The notes beneath the pieces are model-generated. The model did not search any database. It was not told the DNA's origin and saw nothing but the letters and a program-made list of their open reading frames with translations. Below, one piece after another: positions 1 to 64,000 of a stretch of 64,000 bases of DNA. The stretch comes from a virus (Duplodnaviria > Caudoviricetes). The DNA is taken from the IMG/VR virus record IMGVR_UViG_3300014057_000005, positions 1-64,000 of that record; one strand, 5' to 3'. Within the stretch, counting starts at the first letter, position 1; every line of letters begins with the position of its first letter. A program made the position numbers and the translations under genes.

Positions 1-1295
1 GCTTTACAAAAGTGTTATTTTCAGACTTTTCACGCTATTCTGATATTTTAGAATTGCCTGACTTTTCGCTCTATTCTGATTTTAACATGGTATACATTAC
101 CGTTTGACGTAGTTTTTGTTACTACTTTTAACGCGGTATTTGATACTTTTTAACGTGGTTTTTAATGCTATTACATGTAGTTTTAAATACTATATGCAAA
201 ATTTTTTTTAGGGAAAACAAAACTTTTTTGTACGGAATCCGGAACTTAACACTTTTGTAACATTTTAAGATTTTACAATCATTGCATGATATCATGTTTA
301 AACATATTTATTTTGGAAAAATGCACAAAGTACGATATGGCCGCGCGGGGGGACGTTTCGGATTGTTAAACACGTCTAACTGACCGGAACGGATGGATGT
401 GCCTCCCCCACTCAGCATGCCATTTTGTAACACCTCTTTCCTCTCTCACCACTTTCAATCCCCTGTCAGAGGGGTCGCAGTGGGAGTTCCGGCGCAATCG
501 AGGGCGTTTTTAGGGCAGGTCGGGGATACCCCATGGGGGTATATGATGAATACCGTTCGGTTTTTTAATACCTAACGGTCTTGGGGAAACGGGCGGGTTG
601 GGGCGGCGATCATGGCGTTTGTGGGCGCGGTCGCCAAGAGAGGAAGTTGTTGGGCGGGGTTGAGGTTGGGGCGCAGTGTGGGGGTTTTCTACTTGCCTAG
701 TGGTTTAGTAGGTAAATAGGCGTGGGTTTCGGAGGGATCCGCAGCGGGTTGGAAGTCTGGAGAGCCAGAGGTTCCGGGCGGACGCGTCTTTCAGAATCTA
801 TAATTTCTATGCATTTTAGTCGCATTATAAGGTATATTTATGCAATTTATGCATATATCCATATGCTTATTAGCAAAAATTAATTGGCGGTTCTGCCAGC
901 CTTACTTTACCCTGTATTTAAGTGTCGGCTCCGATGCTAACACCATGCGGCGGATGCTCATGAAGCTGCTCCCGCCGCCACTTAAATTTTAATACTACTA
1001 CTCTTCGCCAAGTATACAGTGGAACGTAAGCAGTCCCTAAAACCCTAAAGGTGTCTTGATTTTGGGTAGCCAGAACTGAAAAGGCGTCTTGGTCGTTCGA
1101 CAGATAAGGTTCCTTACTTTTATTATAATGAAAATGGTCGGAGCCTTTTTGGTTGAATACCGCGTCCCGTTAAGGCGTGAGGCGCGATTACCGCTTTACC
1201 TAGATCTGCCCTGAAGGTCTTAGGTGCTGACGCAATTATTCATTTCTACTTCTGGCGACCAAATATTATTTTTAAAATTTCATCCGCAGAATAAT

Positions 1296-1712
1296 ATACC
1301 TTACCAGTATACTGATAAGGTTTAGTATATACCTTTCAGTATACTAATAAGGTTTAGTATACACCTTTCAGTATACTAATAAGGTTTATTATATTATATA
1401 TTATACCTATAAGGTTATTTAGAAGAAAGATATATTATACCTATAAGGTTATATTATTATATATAATATAGAAACCTATAAGGTTATATATACTAATAAT
1501 CTTATACCTATAAGGTATATTAAATAATACTATTCAGTATACTTATAAGGTTTATTATATACTACTTTCAGTATACCTATAAGGTTTATATGTATTATAT
1601 ATAATATACCTATAAGGTTTATTATTATATATATTATACCTATAAGGTATATAATATTATATAATATATACCTTTAAGGTATAAACTATATATAATATAC
1701 CTTTAAGGTATA
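1296..1712. repeat. Phased array of 13 imperfect palindromic sites (core TACCTATAAGGT) in AT-rich DNA; candidate origin/iteron or centromere-like array
   Basis: AAGGT half-sites at 1317,1349,1381,1411,1445,1480,1512,1547,1581,1614,1644,1676,1705 (29-35 bp period); ACCT-NNN-AGGT dyad in most copies. Confidence 0.85.
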
Positions 1713-1732
1713 TTATACTATATAAATATATA

Positions 1733-1761
1733 AAAATATCATATAATCCTCATATTGTCAA
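1733..1761 (-). promoter_or_regulatory. Leftward sigma-A-type promoter pointing into the repeat array
   Basis: TTGACA-17 nt-TATTTT with extended TG on the - strand. Confidence 0.45.
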
Positions 1762-2030
1762 GACCTAATTTGCCGATTCTTTGTATTTTTGCCAGAACAA
1801 TCCTTAATCGTCCCATCATCCTCCCTTTCTCTTCTGGCGATTTATTATACCAGACATGAAGTTAGAAACCTTACTAGAATAGTGTAGTAAGAATTCCTTC
1901 TGTGCAGGAAATCAATACAAGGTGCCGCGCCGAGTGCCGAAAACAGCCGTTTACGACCTCAAACATAATCTTGCGGATCCGTTTGTCCTATGTCTTTTTA
2001 CTCCCGAAAAAACAATAGTCCAAATTAATC

Positions 2031-2059
2031 TTGACAATATGATTTCAATAGGCTATAAT
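2031..2059 (+). promoter_or_regulatory. Consensus sigma-A promoter for the rha-RNAP unit
   Basis: TTGACA (2031-2036), 17 nt spacer, TATAAT (2054-2059). Confidence 0.85.
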
Positions 2060-2131
2060 ACCATTAGCGCGAGGAGGTGTGCGCAGCCAATTCGCAAAAC
2101 GTGATAATTGCTTATATAGGAAGGAGATCGC

Positions 2132-3130
2132 ATGAATCAGAGTCTGATGGTAGATGTGCATATGGACGGTAGGCATGGCGCGGTAACAACGAGCCGGAAT
2201 GTGGCGGATGTGTTTGGGAAACAGCACAAGAGTGTTCTGCGGAGCATTGAGAACCTCGATTTAGATCGGCACAATTTTGAGCAGATGTTCTATGAGACGG
2301 TTTCGCCGGACTCCTACGGGCGCAAGCAGAAGACCTATATTATGAATCGGGATGGTCTTTCTCTTCTGGCGATGGGGTTCACTGGCAAGGAAGCGATGCG
2401 CTGGAAGCTAAAGTACATTGAAGCCTTCAATCAGATGGAGCAGGCGGTTCGGTCGAAGCAGGTCGCTTCTAATCTAACAGCAGAACGGATCGGGGAACTC
2501 ATGAAGCAGGCGGCGCGAATTGCCGAAGAGGTGCGTGGGACTCCGTATGAAGCTGCGGTTCGGGCGCTGTGGGATACTCGTAGTGCGGCGGCTCCTTCTT
2601 TATTAGAAGAAAAGCATTCGGCAAAGCTGACCGCAAACCATACAGATTATAGAAGATACAGATGTGAGATCTATACCAACCAGAACCAGCGCGAAGCGAT
2701 CCGTCTAAACGCCAAGGCGTACGCGGCGGTCTGGAACTTCTACGCTAACTCTTATAATGCTTGGAGGCAGATGGGGAACGAACCGAAATCTTGGAACTGC
2801 TCTGTGTCGCCTGCGGCATTAAAGAAGACAGACGAGTACGGTTGGACGAAAGCAGCATCTTCTGTCGTTTTGGCGACCGCGATGTATTCCTTTGCAAGAG
2901 CCAGATACAATGAGCGCCGTATGATGCGCGATGAGGTTGTGAGGCTGTCGGTCAGTGGTAATCGCAATATCAGGGTCGGGAGCAACACGGTAACACTGCC
3001 GAAACTTGGTGTGCTGCGTACCACCACTCCTCTTTCTCTGTCTGGCGACATCCCGGTTCGTGCAAACCTGTCGGTTGAGAATGGTAAGTACATCCTTGAA
3101 CTTATTTGCAGAAAAGGAATTGCTTCATGA
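2132..3130 (+). CDS. Rha-family regulator fused to an IS605 TnpB-like N-terminal (HTH/REC/WED) module lacking RuvC
   Basis: Rha motifs TTSRNVADVFGKQHKSVLRSIE, YIMNRDGLSLLAMGFTGKEAMRWKLKYIEAFNQME; the C-terminal half resembles the TnpB N-terminus; RBS AAGGAG. Confidence 0.75.
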   Translation: MNQSLMVDVHMDGRHGAVTTSRNVADVFGKQHKSVLRSIENLDLDRHNFEQMFYETVSPDSYGRKQKTYIMNRDGLSLLAMGFTGKEAMRWKLKYIEAFNQMEQAVRSKQVASNLTAERIGELMKQAARIAEEVRGTPYEAAVRALWDTRSAAAPSLLEEKHSAKLTANHTDYRRYRCEIYTNQNQREAIRLNAKAYAAVWNFYANSYNAWRQMGNEPKSWNCSVSPAALKKTDEYGWTKAASSVVLATAMYSFARARYNERRMMRDEVVRLSVSGNRNIRVGSNTVTLPKLGVLRTTTPLSLSGDIPVRANLSVENGKYILELICRKGIAS

Positions 3131-3399
3131 TTTATAATGAACTTCACGACAACACGCTTGAGTTCTTCAGCGAAGACAATGTTGTTGTTGCCTCTATCCA
3201 TAGGGCAAAATTCAAAAACAGGATTCTTTCTCTGGCGAAGAAGCACCCGGATGTGTGCGATGTGGTTGAGAATGCGGACGGCACAATCTGCGCCCACTTC
3301 CCTCTCTCTTGGATCAAGATCACGCCGCCAAGAGAAATGACAGCGGAACAGCGCGAGGCGGCTAGGCAAAGACTTCTTGCTTCGCGCCAGACGCAATAG
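3127..3399 (+). CDS. Small hypothetical phage protein
   Basis: ATG overlaps the upstream stop (ATGA); ends in REMTAEQREAARQRL. Confidence 0.7.
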   Translation: MIYNELHDNTLEFFSEDNVVVASIHRAKFKNRILSLAKKHPDVCDVVENADGTICAHFPLSWIKITPPREMTAEQREAARQRLLASRQTQ

Positions 3400-3524
3400 T
3401 AATAGGGCGGTATTTTACCCAAATTTTAAAATAGCGGTTGGGTAGGATAACTTGCTCCACCGCGAATAACAATTTGAAATTTACTGAAAATAACCTAGTC
3501 TTAGCTTAGAAAGGAGAAGGTCTT

Positions 3525-6386
3525 ATTTCTTTAAAGCCAAATAAGCATACTCGGTATATTTACAAAATAGATACCGAACTTCTAAAGCGGGCCGACTGGG
3601 ATCTTCGCCTGAATTTGGAAGATGCGATCATAAACGAATTACTCGTGCCGATGGCGGATAGCGAGGTGTTCCGGGCGATTGACCGTTATAACAACGCGTT
3701 CGACATTGACGATGCGATAACAGACGTCAACCGGGAGATCCGGCGCTTGCGGAAGCTTGGACAAACGCCAGAAGCGAAAGACCAGATTCGCATACAGTAT
3801 TTGCGTCTTTACCGTATCGGTCTGCAACAGGACTATATGGAACTCGTGGTCAAAAACCCCAATGACTATCGGAAAGCTTCTAGGTCTGGCTTCTATATTA
3901 ATGGAGTAAAATATGTAAGACTGCTCGGGACTACAGGCGGTATTAAGAACAGTGTTGTTGTTTTCTGCTCGGAGCGTGTTCATGTATATCTTAGGGAGTT
4001 TCTGGATTGTGGGCGCGATACGACAAAAGAACTTGTGCCTGCAAAGTTTGGGGCGTATGAAGCACTAGCGTGTTCCTCTTCTGTTCCCGTTTCTGCTCCA
4101 CGCGGAATCATTGTTGTGCCGGATTGTATGACCTCGTTCGTTGAGGACGTTGTAACTATAAATGATGGCGACGATGGCGGAGAGCCGGTTGTTGCCGAAC
4201 AGGACGGATATGAGTTTCGACACGATGCCTCTGATGGCTTTGGTACGATGACACCGGAGCAGGCCGAGGTGTGGAGCCGCGAACTTCGTCTCGATTATGT
4301 GATGAGCGGTTGCAACACACGATATGCCTTCGAAAAAGGAATGCTCGTAGTGTTTGACCATATTGCCTTTGCGGAGCAGGTTCGCGGGGCAGATCCGGTA
4401 ACTAATCCCGATGGCTATCTGGTAAAGGATGTGTGGGGCTGTGTTCGGGATGTTAGAGACGCGAGTGTTGTCCTAACAGAGTCCATGCTTAAGCTTTGGG
4501 ACTCATATTCTTCTATGGAGTCTTATCTGGAATGTTGTAATCGTTATGGCTATAGTTTTTCAGTAACGAAAGTCCCGCCGAATAAACTGGAGAATACGTG
4601 GACGACCAACTATCAGTTCCTTCAAGGTTTTGACTTTACGGATGAGGATATTGATGAGTTTATTGCTCCAACGCTTGCCAAGTTTGATGATGTCTTTGGT
4701 GGCGACTACAGGAAAGCACTTGTATACCTTAATGGTCAAAACGCGACGCTTAAGACCTATCTGTCGCAAGATAACCCGGTCATTAAGGCGCTGATGGTCG
4801 ATCCAAACATTATTAACGATGGCGTTGTATCTGCGATCATTCGGCGAATGATTCGGAAGCAGATTGACGAAGCAAAGATGGGTAAGATTGATGTGCATGG
4901 GCATTTCGAGGTTGCCTGCGGGGATCCATATGCGCTATGGCAAAGTATTTTTGGGCTAGAAGTCACTGGTCTTTTAAAGGCTGGCGAGGTCTATTCGAAG
5001 TATTGGTCTGACAGCCGCTCACGCTCTGTTCTTGTATTTCGCGCTCCGATGACCTGCTTCGCCAATATTCGCAAGATGGATGTCGCATATGACCTTGAAA
5101 AGGAGTATTGGTATCAGTACATTCGGACAATGGTGGTCTTCAACGCATGGGATAGTTCGTGCGATGCCTTGAATGGCGAGGATTTTGACGGGGATATGAA
5201 TTTCTTAACGGACGATCCTATTCTAATGCGCAATTATCACCACGAAAAAACAATTGTCTGTATGCAGCGCAAGGCAGCCAAGTCTGTTGTGACCGACGAG
5301 AAGCTTGTAGAAAGCAATATCGCCACATTTGGCAATGAGATTGGTCAAATTACTAATCGCGCCACCGAACTCTACGACATCCGCTCAACAGTCGATCCCG
5401 AATCTTTCTTATATAAGTTGATCTCAGACCGGATTATGTGTATGCAGCATTATCAACAGTGCGCTATCGACAAAGCCAAAGGCATCAAGGCGGATCCTAT
5501 GCCAAAGAGTTGGTATGAGGGCAGGTTCATAAAGAGCAACGATGATGATACGGTCGCTCTCCGGTTCAGAAAGTATATTGACAATCAGATTGTCGCCGAG
5601 CAAAAGCCGCACTTTATGATTTATAAGTACACGACGCTTAAGAGTCAGTGGCGAAAATATCTGCGCGGGTGTCAGACTGGAAGCCAGATAAAGTTCGGGA
5701 AGTCTCTTTCGGATTTGCTTGGCAATTTCGAAGATCTGTCGCCAGAAGAGAAAGTGTTTGTACGGTATTATGTGAGGCTTGCGCCTGTTAGTAATTATAA
5801 CCATATTGTAAATCGCATTTGCGGTCGTGTCGAAAGCAGATATGACAATAAGAAGAAGTGGCAGACGAGCGGGGCGTATGACTACCACACTCTCCTATCT
5901 GGCGAACGGTACGAACAGAAGGAGTATGGGGAGGCAAAGCGTGTTCTTACAGACTTGTTTAACGCCTACGCGGAAGCTGTCGGTGCGATGAAGGCAGATG
6001 GGGACTATATGCTTGCGGAGCAAAACGCAAAGCGCGACCAACGCCACATGCTGGAGTCCTATTTTCGGGAACAGTGCATCGTGGCATGTTCAGATGACAA
6101 CCTGCGCGTTGACGTGCTGATAGATATTTGCTACAACGCCGGTACTCGTCAGCCAAGGGAATTCGTTTGGCGAATGTGTGGCGATGATATTGTACGCCGT
6201 CTTCTCTTGCGCACCGGCAAAATTTGTGTTCCGATGCAAGCTGCGCCCGATGAGGAGTACGATTTTGAGTACTGTGGCAATCGCTATGTCATGATAAAAC
6301 AGGAGGTTGAGATTGATCCAGCCGTTTTTGAACCAGAAGAAACGGGCGGAGTGGATGCTGATGCAGACCTCGCCGATGAAAATTGA
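3525..6386 (+). CDS. yonO: YonO-like single-subunit DNA-dependent RNA polymerase (related to cellular RdRPs); probable ATT start
   Basis: Catalytic DFDGD loop (LNGEDFDGD), SDGFG, KGML, FRAP and AIDKAKG motifs; SPbeta-like position before the head genes; open frame extends to ATT at 3525 behind AAGGAG. Confidence 0.85.
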   Translation: MSLKPNKHTRYIYKIDTELLKRADWDLRLNLEDAIINELLVPMADSEVFRAIDRYNNAFDIDDAITDVNREIRRLRKLGQTPEAKDQIRIQYLRLYRIGLQQDYMELVVKNPNDYRKASRSGFYINGVKYVRLLGTTGGIKNSVVVFCSERVHVYLREFLDCGRDTTKELVPAKFGAYEALACSSSVPVSAPRGIIVVPDCMTSFVEDVVTINDGDDGGEPVVAEQDGYEFRHDASDGFGTMTPEQAEVWSRELRLDYVMSGCNTRYAFEKGMLVVFDHIAFAEQVRGADPVTNPDGYLVKDVWGCVRDVRDASVVLTESMLKLWDSYSSMESYLECCNRYGYSFSVTKVPPNKLENTWTTNYQFLQGFDFTDEDIDEFIAPTLAKFDDVFGGDYRKALVYLNGQNATLKTYLSQDNPVIKALMVDPNIINDGVVSAIIRRMIRKQIDEAKMGKIDVHGHFEVACGDPYALWQSIFGLEVTGLLKAGEVYSKYWSDSRSRSVLVFRAPMTCFANIRKMDVAYDLEKEYWYQYIRTMVVFNAWDSSCDALNGEDFDGDMNFLTDDPILMRNYHHEKTIVCMQRKAAKSVVTDEKLVESNIATFGNEIGQITNRATELYDIRSTVDPESFLYKLISDRIMCMQHYQQCAIDKAKGIKADPMPKSWYEGRFIKSNDDDTVALRFRKYIDNQIVAEQKPHFMIYKYTTLKSQWRKYLRGCQTGSQIKFGKSLSDLLGNFEDLSPEEKVFVRYYVRLAPVSNYNHIVNRICGRVESRYDNKKKWQTSGAYDYHTLLSGERYEQKEYGEAKRVLTDLFNAYAEAVGAMKADGDYMLAEQNAKRDQRHMLESYFREQCIVACSDDNLRVDVLIDICYNAGTRQPREFVWRMCGDDIVRRLLLRTGKICVPMQAAPDEEYDFEYCGNRYVMIKQEVEIDPAVFEPEETGGVDADADLADEN

Positions 6387-7248
6387 TGGGCAATTCTATT
6401 ATGATATCAATATTGTTGCCTGTTATTTCCTAAGTTGCGGGAATAGCGATGAGGAAATTTCGGAAATGCTCCATACCCTGATTGCACGTTTCGACAAAAA
6501 TTATAAAAAGCGAAACTGGGAAGAAAGAGTGGCTCAAATAGTACAGACCGCGCACCGTCGCAGGCTTATCGAAATTGATGCGTTGCCCGTATACCAAAGC
6601 GAGATGGAGCAGATTCAGAAGCTGCGCGGCAAGACAGTCCAAAAAATAGCGTTTACTGCTTTGGCCATTGCAAAATACAATAACGTCCTGCACGAGACAA
6701 ACGAAGGCTGGGTTAATATAACACCGAGCGATTTATTCACTCTGGCTAATGCTTCTGCGTCTTCGGTACAGAAGACAAAGATGCTTAGAGACTTAATGCT
6801 TGGCGGTCTGATTAAGATGTCGAACAAGGTGGATTCGACAAATTTTCGAGTACTGTTCCTAAGCACCGGCAACAATGATGATTTGATCGTCTACGATATA
6901 ACGGATCTGCGTAATCTTGGTTATGCATACGAGGAAGCCTTTGGTGGCAAGTTTGACAGGTGTGAGGTGTGTGGCAGGCTAATTCGTCGGCTGAAACGTA
7001 AACGTCATTACTGTAATGATTGCATCACAAAGTATGGCTATAAGGACACCGGGAGAGTTCGAAAGCCAGCCGGTGTATATATTGTCAGCTGTGTGGATTG
7101 CGGTCATTCGTTTTTAGTCGATGGAAAAGCGTTTGGGAAAAAGGTCAGATGTGATGAGTGTCAACACAGGCGCGATCTCGAATTGACCCGCGAACGGATG
7201 CGTAGGGTGCGCGAGGAAAATTCTTGTTACGCTGACAACTTGCAGTAA
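6313..7248 (+). CDS. Protein downstream of the RNAP with C-terminal Zn-finger (four CxxC pairs)
   Basis: CEVC, CNDC, CVDC, CDEC; TTG start 6 nt after AGGAGG; overlaps the RNAP end. Confidence 0.7.
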   Translation: MIQPFLNQKKRAEWMLMQTSPMKIDGQFYYDINIVACYFLSCGNSDEEISEMLHTLIARFDKNYKKRNWEERVAQIVQTAHRRRLIEIDALPVYQSEMEQIQKLRGKTVQKIAFTALAIAKYNNVLHETNEGWVNITPSDLFTLANASASSVQKTKMLRDLMLGGLIKMSNKVDSTNFRVLFLSTGNNDDLIVYDITDLRNLGYAYEEAFGGKFDRCEVCGRLIRRLKRKRHYCNDCITKYGYKDTGRVRKPAGVYIVSCVDCGHSFLVDGKAFGKKVRCDECQHRRDLELTRERMRRVREENSCYADNLQ

Positions 7249-7438
7249 TAAAAAAAATAAAATCCCCTATATGGGGAATTAAAATTGGGTCGTGTCTGTT
7301 ATCTTTAATGGATAGGGAAATAATATAGGTTATTTCTGTTATCACACAAATGTTTAGAATTCGCGTTTATCGCGCCTCGTGCAAGGATCAGACGCGTCTA
7401 AGATAATACGAGGCTCCCGGGTTACAGGCTCGGGACAT

Positions 7439-7509
7439 GTCTGCTTGGTGTAAGTCCGGCAGCACAACTGGCGTCCCCAGAGATCCGTGTTCAAATCGCG
7501 GAGCAGACA
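7439..7509 (+). ncRNA. tRNA-like RNA with shortened (13-nt) anticodon arm
   Basis: Acceptor GTCTGCT/AGCAGAC, D stem GTGT/GCAC, T arm CCGTG-TTCAAAT-CGCGG, anticodon arm CTGGCGTCCCCAG. Confidence 0.65.
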
Positions 7510-7592
7510 TTGATTCCATGCAACTGCGTATTCGCAGTAATAAATCTTCCTTTAGTTATAAGGGTTTGTGGGATTGCGCACATCCTACAACG

Positions 7593-7660
7593 CGAGGCTT
7601 AGTTTAAGTAGTAAAACGAGTTCCCAGAACTTATTGCCGGTGCAAGTCCGGCAGTCTTGT
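7593..7660 (+). ncRNA. Second tRNA-like RNA with shortened (13-nt) anticodon arm
   Basis: Acceptor CGAGGCT/AGTCTTG, D stem GTTT/AAAC, T arm GCCGG-TGCAAGT-CCGGC, anticodon arm AGTTCCCAGAACT. Confidence 0.6.
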
Positions 7661-7708
7661 TTAAGCCACAAATTGTGGCATGAAAAAGCAGCCAGAGGTG
7701 AATTAGTC

Positions 7709-9163
7709 ATAGCCAAGAAAAAAGTGAAAGGCGGAGACGGGGTGTATTTGCTTGGTCAGTCCGCCAATACAGTGACCGGATCTTTGTATCTGGTAAAGTT
7801 TGGTGATAAGCGAATCGTCCTTGACGCTGGCCTATACCAATCTGCAAGCAATTCTTACCTCGACAACTACAAAGTCAATTCTCGAAAAATCGAATCCGAT
7901 GTGATTAAGGCGGATTATCTGCTCATCTCCCATCCGCATATTGACCATGTTGGCCTAGTACCGAGATTATACAGGCTTGGTTTTCGTGGTCGTGTTATAT
8001 CTACCAAGGAAACAAAAATATTTGCCAGAGATCTTTTGCTGAATAGCGCCGGAATACTGGCAGGCGAGGCGAGACTGCTCTCAAAGAAGTATTCGCGTAA
8101 TTATGAGCCGATATACACAGAGGCTGATGTGAATAGCTCTTTAGAACTATTTGAAACATACAACAACTACAACGAGACGGTATCGCTTGATGATACGGTC
8201 TCTATTTTTATGCTTCCTAATTCGCACTGTCTTGGCGCGGTGCAGTACCTTATCACATTAAAGGACGAGCGAAAAACGCGGCGGATCCTTTTCACTGGCG
8301 ATATAGGGAGGCTTCACGATAATGCCAACCATTATGTTTCAAAGAGTGGCATTCTGGATAGGCGTGTAGATTTGGTACTGAGCGAGGCAACCTACGGGCT
8401 TGGCGATAGGGATACTAAACGCAAGAGACAACAGGATATTGGAATCCTAAAACAGTACATTCAAAGCACAGTTGAACGAGGCGGCTCTGTAGTAATGCCG
8501 GTGTTTGCATTTTCGAGGTCGTCTGAGGTGCTCACGGAATTGTACCTAGCGTTTAAGGATGACGAGAATTTCAAGATCCCTGTGATTGTAGATGGCGTTT
8601 TGAGCGCACAGATGTTTCGCGATTACGAGAAGGTCTTAGACGGTGAGGATCTTTGCCTTTGGCAAGATGTTCTGTCTTGGAAAAATTTACGAATTATTGA
8701 AGATAAGAAAGAGTCTGACAGGCAAGTTGCATCGGCAGAGCAAGCTATCATCCTCTCCTCTTCTGGCTTTATGACGAACGGTCGAATCCTTCAATATGCC
8801 GCGAAGTATTTGCCAGATGGAAAATCGACATTCGTTTTCACAGGGTGGGCCGGATCCAACCCTACTTATCTAAGCTACAAAATTAAAAACGCCAAGAAAT
8901 GCGATTCAATTAAGATTGCCGGGAGGCAGGTGCGGTGTCGCGCCGATTGTGTTTCTCTGCAAACCTTTAGTTGCCATATGGACGCAAAGGGTCTGCAAGA
9001 ATATTTGGGTGGTAAATATTTTGATGCCACCAAGATTTGCTTAGTGCATGGAGATGAAGATGCAAAAATTGCACTAAAGGCAAGGTTACAATGTGAATTG
9101 TCAAAGAACAATAAGAGCACCAGAGTGGTAATTGGGGCGCTTGGTTCTGTTCTGAGGCTTTGA
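7709..9163 (+). CDS. MBL-fold beta-CASP nuclease (CPSF73/YSH1-like); probable ATA start
   Basis: VTGS, LDAG, HPHIDH, FTGDIG, SEATYG, PVFAFSR, SSSGF, FSCH and LVHGD motifs; GAGGTG RBS 8 nt before ATA at 7709. Confidence 0.85.
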   Translation: MAKKKVKGGDGVYLLGQSANTVTGSLYLVKFGDKRIVLDAGLYQSASNSYLDNYKVNSRKIESDVIKADYLLISHPHIDHVGLVPRLYRLGFRGRVISTKETKIFARDLLLNSAGILAGEARLLSKKYSRNYEPIYTEADVNSSLELFETYNNYNETVSLDDTVSIFMLPNSHCLGAVQYLITLKDERKTRRILFTGDIGRLHDNANHYVSKSGILDRRVDLVLSEATYGLGDRDTKRKRQQDIGILKQYIQSTVERGGSVVMPVFAFSRSSEVLTELYLAFKDDENFKIPVIVDGVLSAQMFRDYEKVLDGEDLCLWQDVLSWKNLRIIEDKKESDRQVASAEQAIILSSSGFMTNGRILQYAAKYLPDGKSTFVFTGWAGSNPTYLSYKIKNAKKCDSIKIAGRQVRCRADCVSLQTFSCHMDAKGLQEYLGGKYFDATKICLVHGDEDAKIALKARLQCELSKNNKSTRVVIGALGSVLRL

Positions 9164-9188
9164 GATATACGGGTAAAAGGAGAACTAA

Positions 9189-9809
9189 ATGGAATTACTG
9201 TTACCGATGGAAGACACGACTGAAGATCTTTATAATCGCCAACTTGCAGATCCTGTTGCCATTGCAACTCATGCGGAACTTGCAGACCGCAAAGTGTGGC
9301 TCGGCGATGTAGACTCCGACCTGATTAACCAGATTACTAGATGGTTTTTAATTTGGGCGAAAGAGGACAAAGGGAAGCCTGTAGAAGAACGCAAACCGAT
9401 TCGCGTGTATATCTATAGCTATGGCGGTGATCTTGATATGACGATGCAAATCATCGACCTTATGCAGTGCAGCAAGACTCCGGTGTATACCTATGCCATG
9501 GGTTGCGCTTGCAGTGCCGGTGCGTTTATCTTCCTTGGCGGTGAGAAGCGCTTTATCCTCCCCAGATGTAATCTCCTGTTTCATCAGGGTTCTGGCGGAA
9601 GCGAAGGCACCTTCGACCAAGTGCAGTCTCAGAACGCGCACTATAAGCTTCGCATCAAACTCCTTCAGGATTTTTGCCTTGAGCGTATGGACATCCAAAA
9701 GCAGGTATTCACTAAGAAGTGGAAGTCTGAATGGTATCTTTCTTCTGAGGAGGCGTTAAAGTATGGCGTTGCTACTGACATTATTAGTGATCTTGATAGT
9801 ATTGTTTAA
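9189..9809 (+). CDS. clpP: ClpP-like protease subunit
   Basis: IRVYIYSYGG, catalytic Ser region ACSAGAFIFLGG, His in LFHQG, EALKYG. Confidence 0.85.
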   Translation: MELLLPMEDTTEDLYNRQLADPVAIATHAELADRKVWLGDVDSDLINQITRWFLIWAKEDKGKPVEERKPIRVYIYSYGGDLDMTMQIIDLMQCSKTPVYTYAMGCACSAGAFIFLGGEKRFILPRCNLLFHQGSGGSEGTFDQVQSQNAHYKLRIKLLQDFCLERMDIQKQVFTKKWKSEWYLSSEEALKYGVATDIISDLDSIV

Positions 9810-9824
9810 GGCGGGGGCGTTCGA

Positions 9825-11051
9825 ATGATGGATTTTAGAATGCGCCCCGAAGAGAACGAGAACCAGTATCTTTGGAGAATTTACGATGCTATCAAGTCCG
9901 GCGAAACGACTTGGAATGAGGTAACGCCGACAATCAACGCGGAGTTATTTGGAGACGACACTGCAAAATACAGGGACGAGAGCGCCTATAGAAAAAAGGT
10001 TAAGGCTGCGGATGACTTTGTGCAGTCTGGTGTTTTTAATTTTACCGAAGATGAATATCTGAATCGGCTCGTTGAACAACGGCGAAAACTTCAGAAGGAG
10101 CGCGTTAAATTTCAAACAGAGAAACTTGAATATAATCGGTGGCTCCGCAGTGATGCGCGAGACGAACTGATTATCGAAAAGATTCAGAGCGCGTTACAGG
10201 AGATGCCTAAGTTGCCACCTCCCAAAGTAGTCCCGGAACAGCCAACAGCCAATGAGAAAGAGTATCTTCTTCTGTTTGGCGACGAGCATTATGGCGCAGA
10301 GTTTCGTGTCGAAGGGTTACTCGGCGAATTAATAAATGAATATAGCCCCGAGGTGTTTGAGCGGCGGATGTCTCTTCTTCTGGGCGAGGTCATTGCTTTT
10401 GTCAAGAAGGAAAAGGTAAGAGAACTCCACATTATTTCTCTTGGCGATCAAGCCGATGGTTTACTAAGAGTGAAACAGCTGTTGCATCTTCGTTATGGTG
10501 TAATTGACAGCACGATTAAATACGCGGAATACATTTCGAACTGGCTGAATGAACTTTCGAAGCACGTTCGCATTATTTATTCGGCTGTTGAAGACGGAAA
10601 CCACACTCAACTTCGTATGCTTGGGCAACCGAAAGGCACTTTTGAAGACGAGAATACCGCAAAGTTTGTAGAGGCTTATATTAAAGCCAGAATGAGAAAT
10701 AACCCCAATTTCAAATATGTGGATAATCACGGTGGTTATGTTGTGCAAACTGTGTGTGGCGCAAATGTGGTAGCATTTCATGGAGAATGCAAAGATATTG
10801 AAGCGGCAGTGAAAGAACTGTCGTTGCTCTATGATTTTAAAATTGACTGCCTCATCACTGGGCATAAGCATCATAGCAGAATGGAAGAAGTTCTGGATGG
10901 TTGTGAGGTGGTGCAGGTTCCGAGTATTGTGGGGACAGATCCTTATTCGGCTTCGCTCTACAAATCCTCTGCCCCGGCTGCAAAGCTGATGGTGTTCGAG
11001 GATCAGCTCGGGAAGGTCTGTGAATACACGATTAAACTAGGCAGAGCCTAA
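9825..11051 (+). CDS. Calcineurin-like metallophosphoesterase
   Basis: GDEHYG, LGDQADG, GNH, FHG and GHKHH motifs. Confidence 0.8.
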   Translation: MMDFRMRPEENENQYLWRIYDAIKSGETTWNEVTPTINAELFGDDTAKYRDESAYRKKVKAADDFVQSGVFNFTEDEYLNRLVEQRRKLQKERVKFQTEKLEYNRWLRSDARDELIIEKIQSALQEMPKLPPPKVVPEQPTANEKEYLLLFGDEHYGAEFRVEGLLGELINEYSPEVFERRMSLLLGEVIAFVKKEKVRELHIISLGDQADGLLRVKQLLHLRYGVIDSTIKYAEYISNWLNELSKHVRIIYSAVEDGNHTQLRMLGQPKGTFEDENTAKFVEAYIKARMRNNPNFKYVDNHGGYVVQTVCGANVVAFHGECKDIEAAVKELSLLYDFKIDCLITGHKHHSRMEEVLDGCEVVQVPSIVGTDPYSASLYKSSAPAAKLMVFEDQLGKVCEYTIKLGRA

Positions 11052-11079
11052 AGAATAAAAGGAGAAAGAGTAAAAGGGT

Positions 11080-11379
11080 ATGAGTAATAAGTTATCAAAA
11101 AGTGAGCTTGTCAGACAGCTTGCAGAGGCGAGCGGCTATACGCTGCGCGACTCGAGGTTCTTTCTGAACGCTCTTTTCTATGTCATTAAAAACAATATGA
11201 TCGCTGGTAATGAAGTAGAATTTCAAGGTATCGGTTCGTTCGGAACTGTACTAGCCCCCGCTACTGAAAACTACAATATCAACGAGGGAAGAATGACAAC
11301 TGTAGCGCCCCACTATGTCCCGCGTTTTCGCTGGTCAAAACATTTTAGGCGTTCGCTGCTTGATCTTACCGTTGAGTAA
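11080..11379 (+). CDS. HU/IHF-like DNA-binding protein
   Basis: KSELVRQLAE, GNEVEFQGIGSF, VPRFRWSK match the HU pattern. Confidence 0.8.
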   Translation: MSNKLSKSELVRQLAEASGYTLRDSRFFLNALFYVIKNNMIAGNEVEFQGIGSFGTVLAPATENYNINEGRMTTVAPHYVPRFRWSKHFRRSLLDLTVE

Positions 11380-11527
11380 TTACGACGATATTGTTGCCCA
11401 GATTGAATTTACAGCCGACGAATTTGATTTGGTTAGAGAAATGCTCAAAGCTTGCGATGAGGATCCGAACAACCTCGGATTCTCAATTACGCTCGACTCC
11501 TTGAAAGAGAAGTTTGGCGCGGACTAA
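11315..11527 (+). CDS. Small acidic hypothetical protein (true start uncertain, probably later)
   Basis: Fills the gap; its stop overlaps the next ATG. Confidence 0.4.
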   Translation: MSRVFAGQNILGVRCLILPLSNYDDIVAQIEFTADEFDLVREMLKACDEDPNNLGFSITLDSLKEKFGAD

Positions 11528-12534
11528 TGGCTGGCAAAAGGGCGAGAAGAGTCGGCGAGGGGGCGGAACCGCTTCGGAAGGCTAAAACATCATCCGGCAA
11601 TCGGCGCGTTGATGCGCCTGTGTTATCCGACAAATCTGTTGACGGAATTCTGTGTCCAAGTTGTGGGCGAAAATACACTGATATCCTGTCGAATTACTAC
11701 GGAACCCACAGCAAATTCTATTCGTACACTAATTCAATTCCCATCTGCAAAGAGTGTTTAAAAAATCTTTTCGAGGAATACACTCAGAGACTTGGCGATC
11801 CTTTAGAAGCACTGCGTTATGTATGCGGCGCTGTCGATTCTTATTTCAGCCGTGACCTTGCAGAAAAAACCAGAGGTGACAACTGGCTCAATACATATTT
11901 CATTGCAAATGCAAGGAATAATTCGACAAAGTCTTACCTCGACACCTTACTAGAAGAGCGCGCGGCAGCGCAGGCTGTTTATTCTATGCCAGAGATGGAT
12001 TCGGATGTGAAACCTGAGACGATTCGACGTTTTGGTCTTGGCTATTCTACGGAACAGTACCAATGGCTCCAAAGCGAGTATTCGGACTGGTGTAGGAAAT
12101 ATGAGATTGCTGGCGATAAACCGCTGGAAATCTTGATTGCAAATATCGTACGAACAGAGTTGGAAATTTCTGAAGCGCCACAGACGGGCGCGGATGTTAA
12201 TAAGTTAACGACAAGATTAAATACTCTGCTTGGCTCTGCGAATCTGAAGCCAGTACAGAGCAACTCCGAAGCTAATGAGATTTACCCGTTTGGCGTAGAG
12301 ATACAAAAATTCGAGGAAGAGTGCCCAATTGAACCGGATCCTGAAATGGAAGATGTCGATGGAATACTGAGGTATCTGCAAATTTTTAGTGGGCATATTG
12401 CCAAGATGTTTGGAAAGCCAAATCGCTATTCGCATATCTACGAAGAGGAGATGGCGAAATATACAGTGTCTCCGCCAGAATATGAATACGAAGAGGAATC
12501 GGGATCCGAGTCTCTTTTTGGCGATAATGACTAG
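11527..12534 (+). CDS. Zn-finger protein before TerL; putative small terminase
   Basis: CPSC...ICKEC; synteny directly upstream of the large terminase. Confidence 0.55.
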   Translation: MAGKRARRVGEGAEPLRKAKTSSGNRRVDAPVLSDKSVDGILCPSCGRKYTDILSNYYGTHSKFYSYTNSIPICKECLKNLFEEYTQRLGDPLEALRYVCGAVDSYFSRDLAEKTRGDNWLNTYFIANARNNSTKSYLDTLLEERAAAQAVYSMPEMDSDVKPETIRRFGLGYSTEQYQWLQSEYSDWCRKYEIAGDKPLEILIANIVRTELEISEAPQTGADVNKLTTRLNTLLGSANLKPVQSNSEANEIYPFGVEIQKFEEECPIEPDPEMEDVDGILRYLQIFSGHIAKMFGKPNRYSHIYEEEMAKYTVSPPEYEYEEESGSESLFGDND

Positions 12535-12545
12535 GGGGTGTAAGA

Positions 12546-14318
12546 ATGCCCGACCATTCAAATACCCCGTTAAATAAGAAACAACAGCGGCTTGAGAAGA
12601 AACGAACCGCAGTTTCAAGAGCATGTGCGTTCTATCGTGCGAACCCGCATCGGTTTGCGAAGGATTACATGAATCTGAACCTGCGCCTGTTTCAGAAGCT
12701 GCTGTTATTTTTCATGAATTGGGCTACCAACTTTTTGCTCATTGCTGCGAGGGGTTTAAGTAAAACCTTCCTTATCGCTGTTTTTTGCTGCATCCGATGT
12801 ATCTTATATCCCGGCACAAAAATTTGTGTTGCGGGTTCTACGCGGACTCAGGGCAATCAGGTTTTAAGCAAAATCAAGGATGAGCTAATTAAGCGTTCTG
12901 ATAACCTTGCATTCGAGATCGACGGGGAAATAACCATAAGCCAGAATAAGGGCGAATGTTATTTCAAAAACGGGAGCTGGATAAAGGTTGTCACCGCGAG
13001 CGACGGATCGCGTGGTCACCGTTGCAACATCCTTTTCGTAGACGAGTATGTCCAAGTTGACAAAAGTATGGTCGATAAGGTTCTTGAGAAATTCTTATCT
13101 GCCGAACGCCTTCCCGGTTATCTTGACAAGCCGGAGTATAGCGACTACCCACGCGAAAGAAACAAGCAGCTCTATGCGAGTTCTGCATATTACAAAAGCA
13201 ACTGGGGATATAAAAAGTTCAAGGCATATCTGGCCGAACTTGTCCTCAATGATGATAAGAAGTATTTCACCTGTGCGCTTCCTTACCAGATAGCAATTCG
13301 CGAAGGACTGTTGTCTAGAGAGCAAGTCGAAGACCAGATGTCAGAAGATGATTTTGACGAGATCTCGTTCTCAATGGAAATGGAGGCAATGTTCTATGGC
13401 GGCAATTCTGAATCGTTCTTCAGAGAAGATGTGCTCAATAATTGTAGACAGTTAAAACCGCCGCAGATGCTACCGCCGCTAAAGGACGTGCTCGCCGGAG
13501 TGGCAAAGGTGCCGCCGCTTGAGCCGGGTGAACGCAGAGTCTTATCAATGGACGTTGCACTTATGGCATCCAAACGCCACAAGAACGACGCGTCCGCTAT
13601 CCTTATCAATCGTGCGATTCCAAACGCAAAACGCACTTCCTATATATCGAACTATGTATATCTTGATTCTTGGGAAGGACGTACGGCCAGCGAGCAAGGG
13701 TTGGATATTATGCGGTTGTTCTACAGGTATAACTGCACAGACCTCGTGGTTGACGCGAACGGTGTCGGGCAGGCGATCTTCGATTATATTATCTTAGACC
13801 ACTACGACCCAGAACAGAATATCACATATGGTGCGCTGACCACAATAGACCCAAAAGATTCAATGGCTGACCGATGTAAAGTCAAGGACGCGATTCGTTG
13901 TATCTGGCCTGTTAAAGCAAATATGGCTTTTAACGATACGATCAATCTCAATCTACGTGCGGCTCTGGCAAATGGTAGGATTTATCTGCCAATCGACGAA
14001 CAGACAGCGGAGTTCGAGTTGATGGAGAACGATAAACGATATCGTAAAATGCCATCAATTCAAAAGGTCGAATACAAACTCCCGTTCATACAGACGAGTG
14101 CGCTCATTGCCGAGCTTGTTGGTCTGCAAAAAGACGACTCAAACGGCAAAATTAAACTTAAGGAACGCGCAGGTGCGCGAAAGGATAGATTTAGTAGCTT
14201 TGTATACAATAACTATTGCGTAACAGAGCTATCGAGAAAACTTCGCGGTGTTGACAATAGTGATTTTGACATCTCGAAGACCATGCTATTTAGGAAGCCT
14301 GTGCTTCGTAAACAATAA
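12546..14318 (+). CDS. terL: Terminase large subunit
   Basis: Walker A-like AARGLSKT, Walker B ILFVDE, nuclease motifs LSMDVA, VVDANG, KDRFSS. Confidence 0.9.
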   Translation: MPDHSNTPLNKKQQRLEKKRTAVSRACAFYRANPHRFAKDYMNLNLRLFQKLLLFFMNWATNFLLIAARGLSKTFLIAVFCCIRCILYPGTKICVAGSTRTQGNQVLSKIKDELIKRSDNLAFEIDGEITISQNKGECYFKNGSWIKVVTASDGSRGHRCNILFVDEYVQVDKSMVDKVLEKFLSAERLPGYLDKPEYSDYPRERNKQLYASSAYYKSNWGYKKFKAYLAELVLNDDKKYFTCALPYQIAIREGLLSREQVEDQMSEDDFDEISFSMEMEAMFYGGNSESFFREDVLNNCRQLKPPQMLPPLKDVLAGVAKVPPLEPGERRVLSMDVALMASKRHKNDASAILINRAIPNAKRTSYISNYVYLDSWEGRTASEQGLDIMRLFYRYNCTDLVVDANGVGQAIFDYIILDHYDPEQNITYGALTTIDPKDSMADRCKVKDAIRCIWPVKANMAFNDTINLNLRAALANGRIYLPIDEQTAEFELMENDKRYRKMPSIQKVEYKLPFIQTSALIAELVGLQKDDSNGKIKLKERAGARKDRFSSFVYNNYCVTELSRKLRGVDNSDFDISKTMLFRKPVLRKQ

Positions 14319-14333
14319 AAGGGGGATCTGCTG

Positions 14334-15884
14334 ATGAAAGACCTTACGGTTGAGCAGATGGATCAGCTTGATAAATATTCTGCTCATTTTACTGCGAGTG
14401 TCAGACGCGCCCTCAGAGCCTCTCTCACTGGCGATATTTTAACCGGGAAGTATGAAAGTTATATTGGTAAGAAGATATCCATTGAGAATCTGAAAACCTT
14501 GATGGAAAATCCAACGACCGCCGCATATCAGAAGCAACTTCGCCAGATGAGTATGTATCTTTTCTTAGTGTCTCCGCATTATCGGCGGCTGATTTCGTAC
14601 TACTCCACTCTCCCAACATTCAATTATACCATTGCCCCGGCAAAGCTCGCGCTGAAAAAACTGAATAGTGCCGCGAAGAAAAAGTATTCGCAGAGTTATT
14701 ACGACACCGTGAACGATTGCGAACGGTACGCTTTTAAAGACGAGCTTCCAGTAGTGATGAGTTGGGTTCTTCTGGAAGGCATCTACTGCGGTCTGTATTA
14801 CGAGGATGATGAGTCTTTCTACCTGAAACACTTCCCGACAGATTATGTCAAAGTGTACTCAGAGATGGACGGTGTATATCGTTTTGCAGTTGACTTGGAT
14901 TACTTCGCATCCCGCAATTACCTGTTTGCTGCTTATGGTGACGAGTTCTACCAAGCATATCTTGCATATAAGGGCGATTCGAAACTTGGCGTTAAGGGCG
15001 ATAGGATGCTTCGTTGGTACGAGCCGCCCAATCAGGTCTGTGTTAAGTACGATGATGATCCTACCATTATCGTCCCATTCTTCTGTGGCATCTATAAAGA
15101 GGTACTTGACCTTGATGACTACAGACTGCTTGCAAAAGCCAAAACCGAAATGGGGAACTATAAAGTTTTGGCAATGAAGCAAGACGTGGATGAGAACGGT
15201 GTTCCCAAGCTTGACTTTGATATTGCGTCCAAGTACTACAACCAAGCGGCAGCGAACCTGCCAGAACAGGTTGGCCTTATCATGTCGCCGTTCAAGATTG
15301 AGGCATTTACGTTTGACAAGTCTAATGTGGCTGATACAGACGATGTGAACAAGGCAGAGAACGCGCTCTGGTCTGCGACTGGGACAAACCCGCTTCTGTT
15401 TGGCGCGGCCGACATCTCTTCGGCTAACGCGCTTCTACTTTCGATTAAATCGGATGAGATGATTGCGTATACGGTTCTTCACAAAATTGAACGCGCATTC
15501 AACTTGGTGCAGAAACTGAAACGTCGGCCTTATGAGTTCAGGATCCGCTTCCTTGACCAGTCTATTTACTGCCGGGAAGCAGTACAGGATTCGTTTTCGA
15601 AGGCGGCGACATATGGTGTCCCCGGTGCGAAATCGCTTTATGCGGCATCGCTTGGCATATCACCGTCTGATGTTATTGGAATGTCGTATCTTGAGGATGA
15701 GATTCTTGGATTTACCGTGACGTGTTTCAATCGTCCCATGCTTTCTTCGCACACCACGGCAAATACATCTACAGGTGACGAAGGCGGTCGCCCCACTAAC
15801 GAGTCCCAAGGGGTTGTGTTGACCGAAAGCGGCGAAGCGTCACAAGAGGCTGGAGAAGATAACAACAATGCTAACGTCCAATAA
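14334..15884 (+). CDS. Portal protein
   Basis: 516 aa, directly after TerL, C-terminal GGRP motif. Confidence 0.75.
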   Translation: MKDLTVEQMDQLDKYSAHFTASVRRALRASLTGDILTGKYESYIGKKISIENLKTLMENPTTAAYQKQLRQMSMYLFLVSPHYRRLISYYSTLPTFNYTIAPAKLALKKLNSAAKKKYSQSYYDTVNDCERYAFKDELPVVMSWVLLEGIYCGLYYEDDESFYLKHFPTDYVKVYSEMDGVYRFAVDLDYFASRNYLFAAYGDEFYQAYLAYKGDSKLGVKGDRMLRWYEPPNQVCVKYDDDPTIIVPFFCGIYKEVLDLDDYRLLAKAKTEMGNYKVLAMKQDVDENGVPKLDFDIASKYYNQAAANLPEQVGLIMSPFKIEAFTFDKSNVADTDDVNKAENALWSATGTNPLLFGAADISSANALLLSIKSDEMIAYTVLHKIERAFNLVQKLKRRPYEFRIRFLDQSIYCREAVQDSFSKAATYGVPGAKSLYAASLGISPSDVIGMSYLEDEILGFTVTCFNRPMLSSHTTANTSTGDEGGRPTNESQGVVLTESGEASQEAGEDNNNANVQ

Positions 15885-15906
15885 AGTTAGCGCAATGTTT
15901 AAGCGT

Positions 15907-16110
15907 ATGACGAAAGTATTAAAAGTTTTAGATAAGAAGAAAGCTGAGGAACTAATGGCGGCTGGATTTGGCTGCTTTGAAGAACGTATTGGTTCTGTTG
16001 ACGAGGTAATTGACGTATACACGTTTGTTGTCGATGATGCGCTCGAGGAATATCTCGCGAGCTGCTTTTCGGCGGCTGACGCTTTTTATGATTACAAACT
16101 ACTATTTTAG
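15907..16110 (+). CDS. Small hypothetical protein
   Basis: Fills the gap between portal and protease; start uncertain. Confidence 0.5.
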   Translation: MTKVLKVLDKKKAEELMAAGFGCFEERIGSVDEVIDVYTFVVDDALEEYLASCFSAADAFYDYKLLF

Positions 16111-16125
16111 AAGGGGGTGAAACCG

Positions 16126-17604
16126 ATGAGCGAAAATAAGCTTTCTTGCCAGTTCAGCATGCAGCTTACGAATTTTGAGAAGCTGAATGACAACTTCACA
16201 AAGGCGAAGTGCTACGTGCTTGCGCTTGGTAAGAATCAGAACAAGTCTTATTTTGGTAAGGACGCGGTTGACGCAGCGTATCCTTCGCTTGCGTTTGTTC
16301 CTGTCGTTGGTCACCTCATGGAAACTGAGGATGGGAAGCACTATCTTGGTGGGCACGACTACAAGCTCGACAAAGAAAAGATGGAGCTAAAGAGCCTGTG
16401 TGTGCCGTTCGGTGTAGCCGTCCCCGCTCCTGAGCCTGTCTATGAAACCGTTGTTGAGAACGGTTCTGAAATGAGCACCTATCTTACATCGGACATTATT
16501 CTGTGGACAGGACGATACCCGGAACTTGCCGAGGCTATTTATAGCGACAAGATCCTTTTTAATCAGAGTATGGAGGTCTACTTCGACAAATATGAAAAGC
16601 TCGAAGAGGATCCTGCATATACAAATATTCAGTCGTTCACGTTCGATGCGCTTTGCCTGCTGAACAAGTCTGACGATAAGAAATTTAACGTCGAGCCTTG
16701 CTTTCCCAGTGCATCCGTAGTGGCTACTGACTATTCGGCAACTGACGTTTTTGGTGCGATGGTTGCGGAAATGAAGGAACAACTTAAGTCGTATTTTGCG
16801 GCAGAAGGAGGAAAAGATTTGGCTGATAAGACTAAAGAGCCGATCAATATGGTTGCCGAGTTTGCTTCGACCTACAACAAGAAGCGCGACGCTATCGCAT
16901 CCGTCCTCAAAGGCCTCCGCACGAATACCAAAGATGACGATGGGAATATCATCTCTGAGACTTCGTATTGGCTGATGGATTTTAGCGACGAGCATGCTTT
17001 TGTCGAGAAGAGCATTTACTCGTGGGCAGACGGGGCTTGTGCTAGTGAGTATTCCTACTGGCGTATCCCGTACACCTACGATGAGGCTACCGAGGCGGCT
17101 GCATTCTCTGGAGAAGCCGAAGCGGTTACTCGTGAATGGCTGACCGCAGAGGAAAAGGCTAAACTCGAGGCGCAAACCAAGGCGCAATTTGAGGAAGTCA
17201 TTGCTGAAATGGTCACCGAACACGCAGAGATCAAAGAGCAATTTGAGGCTCTGCAAACCGAAGCTGAAGAGCTTCGCACTTTTAAGGCTGACACCCTCGC
17301 CGAGCAGAGACGCGTTGCGGAAGCCGCGCTGTTTGCGCTCTATGACGAGAAACTGGCGAACGTTGAAGGATATAGCGAGCTGAAGGCAAACGCATCCAAG
17401 TTCGGGCTTGATGCCCTCGAAGAAAAATGCAATGCGCTGTTCGGTAAGTTCTCGCTTGCCAACGCGAAAGCGCAAGACCCCGAACCTCAGAAGGCTGACT
17501 TCGGAAAGACTCCTACAGACCTGTCCAGTGCCGATATGGACGATATGGACAAGATGCCTTACGGCGGTCTGATGGAGAGTTGGATGGCGAAACACAACAA
17601 ATAA
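16126..17604 (+). CDS. Prohead protease with C-terminal coiled-coil scaffold
   Basis: PVVGH, QSMEV, ALCLL and EPCF protease-like motifs; acidic helical C-terminal half; synteny. Confidence 0.7.
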   Translation: MSENKLSCQFSMQLTNFEKLNDNFTKAKCYVLALGKNQNKSYFGKDAVDAAYPSLAFVPVVGHLMETEDGKHYLGGHDYKLDKEKMELKSLCVPFGVAVPAPEPVYETVVENGSEMSTYLTSDIILWTGRYPELAEAIYSDKILFNQSMEVYFDKYEKLEEDPAYTNIQSFTFDALCLLNKSDDKKFNVEPCFPSASVVATDYSATDVFGAMVAEMKEQLKSYFAAEGGKDLADKTKEPINMVAEFASTYNKKRDAIASVLKGLRTNTKDDDGNIISETSYWLMDFSDEHAFVEKSIYSWADGACASEYSYWRIPYTYDEATEAAAFSGEAEAVTREWLTAEEKAKLEAQTKAQFEEVIAEMVTEHAEIKEQFEALQTEAEELRTFKADTLAEQRRVAEAALFALYDEKLANVEGYSELKANASKFGLDALEEKCNALFGKFSLANAKAQDPEPQKADFGKTPTDLSSADMDDMDKMPYGGLMESWMAKHNK

Positions 17605-17615
17605 TTAACGATGCC

Positions 17616-17636
17616 GAACCCGATGGGTTCTTTTTT
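17616..17636 (+). terminator. Short intrinsic terminator
   Basis: GAACCC-GAT-GGGTTC followed by T6. Confidence 0.55.
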
Positions 17637-17673
17637 ATTGTACAAAACACATTCCTAAAAGGAGGAAACTAAC

Positions 17674-18213
17674 ATGGCTAGAGTAAAGCATGCCGTAGTC
17701 CGTCTGGACAATATTACTGGTATGGTGGACGGCGCAAGAATTCACTCCGGTAGATTCTATAGCGATGTCGCGAATAAAGTGACTGCGGATATCGACAATG
17801 GTTTCCCGGTCAAGATTGGTGCACTGGAAGACGGTGAGCGCGAAATTCGCATCTGCGAGGCTCCCGCACAGGGCGATACCGATTGGGGTATTGTTACCAC
17901 TCCCGAGGTTGATTCTGCTTGGGATCGCAACTACCTTGGTATTCAGGATTTCTACAACAAGGCTGGAGAACCGATCCGTATTCATGTCCTGAAGGATCAC
18001 AATATCTTCTCTGTCTCTATTGAGGCTCTTGACGGCACCCCGACCGTTGGACAGAAGATCGACCTTGGTGGAACTAATGGTAAATGGCACGTTGGCTCGA
18101 CTGGCATTGCTACCTGCGTTGCTATCGATACTATCGGCACTGCCGTTGCGGTTGGCTCCGTTCCGGGCGTAGCTCCGGTGACTCTGTACGCTTTTGAGAT
18201 TGACCCGGCGTAA
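17674..18213 (+). CDS. Head decoration/cement protein
   Basis: 179 aa, strong AAGGAGG RBS, immediately before the major capsid gene. Confidence 0.6.
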   Translation: MARVKHAVVRLDNITGMVDGARIHSGRFYSDVANKVTADIDNGFPVKIGALEDGEREIRICEAPAQGDTDWGIVTTPEVDSAWDRNYLGIQDFYNKAGEPIRIHVLKDHNIFSVSIEALDGTPTVGQKIDLGGTNGKWHVGSTGIATCVAIDTIGTAVAVGSVPGVAPVTLYAFEIDPA

Positions 18214-18252
18214 TCAACACAAATCACAATTATAGAAAGGTGGTAAAACACA

Positions 18253-19248
18253 ATGGCAGATAGAGTAAATATTGTCAAGATGGCTGTAGATTCCTATCTT
18301 GGCAGACCGAATGGAAATTACTCCGTTAGCGAGACTCAGGCTTGCCTGCGCGATCAGCTTATTGAACTGAACGGCGGCTCCACGAAGCTTGACCCCCGCT
18401 CTTTTAGAAAGCATCCCGAACTCTACGAGGTTATCGAGGAGATCCTTACCGTCACGGTGAACGATGGTCTTCAGTCCGACAACCCGATGTACAACTTTGT
18501 TGAGGAGCACAATGTTGCTCTCGGCGATTCTACGGAATTCGTGATCGAGGGCAATGGCGAATTCGTCGTCTCTGAAGTTGCTGTGGGTACCAAGGGCCTC
18601 CGCAGACAGAGACTGCTTGGCAACACCGTTCTCCCGGTTGCTACCAAGGCTTACGGCGCGAAGATCTATGACGAGCTTCAGCGCGTTCTTGCTGGCAAGA
18701 TTGACCTGAACGAGATGATTAATCGTCTTGGTGCTGCTTTCACCAAGAAGATGAACGCTGAGATCCTGAAGGTTACGACCGATGCGTTCTCCCAGCTGAC
18801 CACTCCGTGGCAGGTCACCGGAACGTTTGACGGTGATAAGCTGATTGACCTGATTGACCATGTTGAGGCCGCTACTGGCCAGAGAGCAACTCTGCTTACA
18901 TCTAAGCAAGGTGCTCGTGCTATGGCAAAGGCTTTCAACTTCTCTGCGCATGACGCTCAGGATGAGATCTTTGGTCTTGGCTACTACACCCACCTGTATG
19001 ACAACCCGATTGTTGTTATGCAGAACGCTCATAAGCCCGGTACGACCACGTTCGAACTGGATAAGAGCATCTATGTTATCGGTGCAGATAACAAGTTCGT
19101 GAAGCACGTCACCCGTGGCGAGTCCCTCATCATCGATGAGACCAACAGCCTCGATATGGCGGATCTGTCTCAGAACTACACTGCTATTCAGTATCATGGC
19201 TTTGCGGCGATCATGACCGCACAGGCTGGTAAGTATTACCTGCCGTAA
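18253..19248 (+). CDS. Major capsid protein
   Basis: 331 aa, high-expression-type codon usage, position in the head module. Confidence 0.75.
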   Translation: MADRVNIVKMAVDSYLGRPNGNYSVSETQACLRDQLIELNGGSTKLDPRSFRKHPELYEVIEEILTVTVNDGLQSDNPMYNFVEEHNVALGDSTEFVIEGNGEFVVSEVAVGTKGLRRQRLLGNTVLPVATKAYGAKIYDELQRVLAGKIDLNEMINRLGAAFTKKMNAEILKVTTDAFSQLTTPWQVTGTFDGDKLIDLIDHVEAATGQRATLLTSKQGARAMAKAFNFSAHDAQDEIFGLGYYTHLYDNPIVVMQNAHKPGTTTFELDKSIYVIGADNKFVKHVTRGESLIIDETNSLDMADLSQNYTAIQYHGFAAIMTAQAGKYYLP

Positions 19249-19320
19249 CTTGTTTGATAGGGTCGCTGTGTGTGGGCAACCACGCATGGCGGCCTTATAT
19301 ATTGAGAAAAAGGGGACAAA

Positions 19321-19938
19321 ATGGCTACAACAAGAACAAGAAAACCGACTGCGAAGACAACTGCCGCCAAAAAGACAAGCGAGCCGATTCAACCGGATCC
19401 GATTGAGGAGGTAGTAGAGCCTGTTTCTCAAGAGCCTGTTGAGGCAGAGAAGCCCGCCCCGGCTAAAAAGAGACAGACCATCGCAAGAAAACGCATTCCG
19501 AATGACGAGATGATTATTGTTATCAGTAGCTGCCCGAACACTCTGGTGTACTCATCGGATAGGGAGCGGCTTGAATGGGATGCCTATGGCGATGAACAGG
19601 AGATGCCTTTTGAGTCTCTTCGCACCATGAAGGGCATGTACCCGCGTTTCTTCAAGGACAATTGGATTTGCCTTGCGGACACTGCGGACTACACGAAAGA
19701 AGAGATCTACACTGCGCTTGGCGTTTACGATTTCTATAAGAATTTCGTAGAGCCTGCGAATGTAATGACGCTCCTGAATTCGTCAGCTGATGTGATTGAG
19801 GAAAAGATGAAGACCTTCTCTCCCGCTTTGCGCCGCACGATTTTCGGGGTGGCTACGCAAAAGAGGAATAATGGCGAGTTCGATTCTTTCTCAAAATACG
19901 AAGTAATTCGGAATTTAGCGAATGTCGTTGGTGCTTAA
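19321..19938 (+). CDS. Post-capsid hypothetical protein
   Basis: Low-complexity N-terminus, WDAYGDEQEM; synteny. Confidence 0.6.
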   Translation: MATTRTRKPTAKTTAAKKTSEPIQPDPIEEVVEPVSQEPVEAEKPAPAKKRQTIARKRIPNDEMIIVISSCPNTLVYSSDRERLEWDAYGDEQEMPFESLRTMKGMYPRFFKDNWICLADTADYTKEEIYTALGVYDFYKNFVEPANVMTLLNSSADVIEEKMKTFSPALRRTIFGVATQKRNNGEFDSFSKYEVIRNLANVVGA

Positions 19939-19963
19939 CTAGTCCATAAGGGGGCACAGCTCG

Positions 19964-20398
19964 ATGGCAACGACATATCAAGATATTTATAATGAATTCC
20001 TTGATAGAATTACGGATTATGAGTTCGCCGCATACTCCGAAACACTTCAGGGAGAACTATTGAAATCGTATCTGACGAGTGCTATTGGGCGTTTTGGTAG
20101 GATTTGCTCTAGCGACTTAAGTGACAGAGACGACGATTTTGGCGAATTTAATATAGATTTATCTCAGGAGGAAATCGATGTGCTGACTGCATGGATGGAA
20201 GCCGAGTGGCTCAAACAGTACATGCATGACAGTGACAACCTCCATAATAGGATAAACACATCGGAATTTTCAAGCGTGTCGCCAGCGAATATGTTGGCTT
20301 CGATTAAAGATAGCTACGAGAACACACGGAAGCAGGCGCTCTCCCTTATGAACAAGTATTCTTATATTCACGGGGACTACGCGGCATTAAAGACATGA
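19964..20398 (+). CDS. Putative head-tail adaptor
   Basis: Size and synteny. Confidence 0.55.
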   Translation: MATTYQDIYNEFLDRITDYEFAAYSETLQGELLKSYLTSAIGRFGRICSSDLSDRDDDFGEFNIDLSQEEIDVLTAWMEAEWLKQYMHDSDNLHNRINTSEFSSVSPANMLASIKDSYENTRKQALSLMNKYSYIHGDYAALKT

Positions 20399-20718
20399 TG
20401 ACGCAGTATGGCGATCTGCCAAAGGATTGTCTCGAAAACTATTTTGACATGCTAATTAACCGAACCTATAAGATCCTTCCTATGAAAGAAGAGGGGTCTT
20501 CTACCTTAAAATCCTACTTGAATTCTTACCTGTGCGAGTTGATTGGCGACCAGACACTTATGTTTGGGTTAAAGGACGAGCCTCAATTCGTTGCTGTGCT
20601 AGGAAATATATCTTACCTTGCCAATGAGGAATATGATGTCGGCGAGTGTAAGCGGATGGTGTTCAACTGTATCAACCTCCTGAAGTCGGTCAGGAAGAAC
20701 GTGCTAGGGGAGGTGTGA
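20395..20718 (+). CDS. Hypothetical neck-region protein
   Basis: Translationally coupled ORF. Confidence 0.6.
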   Translation: MMTQYGDLPKDCLENYFDMLINRTYKILPMKEEGSSTLKSYLNSYLCELIGDQTLMFGLKDEPQFVAVLGNISYLANEEYDVGECKRMVFNCINLLKSVRKNVLGEV

Positions 20719-20722
20719 CGAC

Positions 20723-21703
20723 ATGGAATTACGAAGATACAAAGAGCGTATTGGCGCGAAAGGCTTTACGAAGCGCGAACGTGATGTTAACTACACACGC
20801 GACTTTTATCGGCGCAGGCTCCCCGACTCCCTCAGCTATAAAGAGGTAGAGCTTGAGGGAAAACCTACAACGCTCGTAATCGACAAGGGCACGATGCCAT
20901 TCTATAAGAAGTTCCGAAGCTATCTTGAAGACCAAGAGATTCTTGTCGGTGACTATGTGAAGTGGGCTGATACCCATTGGCTTGTTGTTCGTGCGGATGC
21001 CGATCATGAAATTTATATCGACGGTATGCTTTATCAGTGTAATTATCTTTTACAGTGGCAAGACGAAACAGGGAAAATCATTGAACGTTGGGTGCATATT
21101 GCGAACGCGTCTTCCTACAATACTGGTAAGGAGTGGTACTTCCAGATGGAAATCGGCACGAACCAGCTGATGGTTTTTATGCCAATCGACGAAGATACGA
21201 AGAAGCTCGAGCGCGATAAGCGTGTGTATTGTGATTATACCAATAAGAATATTCGTTACAAAATGCTCCGTGTGGATTCGGTTTCTGAGACTTATGGCAA
21301 AAAGGGGCTTCTCTACATTATCATGGGCGAAGACCTCGATCATCATACCGCTGATAATGACGAGCTTAGAATCTGCGACTACTTTGAACCCGGCGTTATT
21401 GACGGGGAAGACGGAGAGCCGACAGATGTACCGAATGCGTCAATCGATTACGCAACGACCTATTTAAGGGTTGGCGACAAGCCGAAGGCTTTTAGTGCGA
21501 GCTTCTTGATTAGAGAGGGCGAGGAAGAGCCTACTGCCCAGTGGGAAGTGCAATCCGATTATTATATTACTAGCGAAATAGATGGGAATACAATTTGGCT
21601 GTCATGCAACGACCAGAACGCTGTTGGCAGCAAGGCAAAGTTGATTCTGACTGGTGCTGATTACGAAGCGTCACTTGACCTGACAATTCGCGCCAAATAC
21701 TAA
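20723..21703 (+). CDS. Putative head closure protein with C-terminal Ig-like domain
   Basis: Beta-rich sequence; synteny. Confidence 0.5.
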   Translation: MELRRYKERIGAKGFTKRERDVNYTRDFYRRRLPDSLSYKEVELEGKPTTLVIDKGTMPFYKKFRSYLEDQEILVGDYVKWADTHWLVVRADADHEIYIDGMLYQCNYLLQWQDETGKIIERWVHIANASSYNTGKEWYFQMEIGTNQLMVFMPIDEDTKKLERDKRVYCDYTNKNIRYKMLRVDSVSETYGKKGLLYIIMGEDLDHHTADNDELRICDYFEPGVIDGEDGEPTDVPNASIDYATTYLRVGDKPKAFSASFLIREGEEEPTAQWEVQSDYYITSEIDGNTIWLSCNDQNAVGSKAKLILTGADYEASLDLTIRAKY

Positions 21704-21715
21704 GGGGGTGTAAAG

Positions 21716-22366
21716 ATGGCAACTGAACTACCCCCCTCCTACCGTGCGCTTGGCGGGATTAAGGACGCGCTCTGCGAGCTAATGCTCCATGATGAAGAGA
21801 TACGCACACTAGTTATGCCAGAGCCGGACGATGAACGATTTGGTGACTATGAAAACTGGATCGGCGGGAAATACTTTGCGAGACTGGGCGGTAAAAAAGA
21901 GGAAGTAATTCTTCATGGTCATTGTTTTACCGTGCCATTTGTAAAAGATACTATTACTGATGACCGCTTGATTATCTGTATGGAGACGTATGTAAACACC
22001 GCGTACTCTAGAACGATTAAGGACATCAAGCTAATGGTTAACATATTTTCGACAAAAGGGCGGATCGCAGAGTTAGACGATCATGACCGCGAGGTTGTCG
22101 ATACACTTCGGGCAAAAGGGTATACGGGGAACTTTATAGATATGGTAACGGCGGCTGTCTGCCACTTGCTCGACACAACTGACGAGCTGATTGACAGCAA
22201 AACCGGGACACGATATGGGATTGGCAAGATGACACTTGTAGGGCGAGAGCCTATTATTCCCTCTACGCCAAACGCGAAATTCTACGGGAGACAAATTTTC
22301 TACGATATCCCTGAATTTAATGTGACAAGTGTAACTCCGCAAAGGAGACCCCTTGACCAAGCTTAG
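21716..22366 (+). CDS. Putative tail terminator/neck protein
   Basis: Synteny. Confidence 0.45.
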   Translation: MATELPPSYRALGGIKDALCELMLHDEEIRTLVMPEPDDERFGDYENWIGGKYFARLGGKKEEVILHGHCFTVPFVKDTITDDRLIICMETYVNTAYSRTIKDIKLMVNIFSTKGRIAELDDHDREVVDTLRAKGYTGNFIDMVTAAVCHLLDTTDELIDSKTGTRYGIGKMTLVGREPIIPSTPNAKFYGRQIFYDIPEFNVTSVTPQRRPLDQA

Positions 22367-23231
22367 TCAATTTGACCTTATCAGTACTACCCCTTATTAT
22401 CTGGAAAAGGTAGGGCATGTGAAAGCGGTAACACTGCACGACATAGACCTACTCCCGAAAAAACAAATGGATTACTCGTTATATATTCAAGTTCTACGGA
22501 TGACGCAAGAGGATTATATAAAGCTTGCGCAGGTAGACGAGGAGAAACTTGGCGAGATTGAAGCGCTTCTTACCGACAACGGTTTGAAACTGACGATCTT
22601 TGACCTGATAACGACGAATCCCACAACGTTGAATGAGTTGATTTTAGCTTTCAACTTTTTCTTTGCAGAGGAAGTGGTATATGACCCGAAAGCCTCTGCT
22701 TTTTTGTTGTACGCGAGTTTACGCACCGATGAGGATGGGAATTTTATTGAGGATCCTGTCGGTACGATAACCCGCAATAACTACGATGATGTGACCGATA
22801 TCATTCTGCAAAGGTGTTTTGCCAAATCCGATGAGGACGAGGAAGAAGAAGAGCCTAAGTTTAAGAATGAGAAAGCCAGAAAAATGTACGAGAGGCAGAA
22901 AGCAGCGCGTGAGCGAATGAAAAAACAGCAGGCGACCGCGAACGCCGAATTTCTCGATCTTGGTAACATTGTCAGGCACTTGGCTAGTCGGCAGAACGGG
23001 CTGAACATGTTGAATATTTGGGGGATGACTATATATAACGTGTACGACCAGTTCGAGATCGAACGCCAAAACGTCGGTTATGAACTATCCTTTAGGAACT
23101 ACTCTATCTGGGGTGGTGACGAAAAGCACAAGTTCGACATTGATTCGTGGTACAAGTCACAACGGTCTGACGCTGAAGATTTGAACAGCGGTCTGTACCA
23201 AATGGCGAAAGATGTTAATACACAACATTAA
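22353..23231 (+). CDS. Tail-module protein (possible assembly chaperone)
   Basis: TTG start with AAGGAG RBS; IWGMTIYNVYDQF; precedes the tail tube gene. Confidence 0.5.
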   Translation: MTKLSQFDLISTTPYYLEKVGHVKAVTLHDIDLLPKKQMDYSLYIQVLRMTQEDYIKLAQVDEEKLGEIEALLTDNGLKLTIFDLITTNPTTLNELILAFNFFFAEEVVYDPKASAFLLYASLRTDEDGNFIEDPVGTITRNNYDDVTDIILQRCFAKSDEDEEEEEPKFKNEKARKMYERQKAARERMKKQQATANAEFLDLGNIVRHLASRQNGLNMLNIWGMTIYNVYDQFEIERQNVGYELSFRNYSIWGGDEKHKFDIDSWYKSQRSDAEDLNSGLYQMAKDVNTQH

Positions 23232-23245
23232 GGAGGAATATCATT

Positions 23246-23980
23246 ATGTCCAACTATGCAAATAGACAGGTATGCGATGTTGATATCCGTTATCTGGCTA
23301 CTGGAAAGCCCTTCCTGTTCTTCTCGGACGCGAATACGACCGGCCAGACCATCAGCGGCGACTCTGTGTACGCGCTGGCTCGTGGCAGACGTAAGGTTGC
23401 GTTCCCGAACCCGATGGAAGGCACTCTGACGATTGAAGCACAGGTGCTTCCGTTCGAGATGTTTGCCCTGATGTCCGATGGCAAGATCCTCACCGATGGC
23501 GAATACTTCGGCCACGAGAAGGTCGTTGCTACTGCGGCTGGCTCTATTGCAATCGCTGGCACCCCGGAGGGCAAGATCTATGTGTACCCGGCAGGCGAAG
23601 TCAATGCGACTAGCGAGAAGGAGGGAACCTTCGCGGATGGCAAGGTTACTGCTACTGGCATCGAGAAGGATAAGGCTTACGAGGTCTTCTACACCGTTAA
23701 GAAGACTGAGGGCGTGAAGAGAATTCGTTTCTCTGACGATCTGATTATCAACGACTATCGTGTCGATATGTCCACCCTGTGGAAGGATGAAGACGGCGTT
23801 TATACCCCGGTCATCTATCGTGCGTACAAGTGCACCCCGCAGCGTAACTTCGAGATGTCCGAGTCTTCTGAAGGAGACCCGGTCTCCGTTACGATCACTC
23901 TGGATATGCTGACCGATAAGGATGGCAACTTCTTCGATATGATCGAGGATACTGATGCAACCACGACTGTTGGTGGCTGA
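23246..23980 (+). CDS. Major tail tube protein
   Basis: Strong RBS, biased codons, ARGR..F and SEGDPVSVTITLD motifs, downstream terminator. Confidence 0.7.
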   Translation: MSNYANRQVCDVDIRYLATGKPFLFFSDANTTGQTISGDSVYALARGRRKVAFPNPMEGTLTIEAQVLPFEMFALMSDGKILTDGEYFGHEKVVATAAGSIAIAGTPEGKIYVYPAGEVNATSEKEGTFADGKVTATGIEKDKAYEVFYTVKKTEGVKRIRFSDDLIINDYRVDMSTLWKDEDGVYTPVIYRAYKCTPQRNFEMSESSEGDPVSVTITLDMLTDKDGNFFDMIEDTDATTTVGG

Positions 23981-24035
23981 TTCTAAGAATTGACGAGACC
24001 TGAAAGAGGTAGCGTACGTTGTTGCTACTTCTTTT

Positions 24036-24073
24036 GGGGAGGGCTGTCGTTTGGCGGCTCTCCCCTTCTTTTT
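24036..24073 (+). terminator. Intrinsic terminator
   Basis: GGGGAGGGCTGTC-GTTT-GGCGGCTCTCCCC plus T-rich tail. Confidence 0.7.
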
Positions 24074-24092
24074 GCGAGTACAAGGGGAATTT

Positions 24093-24326
24093 ATGATTGA
24101 AGTAATGCTTAATAGCGTTGATGACGCATTCGATTATTTTGGGCGCGATAATCTTGTGGGGATTTCATCCCAGAGACAGGCGCGATATTATGTAACCCAC
24201 GGCGCACAGCCAGTGTTTGTCTATCCGAATGAGCACGATGAGCGCATTATGACATACTGGTTCAAGAAATCGGATGAGACTAGAAGACTTAAGCGGGAGT
24301 GGGACGCTACCAAACCCACACGATAA
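24093..24326 (+). CDS. Small hypothetical protein
   Basis: RBS AAGGGG before ATG at 24093. Confidence 0.6.
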   Translation: MIEVMLNSVDDAFDYFGRDNLVGISSQRQARYYVTHGAQPVFVYPNEHDERIMTYWFKKSDETRRLKREWDATKPTR

Positions 24327-24402
24327 GTATGGTTGAACTTGTGTTGCTTGTTCTAATTGTTTTGTATGTGATTTTGGTTGTGGTTGATGATGGGGACTAA
24401 CA

Positions 24403-24615
24403 ATGGAAAAGTATCTGAAACGTAACGAAGAAAATAAGCCAGAGTTTGATATTGCCTCATTTCGTGGTGACCTATTTGGGATGCTGAATAAGGTTCAGAC
24501 CCAGGATGAACTATGGTGGATCCGTTCTATTTTAGACGACCAGATAAATCTCTGTTGTGCCGTACGAGCGGAGGAGTTCGTTGGCGCAAATGTTGTTGAG
24601 AAAAAGGAGAATTAA
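24403..24615 (+). CDS. Small hypothetical protein
   Basis: ORF in the operon. Confidence 0.5.
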   Translation: MEKYLKRNEENKPEFDIASFRGDLFGMLNKVQTQDELWWIRSILDDQINLCCAVRAEEFVGANVVEKKEN

Positions 24616-24618
24616 TTA

Positions 24619-25170
24619 ATGAAAATTGGTGAAGTTAGGGTTAAAAGGCGCGTACGCGACATTGATTATTTTGCGATGGTTGACCAAATGGTAAATATTG
24701 CCTTTACGCATGACCCGGGCAATTTCGATGTGTTCACTGAGTATAGACCGGATCAGCTGACGATTGCAGCGCCGAGTATTATCGCTAAGTTTTGCCTTGA
24801 TGGTTTGGAACTCGAAGAGGGGGAGTCTTTCTTCGATACGGATATTCGCGAGATTCTGAACAAGGATGAGCGGATTAAGGAGCCTCTTGCCAATGCGGAA
24901 AGCGGACACTATTCGTACAAAACCGATGATGGTTGGGCATTCGATGAGTGCTTTGGATACGCCGACGCTCTTAAAGATGCTACCAAAATCATCAAACAGC
25001 GTAAAAAAGAACTGGAACCTACCGGAGAAATGATGCGTTCTATCGCCACGTTCTTCGAAGCGCTGACGGCGAAGATGAATAGTGTAGACACCGAAGAAGT
25101 CGGTAACGCAATCAAGGCAATCGCGCAGTACGCGCCAAGTCTTGTCGAAACAGAGTCGCCAGAGAAATAA
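24619..25170 (+). CDS. Hypothetical tail-module protein
   Basis: AAGGAG RBS; ORF in the operon. Confidence 0.6.
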   Translation: MKIGEVRVKRRVRDIDYFAMVDQMVNIAFTHDPGNFDVFTEYRPDQLTIAAPSIIAKFCLDGLELEEGESFFDTDIREILNKDERIKEPLANAESGHYSYKTDDGWAFDECFGYADALKDATKIIKQRKKELEPTGEMMRSIATFFEALTAKMNSVDTEEVGNAIKAIAQYAPSLVETESPEK

Positions 25171-25188
25171 CACTTAGGGGTGATTGTT

Positions 25189-25599
25189 ATGAGGCTCGAT
25201 GCAATTCGCCGAGAGGTACAGAGGCGTTCTGTCAAAGCCGTCGATTATATGATTCAAGACATTGACAACAAACTCAAAGAGGCTCGGTCGGCGTATTATG
25301 CGGATTATTTCCCAAAAGTATATGAACGTACGGGGACTTTGAAGAATAGTATGTTGCAGATTAAACCGGCTGTTTACACTGGGTCTGGCGCAAAAGGAGA
25401 AATCTCTGTGACTGAGGCAAATTATCGGTCTGGTAGCAAACCTTCATTGCGCGATGTCGTGGACTGGGCGGATGCAAAAACGCATGGACTTTACCATGGC
25501 GGATCCGGTGTAAGCGTGTGGCACGACCCTCTTGAAACAATGAAACACGCCGAGTATATGCTTTGGCATTCTGCTCTAAGCAGAGCGGGACTTATCTAG
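25189..25599 (+). CDS. Putative tail completion protein
   Basis: PKVYERTGTLKNS motif, as in HK97 gp10-like proteins. Confidence 0.5.
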   Translation: MRLDAIRREVQRRSVKAVDYMIQDIDNKLKEARSAYYADYFPKVYERTGTLKNSMLQIKPAVYTGSGAKGEISVTEANYRSGSKPSLRDVVDWADAKTHGLYHGGSGVSVWHDPLETMKHAEYMLWHSALSRAGLI

Positions 25600-25679
25600 C
25601 GCATGTGAGGTGCGCTGTATTTTGGGCGTGATATTCTCCTATCGCGCCTTCGATAGAACGCACTGAAAGGAGATATATT

Positions 25680-26711
25680 ATGAATGGCATTAAACATAAC
25701 GAACCTATCTCCGAAGAGCGGTGGAATAAGGTTTGTGAGTTTAATAGACAACTTTACGATGATTACTTTATAGACAACGTAGAGTTGTCGAACGCCACAC
25801 GAACCGCCTATAGAAGTTATCTTAGGATTTGGTTTGTATATGTGGCAGAGAATTTAGGGAACAAGAAACAGGTCGACATAAAAAGTCGCGATTACAAGCG
25901 GTTCCAAAACTACCTTGTAGATCGCGGCATGAGTTATTCTGGAATTTCAACACAGCGGAGCGCCATCTCCTCTCTCAACTTCTATATTGAGACATACTAC
26001 GAGGACGAGTATCCGATGTTTCGGAACTTTATCACGAAGGCAATCCCGAAGCCAGAGAAGAGTTATGTAAACAAGAAGGTGCCGCCGACACGCGAGGAAC
26101 TTGACGAGATGATTCGTAAACTCGAGGAAGGGAACCGAAAAGATAAATATCAGCTAATCTGCTATTTGAAATTCACATTTGATACTGGATGCAGACGCGC
26201 TGAGACGCGCCAGCTTCTGAAGGACGTGGTGAATTCGGATCCTGTTGTGCGAAAAATCACCGCCCACGACCGTGAAGGAAATAAGATTGAGCGTGAATCA
26301 CGGTACTATGTGACGAACGAGATTCGTTGCAAGGGGCGCGGTAAGACTGGCAAGGTTCGCAAGTTGAAGTTTTCAGAAGATACGATGTTGGCTATTAAAA
26401 AGTGGCTGGAAGTCAGAGGCGAGGATGATTGCCCGTATGTATTTACGAGCGGACGCGGAGAAAACGCGAGGCAGGTCTCTGTGGTGACAATCAATAAGTG
26501 GTGCAGTACCGTCTTCACAGACTTGCTCGGACGCAGATTTCACCCTCACATTTTAAGAGAGGCGAGGGCGACTGATGCGGCAATTGAGCAAGGGAGACCG
26601 ATAGAACAGATTGCTTCTCTTCTTGGCCATAATTCAACAGAAACAACAAAAATTTATATCTGCAACGATGAAGACGTTGAGGAATCTGACGCTCTGTTTG
26701 CAGATTTCTAA
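25680..26711 (+). CDS. Tyrosine recombinase within the tail module
   Basis: TGCRRAE, KGRG, HILR, LLGHNS and TKIY catalytic set. Confidence 0.85.
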   Translation: MNGIKHNEPISEERWNKVCEFNRQLYDDYFIDNVELSNATRTAYRSYLRIWFVYVAENLGNKKQVDIKSRDYKRFQNYLVDRGMSYSGISTQRSAISSLNFYIETYYEDEYPMFRNFITKAIPKPEKSYVNKKVPPTREELDEMIRKLEEGNRKDKYQLICYLKFTFDTGCRRAETRQLLKDVVNSDPVVRKITAHDREGNKIERESRYYVTNEIRCKGRGKTGKVRKLKFSEDTMLAIKKWLEVRGEDDCPYVFTSGRGENARQVSVVTINKWCSTVFTDLLGRRFHPHILREARATDAAIEQGRPIEQIASLLGHNSTETTKIYICNDEDVEESDALFADF

Positions 26712-26725
26712 TGTAACGGAGGGAT

Positions 26726-28360
26726 ATGATGGCTGATTTTGAATCAACTGTACAATTAAAGGTAAACGATTCACAGCTAACCGCCGCCGAACAAAAACTA
26801 AATGCGATTAAATCCATGTCCCCCATCCCGATTAAAATCGAGGTGGATCAGGAGCAGATAAAGGAAGTAAAATCCCTTCTCACCCAGATGTCTAAGATGA
26901 AGCTCAATCTTGGCAATGGGCGTAGTGGCTCTGGCAACAAAAGCGGTGGCTCTGGCGGCGGATCTAAAGTGCCTGCCGCGTCACTTTATAAGGAGACGCT
27001 GAAGTGGACTAAAAAGGCTCATCAGTTGACGATGAAGGAGATGGACTATCAGGCTAAAGGATATACCAATCTCAACACCATTAAGTCCCAAAAAAGCGTA
27101 GCGAACTTACAGTTAAAGACAAACTATAACCCCGATAAACTCAGCTCTGCCGAACGGAAGGCGCTGGCGAAGGTTCAAACACAATATCGTCAAGACGAGG
27201 CTTTGCGTCAGTCCGATATTATGAACAGGCAAGAACTGGCTCGTACTAATCAGGAGTTTAAGAATTATCTTAACACCTATAAGGAATTCGGGAAACTGCG
27301 TGGCGACATGCAGAAGTACGAGGAAGGTAGTGCCCAACGCGACCTGATACAACAGCGTATGACTGCGCTGAACCAGCAGATGGCGGCAAGTGGCTTTAAC
27401 TACCAGAATCTTAACGAGTCTCAAAAGCTACAGGTGGACTCTGTTGTCCAGCAGAACGCCAAACATTTTCAGGGCGTTAAGTACAATATGGATATGGCTA
27501 AGGCTGTCGAGGCTGATAGGCTCAATGCTATGGCTGACGAGGGGAGAATTTCTTCTCTTCGCAGTAGCTTCGAAAGCTTCCTATCCGACAACAATAAGGT
27601 TTATGGCAAATACGGCGACCAGATTAAGAGCATTCAGGAAGGCTTTAAGAATGTTCGGACTGTTGGCGACCTTGAAAAGCTAAATAAAGAGGTTACTGCT
27701 TTTGAGGCTGCCGCCAGAAATGCGGGTGCGACCGGGAAAACGTTCTTTGGAACGCTCAAAGACGGACTTGCTCATATAGGTGCGTTCTTCTCTGTCGGGC
27801 AGATGATGATGTGGGGGAAGCAATTTGCCACCGCTGTTATCGGAAACGTTAAAGACCTTGATACGGCTATGACCGAACTGCGCAAGGTCACGGATAACAC
27901 CGCCAATGAATACGCCGCCTTCAGAGAAGAGGTTAAGAAAACATCTATCGAGATTGGCACAACGCAGAAGGAGATGATAAACTCCACTGCTGATTTTGCT
28001 CGTCTTGGCTATAATCTCGATGATGCAAAAGAATTAGCGAAGTACGCCAACATCTATAAGAACGTTGGTGATATGGATATCGACAGCGCAACGACCTACA
28101 TGATCTCGACCCTTAAGGGCTTTAATATGCAGGCTAATGATGCGCTTCATATCGTAGACGCATATAACCGCGTTGGAAACGATTTTGCGATCTCGTCAGC
28201 GGGCCTTGGTGATGCCATGACGAGATCCGGTGCTGCGTTAAACGCCGCCGGGAACACGCTTGAACAGTCTATTGGTCTTATTGTTGCGGCGAACGACTCC
28301 GTGCAAAACACTGCGCAAACCGGAACAATGCTCAAGACATTTGCACTGCGCCTTAGAGGT
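26726..28360 (+). CDS. Tail tape measure protein, exon 1
   Basis: TP901-type core (LDTAMTELRKVT, TADFARLG, NRVGNDFA); ends LRG at the predicted splice site. Confidence 0.85.
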
Positions 28361-28671
28361 AAACATAGTGCCTATCGTGGAGTAATTCACGTCAGCTACG
28401 CGCATAAAAAATTAGCTGCATAACAACTATATAAGTCAAAGGGCAATGGGATGCCAGAGACTTAGGAAAGATTACTTAATTGTAAAATCCTCAGAGACTA
28501 CAGGGCGATAATGGTAACATTGCCGCTGAAGTTGTTCCCCTATTATGTAGGGGTGATATATAGTCCGATCTCACACAATAATCCCACTTGTATGAAATGT
28601 GAGAGATAGCCAGAAATGACTATCCGCCCCATTTGGGGTCAGTAGGGTTGGCACCCGAAAGTAACAGAATG
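28361..28671 (+). mobile_element. Group I self-splicing intron without ORF
   Basis: P1 AGGU/GCCU with U.G at the splice site, P3 AACAACT/AGTTGTT, R TCAGAGACTAC, S GATATATAGTCC, terminal G; splicing restores the frame. Confidence 0.9.
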
Positions 28672-31600
28672 GCTACCGCAGCGGAACTCGAAGAGGCCGG
28701 TATTGACACTACTGGTATGGCAAACGCCAGAAAGAGCATTGTCAAGATCTATAAGTCAATGGCTGGCGTTGATATTATGGAAGCCGATGGCAAAACCTAT
28801 CGGTCAACCTATGCTATCCTTGATGACCTCGCTGATAAATGGTCTTCTCTCTCTGACGCAGAACGTGCGGCTATTTCCGAAGCCACTGGCGGAAAACGCG
28901 GTGGTACGGTCATGGCATCGCTTATGCAGAACTGGCAAGATGCAAGAAACGCTACAGACGAAGCAATCAACTCTGCCGGGTCTGCGCTCGAAGAGAATGA
29001 AAAAATTATCAACTCGATTGAGGGTCGCTTAAATCAGTTTAGATCCGCGTTCGAGTCTTTCTCTGGCGACCTGCTTGGAACAGAATTTGTTAAGAGTTTT
29101 ATCCAAGGTGGCACAGCCGCAATCACAGTTCTCGATAAAATTGTAACGAAGCTTGGTGTCCTTGGGACAATTGCCGCAGGTTTTACCGCATGGACATTTA
29201 TGTCTGGCTTCGTGCAATCGCTCTCTGTCGCCGATAGTGTTGTTGGTGCACTCGGAAACACTTTCAAGACTATGGGTATTATGGGGAGAAACACTCTCCA
29301 AGATCTTGGAAAATTCGCAACGACCACCTCTGGACAATTCGCTGTCGCAACTGTAGCAATTGCCGCGTCCTATGCGATTTGGGATCATTTTACAGAATCG
29401 TATGATGAGATTCAGGAGGCGTACTCTCAAGCCAAGGCAAGATTTGAGGACGCTGGTAAGGAAGCGGATGAGCTGGAACAGAAGCTCGAAGAAAATAGGA
29501 ATCGCATTGCGGAAATCCATGCGCAAGGTCATATTAGCATTGTAGATAAGGGCGAAATTGCTAGTCTGCAGCAGGCAAACGATTTGCTGAGAGATCAGAT
29601 TATTTTAAAGCGTGAGGCCCAACAAACTGAGCAACTCGCCATGAATAATTCTGCTAATAAGTTGCTTACGTCTGCTGCTTATAGCTCGGCATTTGGCGGA
29701 ATTGATGCTGCGTCCGGTACTTACAAAGCACTGGACTTCTTGGACTTTATGGGCACTGCATCGCTTGCCAATATTGTCGCGAAAACCAACGGCTCTAAGG
29801 GAGTTAGCCTTTTACACGGCTTCGACCAAACCTTGTATGAACGTTCGGACGCATTGCTCGGACGACTTAACGAATCGTATTTAGTCTATGACGACAATGC
29901 GCATTCGACCGGGCATATGGAACGTGTCGCCGACAACAAAGAAATGGTTGATGAGATTCGCGCCCAAGCAATTGAAGTAGCGACCTCTCTGCAGCAAATT
30001 CGCGAAGGTGCTTCTGAAGCGGATCAGAAGCTTATCGATGAATATTTGGTCAAGCTCCAAGATGGCCTGATTTATACTCATGAAGAGTTTGTCGCAAATA
30101 GATATCAGGGGCTTGTTGAGAGCGGGCTTTACGATAAAGCTATTGATAAGCTGAAGACTCTTGGGCAACAAGGGCGGTTATCGGTTGAGGCTATCAACAA
30201 GGATGCGTCGTTTGATGACTTTATTAAGGCCTGTGACGAACTTGGCATTTCTGTATCCGACGTTGTTGATGAGTTTAAGCGATTAGATGAGGCAACGTTT
30301 GGGTCTGGTTATGAGATGTCCGACATCGACCAACGGAAAACTCAGCTTGACGCATTTGTTGCATCTCTGGACAATGCGAATAAAGCGCTTTCGGAGTCTG
30401 TGTCTGGCACTGGCCTTAGCGTGGAATCCAGAGATTTCATGGTAAGCGCCGGATATGCTGACGCTCTGGAGGATACTGGAAATGGTATTCGTGTCAATGT
30501 TCTCCAATATGAAAAACTCCGTAAAGCTAAAGAGGCAGTACAGGGCGCAACGTATAGCAAGGATCTATACGATGACCGCAAACAGCTTCTGCTGAATGAA
30601 CGTGCGCTAGAGGATTATCGGGCACAGCTTGTGCAATACCAACGAGAGTATCGAGGCGCGGACGAGATTAGCAAACTCAAGCAGCAGATATCTGCCACTG
30701 AATATGAGAACGAAGGAATTCGCGAACACATCAAGGATGTGGAGGCTCTTCGGGCGCAGTATGAGGGGTTAACAAACGCTTTTGCTAAATGGCAGGCCGC
30801 GCAAGATGTCGCAGAGTCAAACGATTCTATTAAGGCATTAAGCGGGGCTTATGAGGACACAAAGGGCGCTTACGAGTCTGGCGAGATTGGCACAAATAAG
30901 TTTAGAGCCGCTATGCAGCTTACCTCTTATGAGGATATTAGCGGTATTGCATTTACAGAAGAAAGCGCAGAAAAGGCGTGGAGCCATTACCATGATATCA
31001 TGATGCGCTACGCTAACCCCGAGGAAGACCTGAAAGAAGGTATGGATCGCTTCCTCAGCGACCTTAACTCCGCCGCTGATGATCTCGATTTCGGTAAAGT
31101 TTTTGAGACCTTTGATGACGGTACGAAGAAGCTTTCGCTGACAAGCGAACAGGCTGACGCTCTTGCTCAGAAGCTTGGTATTAACAAAGATTTTCTGCTT
31201 GAACTTGCGAACGCGACCGAAGCGTATGGCGTTAGTTTCGATTTTGTCCAGACGGAATTAACTCAGCTAGAACTTCTAAACGACCAAATTCAAGCTGCAA
31301 AGATTACTCTTGACGAATTTAGAAACTCCGATGGTACGATTAATTTCGACCTAGAAGGCGCATCTGACGCTGCCGCTGAACTTGCAAATCTCCTTATGGA
31401 GAAGCGTCAGTTTGAAGACCCGGTTATTATGAGGGTTGACACCTCTAATCTCAATTCGGATCTTGGTTTTGCTCTTGACACTGTTCAAAACATACAGAGC
31501 AAGATTAATGAGATAGAAGTCAAGAAAGAAATTGGTCTTGATACTTCTTCTGCGGAAGCAGATTTGTCTCAACTGGTTTCTGCACTGACGAATACAGACC

Positions 31601-34600
31601 CAGAAATTAGAGCAAAGCTTGGACTTGATACGGAAGATATCAACGCGGCTCTTTCGAATATTCACGCTACCAATTTAGAGGTCGGTGCTTCTATCCACGA
31701 AGGGGATATCGCAAAAATACAAGCGGGTATTAACGGAATTACCGAAGAAAAACTTATACAACTCGGGGTTAATCCCGCGAAGGTTGATGCCTATAAACCA
31801 GAAGAAAAACAATCTACCGTTGTCTTCTCGCCGGATTACAAAGGTGTCTACGCTTCTACTGTGCCAACGCTATATTCAACCGTCTCTTATTCTGCAAGCT
31901 TCAGGGATGTTTATGCTGCTACAGTTCCAAAGCTTACTGGGAAGGTTCGCTATTCTATTGGCATTGGCATAGCAAACGGAACCGCACACGTTGGGCGTTC
32001 CTTTGCTCGTGGAACACTTGCAACAGGTGGGACTCTGCACAACGTTCTCGTGGGCGAACTTGGCACGGAAGGTCTGGTTACCCCGGATGGCAGATATCGC
32101 GAAGTTGGTGTAAACGGCGCGGAGTTCATCAGTAAAATTCCCAAAGGCTCTATTATCTTCAATCATGCGCAATGGGCGGCGATTAAGAATAGAGGCAACG
32201 TTACCGGCGGATCCGCTTTTGCGTCTGGTACTGATAATAAAGTAGACTTCGTAGATATGCTTCTGAGTCGCTCGTCCACCAATGTCGAAATGCTCAAGAA
32301 GCTTGCAGAGACCTATAACTTTGTCGCCGGTAAAATTGTCGGTGTCAACAACGTTATGGATGCAACGCGGAAAGAGATTGCCAATGCACAGAAGGCATAT
32401 CGTGAGTATATGTCTGAGGCAAATTCAATCAGCCTTTCCGAGAGTTATAAATCCAAGGTACGCAATGGTACACTCGATATCGCATCGATTAGTAGCGAAA
32501 GCACACGCGACAAAATCGAGGAATACAAGAAGTGGTACGAAAAGGCTCAAGATGTCCACTCGTCCCTTCTGGATCTGAACGCGGATCTCAAAGAACTATC
32601 TTCGCAGAAACTCGACCTTATCGAAGAGCGTATGCAAGGTATGGCAGACTACTACTCTGCCCTTGTCTCGCAACAGGAAGCAATCGAGGGTCTTGCAGAA
32701 ATTGAAGCCGGATATAAGGATGTTGAGACCTATGTCCGTTCTATTGGTGCTCAGTACAAGGTAATTGAGAAACAGTACGATAAGTTCCTTGAGTTACAGG
32801 AAGAGGTTGACAAACAGCTTAAGTCTGGCGAAATCGTAGAATACTCAAATGAGTGGTACGAGGCGAAACAGGCGGTTGTCGAGGCGAACACTGCTTGGGT
32901 CAAGTCAAAGCAAGAACTTCTTGAAATCAAGGAAGCCCTACGCGAGGCGAACTGGGAGAGTTGGAATCTTGCGGTTGACGCAATTGAGCATGTAAATAAG
33001 CAGCTTGATTCTACTATATCCTTGATTAGTTCGTTAACGGCGTTTGATGAGTCTGGCGGAATTACGCAGAATGGCATCTCTCAGGCGAACCTATATGCAT
33101 CGTCTCTGAAAAATGCCAGACAGAAAGTTGCTGATTACCAAGAAGCGATCAATACTCTGAACAAAGAGTATCAACTTGGCATTATTAATCAGGCGGACTA
33201 CAACGAAGAACTGCAAGATTATACCGAAAAGCAGATGAGCGCAGTTTCTAGCGTTAGGAAATATCGCGAAGAAATTGTTTCTCTTGTGAAGGACGGCATT
33301 AAAGCTGAGACCAGCGCAATGTCCGAACTTATCAGCAAGCGTAAAGACGCGCTTAAACAGCAGAAGGATAATAACGATTACGCCGAGAAGATTAAAGAGA
33401 AGCAGAAAGAAATCAGCAAGATTCAAGCGCAAATCACCGCTTTGTCTGGCGACGATACTGCTTCGACTCGGGCGCAGATTCGTTCTCTTCAGGCAAAGTT
33501 ACAATCCGAACAGGATGACCTTGATAAGACAAGACGGGATCATGAGTATTCTGTTCTGACGCAAGGATATGATGACGCGCTTAAGAAGTTCAAGGAGAAC
33601 CAAGACGCTCGTACTAAAGAACTTGATTCGAGTTTGGCGGCACAGGAAGATGCAATTAACAGCGCACTGAGTGCGACCACAGCCCAGTACGAACAGACAT
33701 ACAACCAGCTCACTGAGTTGGCGACCATGTATGGTTATTCGCTCGACACGTCTGTTTCTCAGCCTTGGAAGGACGCGACAACTGCTGTCCAAGAGTATTC
33801 TGATGCGGTCAAGATTGGAACAGCAAATGCCAAAATTGCGACCGAGAATGCTACTTATGGCATCGAGAAGCTTGCGGGGACTAATCCGGCTGCGGTCACT
33901 ACTGCGGACGCGATGTCTTTTGCCAATGGCCATCTCGATGAAATGAGTAAGGCTACCGTTGAAAAACGTAGTCTAAACGATGTTCTCACGAGTGGGAGTT
34001 CGTCCTCGTCCTCGTCTTCTTCTGGCGGTTCTACCAATTTTGGATCCGGCAACCTTAAGGTTGGGAGCCGTGGTGACGCGGTGCGCAATCTGCAAATTGC
34101 TCTTAACTCTCTGATGGGTGCGGGGCTTAGTGTTGACGGTATTTATGGTTCAAAAACAGCCTCCGCCGTTCGCGCCTTCCAGAAGAAGTATGGCCTTTCT
34201 GCTGATGGCATTTTTGGTAACAACAGCCGTGCGAAGCTGAAGTCTGTTTACCATGCCGCCTCCGGTGCATATCGCGCTCTGAGCGGTTTATACATGACGG
34301 ACGAGTACGGTCTCGGCTCTGAAGCTATTATCACTAAGGACGGCGTGTTGAGGCAGCTAAACGCTGGCGATATGGTCTTTAGTGCTCGGCAAAAGGAAAT
34401 GTTGTGGCAACTGAGCAAAATGAGCGTACCATCGATTCTATCTGGAATTGGGGGACGTGCTCTTTCTGGCGCCCTTGCAGGCAACATGACCATCACGAAC
34501 CATTACGATTCTCTGCTTACTGTTAATGGTAATGTTGATAAGGATGCGCTCCCGGGTCTGAAGGATCTGCTGAGGCAATCTTATGAATACACCAAACAGG

Positions 34601-34638
34601 AATTAACCAGAGATATGGCAAAGCGTGGTTTTAGATGA
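28672..34638 (+). CDS. Tail tape measure protein, exon 2 (spliced product about 2533 aa) with C-terminal peptidoglycan-binding domain
   Basis: Continues ATAAELEEAG...STYAILDDLA; long coiled coils; LKVGSRGDAVRNLQ...DGIYG...FQKKYGL..DG. Confidence 0.85.
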   Translation, partial: ATAAELEEAGIDTTGMANARKSIVKIYKSMAGVDIMEADGKTYRSTYAILDDLADKWSSLSDAERAAISEATGGKRGGTVMASLMQNWQDARNATDEAINSAGSALEENEKIINSIEGRLNQFRSAFESFSGDLLGTEFVKSFIQGGTAAITVLDKIVTKLGVLGTIAAGFTAWTFMSGFVQSLSVADSVVGALGNTFKTMGIMGRNTLQDLGKFATTTSGQFAVATVAIAASYAIWDHFTESYDEIQEAYSQAKARFEDAGKEADELEQKLEENRNRIAEIHAQGHISIVDKGEIASLQQANDLLRDQIILKREAQQTEQLAMNNSANKLLTSAAYSSAFGGIDAASGTYKALDFLDFMGTASLANIVAKTNGSKGVSLLHGFDQTLYERSDALLGRLNESYLVYDDNAHSTGHMERVADNKEMVDEIRAQAIEVATSLQQIREGASEADQKLIDEYLVKLQDGLIYTHEEFVANRYQGLVESGLYDKAIDKLKTLGQQGRLSVEAINKDASFDDFIKACDELGISVSDVVDEFKRLDEATFGSGYEMSDIDQRKTQLDAFVASLDNANKALSESVSGTGLSVESRDFMVSAGYADALEDTGNGIRVNVLQYEKLRKAKEAVQGATYSKDLYDDRKQLLLNERALEDYRAQLVQYQREYRGADEISKLKQQISATEYENEGIREHIKDVEALRAQYEGLTNAFAKWQAAQDVAESNDSIKALSGAYEDTKGAYESGEIGTNKFRAAMQLTSYEDISGIAFTEESAEKAWSHYHDIMMRYANPEEDLKEGMDRFLSDLNSAADDLDFGKVFETFDDGTKKLSLTSEQADALAQKLGINKDFLLELANATEAYGVSFDFVQTELTQLELLNDQIQAAKITLDEFRNSDGTINFDLEGASDAAAELANLLMEKRQFEDPVIMRVDTSNLNSDLGFALDTVQNIQSKINEIEVKKEIGLDTSSAEADLSQLVSALTNTDPEIRAKLGLDTEDINAALSNIHATNLEVGASIHEGDIAKIQAGINGITEEKLIQLGVNPAKVDAYKPEEKQSTVVFSPDYKGVYASTVPTLYSTVSYSASFRDVYAATVPKLTGKVRYSIGIGIANGTAHVGRSFARGTLATGGTLHNVLVGELGTEGLVTPDGRYREVGVNGAEFISKIPKGSIIFNHAQWAAIKNRGNVTGGSAFASGTDNKVDFVDMLLSRSSTNVEMLKKLAETYNFVAGKIVGVNNVMDATRKEIANAQKAYREYMSEANSISLSESYKSKVRNGTLDIASISSESTRDKIEEYKKWYEKAQDVHSSLLDLNADLKELSSQKLDLIEERMQGMADYYSALVSQQEAIEGLAEIEAGYKDVETYVRSIGAQYKVIEKQYDKFLELQEEVDKQLKSGEIVEYSNEWYEAKQAVVEANTAWVKSKQELLEIKEALREANWESWNLAVDAIEHVNKQLDSTISLISSLTAFDESGGITQNGISQANLYASSLKNARQKVADYQEAINTLNKEYQLGIINQADYNEELQDYTEKQMSAVSSVRKYREEIVSLVKDGIKAETSAMSELISKRKDALKQQKDNNDYAEKIKEKQKEISKIQAQITALSGDDTASTRAQIRSLQAKLQSEQDDLDKTRRDHEYSVLTQGYDDALKKFKENQDARTKELDSSLAAQEDAINSALSATTAQYEQTYNQLTELATMYGYSLDTSVSQPWKDATTAVQEYSDAVKIGTANAKIATENATYGIEKLAGTNPAAVTTADAMSFANGHLDEMSKATVEKRSLNDVLTSGSSSSSSSSSGGSTNFGSGNLKVGSRGDAVRNLQIALNSLMGAGLSVDGIYGSKTASAVRAFQKKYGLSADGIFGNNSRAKLKSVYHAASGAYRALSGLYMTDEYGLGSEAIITKDGVLRQLNAGDMVFSARQKEMLWQLSKMSVPSILSGIGGRALSGALAGNMTITNHYDSLLTVNGNVDKDALPGLKDLLRQSYEYTKQELTRDMAKRGFR

Positions 34639-34641
34639 TTT

Positions 34642-34666
34642 GGCGGGGCTTCGGCTCCGCCTTTTT
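34642..34666 (+). terminator. Intrinsic terminator
   Basis: GGCGGGGC-TTCG-GCTCCGCC followed by T5. Confidence 0.75.
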
Positions 34667-34679
34667 GAGGTGATTTTGT

Positions 34680-35489
34680 ATGGTCTATGTAGACGATTTT
34701 ACATATAACTCAAAGTCCCTTTCTGATTTCGATGAGGATTTTTGCGTTGTGTCTTTTGAGGACAATGTGAATAATGGCGATGTGACGGTTTTGGAGCGGT
34801 CTGTTGACCGAAGCGAGATTCGTTATGACCAACCAATCACATTTGACTACGGCGCGACAGAGACTGGCGTTTATACGTTTAGTATCACAATCGCCAGAGA
34901 CAGCGGGAATCCTTTAACGCAGGCGGATGTGCGCCAATTCGTTAGCTGGCTTATGTCCCCAGTAACCCCACAGTGGCTGACGCTAACTGGGAAGAATACG
35001 GATATTTACAACGGAGTCTTCTTTAAGGGACGATTCGTTCGTGCAGCATACGAGGATATTGGTGTCGCCAGGAAAATCGGAATCAAGTTTGAATTCGAAA
35101 ATATTTCTTCCTATGGCTTCACGCGAGAATACACTTATAATATCACATCAACCGCCAAGACACCGGGCAACCTCACCATTGAGAATCCCGGCACTTTTGT
35201 TGGGAAGTCAATTTTACCCATCATCACGATTACACCTACTGATGGCGGAGTTGTGACGATTCAAAATACGGCAGTTGATAAGGATCCGTTAAGTATTAGC
35301 GTGACCAACGGCACGGCTATTACACTTCAAGATTATTATTGTCTGAAGAGTGACGGCAATTTCTATGACTTTGAGAATTTCAACAATTTTAACTGGGTCG
35401 TTCTTGTGGACGGCACAAACACGATAAAGGTAACTGGCGCCTGTACGGTGCAAATCAAAACACGGTTTTATGAGGCCGTAGGAGTTTAA
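34680..35489 (+). CDS. Distal tail (Dit) protein
   Basis: Follows the TMP; FTYNSKSLSDF start and LVDGTNTIKVTG end. Confidence 0.7.
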   Translation: MVYVDDFTYNSKSLSDFDEDFCVVSFEDNVNNGDVTVLERSVDRSEIRYDQPITFDYGATETGVYTFSITIARDSGNPLTQADVRQFVSWLMSPVTPQWLTLTGKNTDIYNGVFFKGRFVRAAYEDIGVARKIGIKFEFENISSYGFTREYTYNITSTAKTPGNLTIENPGTFVGKSILPIITITPTDGGVVTIQNTAVDKDPLSISVTNGTAITLQDYYCLKSDGNFYDFENFNNFNWVVLVDGTNTIKVTGACTVQIKTRFYEAVGV

Positions 35490-35534
35490 TGGGGTGGGCG
35501 TTTGCTCACCCTATTTTAGGGAGGAGGACGCGTT

Positions 35535-38462
35535 TTGCCCAACTTAATGACCCAAAATGGGTTAATATCCGTGGCGACTGACGCATATGGTCGATCCAAG
35601 GAACTGACCGCATTTATTTGCGACCCGGTTCGCACCCATATCTGCCAGATTGGCGGGATTACGACCTTCGATTTGTCAATTCGCTTCAAAGATATTTCTG
35701 AGATTGAATTTGTGGTTCAGCGGTATATTGAAAACGCGTCCACACACGAAGTAGAAGAAAACAAAGCCTACTCTTATCTGCACAGTTTCTGTGAGATTTA
35801 TGTGCCAGAACTTGGCAAGAGGGGTTATTTCATTATAAATAGTGAGCCGAGCATCTTGGCAGAAAGCACGGCTCGTGAAAGCAAGTCTTTTACCGCCTAT
35901 TCATACGAGAGCGTTTTGCAAGGCGAAAATCTTGTGAATTTCGACATCAATCAAGGCACTGAGACGAGCCGCGAAATCTGGGAGGCATCTGAGGGCGAGG
36001 TAAGTATCTTCGACACAGTTTGCCTGTACGACCCGGAGAATCCGAAACTTAGTTTGCTCGACCTTATACTGGAGGATGACTACTACGGTTGGCAGATAGG
36101 GCATGTTGACGGCTCAATCGCATCTTTGCGCAGAGCATTTTCGGTAGACAACAAGAATGTATATGCTTTTCTCACTGGTGATGTGAGTCAGGCATTCCGA
36201 TGTATTGTAGACTTTGATACGGCAGGCAAGCTAATTAACGTTTACAACATCGAGACGGTCGGGAATAACACAAACATCTACCTCTCGTTTGAGAATTTTG
36301 TGCAGCAGATTAGTATTTCGCCAGCATCAGATAATCTCTATACGGTCTTCAATGTTGCGGGGAGAAATGGCTTAGGAATTGAACTTGTCAACTTTGGAAG
36401 TAACAAAATAGTTGACATCTCCTACCCTCTCTCACTTTGCAGAGCGGATATTCAAACACGCTACGCCGCCTATCTAGCGTTTAGAGACACAAAGAGAACG
36501 GAATACTCTGACGCGGCGATTGATTATACGAACGCGCAAAGCAAGTATAACGCGGTAATGGATCGCCAGCCAGACGATGTACTGAACAACAACTGGGCAT
36601 CTCCCATGTTTTCGCTTGAAGACCTACAAAAAGAACTAGAGTTTGCGCAGTGGTATGTCGCAGAGATTGAGGGCGAATACACAAAGCAAGATGGCTCGAT
36701 TGACTACGACGCTCTAAACACGTCCACAGACGCGGCAACCTACTACTCGTTTAAGAAGGTGGCCATCCCGGATCTCACGGCTGAAATTGCCAAGAGAGAA
36801 GCCGGTAGTTCTGAGGAAGCGGATACGGTTGACCAAGAATTCGTCTGGGAACTGTATGGGCTAAATGACCTCAAGCTTGAGAAGCAGAACATACAAAATG
36901 TCATCAACGCCTATAGAGATGGCGGATGGGCGGATCCGTACGATGAGACGCGCCATATTGACCAGACCACATATAATACAAATCATGGCGAGTATGTAAA
37001 GTACACAAATCGTTTGAGCGAACTTGATACCTATATTGCAGATATGGAAGATAAGGCGGAGCAATTCGCGGACGAGATGGCAATGTACCAATCTACACTG
37101 CAAAGCATTGCCCAGTCTGTTTCTCTGTCCGGCTACGGCTTTGACGATGGGGAAATTGCTCTTATCACACAGCTTTATCGTGAGAGCGACTACTCTGACG
37201 ACAACTATCTTATCACGGACTATGACGATGCAACGAGTACTGTTGCCGTAGAAAACGACTTATATGAGGCGGCTACAAAACGCCTCGCAATTGAGTGCCA
37301 CCCGCAAATTAAATGGGCGGTTAAATCTGACGACCTGTTTGACATTGAGGAGTTTAAACCTCTTCGCGACAGCTTACAGGTTGGCGACTTTATAATTCTT
37401 GGGTACGGCGTATCTGACGCCGAAACCTACGTTCGTTTGCGGTGTATGCAATTTGACTTTAGCGGACTCAAAACGGATTCCACTTTTAACATCACATTTA
37501 GCACCGCAACAAATTCTAAATACCAGAACGATGATTATGAGGATCTTCTTCAGAACTATCTCACTTCGCGGACAAACCAGATTTCAGTAAGAGCGACTTC
37601 GGCAGCATCCTCGACAGCTTCCAAGGTCGCCAACTCTCTGATTCGCCCTTATGTACAGATAATGAACGCCAAACTACAAGAGGCGGAAATCGACCAAGCT
37701 ACAATCAATGAACTTCGGGCGGTCTGGGGTAAGTTCGAAACCGTTCTGGCAGACTATATTCAAGCTGATGAACTGGCGGCAAACGTTGCGAATATCAATT
37801 CTCTTACGGTTCAAGATGCTATTGTGCAAAACCTGCTCTCTTCTGAAATTGTGCAGGCCGCACTCTTAAAAGTTGACCGTATTGAAGACCGCACAGACAC
37901 AACGCCCCATAGCTATTGGGATCTTACCACTGGCGAACTATCGCTAAAGGGATATGTCTTCTCGACACGAATTGAATACATTCTGGGGGACGACCAGACG
38001 ACCGCGCCAGCAGACAATGACCCCGGTTGGAGCACATCTGTACCCGCTTCGCAAGAAGGCAAGTACATGTGGCAGAGAATTGTTATGGTGGAATCGGACG
38101 GATCCGAACACCCGGCGACTCCTGTCTGCATTCAGGGCGCGATGGGCGAAGATGGCGATGACGCAGTAGTTATGGAAATCGTCAGCACGAACGGCAATAT
38201 TTTCAAAAACAATCTTGTGAATACTAAACTCAACGTGACAGTGCGTAAGGGAGTACTAGCAATTACTACTCTGGCTGTTCTTAGAAACGTTTTCGGTGCC
38301 TCGGCGCATCTTGTTTGGTACTCCAAGAGCGACACAGATACGGACTTTGTACAGATACTTAGTTCGGATTCACGGTTATCAAATGATGGTTTTACATTGA
38401 CACTTACACCTACCGATGTGAATAATCGGCGGGTGTTCCAGTGTGAAGTTCAGACTAATTAA
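35535..38462 (+). CDS. Tail hub/Tal-like protein
   Basis: Follows Dit; LQVGDFI; SYWDLTTGEL; coiled coil. Confidence 0.65.
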   Translation: MPNLMTQNGLISVATDAYGRSKELTAFICDPVRTHICQIGGITTFDLSIRFKDISEIEFVVQRYIENASTHEVEENKAYSYLHSFCEIYVPELGKRGYFIINSEPSILAESTARESKSFTAYSYESVLQGENLVNFDINQGTETSREIWEASEGEVSIFDTVCLYDPENPKLSLLDLILEDDYYGWQIGHVDGSIASLRRAFSVDNKNVYAFLTGDVSQAFRCIVDFDTAGKLINVYNIETVGNNTNIYLSFENFVQQISISPASDNLYTVFNVAGRNGLGIELVNFGSNKIVDISYPLSLCRADIQTRYAAYLAFRDTKRTEYSDAAIDYTNAQSKYNAVMDRQPDDVLNNNWASPMFSLEDLQKELEFAQWYVAEIEGEYTKQDGSIDYDALNTSTDAATYYSFKKVAIPDLTAEIAKREAGSSEEADTVDQEFVWELYGLNDLKLEKQNIQNVINAYRDGGWADPYDETRHIDQTTYNTNHGEYVKYTNRLSELDTYIADMEDKAEQFADEMAMYQSTLQSIAQSVSLSGYGFDDGEIALITQLYRESDYSDDNYLITDYDDATSTVAVENDLYEAATKRLAIECHPQIKWAVKSDDLFDIEEFKPLRDSLQVGDFIILGYGVSDAETYVRLRCMQFDFSGLKTDSTFNITFSTATNSKYQNDDYEDLLQNYLTSRTNQISVRATSAASSTASKVANSLIRPYVQIMNAKLQEAEIDQATINELRAVWGKFETVLADYIQADELAANVANINSLTVQDAIVQNLLSSEIVQAALLKVDRIEDRTDTTPHSYWDLTTGELSLKGYVFSTRIEYILGDDQTTAPADNDPGWSTSVPASQEGKYMWQRIVMVESDGSEHPATPVCIQGAMGEDGDDAVVMEIVSTNGNIFKNNLVNTKLNVTVRKGVLAITTLAVLRNVFGASAHLVWYSKSDTDTDFVQILSSDSRLSNDGFTLTLTPTDVNNRRVFQCEVQTN

Positions 38463-38472
38463 AGGAGGAAAA

Positions 38473-41400
38473 ATGGCAACAAAAGCAGTTGGGCAGATTA
38501 CCGTTTTCGACTATAGCGATGGCTATTCGGTAATGCTCACAAATCCTTCTTATACGTTTATAGGCGACGAGGACTCGGTGCGTGGCGTACAATCCGTTAC
38601 GACCAGAGTGGTCGCCATGCAAGGAGCATCCCAGATTAACGCCTCGGTTGACACGAGCCAGATTATTAAACCTACTGGATTTACGGTGACATCGAACGGG
38701 GCTACGCCTTCGCCCACTCTTACAATTCAGGCAAATCAATCGGTAACAGACGCGGGTGTTCTTACTATCCCTGTGACTGTAGCAACTGGTGTAACCGTAA
38801 GTTTGCAATGGTCTTATTCGATTGCGTTTACAGGTGGGAAGGGTGATACAGGAGATGCTGGAAGAGGTGTTACTGGTACTACAGTTCAATATGCTCCGGG
38901 GACTCTCCCGACGACTCCACCAAGCTCTGGATGGGATGACACAGTGCCGAGCGTTGATGAGGGGAAATATCTCTGGGTTAAAACAGTTTTTACTTATTCC
39001 TCTGGCGACCCGGTAACAACCTATAGCGTCGCGAAACAGGGCGAAAAGGGAAGCACAGGCAATGGTATCTCTTCGACCGTTGTAGAATACGCAGAATCTA
39101 CAAGCGGAGTAACACCCCCGACAACAATCGCGAGTTGGGGATCAGACATCCCGAATGTAGCGCAAGGTAATTATCTGTGGACTCGCACAACGACAAACTA
39201 TACCGGGTCTAACCCGACGGTTAGCTATAGTGTCGCCAGAATTGGAATGGATGGAGAACCTGCGACTACCTATTCTCTGATTGTTTCACATGCGGCGATT
39301 GTAAAGTCTGCGAGCGGAACTTTTTCTCCTACATCCATCACGCTGACAGCAAAATCTCAGACCGGAACGAACGCTTATGCGAACTACTCCGGCAGATTCA
39401 AGATTGAAGTGTATAACGGTTCTTCTTGGTCTACAAAGTACACTTCCAGTTCAAACGAGAACACAAAGTCTTATACGATTCCTTCCGGTACAACACAAGT
39501 TCGGTGTTCTCTCTATCTTGCGGGTGGAACAACCACGCTTCTGGATCAGCAAACGGTTCCCGTGGTTTCTGATGGTACTTCGGTTACGATTACTTCCAAA
39601 TCCGTTAAGTACCAGAAAGGAACGAGCGGGACTACCGCGCCGACAGGAACATGGGGCGATTCTATCCCGTCCAATATCGGTGAGAACGAATATCTGTGGA
39701 CGCAGACCATCGTGAACTATTCTGATGGCAACAGCACGGAAGCATATAGCGTGTCGCGGAACGCGGCTAATGGTTTTTCTCCTACTGTTTCGTCTACAAC
39801 GGTTGAGTATGTAGAAAGCACAAGCGGAACGGCGCATCCTACAAGCGGATGGAGCACAACGCCGCCGACAACTATGACCGCCGGACGGTATATGTGGACG
39901 AAGACCACGGTTACATATGACGATGGGAACACTTCGGAATCCTACGCGGTATCGCGGAACGGCTCAAATGGCGGGGATGCCTATACTGTTATTCTTGATA
40001 ATGAAAGCCACACATTCGCGGGCGGCACAAGCGCAGCGATTGCGGGTACGGCTACGGTAAATGTGTACGCCTATAAAGGCACGACAGCCATTGCACCTGC
40101 CGTAACGAAAGCAAATATCAGCGGACTTCCTACGGGTATGTCTGTCCAATCCGTCACGAACGACAGCACGAATAAGAAATCGACCATTGTTTTTGCGGTC
40201 ACTACTTCGATGGTGACAAGAAGCGGCATGGTCACGATTCCTGTTACGGCTGATAGCAAAACATTCAATAAGGAATTCAGCTATTCGCTGGCGTTGCAAG
40301 GAACGAAGGGCGATAAAGGCGATACTGGCAAATCCTTAACTGGCATCACTGAGTATTATGCGCGGAATAATTCAACTACCGCGCCTGCCGATTCTGCTTT
40401 TAACACTTCGGTTCTCACTCCTACTGCTTCGGAAAAGTATGTCTGGAACTATGAGCAGTTATCATGGAATGACAACGGCACGACAAGTACGACAAAAACC
40501 ACGAAGCACATCATCGCGGTATACGGTGATAAGGGAGAAACGGGCGATAAGGGCAACACAGGCAAATCGCTTACGAATGTTACCGAATACTACGCCGTCA
40601 ATAACTCAACTACCGCGCCTGCGGACAGCAGTTTCAGCACGACAGTTGCGGCTCCCACTTCGAGCAATAAGTATCTGTGGAACTATGAATTGCTTACTTG
40701 GGATGATAATGGCACGACAAGCACCACGAAGACCGATAAGCATATCGCGGCAGTATATGGAGATAAGGGCGATAAAGGTGACACTGGAAAAGCATTGACC
40801 GGAATCACGGAATACTACGCTCTGAACAATTCGACTACTGCTCCGGCAGATTCTTCGTTCAGCACAACCGTTAAAACACCAACGGCATCCAACAAATATG
40901 TTTGGAATTACGAACAGCTTTCGTGGAACGATAACGGGACTACAAGCACCACGAAGACTACAAAACATATTGTTGCTGTCTACGGGGATAAAGGCGATCA
41001 AGGTGACAAGGGCAACACCGGTAAGGCACTGACCGGAATAACAGAGTATTACGCGATTAACAATTCGACTACTGTTCCGGCAGACAGTGCGTTCGATACC
41101 TCTGTCAAAGCCCCTACATCTTCGAACAAATACCTCTGGAACTATGAATTACTCGCGTGGAACGACAACGGAACAACGAGTACGACTAAAACGGATAAAC
41201 ACATTGCTGCGATTTATGGTGACAAAGGTGATAAAGGTGATACCGGAGTAAGCATTTCGTCCGTAACGAATTATTACCTTGCGACTTCTGCATCGAGTGG
41301 CGTGACTACTTCGACTTCTGGCTGGACTACAACCGTTCAGACGATGGATTCCACAAAACAGTACCTGTGGAATTACGAAGTCATTAAGGGAAGCAATAAT

Positions 41401-44400
41401 TCAACGCTCAACACGACAACTCCCGTAATTATCGGGCGTTACGGTCAGAACGGTGGCAAGGGCGATAAAGGTGATACCGGAAGAGGAATCACAAGCATCG
41501 CGGAGCATTATCAAGTATCTTCGTCAAACACCACCGCGCCTTCAAGCTGGTCTGATACGATGGTCAATACCACGGCTACGAATAAGTATCTGTGGAATTA
41601 TGAGACGATCACCTACACGGACGGCACAACTGAGGACAGCACGAAACGTGTTATCGGCACTCATGGCGAAAAAGGTGACACTGGCGCATCAATCGCATCC
41701 GTCACCAACTATTACCTCGCATCGGCATCTTCAAGCGGAGTGACCACCTCGACAAGCGGTTGGACAACGAATCCGACAGCATCGGCAGCCACGATGACTT
41801 CTACAAAGCAGTATCTTTGGAATTACGAGGTCATCAAGGATAGCAACAATACAACGATAACAACCACTAGCCCTGTTATCATCGGCAGATACGGGCAAAA
41901 TGGCGGTACAGGTTCAGCCGGAAAAGGCATCACCGGAATTACAGAATACTATCTTGCCACAAGTGCTTCAAGCGGTGTAACCACCTCGACAAGTGGGTGG
42001 ACTACTGCTGTTCAATCCACGACAGCTACGAATAAGTATCTCTGGAACTATGAGGCTATCAGCTATACGAGCGGTAATCCGTATACATCTGATCCGCGTA
42101 TCATTGGCACTTATGGAGATAAGGGCAATAAAGGCGACAAGGGGGATAAAGGTGATAAAGGTGATAAAGGCGATCGCGGCGCGACATGGTACGCAGGCAC
42201 GGGCATCACTGGCACATCCACAACAGCCACAACATTCAGCGGTTCCGGAGTGGCTTCTGCCATAGTTGGTGACCATTACCTTAATACGTCCACACAGAAC
42301 GTATATCGTTGTACGGTTGCAGGCGCGGCATCTACCGCAAAGTGGGTGTACGAGCAGAATATCAAGGGCGCACGGGGAACACAGGGTGTTAAAGGTGATA
42401 CTGGAGATACTTGCTACTTCCATATCAAGTATTCCAATGACGGCGGCGCGACATTCACTGGCAACTCCGGCGAGGATGCTGGCTCGTATATCGGCACATA
42501 TTCCGACAACACAGAAGCCGACAGCACATCTGTATCATCCTATAAGTGGGTAAAGATTGAAGGCGATGACGGCACATCCGTTACCGTATCTTCTATCAAG
42601 TACGCGGTCAGCACAACGGAATCTCAGCCTGCCGACAGTGCGTTCACCTATAATTCCGTCCCGACAGTTGCCGAAGGACGCTGGCTCTGGACGCTGACAA
42701 CCTATAGCAATGGCAGTAAGGCGTATACGAAAGCGAAGCAGGGGCAGAAAGGCAATGCCGGAACTTCGGTAACGGTTTCTTCGATAAAATACGCCGTGAC
42801 CACAACGGAATCACAGCCCGCTGATTCGGCATTTACTTATAACTCAGTCCCGACAGTAGCGGAGGGTTCGTGGCTTTGGACGCTGACTACGTTCAGCAAC
42901 GGTTCGAAAATATACTCCAAAGCGAAACAGGGCAAAGCCGGAACAAACGGAACAACCTTCACTCCTTCTGTAGACGCAAGCGGCAATATCTCGTGGACAA
43001 ATGATGGCGGGAAGACGAATCCCACTGCGGTAAATATTAAGGGGCCGCAGGGCGATAAAGGAGATAAAGGCGTTGGCGTTACCAGCATCACAAAGACCGG
43101 AACGAGCGGGACGGTAGACACTTACACAATCAAATACACCGATAACACCTCAACAACCTTCACCGTAACCAATGGAACGAACGGTACAAACGGAACATCT
43201 GCGGAATGGTTCTACGGCACAGCCCTGACGCATACATCCGGCACAGCTACTGCTACGATAAGCGGAGCGAAGGTCGGGGATATGTACCTCAATACCGCTA
43301 CAAGCAACGTGTATAAGTGTACTGCCAAAAATGTCTGGACTTATGCCGGGAATATTGCGGACGGAGTTATCGACAATATTAGCATTGGTGGAAGGAATTT
43401 ACTTGGGCGTACTGCAAATCCAGTAGTTCCCGAAATGGTAGACGGTTCGGCGAACGCTACTTTTGGAACTATAGCCACCTATAATACACATGATATAACT
43501 TTTAATATTGAGAGATTTGATGATGCATCAAACGCGATTGTTTGGACAGATAGTTCTACTGGCAATCGTGGCATTGCTTGGTATACAGGAGTAGGCATAG
43601 TTGCCAAAGGCGAAACCGTTACGTTTTCATGCATGGCAAAGTCGAGCGTGGCTACCACGATCCATACCCATACCGCATGGAGAAAAGGTTCGAAAACCGC
43701 AAGATATGATGGTTGGACTTCGGCGGGTTCAAAAAGTATAGCGGCAAATATTTGGACAAAATACGAGTATACTTTTCAATCCGCGTCCGCTTTTGATGAG
43801 GGGGAATTTCTGGTCGCGCTGTGTTTCTCGGGCGTTTCAACTGGTGCAACATTTAGTATAGCACAAGCGAAACTCGAAAAAGGCAACATTGCTACTGGTT
43901 GGACTCCTGCTCCAGAGGATGTGCAAGCAGATATTGAAGCGGTTCAAGAAGCTGCGGACGAAGCTCAAGCCACAGCAGACCGCAAGAAGCAGACTTTCAT
44001 CTCAACACCGACTACTCCATATTACGTCGGAGATACGTATTTCGTTAACGGCAAACTGCTTGTCTGTCGTACGGAAAGGCTTACCGGATCGTATACAGCA
44101 GATGACTGGTCTGAAGATCTAGGCTATGCGTCGTCCGATACGGTTGCGACACTGGAAGCCAGCACAAAGACCGAACTCGACACCATCAGAAGCGAAGCAT
44201 CTGCGAACTATACTTCGCTGTCGGATTCTCTCGACAAGATACAGGCAAGCTTCAACACGCAGGTCGAGCAGACTTCAGAAGACTTCTCGATCCGCATCAA
44301 CGGTCTGCTAGAATCGCTGACATCGCTTGCGAACGATACTTCTACTAAGTTCGCGGAATATTCGAAGTATTTTCGATTTACTGCGGACGGTCTGGAAATC

Positions 44401-44619
44401 GGAGAGGAAAGCAATGCTTTAACGCTTGTTCTAGACAACGACAAGATCTCGTTCTGGCGCAATGGAGTTGAATTCTCTTATTGGGACGGCTCAGACAATT
44501 CGTTCCACGTCGGAGATATTATTGTAGACGTAAATCAGGTGGCGCGATTCGGCAGCTTCGGTCTGGTTCCGCTTGAGGGTGGCGATCTGGCTTGGAAATG
44601 GCTTGGTGGTTCGACATAA
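38473..44619 (+). CDS. Large tail fibre/host-specificity protein with tandem modules, collagen-like linkers and a CBM-like domain
   Basis: Repeated EYY...YLW(T/N) modules, GDKGDTG triplets, IGGRNLL...KLEKGNIATGWTPAPED; AAGGAGG RBS before ATG at 38473. Confidence 0.85.
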   Translation: MATKAVGQITVFDYSDGYSVMLTNPSYTFIGDEDSVRGVQSVTTRVVAMQGASQINASVDTSQIIKPTGFTVTSNGATPSPTLTIQANQSVTDAGVLTIPVTVATGVTVSLQWSYSIAFTGGKGDTGDAGRGVTGTTVQYAPGTLPTTPPSSGWDDTVPSVDEGKYLWVKTVFTYSSGDPVTTYSVAKQGEKGSTGNGISSTVVEYAESTSGVTPPTTIASWGSDIPNVAQGNYLWTRTTTNYTGSNPTVSYSVARIGMDGEPATTYSLIVSHAAIVKSASGTFSPTSITLTAKSQTGTNAYANYSGRFKIEVYNGSSWSTKYTSSSNENTKSYTIPSGTTQVRCSLYLAGGTTTLLDQQTVPVVSDGTSVTITSKSVKYQKGTSGTTAPTGTWGDSIPSNIGENEYLWTQTIVNYSDGNSTEAYSVSRNAANGFSPTVSSTTVEYVESTSGTAHPTSGWSTTPPTTMTAGRYMWTKTTVTYDDGNTSESYAVSRNGSNGGDAYTVILDNESHTFAGGTSAAIAGTATVNVYAYKGTTAIAPAVTKANISGLPTGMSVQSVTNDSTNKKSTIVFAVTTSMVTRSGMVTIPVTADSKTFNKEFSYSLALQGTKGDKGDTGKSLTGITEYYARNNSTTAPADSAFNTSVLTPTASEKYVWNYEQLSWNDNGTTSTTKTTKHIIAVYGDKGETGDKGNTGKSLTNVTEYYAVNNSTTAPADSSFSTTVAAPTSSNKYLWNYELLTWDDNGTTSTTKTDKHIAAVYGDKGDKGDTGKALTGITEYYALNNSTTAPADSSFSTTVKTPTASNKYVWNYEQLSWNDNGTTSTTKTTKHIVAVYGDKGDQGDKGNTGKALTGITEYYAINNSTTVPADSAFDTSVKAPTSSNKYLWNYELLAWNDNGTTSTTKTDKHIAAIYGDKGDKGDTGVSISSVTNYYLATSASSGVTTSTSGWTTTVQTMDSTKQYLWNYEVIKGSNNSTLNTTTPVIIGRYGQNGGKGDKGDTGRGITSIAEHYQVSSSNTTAPSSWSDTMVNTTATNKYLWNYETITYTDGTTEDSTKRVIGTHGEKGDTGASIASVTNYYLASASSSGVTTSTSGWTTNPTASAATMTSTKQYLWNYEVIKDSNNTTITTTSPVIIGRYGQNGGTGSAGKGITGITEYYLATSASSGVTTSTSGWTTAVQSTTATNKYLWNYEAISYTSGNPYTSDPRIIGTYGDKGNKGDKGDKGDKGDKGDRGATWYAGTGITGTSTTATTFSGSGVASAIVGDHYLNTSTQNVYRCTVAGAASTAKWVYEQNIKGARGTQGVKGDTGDTCYFHIKYSNDGGATFTGNSGEDAGSYIGTYSDNTEADSTSVSSYKWVKIEGDDGTSVTVSSIKYAVSTTESQPADSAFTYNSVPTVAEGRWLWTLTTYSNGSKAYTKAKQGQKGNAGTSVTVSSIKYAVTTTESQPADSAFTYNSVPTVAEGSWLWTLTTFSNGSKIYSKAKQGKAGTNGTTFTPSVDASGNISWTNDGGKTNPTAVNIKGPQGDKGDKGVGVTSITKTGTSGTVDTYTIKYTDNTSTTFTVTNGTNGTNGTSAEWFYGTALTHTSGTATATISGAKVGDMYLNTATSNVYKCTAKNVWTYAGNIADGVIDNISIGGRNLLGRTANPVVPEMVDGSANATFGTIATYNTHDITFNIERFDDASNAIVWTDSSTGNRGIAWYTGVGIVAKGETVTFSCMAKSSVATTIHTHTAWRKGSKTARYDGWTSAGSKSIAANIWTKYEYTFQSASAFDEGEFLVALCFSGVSTGATFSIAQAKLEKGNIATGWTPAPEDVQADIEAVQEAADEAQATADRKKQTFISTPTTPYYVGDTYFVNGKLLVCRTERLTGSYTADDWSEDLGYASSDTVATLEASTKTELDTIRSEASANYTSLSDSLDKIQASFNTQVEQTSEDFSIRINGLLESLTSLANDTSTKFAEYSKYFRFTADGLEIGEESNALTLVLDNDKISFWRNGVEFSYWDGSDNSFHVGDIIVDVNQVARFGSFGLVPLEGGDLAWKWLGGST
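40308..41245 (+). repeat. Four near-identical ~77-aa modules in the fibre gene
   Basis: GK(S/A)LT..TEYYA.NNSTT.PADS.F...KY.WNYE.L.W.DNGTTSTTKT.KHI.A.YGDKG occurs four times. Confidence 0.85.
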
Positions 44620-44633
44620 GGAGGTGAGATTAC

Positions 44634-46817
44634 ATGGCATTATCAGGTTCCGTAACAACTACCGGAGGGTATGATGGTCGCAATCTCACCCTCTCGTGGA
44701 CTGCTACACAAAACATAGATACCAATAAGTCAACCGTTAGCTGGACATTAAGTAACAGTGGCGGTGATGCAAGTTGGTATGCGATGCGTCATCTTATCGT
44801 AACCATTGATGGCACGACTGTTTATACTCGAGACGCACGGTATGAGCAGTACGCAGGCACGATCTCTTCCGGCAGCATCACACTGAGTCATGACAGTAAT
44901 GGTCAAAAGTCGTTCGCCGTAACGATTCAGGCTGCGGTCTACAATTCGGCAGTAAATGCCAGAGCAAACAAGACCTTTACGCTCGACCGGATCTACCGTA
45001 CAAGCACGCTGTCTTCCGACAACTTCACAATGGGGACAGCCGGGACGATCACGGTCACGCAGGCAAATACTGCCTATACGCACACCGTAACGTACAGTTT
45101 CGGCTCGAAGACCGGCACAATCGTAGAGAAATCTTCTGCGACCTCGCTCTCGTTCACGCCGCCGACCTCTCTGGCAAGCGAGGTTCCGAACACAACTTCT
45201 GGAACGCTGACGCTGACCTGTGAGACCTTCAACGGCACGACAAGTCTGGGGACAACGAGCATAACCAAAACTCTGACCGTTCCAGATTCGATCAAACCGA
45301 CAGTTAGCTCGGCTACGTATGCAAACACGAACAACTCTCTGGGCGTGTATGCGGCTACGCTTTCCGCAATCAAAATGACGGCGATTTCCGCCACGGCAGG
45401 CACAGGAGCGACGATCCAGTCTTATTCAACGACGTTTAACGGTCAGACCTACAACGGAACGTCCTTCACAACAGCAATTCCCGCGACATCAGGATCGTAT
45501 AATCTTGTAATAACGGTTACAGATAGTCGTGGACGGACAGGGACCAAGACATACACGATCGCGTATGCTGCTTATTCTGCTCCCACTTTATCGTTTACTG
45601 CGGTTAGGACTAATGCTTCTGGAAACGCGGACGATACCGGGGCGTACATGAAATTCACCATGACCGGCACAGCGTGTTCTGTCAAGTCGGGCTCTACTGA
45701 GAAGAACAGTGCGACCGGCAAGATCGAATACCGCAAGGTCGGGGGCAGCACATGGACAACGCTGAATGCTACGGCTTCCGGTCTTAATGCGACTTATTCC
45801 GGTGTGGTGGCAGCGGCTGCTTCCGATGCTTATGAAGTGATCGCATCAGTGACGGACAAAGCCGGAACAACAACGGTCAAGAACGTAACCGTTTCCAGTG
45901 CATCTTATCCGATGACTTTCTATCGCGGCGGCAAGGGTGTCGCGTTCGGAAGAGTAGCGAATAAAAACGGCTTCGTTTGCGAGATGGACGCGGAATTTAC
46001 TGGCGGGTTTAAGGCGAATGGGGTGAGGTTGCTGGGAGGAACGACAACTATTGCCAATGGCACAAACCTCAACACGCTCACCACACTCGGAGAATACGTT
46101 GTTTATGATGCGGGCGCAAAGACTTGTACAAACACGCCTTGGGGAACGGCAGCTTCAAATAATGCACAAGCGTTTCGCCTTACTGTTGAGCGGTCGCTTC
46201 GCAGTGGGGATTCTGTCTATCTCCGGCAGACATTATTCCCATATAACAATGCCAATGGGTACAAACGATGGTCAACGAATTCCGGTTCTACATGGACTGG
46301 CTGGTACTTGATACAAGCAGACCTCGGAAGAAAAGCTGACCTCGCTTCCCCTACCTTCACCGGCACTCCGAAAGCGCCAACAGCGGCATCCGGCACAAAC
46401 ACCACGCAGATTGCGACTACAGCGTTTGTGCAAGCGGCGTTGCTCCAAAATGTTCTTACTACAACGGCACTGGAAGCATCGACTTCATGCATCACTTCAG
46501 CGCAATCGAGCAGTTCTAATCGTGTTAGTAACTTCAAAGGCGGGTTTATCCGGATTGGTGACTTAGTGTTTGTCAGCTTCTACTGTAAGGCATTGATGAA
46601 CTTGGCGGAAGCTGATTACTGGACGATTGCCAGAGGCTTCCCGAAAGCGTGGGCAACCACCGCACTTTCTGCATCGTTTTTCAAGACAAAGGGCGCAATG
46701 AACGGCTATATCAATACGGACGGCGAACTGCTTATCACGCTTGATTCCTACAGTGTGGCAACGGGCGAATATATTTGTGTCAGCGGTTTTTACATTGCAA
46801 AACCAGTGACAACGTAA
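44634..46817 (+). CDS. DUF859-like siphovirus baseplate/receptor-binding protein
   Basis: LSWTATQNIDTNKSTV, SHDSNGQKSF, GKGVAFG, knob-like segment, LASPTFTGTPKAPTA. Confidence 0.75.
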   Translation: MALSGSVTTTGGYDGRNLTLSWTATQNIDTNKSTVSWTLSNSGGDASWYAMRHLIVTIDGTTVYTRDARYEQYAGTISSGSITLSHDSNGQKSFAVTIQAAVYNSAVNARANKTFTLDRIYRTSTLSSDNFTMGTAGTITVTQANTAYTHTVTYSFGSKTGTIVEKSSATSLSFTPPTSLASEVPNTTSGTLTLTCETFNGTTSLGTTSITKTLTVPDSIKPTVSSATYANTNNSLGVYAATLSAIKMTAISATAGTGATIQSYSTTFNGQTYNGTSFTTAIPATSGSYNLVITVTDSRGRTGTKTYTIAYAAYSAPTLSFTAVRTNASGNADDTGAYMKFTMTGTACSVKSGSTEKNSATGKIEYRKVGGSTWTTLNATASGLNATYSGVVAAAASDAYEVIASVTDKAGTTTVKNVTVSSASYPMTFYRGGKGVAFGRVANKNGFVCEMDAEFTGGFKANGVRLLGGTTTIANGTNLNTLTTLGEYVVYDAGAKTCTNTPWGTAASNNAQAFRLTVERSLRSGDSVYLRQTLFPYNNANGYKRWSTNSGSTWTGWYLIQADLGRKADLASPTFTGTPKAPTAASGTNTTQIATTAFVQAALLQNVLTTTALEASTSCITSAQSSSSNRVSNFKGGFIRIGDLVFVSFYCKALMNLAEADYWTIARGFPKAWATTALSASFFKTKGAMNGYINTDGELLITLDSYSVATGEYICVSGFYIAKPVTT

Positions 46818-46829
46818 AAGGAGAACAGG

Positions 46830-47093
46830 ATGATTACAAGATATTTCAAAGTAATTGAGAGTGGGAAGATCGTCTCGGTCGGCATGGGAACAGGTGGAAC
46901 GGAAATCGACCACGAAGAATATGCAGACATTGTGGCTGCAATCGGCGCACTCCCAAAACCAAATGACGATTGGATTTATTCTCTCAACGAGGACTTGACG
47001 GTTAGCCGTGAGGTTAACCCGAATCCGGCAACGATGGATGAAAACGACAGATACGCCTACGCAGGCAGGATCTTACTGGGGGTGGAAGAATGA
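46830..47093 (+). CDS. Small tail-associated protein
   Basis: AAGGAG RBS; ends AGRILLG, similar to the end of 50879-51115. Confidence 0.6.
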   Translation: MITRYFKVIESGKIVSVGMGTGGTEIDHEEYADIVAAIGALPKPNDDWIYSLNEDLTVSREVNPNPATMDENDRYAYAGRILLGVEE

Positions 47094-47704
47094 GCGACAT
47101 TGTAGAAAGAGCAAGAGAGCTTCGCAGAACAATTGAGGGGCTTGCCGAAGAACATCTTACGGACACGGAAGGGCTTGAAAACGTGGAACTGTTCCCGTGG
47201 TACGAAGTAGGCGTGGACTACGCGGTAGGCGATCGCTTCCAGTACGACGGCGAACTATACAAGGTCTTGCAGGCGCACACCTCACAGCAGAGTTGGGTGC
47301 CGGGGACTGGTACAGAATCACTCTACATTAGAGTAGACGATATTCATGCGGGAACGGCAGATGATCCGATCCCGTACAACGGCAACATGGAACTTGTCGA
47401 AAACCTGTACTACACACAGGGCGGCGTACTCTACAGATGTACCAGAAGCACCGGGACGGCGGTCTACAACGCCCTGTCTGAACTGGTCGGGCTTTATGTC
47501 GAAGTGGTCACAAGCGGCACGGAAGAGCCGACAGAACCGGAAGAGCCGACAGGCGATGAGGTTGCAGAGTGGGTGCAGCCGGACAGCACGAATCCCTACA
47601 TGACGGGGGACAGGGTTCTGCACAACGGCTCGACTTGGGAATCGACTGTTGATAACAACGTCTGGGAACCGGGCGTATACGGCTGGGCAGAAGCCACCGA
47701 ATAA
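47090..47704 (+). CDS. Carbohydrate-binding (CBM5/12-like) tail accessory protein
   Basis: YAVGDRFQYDGELYKVLQAHTSQ..W.P; YMTGDRV...NVWEPG. Confidence 0.75.
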   Translation: MSDIVERARELRRTIEGLAEEHLTDTEGLENVELFPWYEVGVDYAVGDRFQYDGELYKVLQAHTSQQSWVPGTGTESLYIRVDDIHAGTADDPIPYNGNMELVENLYYTQGGVLYRCTRSTGTAVYNALSELVGLYVEVVTSGTEEPTEPEEPTGDEVAEWVQPDSTNPYMTGDRVLHNGSTWESTVDNNVWEPGVYGWAEATE

Positions 47705-47722
47705 ACGAAAGGGGACGGTCTT

Positions 47723-48052
47723 ATGAGTTATTCCGTTGATGGGACGAAGATCACCATGACACGGGGCGATACCGTCAGGATTCAAGTGGCTATCGACATT
47801 GATGGCGAAGAGTACACGCCACAGGAAGGGGATGTAGTTCGTTTCGCGGCAAAAAAGGCGTGGACGGACGACGAACCGTGTGTTTACGTTGACATCCCGA
47901 ACGATACGCTTGTTCTGACGATTAGCCCAGAAGATACAAAACAGCTTGAATTTGGCGCGTATAACTACGACCTACAGATTACTTTCGCCAATGGCGACGT
48001 AGCAACTTTCGTGACCAAGGCGAAGCTAAAAATCGAAGAAGAAGCTGATTAA
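47723..48052 (+). CDS. BppU N-terminal-like Ig-fold protein
   Basis: ITMTRGDT...LTISPEDT...YNYDLQI. Confidence 0.65.
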   Translation: MSYSVDGTKITMTRGDTVRIQVAIDIDGEEYTPQEGDVVRFAAKKAWTDDEPCVYVDIPNDTLVLTISPEDTKQLEFGAYNYDLQITFANGDVATFVTKAKLKIEEEAD

Positions 48053-48063
48053 GGAGGGTCGTT

Positions 48064-48339
48064 ATGACAACGAGAGTAGACGTCTCCATATCTCCGGGTG
48101 ATGCGGTTTTATCCGGCACGGTTACAAGGAACGGGACGCTTACGGCATCGCTTAATCGAAATGGCAGAACAATAGGCGGATCTGTCGCTCCCGGTTCAAG
48201 CGGTGCAGGCACATCAGATTATGAACGGCTAAGAAACAAGCCGCAAATCGAATCTGTGGAACTTATAGGAAACAAATCATTTGAGGAACTTGGCCTTGAG
48301 CCGATCACAAGTGATGAACTGATTGACATTCTTTATTGA
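48064..48339 (+). CDS. Small virion accessory protein
   Basis: DYERLRNKPQIESVELIGNKSFEELG. Confidence 0.65.
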   Translation: MTTRVDVSISPGDAVLSGTVTRNGTLTASLNRNGRTIGGSVAPGSSGAGTSDYERLRNKPQIESVELIGNKSFEELGLEPITSDELIDILY

Positions 48340-48342
48340 GGT

Positions 48343-48906
48343 GTGAAATGGCAAAAAAAATATCTTGATAAAACTGGTCTGGCTCTTGTCTGGGAGAAAA
48401 TCAAAAACGATCTGTCGGGGAAGGTGGACAAGGTAGACGGCAAGGGGCTTTCCAGTAACGACTACACATCGACAGAAAAGACGAAACTGGCGAACGTGGC
48501 ATCTGGCGCACAGGTCAACGTTCTGGAAGGGATTCAGAAGAACGGCGATACTGTTCAGATCGTAAACAAGATTGCAAATATTTCTGTTCCGACAAAGACT
48601 TCTGATATCACCAACGATTCCGGCTTTATTACAACGTCCGATGTGAGCACGGCAATTGCTACGGCTGTTGCGGGTATTACCTCCTTCGAATATGAGGTTG
48701 TCCAGTCCCTTCCGGCAGAGGGCGAAGCAGGCGTGATCTATCTTGTGGCCCATTCTCACGGCGCGGGCGATTCCTATGATGAGTATATCTGGGTGAGCAA
48801 CGCGTTTGAGAAAATCGGCAATACGGATATTGACTTGTCTGGCTACGTTCTCAGTTCTGACCTTGTGGCAATCACGAGCACAGAGATCAATACCATCTGC
48901 GTGTAA
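48343..48906 (+). CDS. Fibre-like protein; natural ATG (48348) is out of frame at an A8 run
   Basis: KVDKVDGKGLSSNDYT.TEK.KL, VPTKTSDITNDSGF, YDEYIW motifs. Confidence 0.7.
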   Translation: MKWQKKYLDKTGLALVWEKIKNDLSGKVDKVDGKGLSSNDYTSTEKTKLANVASGAQVNVLEGIQKNGDTVQIVNKIANISVPTKTSDITNDSGFITTSDVSTAIATAVAGITSFEYEVVQSLPAEGEAGVIYLVAHSHGAGDSYDEYIWVSNAFEKIGNTDIDLSGYVLSSDLVAITSTEINTICV

Positions 48907-48920
48907 AGGGGGTGGCTTAG

Positions 48921-49109
48921 TTGGCTACCAACTATTTAGATAAAACTGGTCTGGGGACGCTGTGGGGGAAGATTAAAGCACTTGTCCCACAGCCAGAGGA
49001 CGATGAGAACGTGCTGAACCTTCTCACGGAATTTGGCTATTCAACTGCCGTCGAAGATGCTGACGGATATGTGATTACAGACGTGGACGATAATATTATC
49101 CTTGGCTAA
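48921..49109 (+). CDS. Small protein sharing the YLDKTGL..W.KIK N-terminus with the upstream gene
   Basis: TTG start with RBS; paralogous N-terminus. Confidence 0.6.
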   Translation: MATNYLDKTGLGTLWGKIKALVPQPEDDENVLNLLTEFGYSTAVEDADGYVITDVDDNIILG

Positions 49110-49127
49110 TCAAAGGAGGTTTTTATA

Positions 49128-49310
49128 ATGGCAGATTTAACTACAAAAACACTAAATGAACTGGATACGGTCGATTCCGTAGCCAGTACAGACCATGTGC
49201 TGATTGAAAGCGGTGGTCGAATGAAACGCGCAGACAGTTCGCTTGTGGGCGGTGCATCATATGTGCTTTACGCAAGTGATTTTAAGGCTTCGGATATCAT
49301 CCTTGGTTAA
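49128..49310 (+). CDS. Truncated tandem duplicate of the next gene
   Basis: First 53 aa near-identical to 49329-49772. Confidence 0.6.
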   Translation: MADLTTKTLNELDTVDSVASTDHVLIESGGRMKRADSSLVGGASYVLYASDFKASDIILG

Positions 49311-49328
49311 TAAAAGGAGAGTTTTATT

Positions 49329-49772
49329 ATGGCAGATTTAACAACAAAAACATTAAATGAGCTGGATACGGTTGAGTCTGTAACCAGTACAGACCATGTG
49401 CTGATTGAAAGCGGTGGTCGAATGAAACGCGCAGACAGTTCGCTTGTGGGCGGCGCAGCCTATGTGCTTTATACAAGCGATTTTAAAGAAGAAAACCATG
49501 CGGGCGGTATAATGGCTTGTCATAATACAACTATTTATAACGGATTACTCAGAGCGATCGATGAAGGCCGGCCCGTGCTAATTATGGATAGCGATGCTGG
49601 TGATGTTAGTTATGTGCCTAACATCCATGTGTTTTCGGATGCGGCAATCGGTTTGAGAAGTTATTATGCGTCTCTTCTTGTTACTCCTTCTGATGGTTAT
49701 TCTTCATCGGATCTCTATATACTCCGCGCAATATCACTCCTACTGAACAGTATATGCATACAGTATAAATAA
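49329..49772 (+). CDS. Hypothetical fibre-associated protein
   Basis: AAGGAG RBS; N-terminus duplicated upstream. Confidence 0.65.
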   Translation: MADLTTKTLNELDTVESVTSTDHVLIESGGRMKRADSSLVGGAAYVLYTSDFKEENHAGGIMACHNTTIYNGLLRAIDEGRPVLIMDSDAGDVSYVPNIHVFSDAAIGLRSYYASLLVTPSDGYSSSDLYILRAISLLLNSICIQYK

Positions 49773-49788
49773 GAAAGGACAGCAGTAA

Positions 49789-50109
49789 ATGTCAATAACA
49801 AAATATTTGAATTTATCCCATCTGAGAAAGCTGTTGTCCGCGTTGGGTCAAAGGTTCTACGCTATTGAACAACGACAAGATAACTTACAGTCTCAGATGG
49901 AAAACTTCGCAATTCCAACCAAAGTTTCAGACCTCAACAATGACGCAGGTTATATGACGCAGAGTCAGGTCAATACTCTTATCACTACTATGGGTGACGC
50001 GGACACAACCTACAGCATTTCCATGTCCGGCAACGTAATCACGCTGACGGGTTCTGACGGAAACAGCACAACTGTTACGCTTCCGGTCTACACAGGGGGT
50101 GTGGTATGA
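49789..50109 (+). CDS. Fibre-like small protein
   Basis: IPTKVSDLNNDAGY motif. Confidence 0.65.
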   Translation: MSITKYLNLSHLRKLLSALGQRFYAIEQRQDNLQSQMENFAIPTKVSDLNNDAGYMTQSQVNTLITTMGDADTTYSISMSGNVITLTGSDGNSTTVTLPVYTGGVV

Positions 50110-50882
50110 GTACAACCGTAACATATGAGGGCAGTACGATTGCCACGGTAAAAAACAACACAAAGACACTTCAGACCGCTGGAAAGTATTTGACGGATGA
50201 TATTACGCTCACGGATACTTCCCAGAGTGGGGGAGATCCCGCAGAGGATATTAAGAAATATGCAGACGGAACTCTCACTGAAATCGATTTAACAGGTGTC
50301 ACGTCTGTTGTCGAAAGAGCGTTTAGTTACAGGCAAAACGGAAATGAACTACGCATAAATGCGCCAGATCTAACCACAGTTGAGCAGTATGCGTTTTGGC
50401 AATCTACCAAAATTACTTCTGGGTACTTCCCGAAGGTTACAACAATCAAAAAACAAGGGTTTTACTATACCAGCTTTGTTAAAGTTGCTTTTCCAAGCCT
50501 TACGACATTTTATGGGATGAACAACTTGACTTCTAATAGATCGTTAATTGCGATAGACTTAGGGCAAGTATCTAGTCTTATTTATCAATGTCTGTATGGT
50601 TGCTCTAAGCTTACAACGATTGTATTGCGGAAATCCAACGCCATAACGACTATGGCAAATGTCAATGCTCTAAACGGCACACCCTTTGCGTCTGGTGGTT
50701 CTGGCGGCACAATTTACATTCCGAAGGTTCTTTATGATGAACTTGGAACAGGCTCTTCACTTGATTACAAAGCTGCAACGAACTGGTCTACACTGGACAG
50801 CTATGGAACAATTACATGGGCGCAGATTGAAGGAAGTTATTATGAAACCCATTATGCAGACGATACAGAGGTGACCACATGA
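50106..50882 (+). CDS. BspA-type leucine-rich repeat protein
   Basis: VTSVVERAF, LTTVEQYAF, CSKLTTIVL, IYIPK...YKAATNWS. Confidence 0.75.
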   Translation: MSTTVTYEGSTIATVKNNTKTLQTAGKYLTDDITLTDTSQSGGDPAEDIKKYADGTLTEIDLTGVTSVVERAFSYRQNGNELRINAPDLTTVEQYAFWQSTKITSGYFPKVTTIKKQGFYYTSFVKVAFPSLTTFYGMNNLTSNRSLIAIDLGQVSSLIYQCLYGCSKLTTIVLRKSNAITTMANVNALNGTPFASGGSGGTIYIPKVLYDELGTGSSLDYKAATNWSTLDSYGTITWAQIEGSYYETHYADDTEVTT

Positions 50883-51115
50883 TTAAAACCGAACATCTCA
50901 CAATCAACGGCAGAGCCTTCGTTCGAACGTATTCCGATAGTAACCGTTATGTAGTTCGCGATGGTGTAGCTTATGCGGAAGCATACGATCCGGCAGAATT
51001 TGGACGAGTGTATACCGAAGGTGATGTTATGGAAGATGATGTCACAGATGAGGACTACGCGGAAGCTGGGAAGATCTTGATGGGGAAGGATGGATCAGGC
51101 TACCACAGAGCGTGA
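50879..51115 (+). CDS. Small protein coupled to the LRR gene
   Basis: RTYSD...Y.EA.D...YTE; overlapping start and stop. Confidence 0.65.
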   Translation: MIKTEHLTINGRAFVRTYSDSNRYVVRDGVAYAEAYDPAEFGRVYTEGDVMEDDVTDEDYAEAGKILMGKDGSGYHRA

Positions 51116-51214
51116 GCGTGAGGCAATTAGACACTGTATGGAATCGATGTAAGTTTAACCGGGCTGTCTCTCTGTTTTACGGGGAGATAGCCCTCTCCTA
51201 GTGAGGGTATACCA

Positions 51215-51610
51215 ATGGACATTTTTCAGACCTTTATTGCCGCGCTCTTTGGTGGCGGTTTAATTGCATTTATCGAGTTCTTAATTAGAAGACACGATGA
51301 GCGTGGCGACAAAAATAGCGCCATACTTAAGGCGATTGACAGCCTTGGCAAAGAGATTGATAAGCTCGGTTATAAACTAGACGAGCGCGAAGCCATTCTT
51401 GCAAGATCACACATTTTAAAGTTTAATGACGAATTATACTGCGGCATAGAACATACGCGTGAGTATTTCGACCAGATTCTTGACGATATCACTGACTATA
51501 ATCAATATTGTGAAAATCATCCAACGTTCAAAAATGAGCGCACGGTAATGGCGACTCAGCACATCCGCGATACTTATAGATTGCTCGAAGAAAAGCATAA
51601 GTTTTTATAA
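51215..51610 (+). CDS. Membrane-anchored lysis-module protein (holin-like)
   Basis: N-terminal TM helix; ILKFNDEL, YCENHPTFKN. Confidence 0.65.
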   Translation: MDIFQTFIAALFGGGLIAFIEFLIRRHDERGDKNSAILKAIDSLGKEIDKLGYKLDEREAILARSHILKFNDELYCGIEHTREYFDQILDDITDYNQYCENHPTFKNERTVMATQHIRDTYRLLEEKHKFL

Positions 51611-51625
51611 TAGGAGGTGACTACT

Positions 51626-51835
51626 ATGAGATTGAGCGATTCTGTTTATGATATTCTGAAATGGGTTGTTATGCTAGCTCTCCCGGCGATTGCAACTTTG
51701 GTTGGCTCTCTCGGCGTGATTTGGGGACTCCCCTACGCGGATTCTATCCAGAACACCATCGTTGCGGTCAATGCTGCTCTGGCTATGATGCTTGGTATCA
51801 GCACCGTAAACTACCAGAAGGAAAAACAGCAATGA
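51626..51835 (+). CDS. Holin (Dp-1 type)
   Basis: LSDSVYDILKW..LALPA, two TM segments, LGIST. Confidence 0.8.
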   Translation: MRLSDSVYDILKWVVMLALPAIATLVGSLGVIWGLPYADSIQNTIVAVNAALAMMLGISTVNYQKEKQQ

Positions 51836-53703
51836 GGAAATACTATCCTGATATCAGCCACTATCGAAAAGTGACAGACTGGGGCAAGGTCAAACAGCCC
51901 TGCCCCTTTATTATTTGCAAAGCCACACAAGGCACCTCTTTTGTTGACCCAACGCTAAAAGAATTTATTGACGGGTGCGAGAAAAACGAGATTCCTTATT
52001 GGCTCTATTGTTATCTGAATAAGGGCGACGAATTACCACAGGCCGAATTTATGGTAAAAACCTGCGAACCACTCGTGGGTAATTTCTTTGTTGGCTACGC
52101 ACTTGATGTGGAAGCCGATAACACATATGACGGGGTGAAGAAAGCACTTGAATTCATCAAGACGAAACGCCCCAAAGCACTTCTCTACATTGGTCGTTCA
52201 TTCTACGAGAAGGACTTATTTAAAAACATTATCATTAATCGCGGAGATAATGTTGCCTTCTGGCAGGCTCGTTACGGGAAAAATGACGGCCTTTATGAAA
52301 CGTACGACTATAACAAATACCCGATTAGTCCCGGCGTTGACCTTCATCAATATACGAGCGCTGGAAATGTGCCGGGTATTGATAAACCCTGTGACTGCAA
52401 CATGATTATCGGGGGCAATAAAGACGAGGCGTGGTATACCACGGTCGCCAAAGAGGAAAAGGAGGAAAAGAATATGGCTTATACGGCTGCGGCGGTAATC
52501 GCTGAAGCTAGAAAATGGGAAGGCTATCTGGAAAAATCGAAGACCGGAACGGATGCACAGCTTCAAAGTAAAACTTGGAGTCCGGGCGAAAAGAATATTA
52601 CTTGGTTCTGGCAGTGGCTTTACAACCACGGACTTTGCACAAAGAGCTATCTTGTTGGGGCGGCATGGTGCGACGCGTTCAACGATTATTGCCACGCGGT
52701 TGTTGGAGGCATCGACAAGGCTACTAAGTCTCTCGGGGGATTTTCCTATTACACCCCTACTTCTGCGTCTTACTACAAAAAGGCAGGCAGATGGATCCCG
52801 GCGAATGGAACGCCTAAGGCAGGCGACCAGATTTTCTTTAAGAACAGTACGCGGATTTACCACACCGGAATCGTAATAGATGTCACATCCAGCAAGGTGT
52901 ATACAATCGAGGGCAATACAAGTTCTGCTTCTGGCGTTGTTGAGAACGGCGGTTGTGTGCGTGAGAAATCCTACTCTCGTTCCTCTTCTGCTATCGCTGG
53001 CTACGGCAGGCCGCTTTATGATTCTGAGAGCAATCCCGACCTGTCTAAAGGAAGCAAAGGGAACGCGGTAGGCGAACTGCAAACTATGCTGAATAAAGTC
53101 GCCAACGCAAAACTGACTGTCGATAGGGATTTTGGGTCTGCTACACAGAAAGCGCTTCTAGCATATCAGAAATCGAAGGGGCTTGACGCTGATGGAATTT
53201 ATGGGCAAAAGACCCGTGCGGCTCTCGTCGCTGACTACTCTAAAGCCATGAATGGTTTCAACCAGTGCGTGAAAGACTTTGAGGCGTGGTCTGCCGAAAC
53301 ATATCCGGGGACTTCGAAGAAAGCCATTGGGCGGACGCTCAATTCGACCGGCTACTGGGGAGAGAACGAGAACGACAAGTATGTTGCTCTCGCTATTTTC
53401 AAGTACAATCTGAACGATGATTACAACGCGGACGATCTCTACCTTGATAACCATAACTGGACAAAGGCGACTGACGAAGCGGCGGCTCGTGCTGTGCTTC
53501 AGAAGGGCACAACCGCAAATCACATGACAAGAGTCCTTAAGGCGCTCCTCGCTGCGCAAGGTTTTTACTTTGGGAAGTTTGACGGTGTGTTCGATGACGA
53601 AGTGGAACAGGCGGTCTATGCCGAGCAGAAATACTTTGGCCTTGGGCAGAACGGCAAGGTCGAGCGGCGAGACTGGAAGTGCCTGTTTGGATTTGGCAAA
53701 TAA
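51832..53703 (+). CDS. Endolysin: GH25 muramidase, CHAP domain and peptidoglycan-binding domains
   Basis: DISHY, KATQG, ALDVE; AWCDAF...HTGIV...TIEGN; LSKGSKGNAVGELQ...DGIYG; ATG overlaps the holin stop. Confidence 0.9.
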   Translation: MRKYYPDISHYRKVTDWGKVKQPCPFIICKATQGTSFVDPTLKEFIDGCEKNEIPYWLYCYLNKGDELPQAEFMVKTCEPLVGNFFVGYALDVEADNTYDGVKKALEFIKTKRPKALLYIGRSFYEKDLFKNIIINRGDNVAFWQARYGKNDGLYETYDYNKYPISPGVDLHQYTSAGNVPGIDKPCDCNMIIGGNKDEAWYTTVAKEEKEEKNMAYTAAAVIAEARKWEGYLEKSKTGTDAQLQSKTWSPGEKNITWFWQWLYNHGLCTKSYLVGAAWCDAFNDYCHAVVGGIDKATKSLGGFSYYTPTSASYYKKAGRWIPANGTPKAGDQIFFKNSTRIYHTGIVIDVTSSKVYTIEGNTSSASGVVENGGCVREKSYSRSSSAIAGYGRPLYDSESNPDLSKGSKGNAVGELQTMLNKVANAKLTVDRDFGSATQKALLAYQKSKGLDADGIYGQKTRAALVADYSKAMNGFNQCVKDFEAWSAETYPGTSKKAIGRTLNSTGYWGENENDKYVALAIFKYNLNDDYNADDLYLDNHNWTKATDEAAARAVLQKGTTANHMTRVLKALLAAQGFYFGKFDGVFDDEVEQAVYAEQKYFGLGQNGKVERRDWKCLFGFGK

Positions 53704-53712
53704 GGGGAATTT

Positions 53713-54186
53713 ATGAGAACAAGAAGAAAAGAATATGAGTTTACTCCGGCGGCGGACAAAACCACGATGCATGATGTGGCAATGCAGATTTGGAACACAA
53801 CGAAGTCTAAGGAACAAGAGGAGAAGGTCGGCGAGCCTATTTCAAAGGCAAATATGGTAGACGATTCTCTTGCGAAGACAAATGCTTTCACTGGCGTAAA
53901 CGACACAAATAAAAAAAGAGCCGCTATCCGTGCGGTTCAACGTGCGCTCAATATTGAGATCGCAGGTTCGAACAAAGAGGATGGCGAGCTGGACAAACTG
54001 ACGAAGGCTCAACTAAACCAAGTTCGAGTTGCCAAAGGAGAAAAGAGTTATCTTGTAAGCGCCGCTCTTCTGCTTCTGGATATGGACGGTAAATACGACA
54101 AGGAAATTGAGATGCCTGCGGTGATGGGCGACCAGTTCGGCGCAGAGCTACTGACGAGAAATACTTTCAGAGATCTTGGCGTATAA
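53713..54186 (+). CDS. Hypothetical protein with degenerate peptidoglycan-binding-like segment
   Basis: AVQRALN...DGELDKLTKAQL. Confidence 0.55.
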   Translation: MRTRRKEYEFTPAADKTTMHDVAMQIWNTTKSKEQEEKVGEPISKANMVDDSLAKTNAFTGVNDTNKKRAAIRAVQRALNIEIAGSNKEDGELDKLTKAQLNQVRVAKGEKSYLVSAALLLLDMDGKYDKEIEMPAVMGDQFGAELLTRNTFRDLGV

Positions 54187-54193
54187 CTTTTAT

Positions 54194-54226
54194 GGGATTA
54201 CCCGTGTGGTAGTCCCTATTTTTTTT
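54194..54226 (+). terminator. Terminator of the late operon
   Basis: GGGATTACC-CGTGT-GGTAGTCCC plus T tract. Confidence 0.75.
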
Positions 54227-54263
54227 GCGCTTTGGCGTTATAGGGGGTGTTGTTTTGGACTCT

Positions 54264-54520
54264 AAATTTACGCCAATTTTACGCCAATCGGCTATAAAAC
54301 TATATAGGGATATATAAAGTTACATAGAGTGCAATTGCTGAAGAAATCCAGTATTTATAAGGGTTTATAGGCTTTTGTGGAGTTATATGGTGTTATGTGA
54401 AAAATGCATTTTGACTCCGATACCTAATTTCATTTGTACTTTACCCTCTCAAAAAACCTTGATTTTTCAACGTTTTTTCGGTTTCGCCTTCGGAATTTTA
54501 CGCCATTTCTACGCCATCTA
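54264..54520. other. Putative attP: paired TACGCCA arm repeats flanking a ychF-like core
   Basis: TTTACGCCAATTTTACGCCAA and TTTTACGCCATTTCTACGCCAT; - strand ATGAAATTAGGTATCG at 54433-54418; adjacent to the integrase 3' end. Confidence 0.65.
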
Positions 54521-54529
54521 ACGCAAAAA

Positions 54530-55753
54530 TCAGCCACACGCCGCCTCAAACAGCTTTATCGCTTCTAGCTTTGAGTCGTCGCTGACATGAACGTAAGTGT
54601 CCATTGTTGTTTTAATTGACGCATGCCCGAGCAGTTGTTGCAGAACTTTGGGCGGGACTCCGCGCTCAATTGCTCTCGTAGCGAACGTATGTCGCAGTGC
54701 ATGCATGCTGAATGGTTTAATGCCTGCCTCTTGGCAGAGCTTATACAGGTGTGTGTCGTAGGAGCTACTCTTCGCTGGCATACCGACCCGCCAGTTAATG
54801 AAGACGAGATCCTTCATACAGAAACTTATCGTCTCCCCTGTGTATCGGTCTGTATACCGCAACTCCTGTTCAAGCTGTGGCGACCTTTTTTGCGTGTCGC
54901 GCTCGTTGTAAATGTCGAGCAAAATCTGATACGCCCGCGTCGTCAACGGAATCACACGGTAACTCGTTGGTGTTTTTGGCGCTCCGGCATACCACTCTCC
55001 GCGAGAGTGCCTATACTCAAGCGTCTTATTAACCGTGATTGTGCGATTCTGAAAGTTAACTGCGTCCCATGTAAGCCCGACCAGTTCTCCCATTCGCAAA
55101 CCAGTCTCAAGGACAAATGCGTATTGCCTATAGTTATGAGAGCGCTTCGCGACCTGTAAGAATAGCTCTTGTTCGCTGGCTGTTAGATACCGCACCGCCG
55201 ATGCCTTGCGAACCGCCTTGGTATAACGTACGCCGTCCATTGGGTGTTTCACAATCACATCATTCATTTTGGCGGACTTAAACATCGTCCCCATCATGAT
55301 GTATGTCTGCCTGATTGTAGATCCCGCGTAATCGGCATCCATGTCGGCCAGAATCTTGCGGCAATGCAGTGCTTTCACATCGCGAATACGCATGTTGCCA
55401 ATCAATGGTTTGACGTTCGCCACATACCGATCCCGGTAATTACGCCTTGTGTTCCACGCCAACCCGGCATTCATGGTGTCCATCCACAGCGTATACCATT
55501 CGTCAACCGTCATTTCCGACATTTCGCTCGGACAGCTGTCTCCCAAACTGGCTACCATCTCAAATGGCGCTAGTGCAGTCTCGTGAGCACTTTTGTATCT
55601 GGCATCCGCCAACCAACTTTTCGCCTCTTTCAGTGAAGGGAAGTACTTCTCGACACGCCTACCTGCTTTGTTTGTAAACCTTGCTGAATATCTACCATCC
55701 TTTCTTTGTGAGAGACCCTCGCCTATCTCTCTGCCTTTTAGGTTTTTGCCCAC
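54530..55753 (-). CDS. int: Phage integrase (tyrosine recombinase)
   Basis: QRKDGRY arm-binding domain, TGLRMGE, PKT, HALRHTFATR, LLGH, TMDTY; GTG start after GAAAGGAG. Confidence 0.92.
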   Translation of the reverse strand: MGKNLKGREIGEGLSQRKDGRYSARFTNKAGRRVEKYFPSLKEAKSWLADARYKSAHETALAPFEMVASLGDSCPSEMSEMTVDEWYTLWMDTMNAGLAWNTRRNYRDRYVANVKPLIGNMRIRDVKALHCRKILADMDADYAGSTIRQTYIMMGTMFKSAKMNDVIVKHPMDGVRYTKAVRKASAVRYLTASEQELFLQVAKRSHNYRQYAFVLETGLRMGELVGLTWDAVNFQNRTITVNKTLEYRHSRGEWYAGAPKTPTSYRVIPLTTRAYQILLDIYNERDTQKRSPQLEQELRYTDRYTGETISFCMKDLVFINWRVGMPAKSSSYDTHLYKLCQEAGIKPFSMHALRHTFATRAIERGVPPKVLQQLLGHASIKTTMDTYVHVSDDSKLEAIKLFEAACG

Positions 55754-55841
55754 CTTGGTACTCCTTTCTCCAATGAAAAAAGAGTCCAAAACAACCATAT
55801 TATTATACTATGGGCGGACTCTTTTCTCAAGGTAGTTTCAC

Positions 55842-56054
55842 TTATATTTCAGAGCGTTCGCTTAGGAATCGCTCAAACTCTTTGCGCTTTACCAGTTTTT
55901 TGTTGCCAACAAAGAGAACAAACGGGCACTGAGGGGCTTTCAGCAGTTGGCTGATGCGGTTCTGCCCGATGTTACTATATGCGGCTGCTTCGGCAATGGT
56001 CAGCGCACACTTCTCAGGAATTGAAACACTCTCTTCTTTGCGTAATCTGGTCAA
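55842..56054 (-). CDS. xis: Excisionase (Tn916 Xis-like HTH)
   Basis: LTIAEAAAYSNIG...FVLFVGNKKLVKRKEFE; next to int; start uncertain. Confidence 0.8.
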   Translation of the reverse strand: MTRLRKEESVSIPEKCALTIAEAAAYSNIGQNRISQLLKAPQCPFVLFVGNKKLVKRKEFERFLSERSEI

Positions 56055-56463
56055 GTAACTCCTCTCCCGCTTCTGCCAAAACATATCGTGCAAAGGCTTC
56101 ATCGTCTGGATCGTATTTAAGATATTCGCGCCTAGCACCTACAACTCCAATCGTGTTGTACTGGTTAACAACGTTCTTATACCCGTCTTCTATCGGAACT
56201 TTCATAACTAATTTGAGCGACAGCGCATCCTCAGGAACCCATAGCACTACCTTGCCAGCACGGGTCTGCCCGAAAACAAATCCAAAGTCTTCCTCTGCCT
56301 GCATAATTTCTTTGAGTTTTAATGTTTCACCACTCACCGTATGCCGTTCGCCATCGATGATAATCTCGCACTGAATTTGTAACTCTGTTGTATTTTCTGG
56401 AATCTGGCAAATAACTGCCATGTTTTCGCATTCATATAGATCGCCCTTATTTGGCATCGGCAC
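56014..56463 (-). CDS. Hypothetical protein
   Basis: Co-oriented ORF in the early operon. Confidence 0.55.
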   Translation of the reverse strand: MPMPNKGDLYECENMAVICQIPENTTELQIQCEIIIDGERHTVSGETLKLKEIMQAEEDFGFVFGQTRAGKVVLWVPEDALSLKLVMKVPIEDGYKNVVNQYNTIGVVGARREYLKYDPDDEAFARYVLAEAGEELLDQITQRRECFNS

Positions 56464-56773
56464 CCTCCTTCTTTATAGCCTTGCGCAGGAGACCGTTCTG
56501 TAGCCACCCGAGAACCGTTCGCATCGCAGCGCTCTTAATGACCTCAATATGTTTGACTCTGCCGTTAAACATAACCCATGTCTGTTCTAATAACTCGTCT
56601 AGGCTTCTAATGGGGTCGCCAGAAGCAAACATTCGTTTACTTTCTAAGAACGCTTGGTGCTCTCTGTACGGAATGCACTCCCGGCAGTATGGGTTAAAAA
56701 TACTCGTCGTGCGTCTGCCTTTCCACTCAAACGCCATTGGGCAGTACTGGCACGGGTTTCGGCTCACACTCAC
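56447..56773 (-). CDS. Hypothetical Cys-containing protein
   Basis: CQYC, CREC; overlaps neighbouring genes. Confidence 0.55.
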   Translation of the reverse strand: MSVSRNPCQYCPMAFEWKGRRTTSIFNPYCRECIPYREHQAFLESKRMFASGDPIRSLDELLEQTWVMFNGRVKHIEVIKSAAMRTVLGWLQNGLLRKAIKKEGADAK

Positions 56774-56982
56774 TTCTTCTTCCCTTTCTTTTTCTTCTTT
56801 GGCGGTTTAGGCGATTCTTCGATTTCTTGTGCCAACTTCGCAAGGCATCGCTCATACATTAGTTGCTTGTTCTCTGGCGGATATGTAACGCGAAGGCATT
56901 CCTCGTAGGTATTTGCAATATTCATCACAATGAAGGCCGCCAGATACTCGTCGTTGCTTTTAAGGTACTCACTGAGTGTCAT
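56770..56982 (-). CDS. Small hypothetical protein with basic tail
   Basis: GGAGG RBS before ATG at 56982. Confidence 0.55.
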   Translation of the reverse strand: MTLSEYLKSNDEYLAAFIVMNIANTYEECLRVTYPPENKQLMYERCLAKLAQEIEESPKPPKKKKKGKKK

Positions 56983-57235
56983 CCGTTCCCTCCAGTGTAT
57001 AGATACTGTTCTCGGTAAAAACCTTGAAGCCACCGTTGAAATCTTCCACCTTCTTCACTGGCGATGTGATGAATCCAATGCGGGGATCCCCATCCGCATA
57101 CCGAAACAGAAAACGAAGTTCCTTATCTCTAAGGTACGTAGCCTCCGCATCGTATACATGAGTCCCAATACGGCTAGGCTTCTTATTCCCCTCATAATCT
57201 GTAATATCAACGATCTTGAACACGGTCTCGTACAT
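56969..57235 (-). CDS. Hypothetical protein
   Basis: TSPV...FTENSIYTL. Confidence 0.6.
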   Translation of the reverse strand: MYETVFKIVDITDYEGNKKPSRIGTHVYDAEATYLRDKELRFLFRYADGDPRIGFITSPVKKVEDFNGGFKVFTENSIYTLEGTDDTQ

Positions 57236-57238
57236 TTC

Positions 57239-57529
57239 TTACCCCCTACGCCTTCTAATCATTTCTACCAGATTGTTAATTTCTGTCAGTGCTTGCCACG
57301 CAGCGATGATGAGCCAAACTCCGGCGGCAGTCATAAACACAAGGTGGGAAATAGTGCCGTCCGCCAGAAAGAGGAGGAAGATATCGCACAGGCTAACAAA
57401 GAATGGGGCGCAAAACAGGAACATCCATTCTGGCGACCCCAAGACAGAAGCCTCTTCATACCGCGCAAATGCCACATAAAGCCACGCTAACATGTTAAAA
57501 AAGCCTAAAATCGACAGGCAAAGTGCCAT
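57239..57529 (-). CDS. Small membrane protein (about 3 TM segments)
   Basis: Hydrophobic; GGAGG RBS. Confidence 0.55.
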   Translation of the reverse strand: MALCLSILGFFNMLAWLYVAFARYEEASVLGSPEWMFLFCAPFFVSLCDIFLLFLADGTISHLVFMTAAGVWLIIAAWQALTEINNLVEMIRRRRG

Positions 57530-57548
57530 TTTGACCTCCCATTCTCGT

Positions 57549-57710
57549 TCAAATAATTGTTTTATGAAGCCGTTTCTTATCCCTAATTTTGAGCGATTTT
57601 TCTGTCTTTTTTAGGGATGATGTGATAGGTTTGATAATATATTCGCGGTGAACGTACCCCGCAAGAAGACCGTGGTCGTATTCGTCTTTATCGATTCTTT
57701 TTCTTCTCAT
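57549..57710 (-). CDS. Small basic protein (53 aa, not in the ORF track)
   Basis: AGAGGT RBS; MRRKRIDKDEY... Confidence 0.4.
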   Translation of the reverse strand: MRRKRIDKDEYDHGLLAGYVHREYIIKPITSSLKKTEKSLKIRDKKRLHKTII

Positions 57711-57841
57711 AACTACCTCTTATAATGGCGGAGCCGATTGCTCGACCCCGCCTCGAAATATAGGAACAGATCCCTAGGAAAATAGAAAGGAGGGTGCAAA
57801 CACATATGGAAAGGGAGAAATCGGGATCTGTATTACACTAT

Positions 57842-59158
57842 TTACACCTCGCTAAGAAGGTCTGCATCCATTGAAGCGACCTGCTCGTCTGTTAGGTTAT
57901 CCACTGCAATTCCGGCCAGACACTTGAACCAGAATCCCTTGGTCTTATAGGCTGTAAATTTCGGCCTATCTGCCAGAGTGACAACCACGCCCTCCGTGAT
58001 ATGCGTCCCGTTAGAAAGCGGTTCCGGTTGGTCTAGATACTTTTCACATCTGGCATTTAGGTCTTCCCATGTCGTGTAGAAGAACCGCTCAAGATAGGGG
58101 ACTGTATCTAATCCATGATTCGCGCACCATCTTCGCATTGTTTCATGCGGGATATCGAAGACCTCGCCATCTTCATTGGTAATCGTCATTCTATAGATGT
58201 ATGCGTGGCTCTCGCCGGGTTCGCAGCCGTAGTCGAAAACCATACGGTCGCCGTATCGTTTACGAAAATCTTTGTCGGCAACCTTTTTGACATCTGCTAC
58301 TGGCATAATCGGGGTCGAATCATTGACATACCCTACCAGTTCGCCATAGATTGTTACACCCTTCGGAAGAATCGGAGCAAGCTGTTCGGTGTACTTCTTG
58401 CGGAACTCGTTGCTCCCGTAGTAGCCACCGGAGTAATCATCGTCTAAGATGACCTTGCGTGTGCCACCTACAACCTTCCATTTCTTTTCAACAATTTCTT
58501 TTCTTGTCGGATGGAGGATCCGCTGAAGTAGGGTCGGCTTCTTATGGATCTCTTCAAGAGTGTTGCCAACGCGGAAGGAAGTACCGTGTAGCTTTCTTGT
58601 CAGATAAACCAGATCGCCCTCGTGAAACGCGTCTTGATTATAGGCAAGCTGCTCGGTATCAACATGTGGTTCAAAAAACGGAAACTCCGTGGTTTTTACC
58701 TTCTTTTTTCTCTCACCTCTCTTACCGCCGCCATTGCCTCTCTGGTTTCTTCGTATCGGAATGTATTTTCTACAAATAACCTCGTCGCCAAATTCGGAAA
58801 TTGCCTGACCTACTACTAACTTGGTTACATCACAATACGGGGATAAAACCTCAATCGGGAGGACAAGCCCCTCGGATTTTTCTTTTCGCAGCCGGATAGC
58901 CGTGATATTCCGCTTGCTAGGATCCATGTACCCGCCAATGTTGTTGCCGTCCGCGTCTTTCTTGCGAAGCAGGTTATTTTCTTCGCAAAACCGTTCGCTT
59001 AACTGTCCATCGACAGGAAAGTAAACGCACTTCTGTCCTTCATGATATTTAAGGTCGGTAATAACATTCTGTCCGTAGACCTCGAAGCACTGGAGCCGGT
59101 CTGCATTCGTGTGCTTTCTCGGCTCAGGCAGTTCTACAATATAAGCTTTATATGCCAT
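57842..59158 (-). CDS. RNA ligase (Rnl2/DRB0094-like with N-terminal OB domain)
   Basis: HTNADRL, SEGL, motif I KLHGT, IYGE, EGVVV, KTK. Confidence 0.85.
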   Translation of the reverse strand: MAYKAYIVELPEPRKHTNADRLQCFEVYGQNVITDLKYHEGQKCVYFPVDGQLSERFCEENNLLRKKDADGNNIGGYMDPSKRNITAIRLRKEKSEGLVLPIEVLSPYCDVTKLVVGQAISEFGDEVICRKYIPIRRNQRGNGGGKRGERKKKVKTTEFPFFEPHVDTEQLAYNQDAFHEGDLVYLTRKLHGTSFRVGNTLEEIHKKPTLLQRILHPTRKEIVEKKWKVVGGTRKVILDDDYSGGYYGSNEFRKKYTEQLAPILPKGVTIYGELVGYVNDSTPIMPVADVKKVADKDFRKRYGDRMVFDYGCEPGESHAYIYRMTITNEDGEVFDIPHETMRRWCANHGLDTVPYLERFFYTTWEDLNARCEKYLDQPEPLSNGTHITEGVVVTLADRPKFTAYKTKGFWFKCLAGIAVDNLTDEQVASMDADLLSEV

Positions 59159-60071
59159 CTCTCTCCTCTCTCTTACAAGCTTTTACATCCGCCTCGTGCA
59201 GTTTTCGAAGCGAGTTGTAAAACTCCTCTCCCAAAAACTTCTTATCCCGTTCTTCTGCTCTTGGCGACTTACTCCATACGAACGGACGCATATGCCAACG
59301 AATCAGATTTGCGACCTCTAATGTGTACTGCACCGTATGTCCGCCAGTAAGAAGATGCGGTAATACATAATAGCTTGAGCAGCAATCGTGCCCGTAGTAG
59401 TGCGCAACGCCGTTCTCATCGAAGGACTGGGTAAATAGCTTCCCATAGTCATGATAAAGAGCCGCGCAGAATAGCTTGGTATCACAAGGGCAACAGTTCC
59501 ATGCCGTGAGTGCGCAGTGTTCGCCGAGCGTATATGGATGGTGAGGATTGCGCTGGTCGAACCCATCAATTTTACGCAAATCCATCATGCCGTCTTTACT
59601 TTGGACGCTTGGCGGCATCAAAAGTTCGATATCGTCCCAACCTTCTTGAAACATAGGTGGGTCGAAACTGGTAAGTTGTCTCGTATACACCTCATCAGGG
59701 ACAACAAACTCGCGTTTTACATTCCGCTCCTTCAACATTTCTACTGGCAAGACAAAACACTTTAATTCCTTGCGACACGGGACTTTGGCAATCTGCTCTA
59801 AGAAAGCCATGCGCCGTTTACGCTTGATGTTGGTCGCGTCATATACAACGGTCTGCCCATTGCGAAGAGCCGCTATAGCGCGACCGTGCAATTCGCTAAA
59901 GACCTGTCTCTGTTCTTTCTGGCTATACCCACCAGAGCCGAAGAGGTTTCGCCGGATTTCATCTGACGATAAGACCACATACTCTGGGTAGACAATTCTC
60001 GCCGAGTGTGCCCAAGACGACTTCCCAGAAGCAGGTAAACCCATTAACATAATCAGTCGTGCTTCTTCCAC
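59148..60071 (-). CDS. Polynucleotide kinase (P-loop) fused to HD phosphohydrolase
   Basis: GLPASGKS, SSDEIR, DATN; HHPYTLGEH, HDYGK, WHM, EAD; GTG start at 60071. Confidence 0.85.
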   Translation of the reverse strand: MEEARLIMLMGLPASGKSSWAHSARIVYPEYVVLSSDEIRRNLFGSGGYSQKEQRQVFSELHGRAIAALRNGQTVVYDATNIKRKRRMAFLEQIAKVPCRKELKCFVLPVEMLKERNVKREFVVPDEVYTRQLTSFDPPMFQEGWDDIELLMPPSVQSKDGMMDLRKIDGFDQRNPHHPYTLGEHCALTAWNCCPCDTKLFCAALYHDYGKLFTQSFDENGVAHYYGHDCCSSYYVLPHLLTGGHTVQYTLEVANLIRWHMRPFVWSKSPRAEERDKKFLGEEFYNSLRKLHEADVKACKREERDGI

Positions 60072-60229
60072 GCCCCCACTCTCCCTCTCGGTTCGCACCT
60101 CTGAACGTAACCGTCCTCGTAGTAAATCTCTGTGCAGTATCCGTCTGTACTTGCATGTGTTACTTCGCCATGTTCTCGGCGGGGATAGAAACGCTTTGGG
60201 TCTTTGTGTTTTCTGTCGTGTCGTCTCAT
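60053..60229 (-). CDS. Small hypothetical protein (58 aa, not in the ORF track)
   Basis: AAGGAG RBS; ATG overlaps the upstream TAA. Confidence 0.5.
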   Translation of the reverse strand: MRRHDRKHKDPKRFYPRREHGEVTHASTDGYCTEIYYEDGYVQRCEPRGRVGAWKKHD

Positions 60230-60402
60230 TATTCTCCTTTGCCAAAGAGGAAAGCTTTGTCGTTACACAGGTCTCTAACGTTCGTTCTCGTGATCCGCCC
60301 AGTATAGAGGCATGACGGGCATCGGTAATATTTAACGATTCGTCCCGGCTCGAAATGGTATGCGCGGTGCATCTTTATACCGCACTTCTTGCAAATCTTC
60401 AT
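60229..60402 (-). CDS. Small Zn-ribbon protein
   Basis: CKKC...CPSC; AAGGAG RBS. Confidence 0.6.
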   Translation of the reverse strand: MKICKKCGIKMHRAYHFEPGRIVKYYRCPSCLYTGRITRTNVRDLCNDKAFLFGKGE

Positions 60403-60413
60403 GCAGGCTCCTT

Positions 60414-60593
60414 TCATTCCTTATCTGGACTATTGTTTTTAATAGGCCAAAAGTATTCGCACCTCTCGCATCCGGGTTCCCTCGGAGTCTCTACAAAATA
60501 CGACTGCCAATAAGGATCTGGCTTTGCAGTAAACCGCCAACACCGATTCCTGTCTCGGCATCCCGCATCCCTACACATCGTAATATCTGGCAT
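60414..60593 (-). CDS. Small Cys-rich phage protein
   Basis: MPDITMC...C...CWRF...QSYF...CEYFW; AAGGAGG RBS. Confidence 0.7.
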   Translation of the reverse strand: MPDITMCRDAGCRDRNRCWRFTAKPDPYWQSYFVETPREPGCERCEYFWPIKNNSPDKE

Positions 60594-60612
60594 CGTCCCC
60601 TCCTTTCGAGAA

Positions 60613-60682
60613 TTAGAGCGGCGGGATTCGAACCCGCATTTGCAGACTACAATTCTGCCCTCCCACCAATGAGTGCACCCTA
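60613..60682 (-). tRNA. tRNA-Thr(UGU), atypical, no encoded CCA
   Basis: Acceptor TAGGGTG/CGCTCTA, anticodon arm GCAGA-ATTGTAG-TCTGC, T arm GCGGG-TTCGAAT-CCCGC. Confidence 0.7.
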
Positions 60683-60763
60683 ACAAACACGCTAACCAAA
60701 AGTGAAATAGTGAGATGTTTTGCTAAAATATGTGACAGTTAGCTAGTTAACGAGTTTTATATG

Positions 60764-61123
60764 ACAACCCGTCACAATAGCAGCCGTGCGATGAATTATC
60801 GAGCAATTGCGTCTCCAACCCCTTAAACGTTCCTCACGGATTTTTGGATTTAGTAAACAATGTTTTCTATTACATATTACATAAACAAGTTCTAATACTT
60901 ACTGAATACTCATTGAACAATAATGAGTAAGCAATAACCAATCCGACGTTCAGTTTGCCATTTTTAAAGCGCATAGCTGTCGCGCTAAAAACGGCTCTTT
61001 TAGAATAATCGTAATCGTACTTGATTATGTAGGGGCGGTTCTTTTTATTGTTTTACTTTGTTCAGACCGCCGAACAGAACAAAGGGACGCAAGTTCATAA
61101 TTTTCGCTACTGTGACAGGTTGT
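60764..61123 (-). ncRNA. Candidate 360-nt structured RNA closed by an 18-bp stem, with a pseudoknot
   Basis: ACAACCTGTCACAGTAGC pairs with GCTATTGTGACGGGTTGT, including two G.U pairs valid only on the - strand. Confidence 0.7.
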
Positions 61124-61132
61124 AGGTCAAGA

Positions 61133-61771
61133 TCAATAACTGATCGTGATCTCGTGTGTTGCGTTTGCGACCTGAATCGCCGCATCAACACCTGCCTCAA
61201 AGGCATCGACCTCATCCTGAAGCTTTTTCGCCTGTGTCATCGCCCCAAGCGGGTCAATCAGAACCACCTGATTGTTCTTCTTGAAGCTCTCGACGAATTC
61301 CATGTAGTCGGCGGAACTCGACTTCTCCTTTGCGCCAAACATTGCGGCGGCGGCGGCTTCTGCGGCGCGATCGAGCTTATCTCCGTTGGCTGCAAGAGCT
61401 TTACCACGGGCGTTTTCATACTGCGTGTTAAGCCTTAAAATCAGCGCACGCTTCCAGCTGTCCGCGAAGTTGTTAAGGAAGATCGCCTGCGCGATGGTGT
61501 ACTCGTGTCCGGCAACAATGATCGTTGTAGACGCGTTGTACTGGCTTACAGCGGCCTTCATAGCTTCATATCGAGCCAGAAGATCGATTGCGGACTGGAA
61601 GTTCGCCTTTGCTGCCTTCTCGAAGGCTTCGATATCAACACCAGCCACCTTTTTTGCAGTAGCCTTGTTCGGCTCAACCGCGTCCAGATCGTTAAGGGCA
61701 CGATCAAATTTCTTTTCAGCGGTTTTAATTTCGCACAGTGCCTGATGGACGGTCATAGTTTCAGTTCTCAT
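61133..61771 (-). CDS. Coiled-coil protein of unknown function (212 aa)
   Basis: MRTETMTVHQALCEIK...YTIAQAI...LIDPL...VDAAIQVANA; GGAGG RBS; true start lies after the tRNA. Confidence 0.8.
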   Translation of the reverse strand: MRTETMTVHQALCEIKTAEKKFDRALNDLDAVEPNKATAKKVAGVDIEAFEKAAKANFQSAIDLLARYEAMKAAVSQYNASTTIIVAGHEYTIAQAIFLNNFADSWKRALILRLNTQYENARGKALAANGDKLDRAAEAAAAAMFGAKEKSSSADYMEFVESFKKNNQVVLIDPLGAMTQAKKLQDEVDAFEAGVDAAIQVANATHEITISY

Positions 61772-61809
61772 ACATTTCCCTCCGTAATAAATACTATTGT
61801 TTTTAGTAA

Positions 61810-61881
61810 CTGGGGTGGCAGGATTCGAACCTGCGCGTGTAGGAGTCAAATTCCTAAGCCTTACCGCTTGGCAACACCCCA
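61810..61881 (-). tRNA. tRNA-Gln(UUG), no encoded CCA
   Basis: TGGGGTG/CACCCCA acceptor, GCCAAGCGGTAAGGC D arm, TAGGA-ATTTGAC-TCCTA anticodon arm, GCAGG-TTCGAAT-CCTGC T arm. Confidence 0.92.
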
Positions 61882-61885
61882 AAAT

Positions 61886-62065
61886 GTCAATCGGAACTGG
61901 ACGACATGTTGCTAGAGTCGTGCATGTGCCTATCTCTAGATTCGGTTGAGTCGCGACCTCAATTGCAATGGTTGTATGGAAAGCGCTGCCCTTTCCCGGA
62001 ATCATTCCGCCGTCGATTTTTGCCTTCACGTCTAAAGGCTTTTTGTTCAACCAGTTCCTTTTGAC
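61886..62065 (-). ncRNA. Candidate 180-nt multibranch RNA at the transcript 5' end
   Basis: Closing stem GTCAA..GGAACTGG/CCAGTTCC..TTGAC enclosing five hairpins; begins at the predicted TSS. Confidence 0.6.
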
Positions 62066-62072
62066 AATAAGG

Positions 62073-62101
62073 ATTATACCATTAGTCCACATGTATGTCA
62101 A
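62073..62101 (-). promoter_or_regulatory. Perfect extended sigma-A promoter
   Basis: TTGACA-17 nt-TATAAT with TG, AT-rich upstream element. Confidence 0.88.
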
Positions 62102-62154
62102 TACTGTTTGGGACTATTTTTATATAATTTTATAAGCGCTCACTTAGGACGACA

Positions 62155-62592
62155 TCATTGCTCGCCAGTGGAACCGAATCCGCCTCCCCCACGCATTGTC
62201 TCATTAAGAGTATAAACCTCTTCGAACTCGACCTGCTCATAAGGAAGAATGACAAGTTGTGCGACACGCTCATCGCGTCTTACCACGCGTACGAACTCAC
62301 TGTCGTTGTGGAGCGCGACCTTAATCTCGCCACGATAGTCAGAATCGATTACGCCTACGCAATTAGCCGGACGCAGCCCCGCCTTACATGCAAGTCCGCT
62401 TCGTGCAAACACCGCTCCGAAGTACCCGTCCGGGATTTCTACAGAGATCCCAGTAGAGATGAACACGGTCTCACCGGGCATTATTGTCGCCGCCTCAAGT
62501 ATGTCTGCGTAGAGATCATAACCTGCGGCGGCTTCCGACCCACGCGTGGGAGCTTTTGCGTTTTTGTCTTCCTTAGTGAATCTGATAATCAT
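62155..62592 (-). CDS. dut: Trimeric dUTPase
   Basis: AAGYDL, RSGLA, GVIDSDYRGEI, RVAQL, RGGGGFGSTG. Confidence 0.95.
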   Translation of the reverse strand: MIIRFTKEDKNAKAPTRGSEAAAGYDLYADILEAATIMPGETVFISTGISVEIPDGYFGAVFARSGLACKAGLRPANCVGVIDSDYRGEIKVALHNDSEFVRVVRRDERVAQLVILPYEQVEFEEVYTLNETMRGGGGFGSTGEQ

Positions 62593-63205
62593 CAAAGAGC
62601 GGCACCTTCTTTCCTGTTCTGGCATCGATTGCCGAGTTGTCTGAGCGGTTACTGAAACCGTCTGTATACTTCTTCCGCGCCTTCTGGAATGCGCTACTAT
62701 ATACATAACCGCACGTTTTCATTTCGGGGCAGAATCCGCGATACACACATTCCGGTACAAGTACGGAGCCAAAAATAGGATCATATCTGGCAATCAGACG
62801 CTTCAGCTGTAACATGTATTCTCTTGTCTCTGGTGCCGCCTGCCTGCACAGACGTTTCCTCGCCATGTTGATAAGAGCCTGCGCGTTTGCCTGCCCTTCG
62901 AGATTTACAGGCGCATCCTGTGGCAGCTCGCTCCTCGGTGTCCCTTCCTTCGTTCTATCGCTACGCTGGGTTTTACACCACCAAAGGGTATGGACGTGCC
63001 TTACGAAGTGCATCGCGACCCAATAAGGGATGTCTACCCATCGCCATTTCACCTCGTACTGGCGAATCGGGCTGTGCTCCGCCATAAAGAGTTTGCGTTT
63101 CCACTCGTCTGACGGATCCTTGCCTTTCTCGAGCTTGCCAATCGTGACCATACAGCTCTCTTTGATTTCGTTCCAATTGTTTCTAATAATAAATTTGTCA
63201 ATCAT
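62573..63205 (-). CDS. thyX: Flavin-dependent thymidylate synthase
   Basis: EHSP, HFVRH...TQR, RLCRQAAPETR, CPE. Confidence 0.85.
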   Translation of the reverse strand: MIDKFIIRNNWNEIKESCMVTIGKLEKGKDPSDEWKRKLFMAEHSPIRQYEVKWRWVDIPYWVAMHFVRHVHTLWWCKTQRSDRTKEGTPRSELPQDAPVNLEGQANAQALINMARKRLCRQAAPETREYMLQLKRLIARYDPIFGSVLVPECVYRGFCPEMKTCGYVYSSAFQKARKKYTDGFSNRSDNSAIDARTGKKVPLFDDYQIH

Positions 63206-63220
63206 AAAACTCCCCCTTCC

Positions 63221-63694
63221 CTAACTTATTCTTCTGGCGTATTGGTTGCCAGACGCGAGAGTAACGCCGAGCACCTTATCGAAATGCGGTTCATCGCCCG
63301 GAATGTAACGCCCGAATTTAACGACAATGTTGGCAAATTTTTTTAGCTCTTCGAGCTTGTCCGCAATCTCATTCTCATAGTAGCCAGTGTAAATGACGAT
63401 GTCGTCTTTGGTGTACTGACGCAGCATAGACACGAGGAATTTAAGGTCTTCCCACGAATCAAACGGTTCAAGCCCTTGCATCACAATTGCCTCAGATATC
63501 ATGTTGGAGCGATACATCTCAACAAGGTCGTAGGTAATAATGTCAACGTCCGGCTCGTGAGCCAGCATACCGTTATGGCAGACTGGCTCGCCGCATTCTT
63601 GCTCGCATTTGAAATCGCAGTAGGGAAATTGAATCACCATTGCCGGAACTTTATAGTTCACAAAGTCCTCAGCAATCACTCCCTTAATTTTCAT
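63221..63694 (-). CDS. nrdG: Anaerobic RNR activase (radical SAM)
   Basis: CDFKC.......CHN, GLEP, IYTGY, KFGRY, ASGNQ; adjacent to nrdD. Confidence 0.85.
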   Translation of the reverse strand: MKIKGVIAEDFVNYKVPAMVIQFPYCDFKCEQECGEPVCHNGMLAHEPDVDIITYDLVEMYRSNMISEAIVMQGLEPFDSWEDLKFLVSMLRQYTKDDIVIYTGYYENEIADKLEELKKFANIVVKFGRYIPGDEPHFDKVLGVTLASGNQYARRIS

Positions 63695-64000
63695 GCGATA
63701 TCCCCCGCTGTTTTGTTAATAGGTTCCCAACGCCTCATACCATACTCTGCGGTGCGCTCGGTTGACCACGTCTTGGTCTTTGTGTAGAAACCAACGATCC
63801 GCGTGTATTCCGAATCGACAGGATTCCCACATTCCGGGCAAACCTTACCGTAAAAGGCGTGATTGTGCTTGCAAGCTTGGATTTTTGTATTGAACGCAAA
63901 GTACGTGACTCCTTGGTCGGAGATGTAGTTTGTCATCTTCCAAGCCTTGTCGAAGCTGTCAAACGGCGCGTCAATGTTGGCGTGGAGAATTGACCCGCCA
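63691..64000 (-). CDS. nrdD: Class III ribonucleotide reductase, C-terminal part (runs off the window)
   Basis: TYFAFN, C..H....CPEC, glycyl radical motif RIVGF. Confidence 0.88.
   Translation of the reverse strand, partial: GGSILHANIDAPFDSFDKAWKMTNYISDQGVTYFAFNTKIQACKHNHAFYGKVCPECGNPVDSEYTRIVGFYTKTKTWSTERTAEYGMRRWEPINKTAGDIA

Follow-up and report, generated by a model that had tools for sequence, protein, structure and literature searches.

A phage Rha-family regulator in which a TnpB-derived recognition lobe stands in place of the usual C-terminal domain

Gene order and sequence elements around the fusion gene

The window analysed here is a stretch of 64,000 nt at the start of the IMG/VR record of a gut phage, which is 108,215 nt long and has an estimated completeness of 82%. 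It carries a gene whose 332-aa product (P0001) joins a Rha domain to the N-terminal part of TnpB, the nuclease of IS200/IS605 transposons; this gene and the features around it are listed in Table 1. As a preliminary description of this DNA had proposed, the gene is the first of a unit that reaches the phage RNA polymerase: a perfect sigma-70-type promoter is followed by the fusion gene, a 90-aa ORF (orf90) and the gene of a YonO-type single-subunit RNA polymerase. The coupling to the next gene described earlier was also present, with the stop codon of the fusion gene (TGA, 3128-3130) and the ATG of orf90 (3127) overlapping as ATGA. The orf90 product resembles small hypothetical phage proteins, and 215 nt separate its gene from that of the polymerase. 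The relatives of the polymerase are found in Enterocloster bolteae phages, in Clostridium phage c-st and in SPbeta (yonO). In the related Enterocloster phage PMBT24, the polymerase gene is not preceded by a Rha gene, indicating that the Rha gene and orf90 are specific to the lineage studied here.

Table 1. Position of the fusion gene, its domains and the neighbouring features in the window
Feature	Position	Strand	Remarks
17-nt box CTTTCTCTTCTGGCGAT	1825..1841	+	between the divergent promoters; candidate binding site
Sigma-70-type promoter	2031..2059	+	TTGACA, 17 nt, TATAAT; 12/12; upstream of the fusion gene
Shine-Dalgarno-like GGAAGGAG	2119..2126	+	5 nt ahead of ATG 2132; read from the sequence
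CDS of the Rha / TnpB recognition-lobe fusion (P0001)	2132..3130	+	ORF reading, 332 aa
Rha domain, residues 19-104	2186..2443	+	PF09669 and TIGR02681; also matched in six-frame search
17-nt box CTTTCTCTTCTGGCGAT, second exact copy	2357..2373	+	inside the Rha-domain coding region, codons 76-81
Helical linker, residues 111-172	2462..2647	+	still common to ordinary Rha proteins; least conserved part
TnpB-derived recognition lobe, residues 173-332	2648..3127	+	profile, PDB and structural-model matches
90-aa ORF (orf90)	3127..3399	+	translationally coupled; without TnpB similarity
YonO-type single-subunit RNA polymerase gene	3615..6386	+	Pfam RdRP 2.2e-19; downstream, same orientation as the fusion gene

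The polymerase ORF as called begins at a TTG codon, and its PHROG match starts only at profile position 32. Because a strong AAAGGAGAAGG also lies at 3510-3520, ahead of the called start, translation of the polymerase probably begins at an unusual codon (ATT) near 3525. Three tyrosine-recombinase genes, two in the window (25680-26711 and 54530-55798) and one farther along the record (79065-79547), suggest that the phage is temperate; one of the three sits amid tail-module genes.

The promoter of the fusion gene is one of a divergent pair of sigma-70-type promoters. A 14-nt sequence, TCTTGACAATATGA, spans the -35 box of both the leftward promoter (1761-1733) and the rightward one (2031-2059), in inverted orientation, and is carried by an inverted repeat, I6 (1750-1782 / 2010-2042). 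The leftward promoter faces an AT-rich palindrome array at 1296-1712, in which the palindromic core TATACCTWTAAGGTATA recurs about 13 times at intervals of 30-35 bp, in DNA of 17-20% GC. An origin, a partition site and a packaging lattice are candidate functions for this array, which the preliminary description had also mentioned. Farther to the left, the region 300-830 is ORF-poor and has 51-60% GC, with a skew of G over C of 0.44 at 500-800; Rfam matched nothing there, and the folding z-scores of both strands were not significant.

Several short sequences recur around the operon. Besides the two exact copies of the 17-nt box in Table 1, near copies of CTTTCTCTTCTGGCGAT were located at 1243, 3033, 3223, 3764 and 5738. 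The window has 18 copies of the octamer TCTGGCGA, where 2.1 are expected, and the 108-kb record has 33; the copies lie on either strand, fall in different reading frames and in many cases have a pyrimidine-rich 5' flank. An extended box, CTTTCTCTTCTGGCGA, was matched within 3 mismatches at 6 sites (0.4 expected), of which four lie in 1825-5754, and gapped variants of it occur at 1243, 3033 and 3223. The palindrome array has a box on either side. The TCTGGCGA and CTTTCTCTTCTGGCGA boxes possibly represent a Chi-like site or a protein-binding site. As candidate target sites of the fusion protein we regard the CTTTCTCTTCTGGCGAT box, the shared TCTTGACAATATGA and the 13 palindromes at 1296-1712. 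An operator copy inside the gene did not emerge as a general trait of Rha genes: in a crude test, which compared exact repeats between the Rha-domain region and its flanks, repeats of at least 14 nt were present in 4 of 74 Rha loci and in 11 of 189 controls, which is no enrichment.

Domain composition and predicted fold of the fusion protein

The N-terminal domain of P0001 scored 98.9 bits with PF09669 (Pfam cut-off, 29.9) and 85.4 bits with TIGR02681 (cut-off, 45.95). With its Rha domain above these curated cut-offs, P0001 is a Rha family phage regulatory protein. The similarity to ordinary Rha regulators (phrog_995) runs to residue 167. The nearest among thousands of Rha relatives end in a KilAC (PF03374) or ORF6C (PF10552) C-terminal domain, whereas neither domain was found in P0001 by Pfam at E <= 1. 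Among the best 120 of these thousands of relatives, the TnpB lobe was borne only by the clusters of the protein's own family (P0002 and P0003). The lobe stands in place of the usual C-terminal KilAC or ORF6C domain and is not added to it.

The C-terminal half (residues 173-332) shows collinear homology to the N-terminal ~175 residues of TnpB. The preliminary description had recognised TnpB motifs in this order from about residue 173 (nt 2648), and all four peptide strings that it quoted were found in the protein. In the profile searches, phrog_506, a TnpB family in which the TnpB of a Streptococcus thermophilus phage scores 3e-138, matched residues 171-328 with its positions 5-173 of 403 (E 6e-11), and the NCBIfam profile IS200_TnpB (NF038281) matched both P0001 (E 3.6e-7) and a sister protein of 74% identity (E 4e-5). 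Alignment by hhalign with 15 full-length TnpBs paired residues 176-330 with TnpB 8-165 at a probability of 93.7% (E 1.8e-7). When phmmer was run against the PDB, residues 10-174 of ISDra2 TnpB were matched (E 0.005), and the only other match was a designed derivative of TnpB. A tblastn search of 50,697 phage records (2.3 Gb) returned 17 matches at E <= 0.5, all of them on annotated transposase or mobile-element genes, and four weaker partial matches (E 2-6) on unrelated genes; in phage P7574, the match covers residues 6-165 of a 369-aa TnpB whose gene adjoins tnpA. The ESM-Atlas features led to clusters of 170-177-aa proteins, of which the first had HTH_OrfB_IS605 in 12% of its members and the second was automatically named "Transposase (Fragment)". 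The lobe keeps the LPKLG and GKY motifs of TnpB. Its identity to any TnpB found is about 25% at most.

For structure prediction, the lobe was aligned with three family members and 29 TnpB N-termini from bacterial genomes (alignment A2). AlphaFold2 gave a model with a pLDDT of 88.2 and a pTM of 0.84, which rests on this alignment seeded with TnpB N-termini. The single-sequence prediction was poor (pLDDT 38), but the order of its strands and helices nevertheless agreed with that of the A2 model. The top four Foldseek matches were all ISDra2 TnpB (E 3e-9, TM 0.70-0.75), including 8ex9, a 166-residue chain in which RuvC is unresolved. Furthermore, an exhaustive, unbiased VIA structural search of 48,161 chains placed 8h1j_A first (Z 17.5, rmsd 3.0 A), with 160 residues aligned to residues 1-179, and the top 26 rows of this search were all TnpB, Cas12 or Fanzor. 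In ISDra2 TnpB, WED consists of residues 1-12 and 117-176, REC of residues 13-116, and RuvC begins at residue 185 (PMC10097598). The match to residues 1-179, taken with these domain limits, indicates that P0001 carries exactly the recognition lobe (WED+REC). In accord with the WED/REC assignment made earlier, the C-terminal half is thus modelled as a complete recognition lobe, with the first WED strand at residues 173-181, the REC helices at 184-260 and the remaining WED barrel at 271-327.

The nuclease half of TnpB is absent. Alignment A2 places the end of the protein 8-10 residues short of IGIDLG, the RuvC-I motif that holds the first catalytic aspartate, and no RuvC (PF01385) was found in a six-frame search of the whole 108-kb record; the stop ahead of RuvC-I had been noted in the preliminary description, as had the lack of a visible tnpA, and no Y1 transposase tnpA (PF01797) was found in a six-frame search of the 108-kb record. 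Over the same six frames, phrog_506 matched at 2642-3118 only, with nothing past profile position 174, and the TnpB lobe is present as a single copy in the record. The zinc-ribbon/TNB domain (PF07282) had no significant match in six frames of the 108-kb record, its one sub-threshold match (12.1 bits) lying at 60301-60399, about 57 kb from the fusion gene. Because the nuclease half is absent, P0001 is unable to cut DNA. The lobe is also without a segment of ~13 residues (NFF..GFPKFK) that is conserved in TnpBs, and this may alter its nucleic-acid contacts. The residues that read the TAM in ISDra2 are not conserved in the lobe; they differ as well in the active TnpBs that were compared.

Possible role of the recognition lobe

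We consider it probable, at roughly 60%, that P0001 is a domain-swapped Rha regulator in which the lobe acts as a second, guide-free DNA-binding module. An ordinary Rha protein, consisting of the Rha domain and the helical linker, would have lost its C-terminal KilAC or ORF6C domain, and a complete TnpB WED+REC lobe, cut in the interlobe linker, would have taken that place, while RuvC, TNB and the transposon context disappeared. The lobe would then have been kept as a guide-independent basic module for binding nucleic acid, most likely double-stranded DNA. In TnpB, the TAM duplex sits in the cleft between WED and REC (PMC10097598), and contact through the same cleft could give the Rha domain a second hold on DNA. 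The protein would be made early from a host-type promoter, first in the unit that also encodes the phage RNA polymerase, and would probably regulate transcription around the switch from the host to the phage polymerase. The preliminary description had called the protein a domesticated TnpB DNA/RNA-binding module on a phage regulator. Its architectural part, a RuvC-less TnpB WED/REC fused to a Rha domain, stood; DNA rather than RNA binding, the regulatory role and the target sites are what we infer.

A more specific form of this proposal concerns the boxes described above. The phage genome holds about ten times as many copies of the TCTGGCGA core of the CTTTCTCTTCTGGCGA boxes as expected, and these copies cluster around the operon. 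It is conceivable, if unlikely in this particular form, that the lobe is a guide-free sequence reader, or a recruiter of RNA made in trans, that brings the fusion protein to CTTTCTCTTCTGGCGA boxes of 16-17 nt and thereby times or targets the switch from the host to the YonO-type polymerase.

Alternatively, the lobe might hold RNA, be it an omegaRNA-like guide or a transcript of the phage or its host, so that the protein would be a cut-down TldR or an RNA-binding regulator of early transcripts. WED takes part in binding omegaRNA in TnpB, where it contacts stem 4 and the pseudoknot (PMC10097598), and the lobe is very basic. Moreover, the leftward promoter at 1761-1733 faces about 1.2-1.4 kb without an ORF of more than 60 aa, and boxes with the TCTGGCGA core lie on the sense strand of the operon mRNA. 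However, the omegaRNA scaffold of TnpB lies on a surface formed by WED and RuvC (PMC10097598), and in the binary complex of TldR with its guide RNA, only the RuvC helices of the protein were resolved, stabilised by guide-RNA binding (PMC13622181). Since P0001 does not have the RuvC portion of this RNA-binding surface, canonical guide-RNA loading appears unlikely. Nothing convincing as an omegaRNA-like element was found nearby: Rfam gave no match at E <= 1 in 1-8000, and the folding z-scores were just -0.7 to -2.1 (330-1290 on either strand and 3396-3620), with the region 3396-3620 at -2.07. In addition, the coupled ORF follows the gene directly and leaves no long 3' untranslated region. Dependence of the regulator on RNA is therefore improbable in our estimation.

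The C-terminal domains of Rha/Ant-type proteins often mediate protein contacts, and they are variable, as the KilAC or ORF6C domains of the nearest relatives illustrate. The lobe could accordingly be a protein-binding or decoy module, which might serve in dimerisation, contact the phage or host RNA polymerase, or compete with host TnpB/Cas12 for TAM/PAM sites or guide RNA. The position of the gene immediately upstream of the phage RNA polymerase and the action of Cas12f as a dimer (PMC10097598) are consistent with such a role. Nevertheless, the net charge of the lobe, +14, is typical of the nucleic-acid-binding lobes of TnpB and favours nucleic acid as the ligand; the protein had no PADLOC match, and the data indicate no partner. 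We regard this explanation as quite improbable.

Persistence of the fusion and relation to known systems

Two clusters of full-length relatives were found, P0002 (99% identical, 52 member sequences) and P0003 (74%). There are 52 variants at >=90% identity; 15 of them were compared together with both sequences of the sister cluster (P0003 and P0135), 17 in all. The 15 variants were 331-332 aa long, except for one form of 231 aa from M102, and all shared an identical end; the sister lineage of 74% identity had the same length and stop. The lobe was intact in 17 of 17 sequences, and the sole indel was an in-frame one of 1 residue. The two lineages were 87% identical over the Rha domain, 56% over the linker and 72% over the lobe. 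The net charge of the lobe was +13 in the sister, compared with +12 to +23 in 35 real TnpB lobes. In GC content and GC3, the lobe equalled the Rha part and orf90, and in codon usage it fell within the range of the other phage genes. With 52 variants and a 74% sister, and with the stop and an intact lobe shared by the 17 sequences compared, the fusion is neither a singleton nor visibly decaying, the outcomes that the preliminary description had set against its reading.

The family is narrow and forms a single cluster at 50% identity. An exhaustive phmmer search with the lobe against 1.84 billion representatives found no relative outside its own 50%-identity cluster (that of P0002), and a word-based search with the lobe alone returned the clusters P0002 and P0003 only. 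No relative came up when IMG/VR was scanned with the lobe, P0003 or the polymerase, and a metagenome scan with Rha-domain peptides yielded ordinary Rha loci only, none of which bore the lobe. Because the nearest TnpBs are only about 25% identical and the composition of the lobe matches that of the neighbouring genes, the capture appears to be old. Taken as patterns in the proteins, these data argue for an old domain swap maintained by selection rather than for a recent IS scar.

The lobe might instead be a neutral relic: a tnpB would have integrated at the 3' end of a Rha gene and been truncated, and the remnant would have persisted in frame with no separate function. Only one narrow phage lineage has the family, and IS200/IS605 elements do land beside Rha genes: on a 161-kb metagenome contig (L061:4241-6759), an element with a 138-aa tnpA and a 405-aa tnpB lies directly upstream of a Rha-KilAC gene and abuts it. 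The terminase of that contig is 52% identical to that of the phage studied here; its TnpB was ruled out as the donor, being unrelated to the lobe (pairwise E 1.0). A relic is very improbable, however, given that the lobe has remained intact with the same stop in a lineage at 28% amino-acid divergence, is better conserved than the linker, keeps its basic charge and the core residues conserved in TnpB, has fully ameliorated in composition with no closer TnpB at hand, and replaces the normal C-terminal domain rather than extending it. Least credible of all, and in our judgement highly implausible, is that the C-terminal half is not derived from TnpB but reflects chance, convergence or a diverged ORF6C-type Rha tail: Pfam HTH_OrfB_IS605 did stay below its cut-off (18.6 versus 21 bits) and the BLAST alignment with a Rha protein from an Enterococcus phage did reach weakly to residue 226, an extension judged to be chance, but four independent profile libraries or methods gave the in-order match over about 155 residues, the sister lineage likewise matched TnpB, ORF6C and KilAC were absent at E <= 1, and every structural neighbour down to Z 7 was a TnpB, Cas12 or Fanzor protein.

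Compared with the TnpB of IS200/IS605 (ISDra2; PDB 8H1J/8EXA/8BF8), the lobe is homologous, is modelled with the same fold, retains LPKLG and GKY and is strongly basic. In contrast to TnpB, P0001 is without RuvC and its D-E-D catalytic triad, the TNB zinc finger, the C-terminal domain and the NFF..GFPKFK segment, has neither tnpA nor a detectable omegaRNA beside it, exists as a single copy, bears the lobe behind a Rha domain and is at most about 25% identical. With TldR (the fliC-, oppF- and csrA-associated clades; PMC13622181; exapted TnpBs in PMC10691335), it has in common that it is a TnpB derivative without nuclease activity and plausibly gene-regulatory, and one TldR clade is prophage-borne too. 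TldR, however, keeps two lobes, with a degenerate RuvC that touches a guide RNA encoded beside the gene (PMC13622181), whereas P0001 is without the entire NUC lobe, has no evident guide and presumably achieves recognition by protein, through the Rha domain and the lobe. Since the RuvC surfaces are gone and no structured RNA was found nearby, the comparison with TldR is an analogy of outcome and not of mechanism. With the Rha/Ant-type regulators (PF09669 with KilAC PF03374 or ORF6C PF10552), P0001 shares the Rha domain and linker, the plan of a conserved N-terminal module with an exchangeable C-terminal one, and the position among early genes of a probably temperate phage; it differs in that its C-terminal module comes from a transposon nuclease.

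In a literature search, we found neither a Rha-TnpB fusion nor a TnpB derivative reduced to the recognition lobe, an absence that is not proof. In a term search of a survey of exapted TnpBs, the forms described were catalytically inactivated or still active, and no RuvC-less one was found (PMC10691335); a degenerate RuvC domain is present in the structural work on TldR (PMC13622181). The TnpB exaptations that we found described (Cas12 effectors, TldR, and the sigma-, SpoIIE- and MazE-associated forms) keep two lobes and, where studied, guide RNA. Here the recognition lobe alone survives; it is joined to a phage DNA-binding domain to which it is unrelated, and two diverged lineages have kept it, within a narrow family and with a function that we infer. 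If the lobe binds DNA by itself, TnpB/Cas12 would have in its TAM/PAM-reading half a DNA-recognition module that is autonomous and evolvable, which would bear on how the TnpB/Cas12 nucleases were assembled and on very small DNA-binding tools; should the reading of the CTTTCTCTTCTGGCGA boxes be true, the lobe would be an independently reusable DNA-recognition domain. For the phages themselves, the fusion offers a handle on the role of Rha-family regulators and on the early-to-late switch in phages with YonO-type polymerases, both of which are poorly understood.

Follow-up and report, generated by a model that had tools for sequence, protein, structure and literature searches.

At 61123-60764, the minus strand codes for a structured non-coding RNA that is conserved in a large family of phages. 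A core of five helices (P1, P2, P3, PK and P5) holds out a variable hairpin and an array of about 100 nt that consists of some 14 seven-nucleotide units. The window (the whole 64-kb stretch of DNA that was analysed) had been annotated before in a sequence-only reading; relative to that reading, the long-range pseudoknot P2, the strict 7-nt periodicity of the array and the heptad-phased UA words in the leader of the upstream gene are new. The parts of the RNA are as follows, from its 5' end to its 3' end.

60764-61123 (-): non-coding RNA, first to last base of P1, 360 nt
61106-61123 (-): P1 5' arm (closing stem); 96.4% of cells paired (helix 1), double changes in 13 of 15 pairs
61101-61105 (-): GAAAA junction, 3' of the P1 5' arm; G24, A25, A26 and A27 invariant, A28 nearly invariant
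61085-61092 (-): P2 5' strand (long-range pseudoknot); 77.1% paired (helix 2), double changes in 7 of 11 pairs
61077-61084 (-): P3 5' strand (stem of the H-type pseudoknot), CUUUGUUC; cognate test
61066-61071 (-): PK 5' strand GGCGGU, within the P3 loop; cognate test
61056-61063 (-): P3 3' strand, GAACAAAG, followed by conserved GUAAAA and an A-rich linker; cognate test, conservation
61034-61039 (-): PK 3' strand ACCGCC; cognate test
60945-61033 (-): variable region with a hairpin; natural variants do without it, and relatives carry a tRNA or tRNA mimic here
60846-60944 (-): heptad array (99 nt), some 14 UAYUGAN-type units of 7 nt
60835-60839 (-): P5 5' strand CCGUG, preceded by conserved AAAUCC; 98.7% paired (helix 3), double changes in 3 of 5 pairs
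60807-60816 (-): P2 3' strand, inside the domain closed by P5
60784-60788 (-): P5 3' strand CACGG, running into invariant GGCUG; covariation, conservation
60764-60781 (-): P1 3' arm (closing stem); inverted-repeat search and covariation

The arms of P1, 18 nt each and 324 nt apart, form 18 consecutive pairs as RNA. Both of their DNA-level mismatches are G.U pairs on the minus strand, exactly as claimed earlier for 61123-61106/60781-60764, and the 5' arm begins 9 nt after the stop of the 212-aa ORF upstream. As in the rest of the family, GAAA(A/G) flanks P1 on its 5' side and (G/A)GCUG does so on its 3' side. Because P2 pairs the strand after GAAAA with the 3' domain closed by P5, both ends of the RNA are locked into one core. 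The H-type pseudoknot and the CCGTG/CACGG stem of the 3' domain, also described in the sequence-only reading, were both found in the sequence. So was the lack of a credible ORF that it had reported: the stretch holds only a 34-aa ORF (60870-60974) and a 56-aa ORF (61045-61215) that overlaps the end of the gene.

The fold has an MFE of -121.6 kcal/mol against -95.7 +/- 5.2 kcal/mol in shuffles (z = -4.98), and none of 100 shuffles was as good. On sequence comparison, all five helices are backed by covariation, which had been proposed as a check downstream of homologues of the protein. For P1, P2 and P5 taken together in 30 distinct homologues, 90.0% of the cells pair versus 66.5% in shuffled data, with none of 500 shuffles as high, and pairing drops to 36-44% when the partners are slid. 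Double-sided changes occur in 23 of the 31 pairs, the covariation score of these helices is 0.683 versus 0.251, and RNAalifold recovered P1 and P5 with compensatory pairs. Since MAFFT mis-registers the 3' strand of PK, the support for P3 and PK comes from comparing cognate with non-cognate duplexes. The cognate duplexes were the more stable for P3 (-7.1 versus -3.5 kcal/mol) and PK (-11.2 versus -5.7 kcal/mol), and the same was found for P1 (-23.1 versus -8.8 kcal/mol), P2 (-9.9 versus -5.1 kcal/mol) and P5 (-7.3 versus -3.4 kcal/mol).

The middle of the RNA had been described as weakly paired quasi-repeats. It is indeed rich in repeats, but these form a 7-nt-periodic array. In the window copy, the self-match z-scores of the array are 3.7, 3.2 and 2.8 at lags 7, 14 and 21, and the means over 33 copies (phages T5, PVP-SE1 and D-1873 included) are 4.1, 2.8 and 1.8 at the same lags. 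The array is 98-107 nt long in all copies without an inserted hairpin. Its unit differs by clade, being UAYUGAN here and AAAGNNN-type in the measured T5, PVP-SE1 and D-1873 copies, while the period is kept. A changing unit with a kept spacing suits a co-evolving reader, although common descent would produce this pattern by itself. Some stretches of the array are self-complementary and may pair, such as the inverted repeats at 60899-60937 in the window copy, and this counts against the reading of the heptads by a protein.

Contigs that cover the RNA without the gene were found in three metatranscriptome studies (X17, X18 and X20). The X17 contig (60659-61152) has a depth of 30.8 compared with 2.6-2.9 for the X17 contigs in the gene and upstream of it; each contig has a single depth value, by which expression cannot be ranked. 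The contigs of X18 and X20 span 60770-61064 and 60803-61085, respectively, and those of X17 and X20 skip 60954-61024 of the variable region. In X16, a single contig spans the whole operon and may be DNA. Stretches of the window with no metatranscriptome contig were not taken as absence. Together with the covariation in the five helices, the RNA-only contigs bear out the earlier suggestion of a discrete structured RNA.

The gene upstream of the RNA and the other neighbours of the module are listed below.

62073-62101 (-): sigma-70-type promoter-like site, TTGACA, 17 nt, TATAAT; 12 of 12 consensus matches with TG before the -10, a consensus match only
61809-61882 (-): tRNA-Gln (UUG), 5' neighbour of the module, 57.8 bits
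61772-61808 (-): leader of the gene with heptad-phased UA words, UAUUUAUUA, adjoining the Shine-Dalgarno GGAGG; UA-spacing tests
61133-61771 (-): gene of the 212-aa helical protein, stop included (TGA 61135-61133), T5.085 / phrog_1491 family
60612-60683 (-): tRNA-Thr (UGU), 3' neighbour, 80 nt past the RNA, 38.2 bits
59148-60245: AAA_33 kinase with an HD domain, downstream
57842-59158: RNA ligase, downstream

The pair of gene and RNA is thus flanked by the only two tRNA genes of the phage. Judged by its match to the consensus, the promoter-like site upstream of tRNA-Gln is likely the start of the operon transcript. For the putative particle of protein and RNA, the tRNA genes, the kinase-HD protein and the RNA ligase suggest a role in tRNA or RNA metabolism in infection.

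The RNA had been expected to travel with the upstream protein, and it does. Its 5' and 3' domains lie just downstream of the gene, on the same strand, in 42 of the 52 loci searched, which comprise the window and 51 loci fetched via the protein, with some contigs included twice because two collections contain them. The remaining 10 loci are mostly cut off at or near the gene, or hold a copy missed by the profile. The architecture was also read behind the gene in the phages T5, PVP-SE1, D-1873, Chester, KIL3b, Ea35-70, BM15 and phiCDIF1296T. A strict architecture script found T5, D-1873 and Chester only; it missed BM15, KIL3b, Ea35-70 and phiCDIF1296T and mis-called PVP-SE1, and all five were then read by eye. 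In Aeromonas phage LAh_6, the RNA architecture was made out neither by the script nor by eye. The T5 copy lies at 43142-43504 of NC_005859, behind T5.085, in a place where the record annotates no RNA. In PVP-SE1 the RNA starts about 75 nt past the stop, after another hairpin, and in one of the fetched loci (L161) gene and RNA are about 260 nt apart. Copies occur in phages of Vibrio, Pseudomonas, Erwinia, Bacillus and Clostridium, in coliphage T5 and in rV5-like Salmonella phages, as well as in rumen and gut phages, and this one protein accompanies the RNA throughout. A scan of viral contigs with the RNA pattern returned 117 stretches, mostly noise, with two true copies. In both cases the gene precedes the RNA; one of the two lies on a contig that had come up through the protein before. 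The single protein, used as the query against viral contigs, returned no relatives, whereas alignment-based scans did find them, and a blastn search against cultured phages matched only the tRNA.

The 212-aa protein matches the phrog_1491 profile over its full length (E 2.5e-42, residues 3-210 on profile positions 2-209 of 211), and a tblastn search with it matches T5.085 itself. The family is large: it has 3103 representatives of clusters and 629 records from cultured phages. 'Tail fiber protein', the label on phrog_1491, is an annotation only, and we found no evidence for a tail fiber role. Structure prediction gave a helical bundle with a pLDDT of 92.9. With a pI of 5.5 (family median 5.9), the protein is mildly acidic, and no Pfam, NCBIfam or PDB sequence match and no recognised RNA-binding fold or domain was found for it. 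Foldseek searches of the PDB with the model gave no hit at E <= 0.001, and the fold search of BFVD returned uncharacterised phage proteins only. The best match in a wide fold search was 3kdq_A, which bears a function-less label (Z 11.0, rmsd 6.4, 151 aligned); the literature on Cgl0159, DIP1984 and 3KDQ yielded nothing useful. Prediction of the oligomer, which had been suggested as a check, gave a homodimer model score of 0.67, the best of three controls scoring 0.00. That mark is reached by 20 of 30 proteins solved as same-chain pairs, whereas of 23 single-chain structures 1 reaches it; in our runs at least 96% of the contacts agree, with a partner pLDDT of at least 88. The modelling supports a putative self-association of the protein as a homodimer.

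In the leader of the gene, TATTTATTA is the sole occurrence of this sequence within the 64-kb window. In the family, a leader has 1.61 UA-N5-UA pairs on average (13 of 18 family leaders) compared with 0.23 and 0.07 in the leaders of other genes (Mann-Whitney p = 5e-11), where the compared leaders are mutually related and the p-values therefore overstate independence. UA-UA at lag 7 was counted 29 times in the family leaders versus 6.5 +/- 2.6 in shuffles, and the lag-7 z was 3.2 over nine cultured-phage leaders. In most loci, exact 6-mers that recur in the array of the RNA concerned were not significant in the leader. A/U-rich leaders are common translation enhancers, which counts against the heptad reading of the leader.

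Taken as a whole, the best explanation is a structured RNA whose heptads are read by dimers of the upstream protein, with feedback on the leader; we give it an even chance of being right. Starting at the promoter-like site (62101-62073), one operon transcript would carry the RNA together with tRNA-Gln, the protein mRNA and tRNA-Thr, and the RNA would then be excised from it as a stable species. The heptad array may serve as a binding platform that is read one unit at a time, and the upstream protein, in the form of dimers, is the best candidate for its reader. This protein might also bind the heptad-phased words beside its own ribosome-binding site, such that free protein would hold down its own synthesis and the amount needed would depend on the RNA. 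As to the 'ribonucleoprotein' of the sequence-only reading, we infer that protein and RNA bind each other. A mildly acidic protein with no recognised RNA-binding fold is an observation that speaks against such a complex. A more specific version, in which T5.085-like dimers polymerise on the length-fixed array of about 14 heptads, presented by a knotted scaffold, as a new kind of phage ribonucleoprotein, repress their own translation via the heptads beside the ribosome-binding site and act on the tRNA pool or on RNA repair during infection, is in our view unlikely; if true, it would be a conserved organelle-like phage ribonucleoprotein overlooked even in T5. In bacteria and phages, large non-coding RNAs with this degree of structure are seldom met, and every one that is well understood has led to a new area of biochemistry. 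The length-fixed 7-nt array suggests counted, unit-by-unit assembly of protein on RNA, a principle of which it would be a new example. With copies in T5 and PVP-SE1, both easily handled in the laboratory, production of the RNA, heptad binding and the role in the phage are open to direct test.

A rather doubtful alternative is that the RNA works by itself, as a ROOL/GOLLD-like multimer or a tRNA-related scaffold, the protein being a syntenic neighbour or a folding chaperone. The ornate, closed and doubly pseudoknotted architecture would fit, as would an acidic protein lacking an RNA-binding fold, the tRNAs or tRNA mimics inside the RNAs of relatives, and the location in phage tRNA clusters, shared with ROOL and GOLLD (PMC5737381). 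However, the order of protein then RNA is kept in very distant phages, heptad-phased words stand at the protein's own ribosome-binding site, and a 7-nt-periodic single strand is more typical of a protein platform than of an RNA-RNA interface. We also think it improbable that the RNA is a decoy for a host factor, its heptads soaking up an RNA-binding protein or a nuclease in the style of CsrB and CsrA; a tRNA-targeting defence enzyme and a global RNA-binding regulator would be examples of such a target. Some 14 short repeated units on a stable scaffold, the nearby tRNA and RNA-repair genes (AAA_33 kinase-HD and RNA ligase) and the tRNA-like inserts in relatives would all be in keeping with a sponge. 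AAAG-type units, found by the periodicity measure in Escherichia and Salmonella phages and one Clostridium phage and by eye in phages of Bacillus, Pseudomonas and Erwinia, occur in phages of very different hosts, which argues against a host-specific target. The type of unit tracks the phage lineage of the partner protein, although shared ancestry would give the same pattern, and the heptads, read by eye, are unlike anticodon loops, with a pyrimidine at the position of residue 37.

Still less probable is a cis-acting 3' element of the mRNA or the tRNA operon, that is, a module for processing, stability or termination. Its start 9 nt past the stop, on the same strand and within a tRNA operon whose tRNAs supply RNase P and RNase Z sites, would agree with this, but 360 nt with two pseudoknots and a length-conserved array are too large and complex for such an element. 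Moreover, contigs in three metatranscriptome studies cover the RNA without the gene, and the distances of about 75 nt behind a hairpin in PVP-SE1 and about 260 nt in L161 stand against it. The 18-nt terminal inverted repeats and the A/T-rich repeat array could, finally, belong to an element that acts as DNA (a miniature inverted-repeat transposon, an origin or an iteron array), which we consider extremely improbable. The RNA is present once in the 108-kb record, its arms are wholly different between relatives with the pairing kept and with G.U on one strand only, a 7-nt period is at odds with the helical repeat of DNA, and the locus has a fixed place relative to one gene and is covered by RNA-library contigs. 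The transposon (MITE) was rejected on the single copy and on arm sequences that differ in every relative while their pairing is kept.

We compared the RNA with known families and systems. The Rfam search, another of the checks proposed, gave a sub-threshold match to RAGATH-27 (RF03100), 30.3 bits against a gathering score of 76.1, with an E of 0.11 on 1.6 kb and 0.032 on 457 nt. The model aligns collinearly from position 1 to 86 of 86 with 61116-61033, and its sole annotated hairpin is the PK helix GGCGG/CCGCC. Both share, in the same order, part of a P1 arm, CGAAAA, the P3 stem, the PK hairpin and the A-rich linker, whereas the model covers less than a quarter of the RNA and lacks the P1 partner, P2, the heptad array, P5 and the protein. 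Neither the window nor any of 14 related loci had a RAGATH-27 hit at the gathering score, and ten related loci gave none at E <= 1. RAGATH-27 is an orphan candidate sRNA with no function assigned, reportedly one motif of a 2017 survey; the RAGATH name comes from nearness to genes associated with twister or hammerhead ribozymes. No such ribozyme match was found in the window, and one related locus (L003, 2176-2244) has a sub-threshold twister-P1 match of 59.1 bits versus 67.2. Searches of the literature, including that on GOLLD and ROOL, the stable RNAs of T5 and structured phage RNAs, found no description of the whole RNA or of the gene-RNA pair, and those on RAGATH-27 and T5.085 found nothing. 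The word 'undescribed' used earlier needs qualifying in view of the sub-threshold match of the first 86 nt; public catalogues cover at most these 86 bases, as an orphan motif.

ROOL and GOLLD are large pseudoknotted orphan RNAs of phages and prophages, often found near tRNA genes (PMC5737381), and are reported to be RNA-only complexes (bioRxiv 10.1101/2024.12.08.627333). The RNA studied here resembles them in being a large, pseudoknotted orphan phage RNA with adjacent tRNA genes. It differs in size (360 nt versus about 580 and 800 nt), and only here are there a heptad array and a dedicated neighbour protein; ROOL (RF03087) and GOLLD (RF01998) gave no match at E <= 10 on 60500-62100, nor at the gathering scores in the window. 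T5 carries stable RNAs in or near its tRNA cluster with function not assigned (RNAI, RNAIII, RNA1, RNA2, RNAX and others in NC_005859), which are similar in these respects, but the T5 copy at 43142-43504 is not among them.

Repeat readers include TRAP, which recognizes GAG/UAG triplets, HutP, which recognizes UAG at a 7-nt spacing, and CsrA with its CsrB/RsmZ sponges; attenuation systems also use the repeat-reading protein to control translation or termination at a leader. By analogy, regularly spaced short units on one RNA and an oligomeric protein reader would be common to these systems and ours. The comparison extends to the principle only, with protein-RNA binding putative here, an unrelated helical fold, 7-nt units with no fixed triplet and a knotted scaffold.

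In type III toxin-antitoxin systems (ToxIN-like), repeats of about 34-45 nt stand in tandem ahead of an endoribonuclease toxin gene, whose product cuts them into units. The antitoxin option raised earlier does not fit this known kind: the unit has 7 nt, and the RNA, which follows its gene, has covarying long-range helices that close it. The protein was likewise rejected as a type III toxin, since it is a helical bundle for which the structure searches returned no toxin fold.

In Salmonella, the rsr-yrlBA-rtcBA operon places Y RNA-like RNAs beside RNA-repair genes. The RNA studied here shares with YrlA (RF02553) and Ro60/Rsr a closing stem formed by both ends, a modular build and adjoining RNA-repair genes, whereas Y RNAs have neither pseudoknots nor a heptad array and the window RNA has no tRNA mimic. 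No TROVE/Rsr gene was found in the 108-kb record (about 82% complete), and YrlA did not match the window copy, its only score being 12.1 bits on the T-loop of tRNA-Thr. In the copy of Erwinia phage Ea35-70, a tRNA mimic in YrlA order was found with 44.5 bits.

The source of the window is a 108-kb IMG/VR phage record (estimated to be ~82% complete) in which the 212-aa protein and the RNA 3' of its gene each occur once. The only tRNA genes of the whole record, tRNA-Gln and tRNA-Thr, flank this protein-RNA module. The features lie on the minus strand:

62101-62073, -, perfect consensus match to a sigma-70-like promoter
61882-61809, -, tRNA-Gln
61771-61133, -, protein ORF, 212 aa
directly 3' of the 212-aa ORF, -, stretch of 449 nt without a credible ORF
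60944-60846, -, heptad array (7-nt units) of the RNA, 99 nt
60683-60612, -, tRNA-Thr
3' of tRNA-Thr and before the kinase gene, -, two small Cys-rich ORFs, one matching phrog_20586
59148-60245, -, AAA_33 kinase with HD domain
57842-59158, -, RNA ligase

The Cys-rich ORFs, the kinase-HD gene and the ligase gene together take up 57842-60596, 3' of the module and on the same strand; the last two form an RNA-repair pair next to the module.

The sequence-only reading had proposed a 360-nt RNA closed by two 18-nt arms whose two deviations are G.U pairs. The arms were found at 61123-61106 and 60781-60764 and form 18 consecutive RNA pairs (closing stem P1), both DNA-level mismatches being G.U on the minus strand. 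The proposed H-type pseudoknot (P3 and PK: stem CUUUGUUC/GAACAAAG, loop GGCGGU pairing with ACCGCC 27 nt further) is present and conserved across relatives, the 3' domain is closed by CCGUG/CACGG (P5) where it had been placed, and the 449 nt after the gene indeed hold no credible ORF. This stretch folds far better than its own shuffles (z = -4.98).

Covariation, which the same reading had asked homologues to display, was found in an alignment of 30 distinct RNA copies (355-489 nt). P1 (15 pairs) and P5 (5 pairs) both emerged from RNAalifold, and almost all of their variable pairs showed compensatory changes. A further helix, P2, was added, in which the strand after an invariant GAAAA pairs with a segment within the P5-closed domain; since P2 crosses P5, it is a second pseudoknot. 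Jointly, P1, P2 and P5 had 90.0% of cells paired versus 66.5% when shuffled (0 of 500 as high) and 36-44% when slid, with both-side changes in 23 of 31 pairs and a covariation score of 0.683 versus 0.251. Because the MAFFT alignment puts the 3' strand of PK out of register, we also compared duplexes of each sequence with its own partner strand and with the partner strands of unrelated sequences. Cognate duplexes were much more stable in all five helices (P1, P2, P3, PK and P5), and a per-sequence helix table showed differing sequences building the same helices; the H-type pseudoknot is thus real and conserved. The feature is a conserved, closed and doubly pseudoknotted structured RNA with a heptad array of fixed length.

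This RNA is genetically tied to one protein family. The protein matches phrog_1491 (E 2.5e-42), and a profile of 54 homologues led to 14 IMG/VR loci, 37 metagenome loci and 1 MAG contig. At most of the 14 IMG/VR loci the gene lies within or beside a tRNA array, and ~360-720 nt without an ORF follow directly 3' of it. When profiles of the RNA's two ends (5' and 3') were run on 52 loci (the window and 51 fetched via the protein), 42 matched, with every hit on the same strand as the gene and just 3' of it; most non-matching loci end at or near the gene or hold a copy missed by the profile (e.g. L012).

By tblastn, the protein was found in 629 cultured-phage records, including phages of Salmonella and Escherichia (T5-like, rV5-like), Vibrio, Pseudomonas, Bacillus, Klebsiella and Erwinia. 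An exhaustive profile search returned 3,103 cluster representatives at E <= 0.001, of which 2,205 also pass E <= 1e-10; almost all of the 150 representatives listed among the matches are 200-230 aa long. In one family member, P0188 (474 aa), three separate stretches match the profile, the strongest being residues 270-472; this points to a tandem-duplicated form. PVP-SE1's own annotation ties its gene to T5.085, whose label 'tail fiber protein' in the T5 record found no support.

The gap 3' of the gene is unannotated in all cultured-phage records sampled and measures 363-1,233 nt. The plan of the window RNA (P1, GAAA junction, P3 and PK, heptads, AAAUCC-P5-GGCUG, P1) was read there in eight phages: T5 (NC_005859 43142-43504, equal to 15143-15505 of fetched locus L056), PVP-SE1, C. 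botulinum phage D-1873, Vibrio phage Chester, Pseudomonas phage KIL3b, Erwinia phage Ea35-70, Bacillus phage BM15 and C. difficile phage phiCDIF1296T, the GAAA junction being altered in BM15 and KIL3b. The plan could not be read 3' of the T5.085-like gene of Aeromonas phage LAh_6, where the gene directly 5' (L062 1097-1393) carries the annotation ProQ-like RNA chaperone. Of the eight stable RNAs of unknown function listed in the T5 record, none lies at 43142-43504; near the gap the record has just a 'promoter', slightly beyond it.

The middle of the RNA had been described as quasi-repeats; repeats are present, but they recur strictly every 7 nt. Averaged over 33 copies, the self-match z-scores were 4.1, 2.8 and 1.8 for lags 7, 14 and 21 (3.7, 3.2 and 2.8 in the window copy), and the array measures 98-107 nt, or 14-15 units, in copies without an inserted hairpin. 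The unit is UAYUGAN-like in the rumen and gut clade of the window and AAAGNNN-like in the measured copies from T5, PVP-SE1 and D-1873; the BM15, KIL3b, Ea35-70 and phiCDIF1296T copies, read by eye, have A-rich AAAG-type units. Between clades the word changes while period and array length stay constant.

Among the public runs listed, 20 of 24 contain all or part of the stretch, and five of the 20 are recorded as RNA libraries. We placed contigs of four metatranscriptome studies (X16, X17, X18 and X20) on the window. For X17, X18 and X20, the only contigs, or the deepest one, were confined to the RNA: a 434-nt X17 contig (60659-61152) with a depth, crude as this measure is, of 30.8 versus 2.6-2.9 in the gene and upstream contigs, an X18 contig at 60770-61064 and an X20 contig at 60803-61085. 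X16 gave a single contig spanning the operon. These data hint at, rather than prove, a discrete abundant RNA. Between the promoter match and tRNA-Gln lie ~180 nt (61885-62072), and a separate X17 contig is at 61936-62127.

The X17 and X20 contigs carry a natural variant of the RNA from which 60954-61024 (71 nt) is absent, so the hairpin between pseudoknot and heptads is dispensable, which fits the variability of this region in the alignment; X18 and X16 contigs have other replacements there. In copies of a sister clade, a complete tRNA (ARAGORN) within the RNA separates the pseudoknot domain from the heptad array, the anticodons being UUU, CAA, GGU and AGA:

L029, 2850-2922, embedded tRNA
L032, 1781-1855, embedded tRNA
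L035, 1908-1980, embedded tRNA
L036, 1694-1765, embedded tRNA
L040, 2133-2206, embedded tRNA
L042, 2794-2867, embedded tRNA
L053, 2558-2632, embedded tRNA

The embedded 'Leu' and 'Ser' tRNAs are only 74-75 nt long and therefore lack a long extra arm.

At gathering scores, Rfam matched tRNAs only. Relaxed thresholds gave one relevant match, the orphan motif RAGATH-27 (full length, 30.3 bits versus gathering 76.1), which we treat as probably the same 5' domain in a sister lineage without taking membership as proven. The window copy is not matched by the ROOL, GOLLD or YrlA models, and the 108-kb record (~82% complete) has no Ro60/Rsr gene. In the Ea35-70 copy, the variable region has a T-arm, acceptor-like hairpin and D-arm arranged as in the Y RNA-like YrlA (L061 2253-2316; 44.5 bits versus gathering 69, E 8e-7). 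In a literature search, neither the full RNA nor the protein-RNA pair turned up in any paper; the RNA is catalogued in fragments only.

The protein has no sequence match in Pfam, NCBIfam or PDB. AlphaFold confidently predicted (pLDDT 92.9) a helical bundle with a small sheet made of the termini plus a hairpin. Searches of solved structures gave no explanatory fold, the best match being 3kdq_A, a protein of unknown function (Z 11.0, rmsd 6.4, 151 aligned), and BFVD returned solely uncharacterised phage proteins. A two-copy model scored 0.67 (best of 3 controls 0.00; among proteins solved as one-chain pairs 20 of 30 reach this mark, among those solved as single chains 1 of 23), with at least 96% contact agreement between runs and a partner pLDDT of at least 88. 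The modelling supports, but does not show, a symmetric homodimer. The protein's pI is 5.5, a mild acidity that does not favour RNA binding of the classical kind.

In the leader of the protein gene, UAUUUAUUA, a word that occurs nowhere else in the 64-kb window, abuts GGAGG. Across 18 clade lineages, the 32 nt before the Shine-Dalgarno hold 1.61 UA-N5-UA pairs per leader (in 13 of 18 leaders), versus 0.23 in other genes' leaders at the same loci and 0.07 in the window. UA-UA spacing peaks at 7 nt (29 versus 6.5 +/- 2.6 in composition-matched shuffles). Nine cultured-phage leaders gave a lag-7 z of 3.2 and, read by eye, carry A-rich words of their own clade's type. Because the leaders are mutually related and A/U-rich, this evidence is supportive, not conclusive, of a link between gene and RNA through the heptads.

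We infer that the protein partners the RNA. The RNA would be co-transcribed with the flanking tRNAs and freed by processing, protein dimers would read the heptad array, and the same protein might bind its own gene's leader, giving feedback; a role in tRNA or RNA metabolism is a guess from context. Of the alternatives to such a partnership, an RNA-only scaffold weighs most, ahead of a sponge for a host factor and then a cis-acting 3' element. Last comes a DNA element, excluded for practical purposes because the feature is single-copy in the record and its G.U covariation is strand-specific. The protein-RNA module is highly testable in model phages.

Other RNA elements were seen at some of the loci. 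In D-1873, a drum RNA (RF02958; L055 3898-4005, 47.7 bits, gathering score 43) lies ~430 nt 3' of the heptad RNA within the same long non-coding gap, and at L011 a SAM riboswitch above its gathering score (4228-4312) lies 135 nt 3' of the heptad RNA. A near-threshold twister-P1 ribozyme occurs upstream of the gene at L003 (2176-2244), and L007 holds a group I intron (4712-4921, 49.7 bits versus gathering 50).
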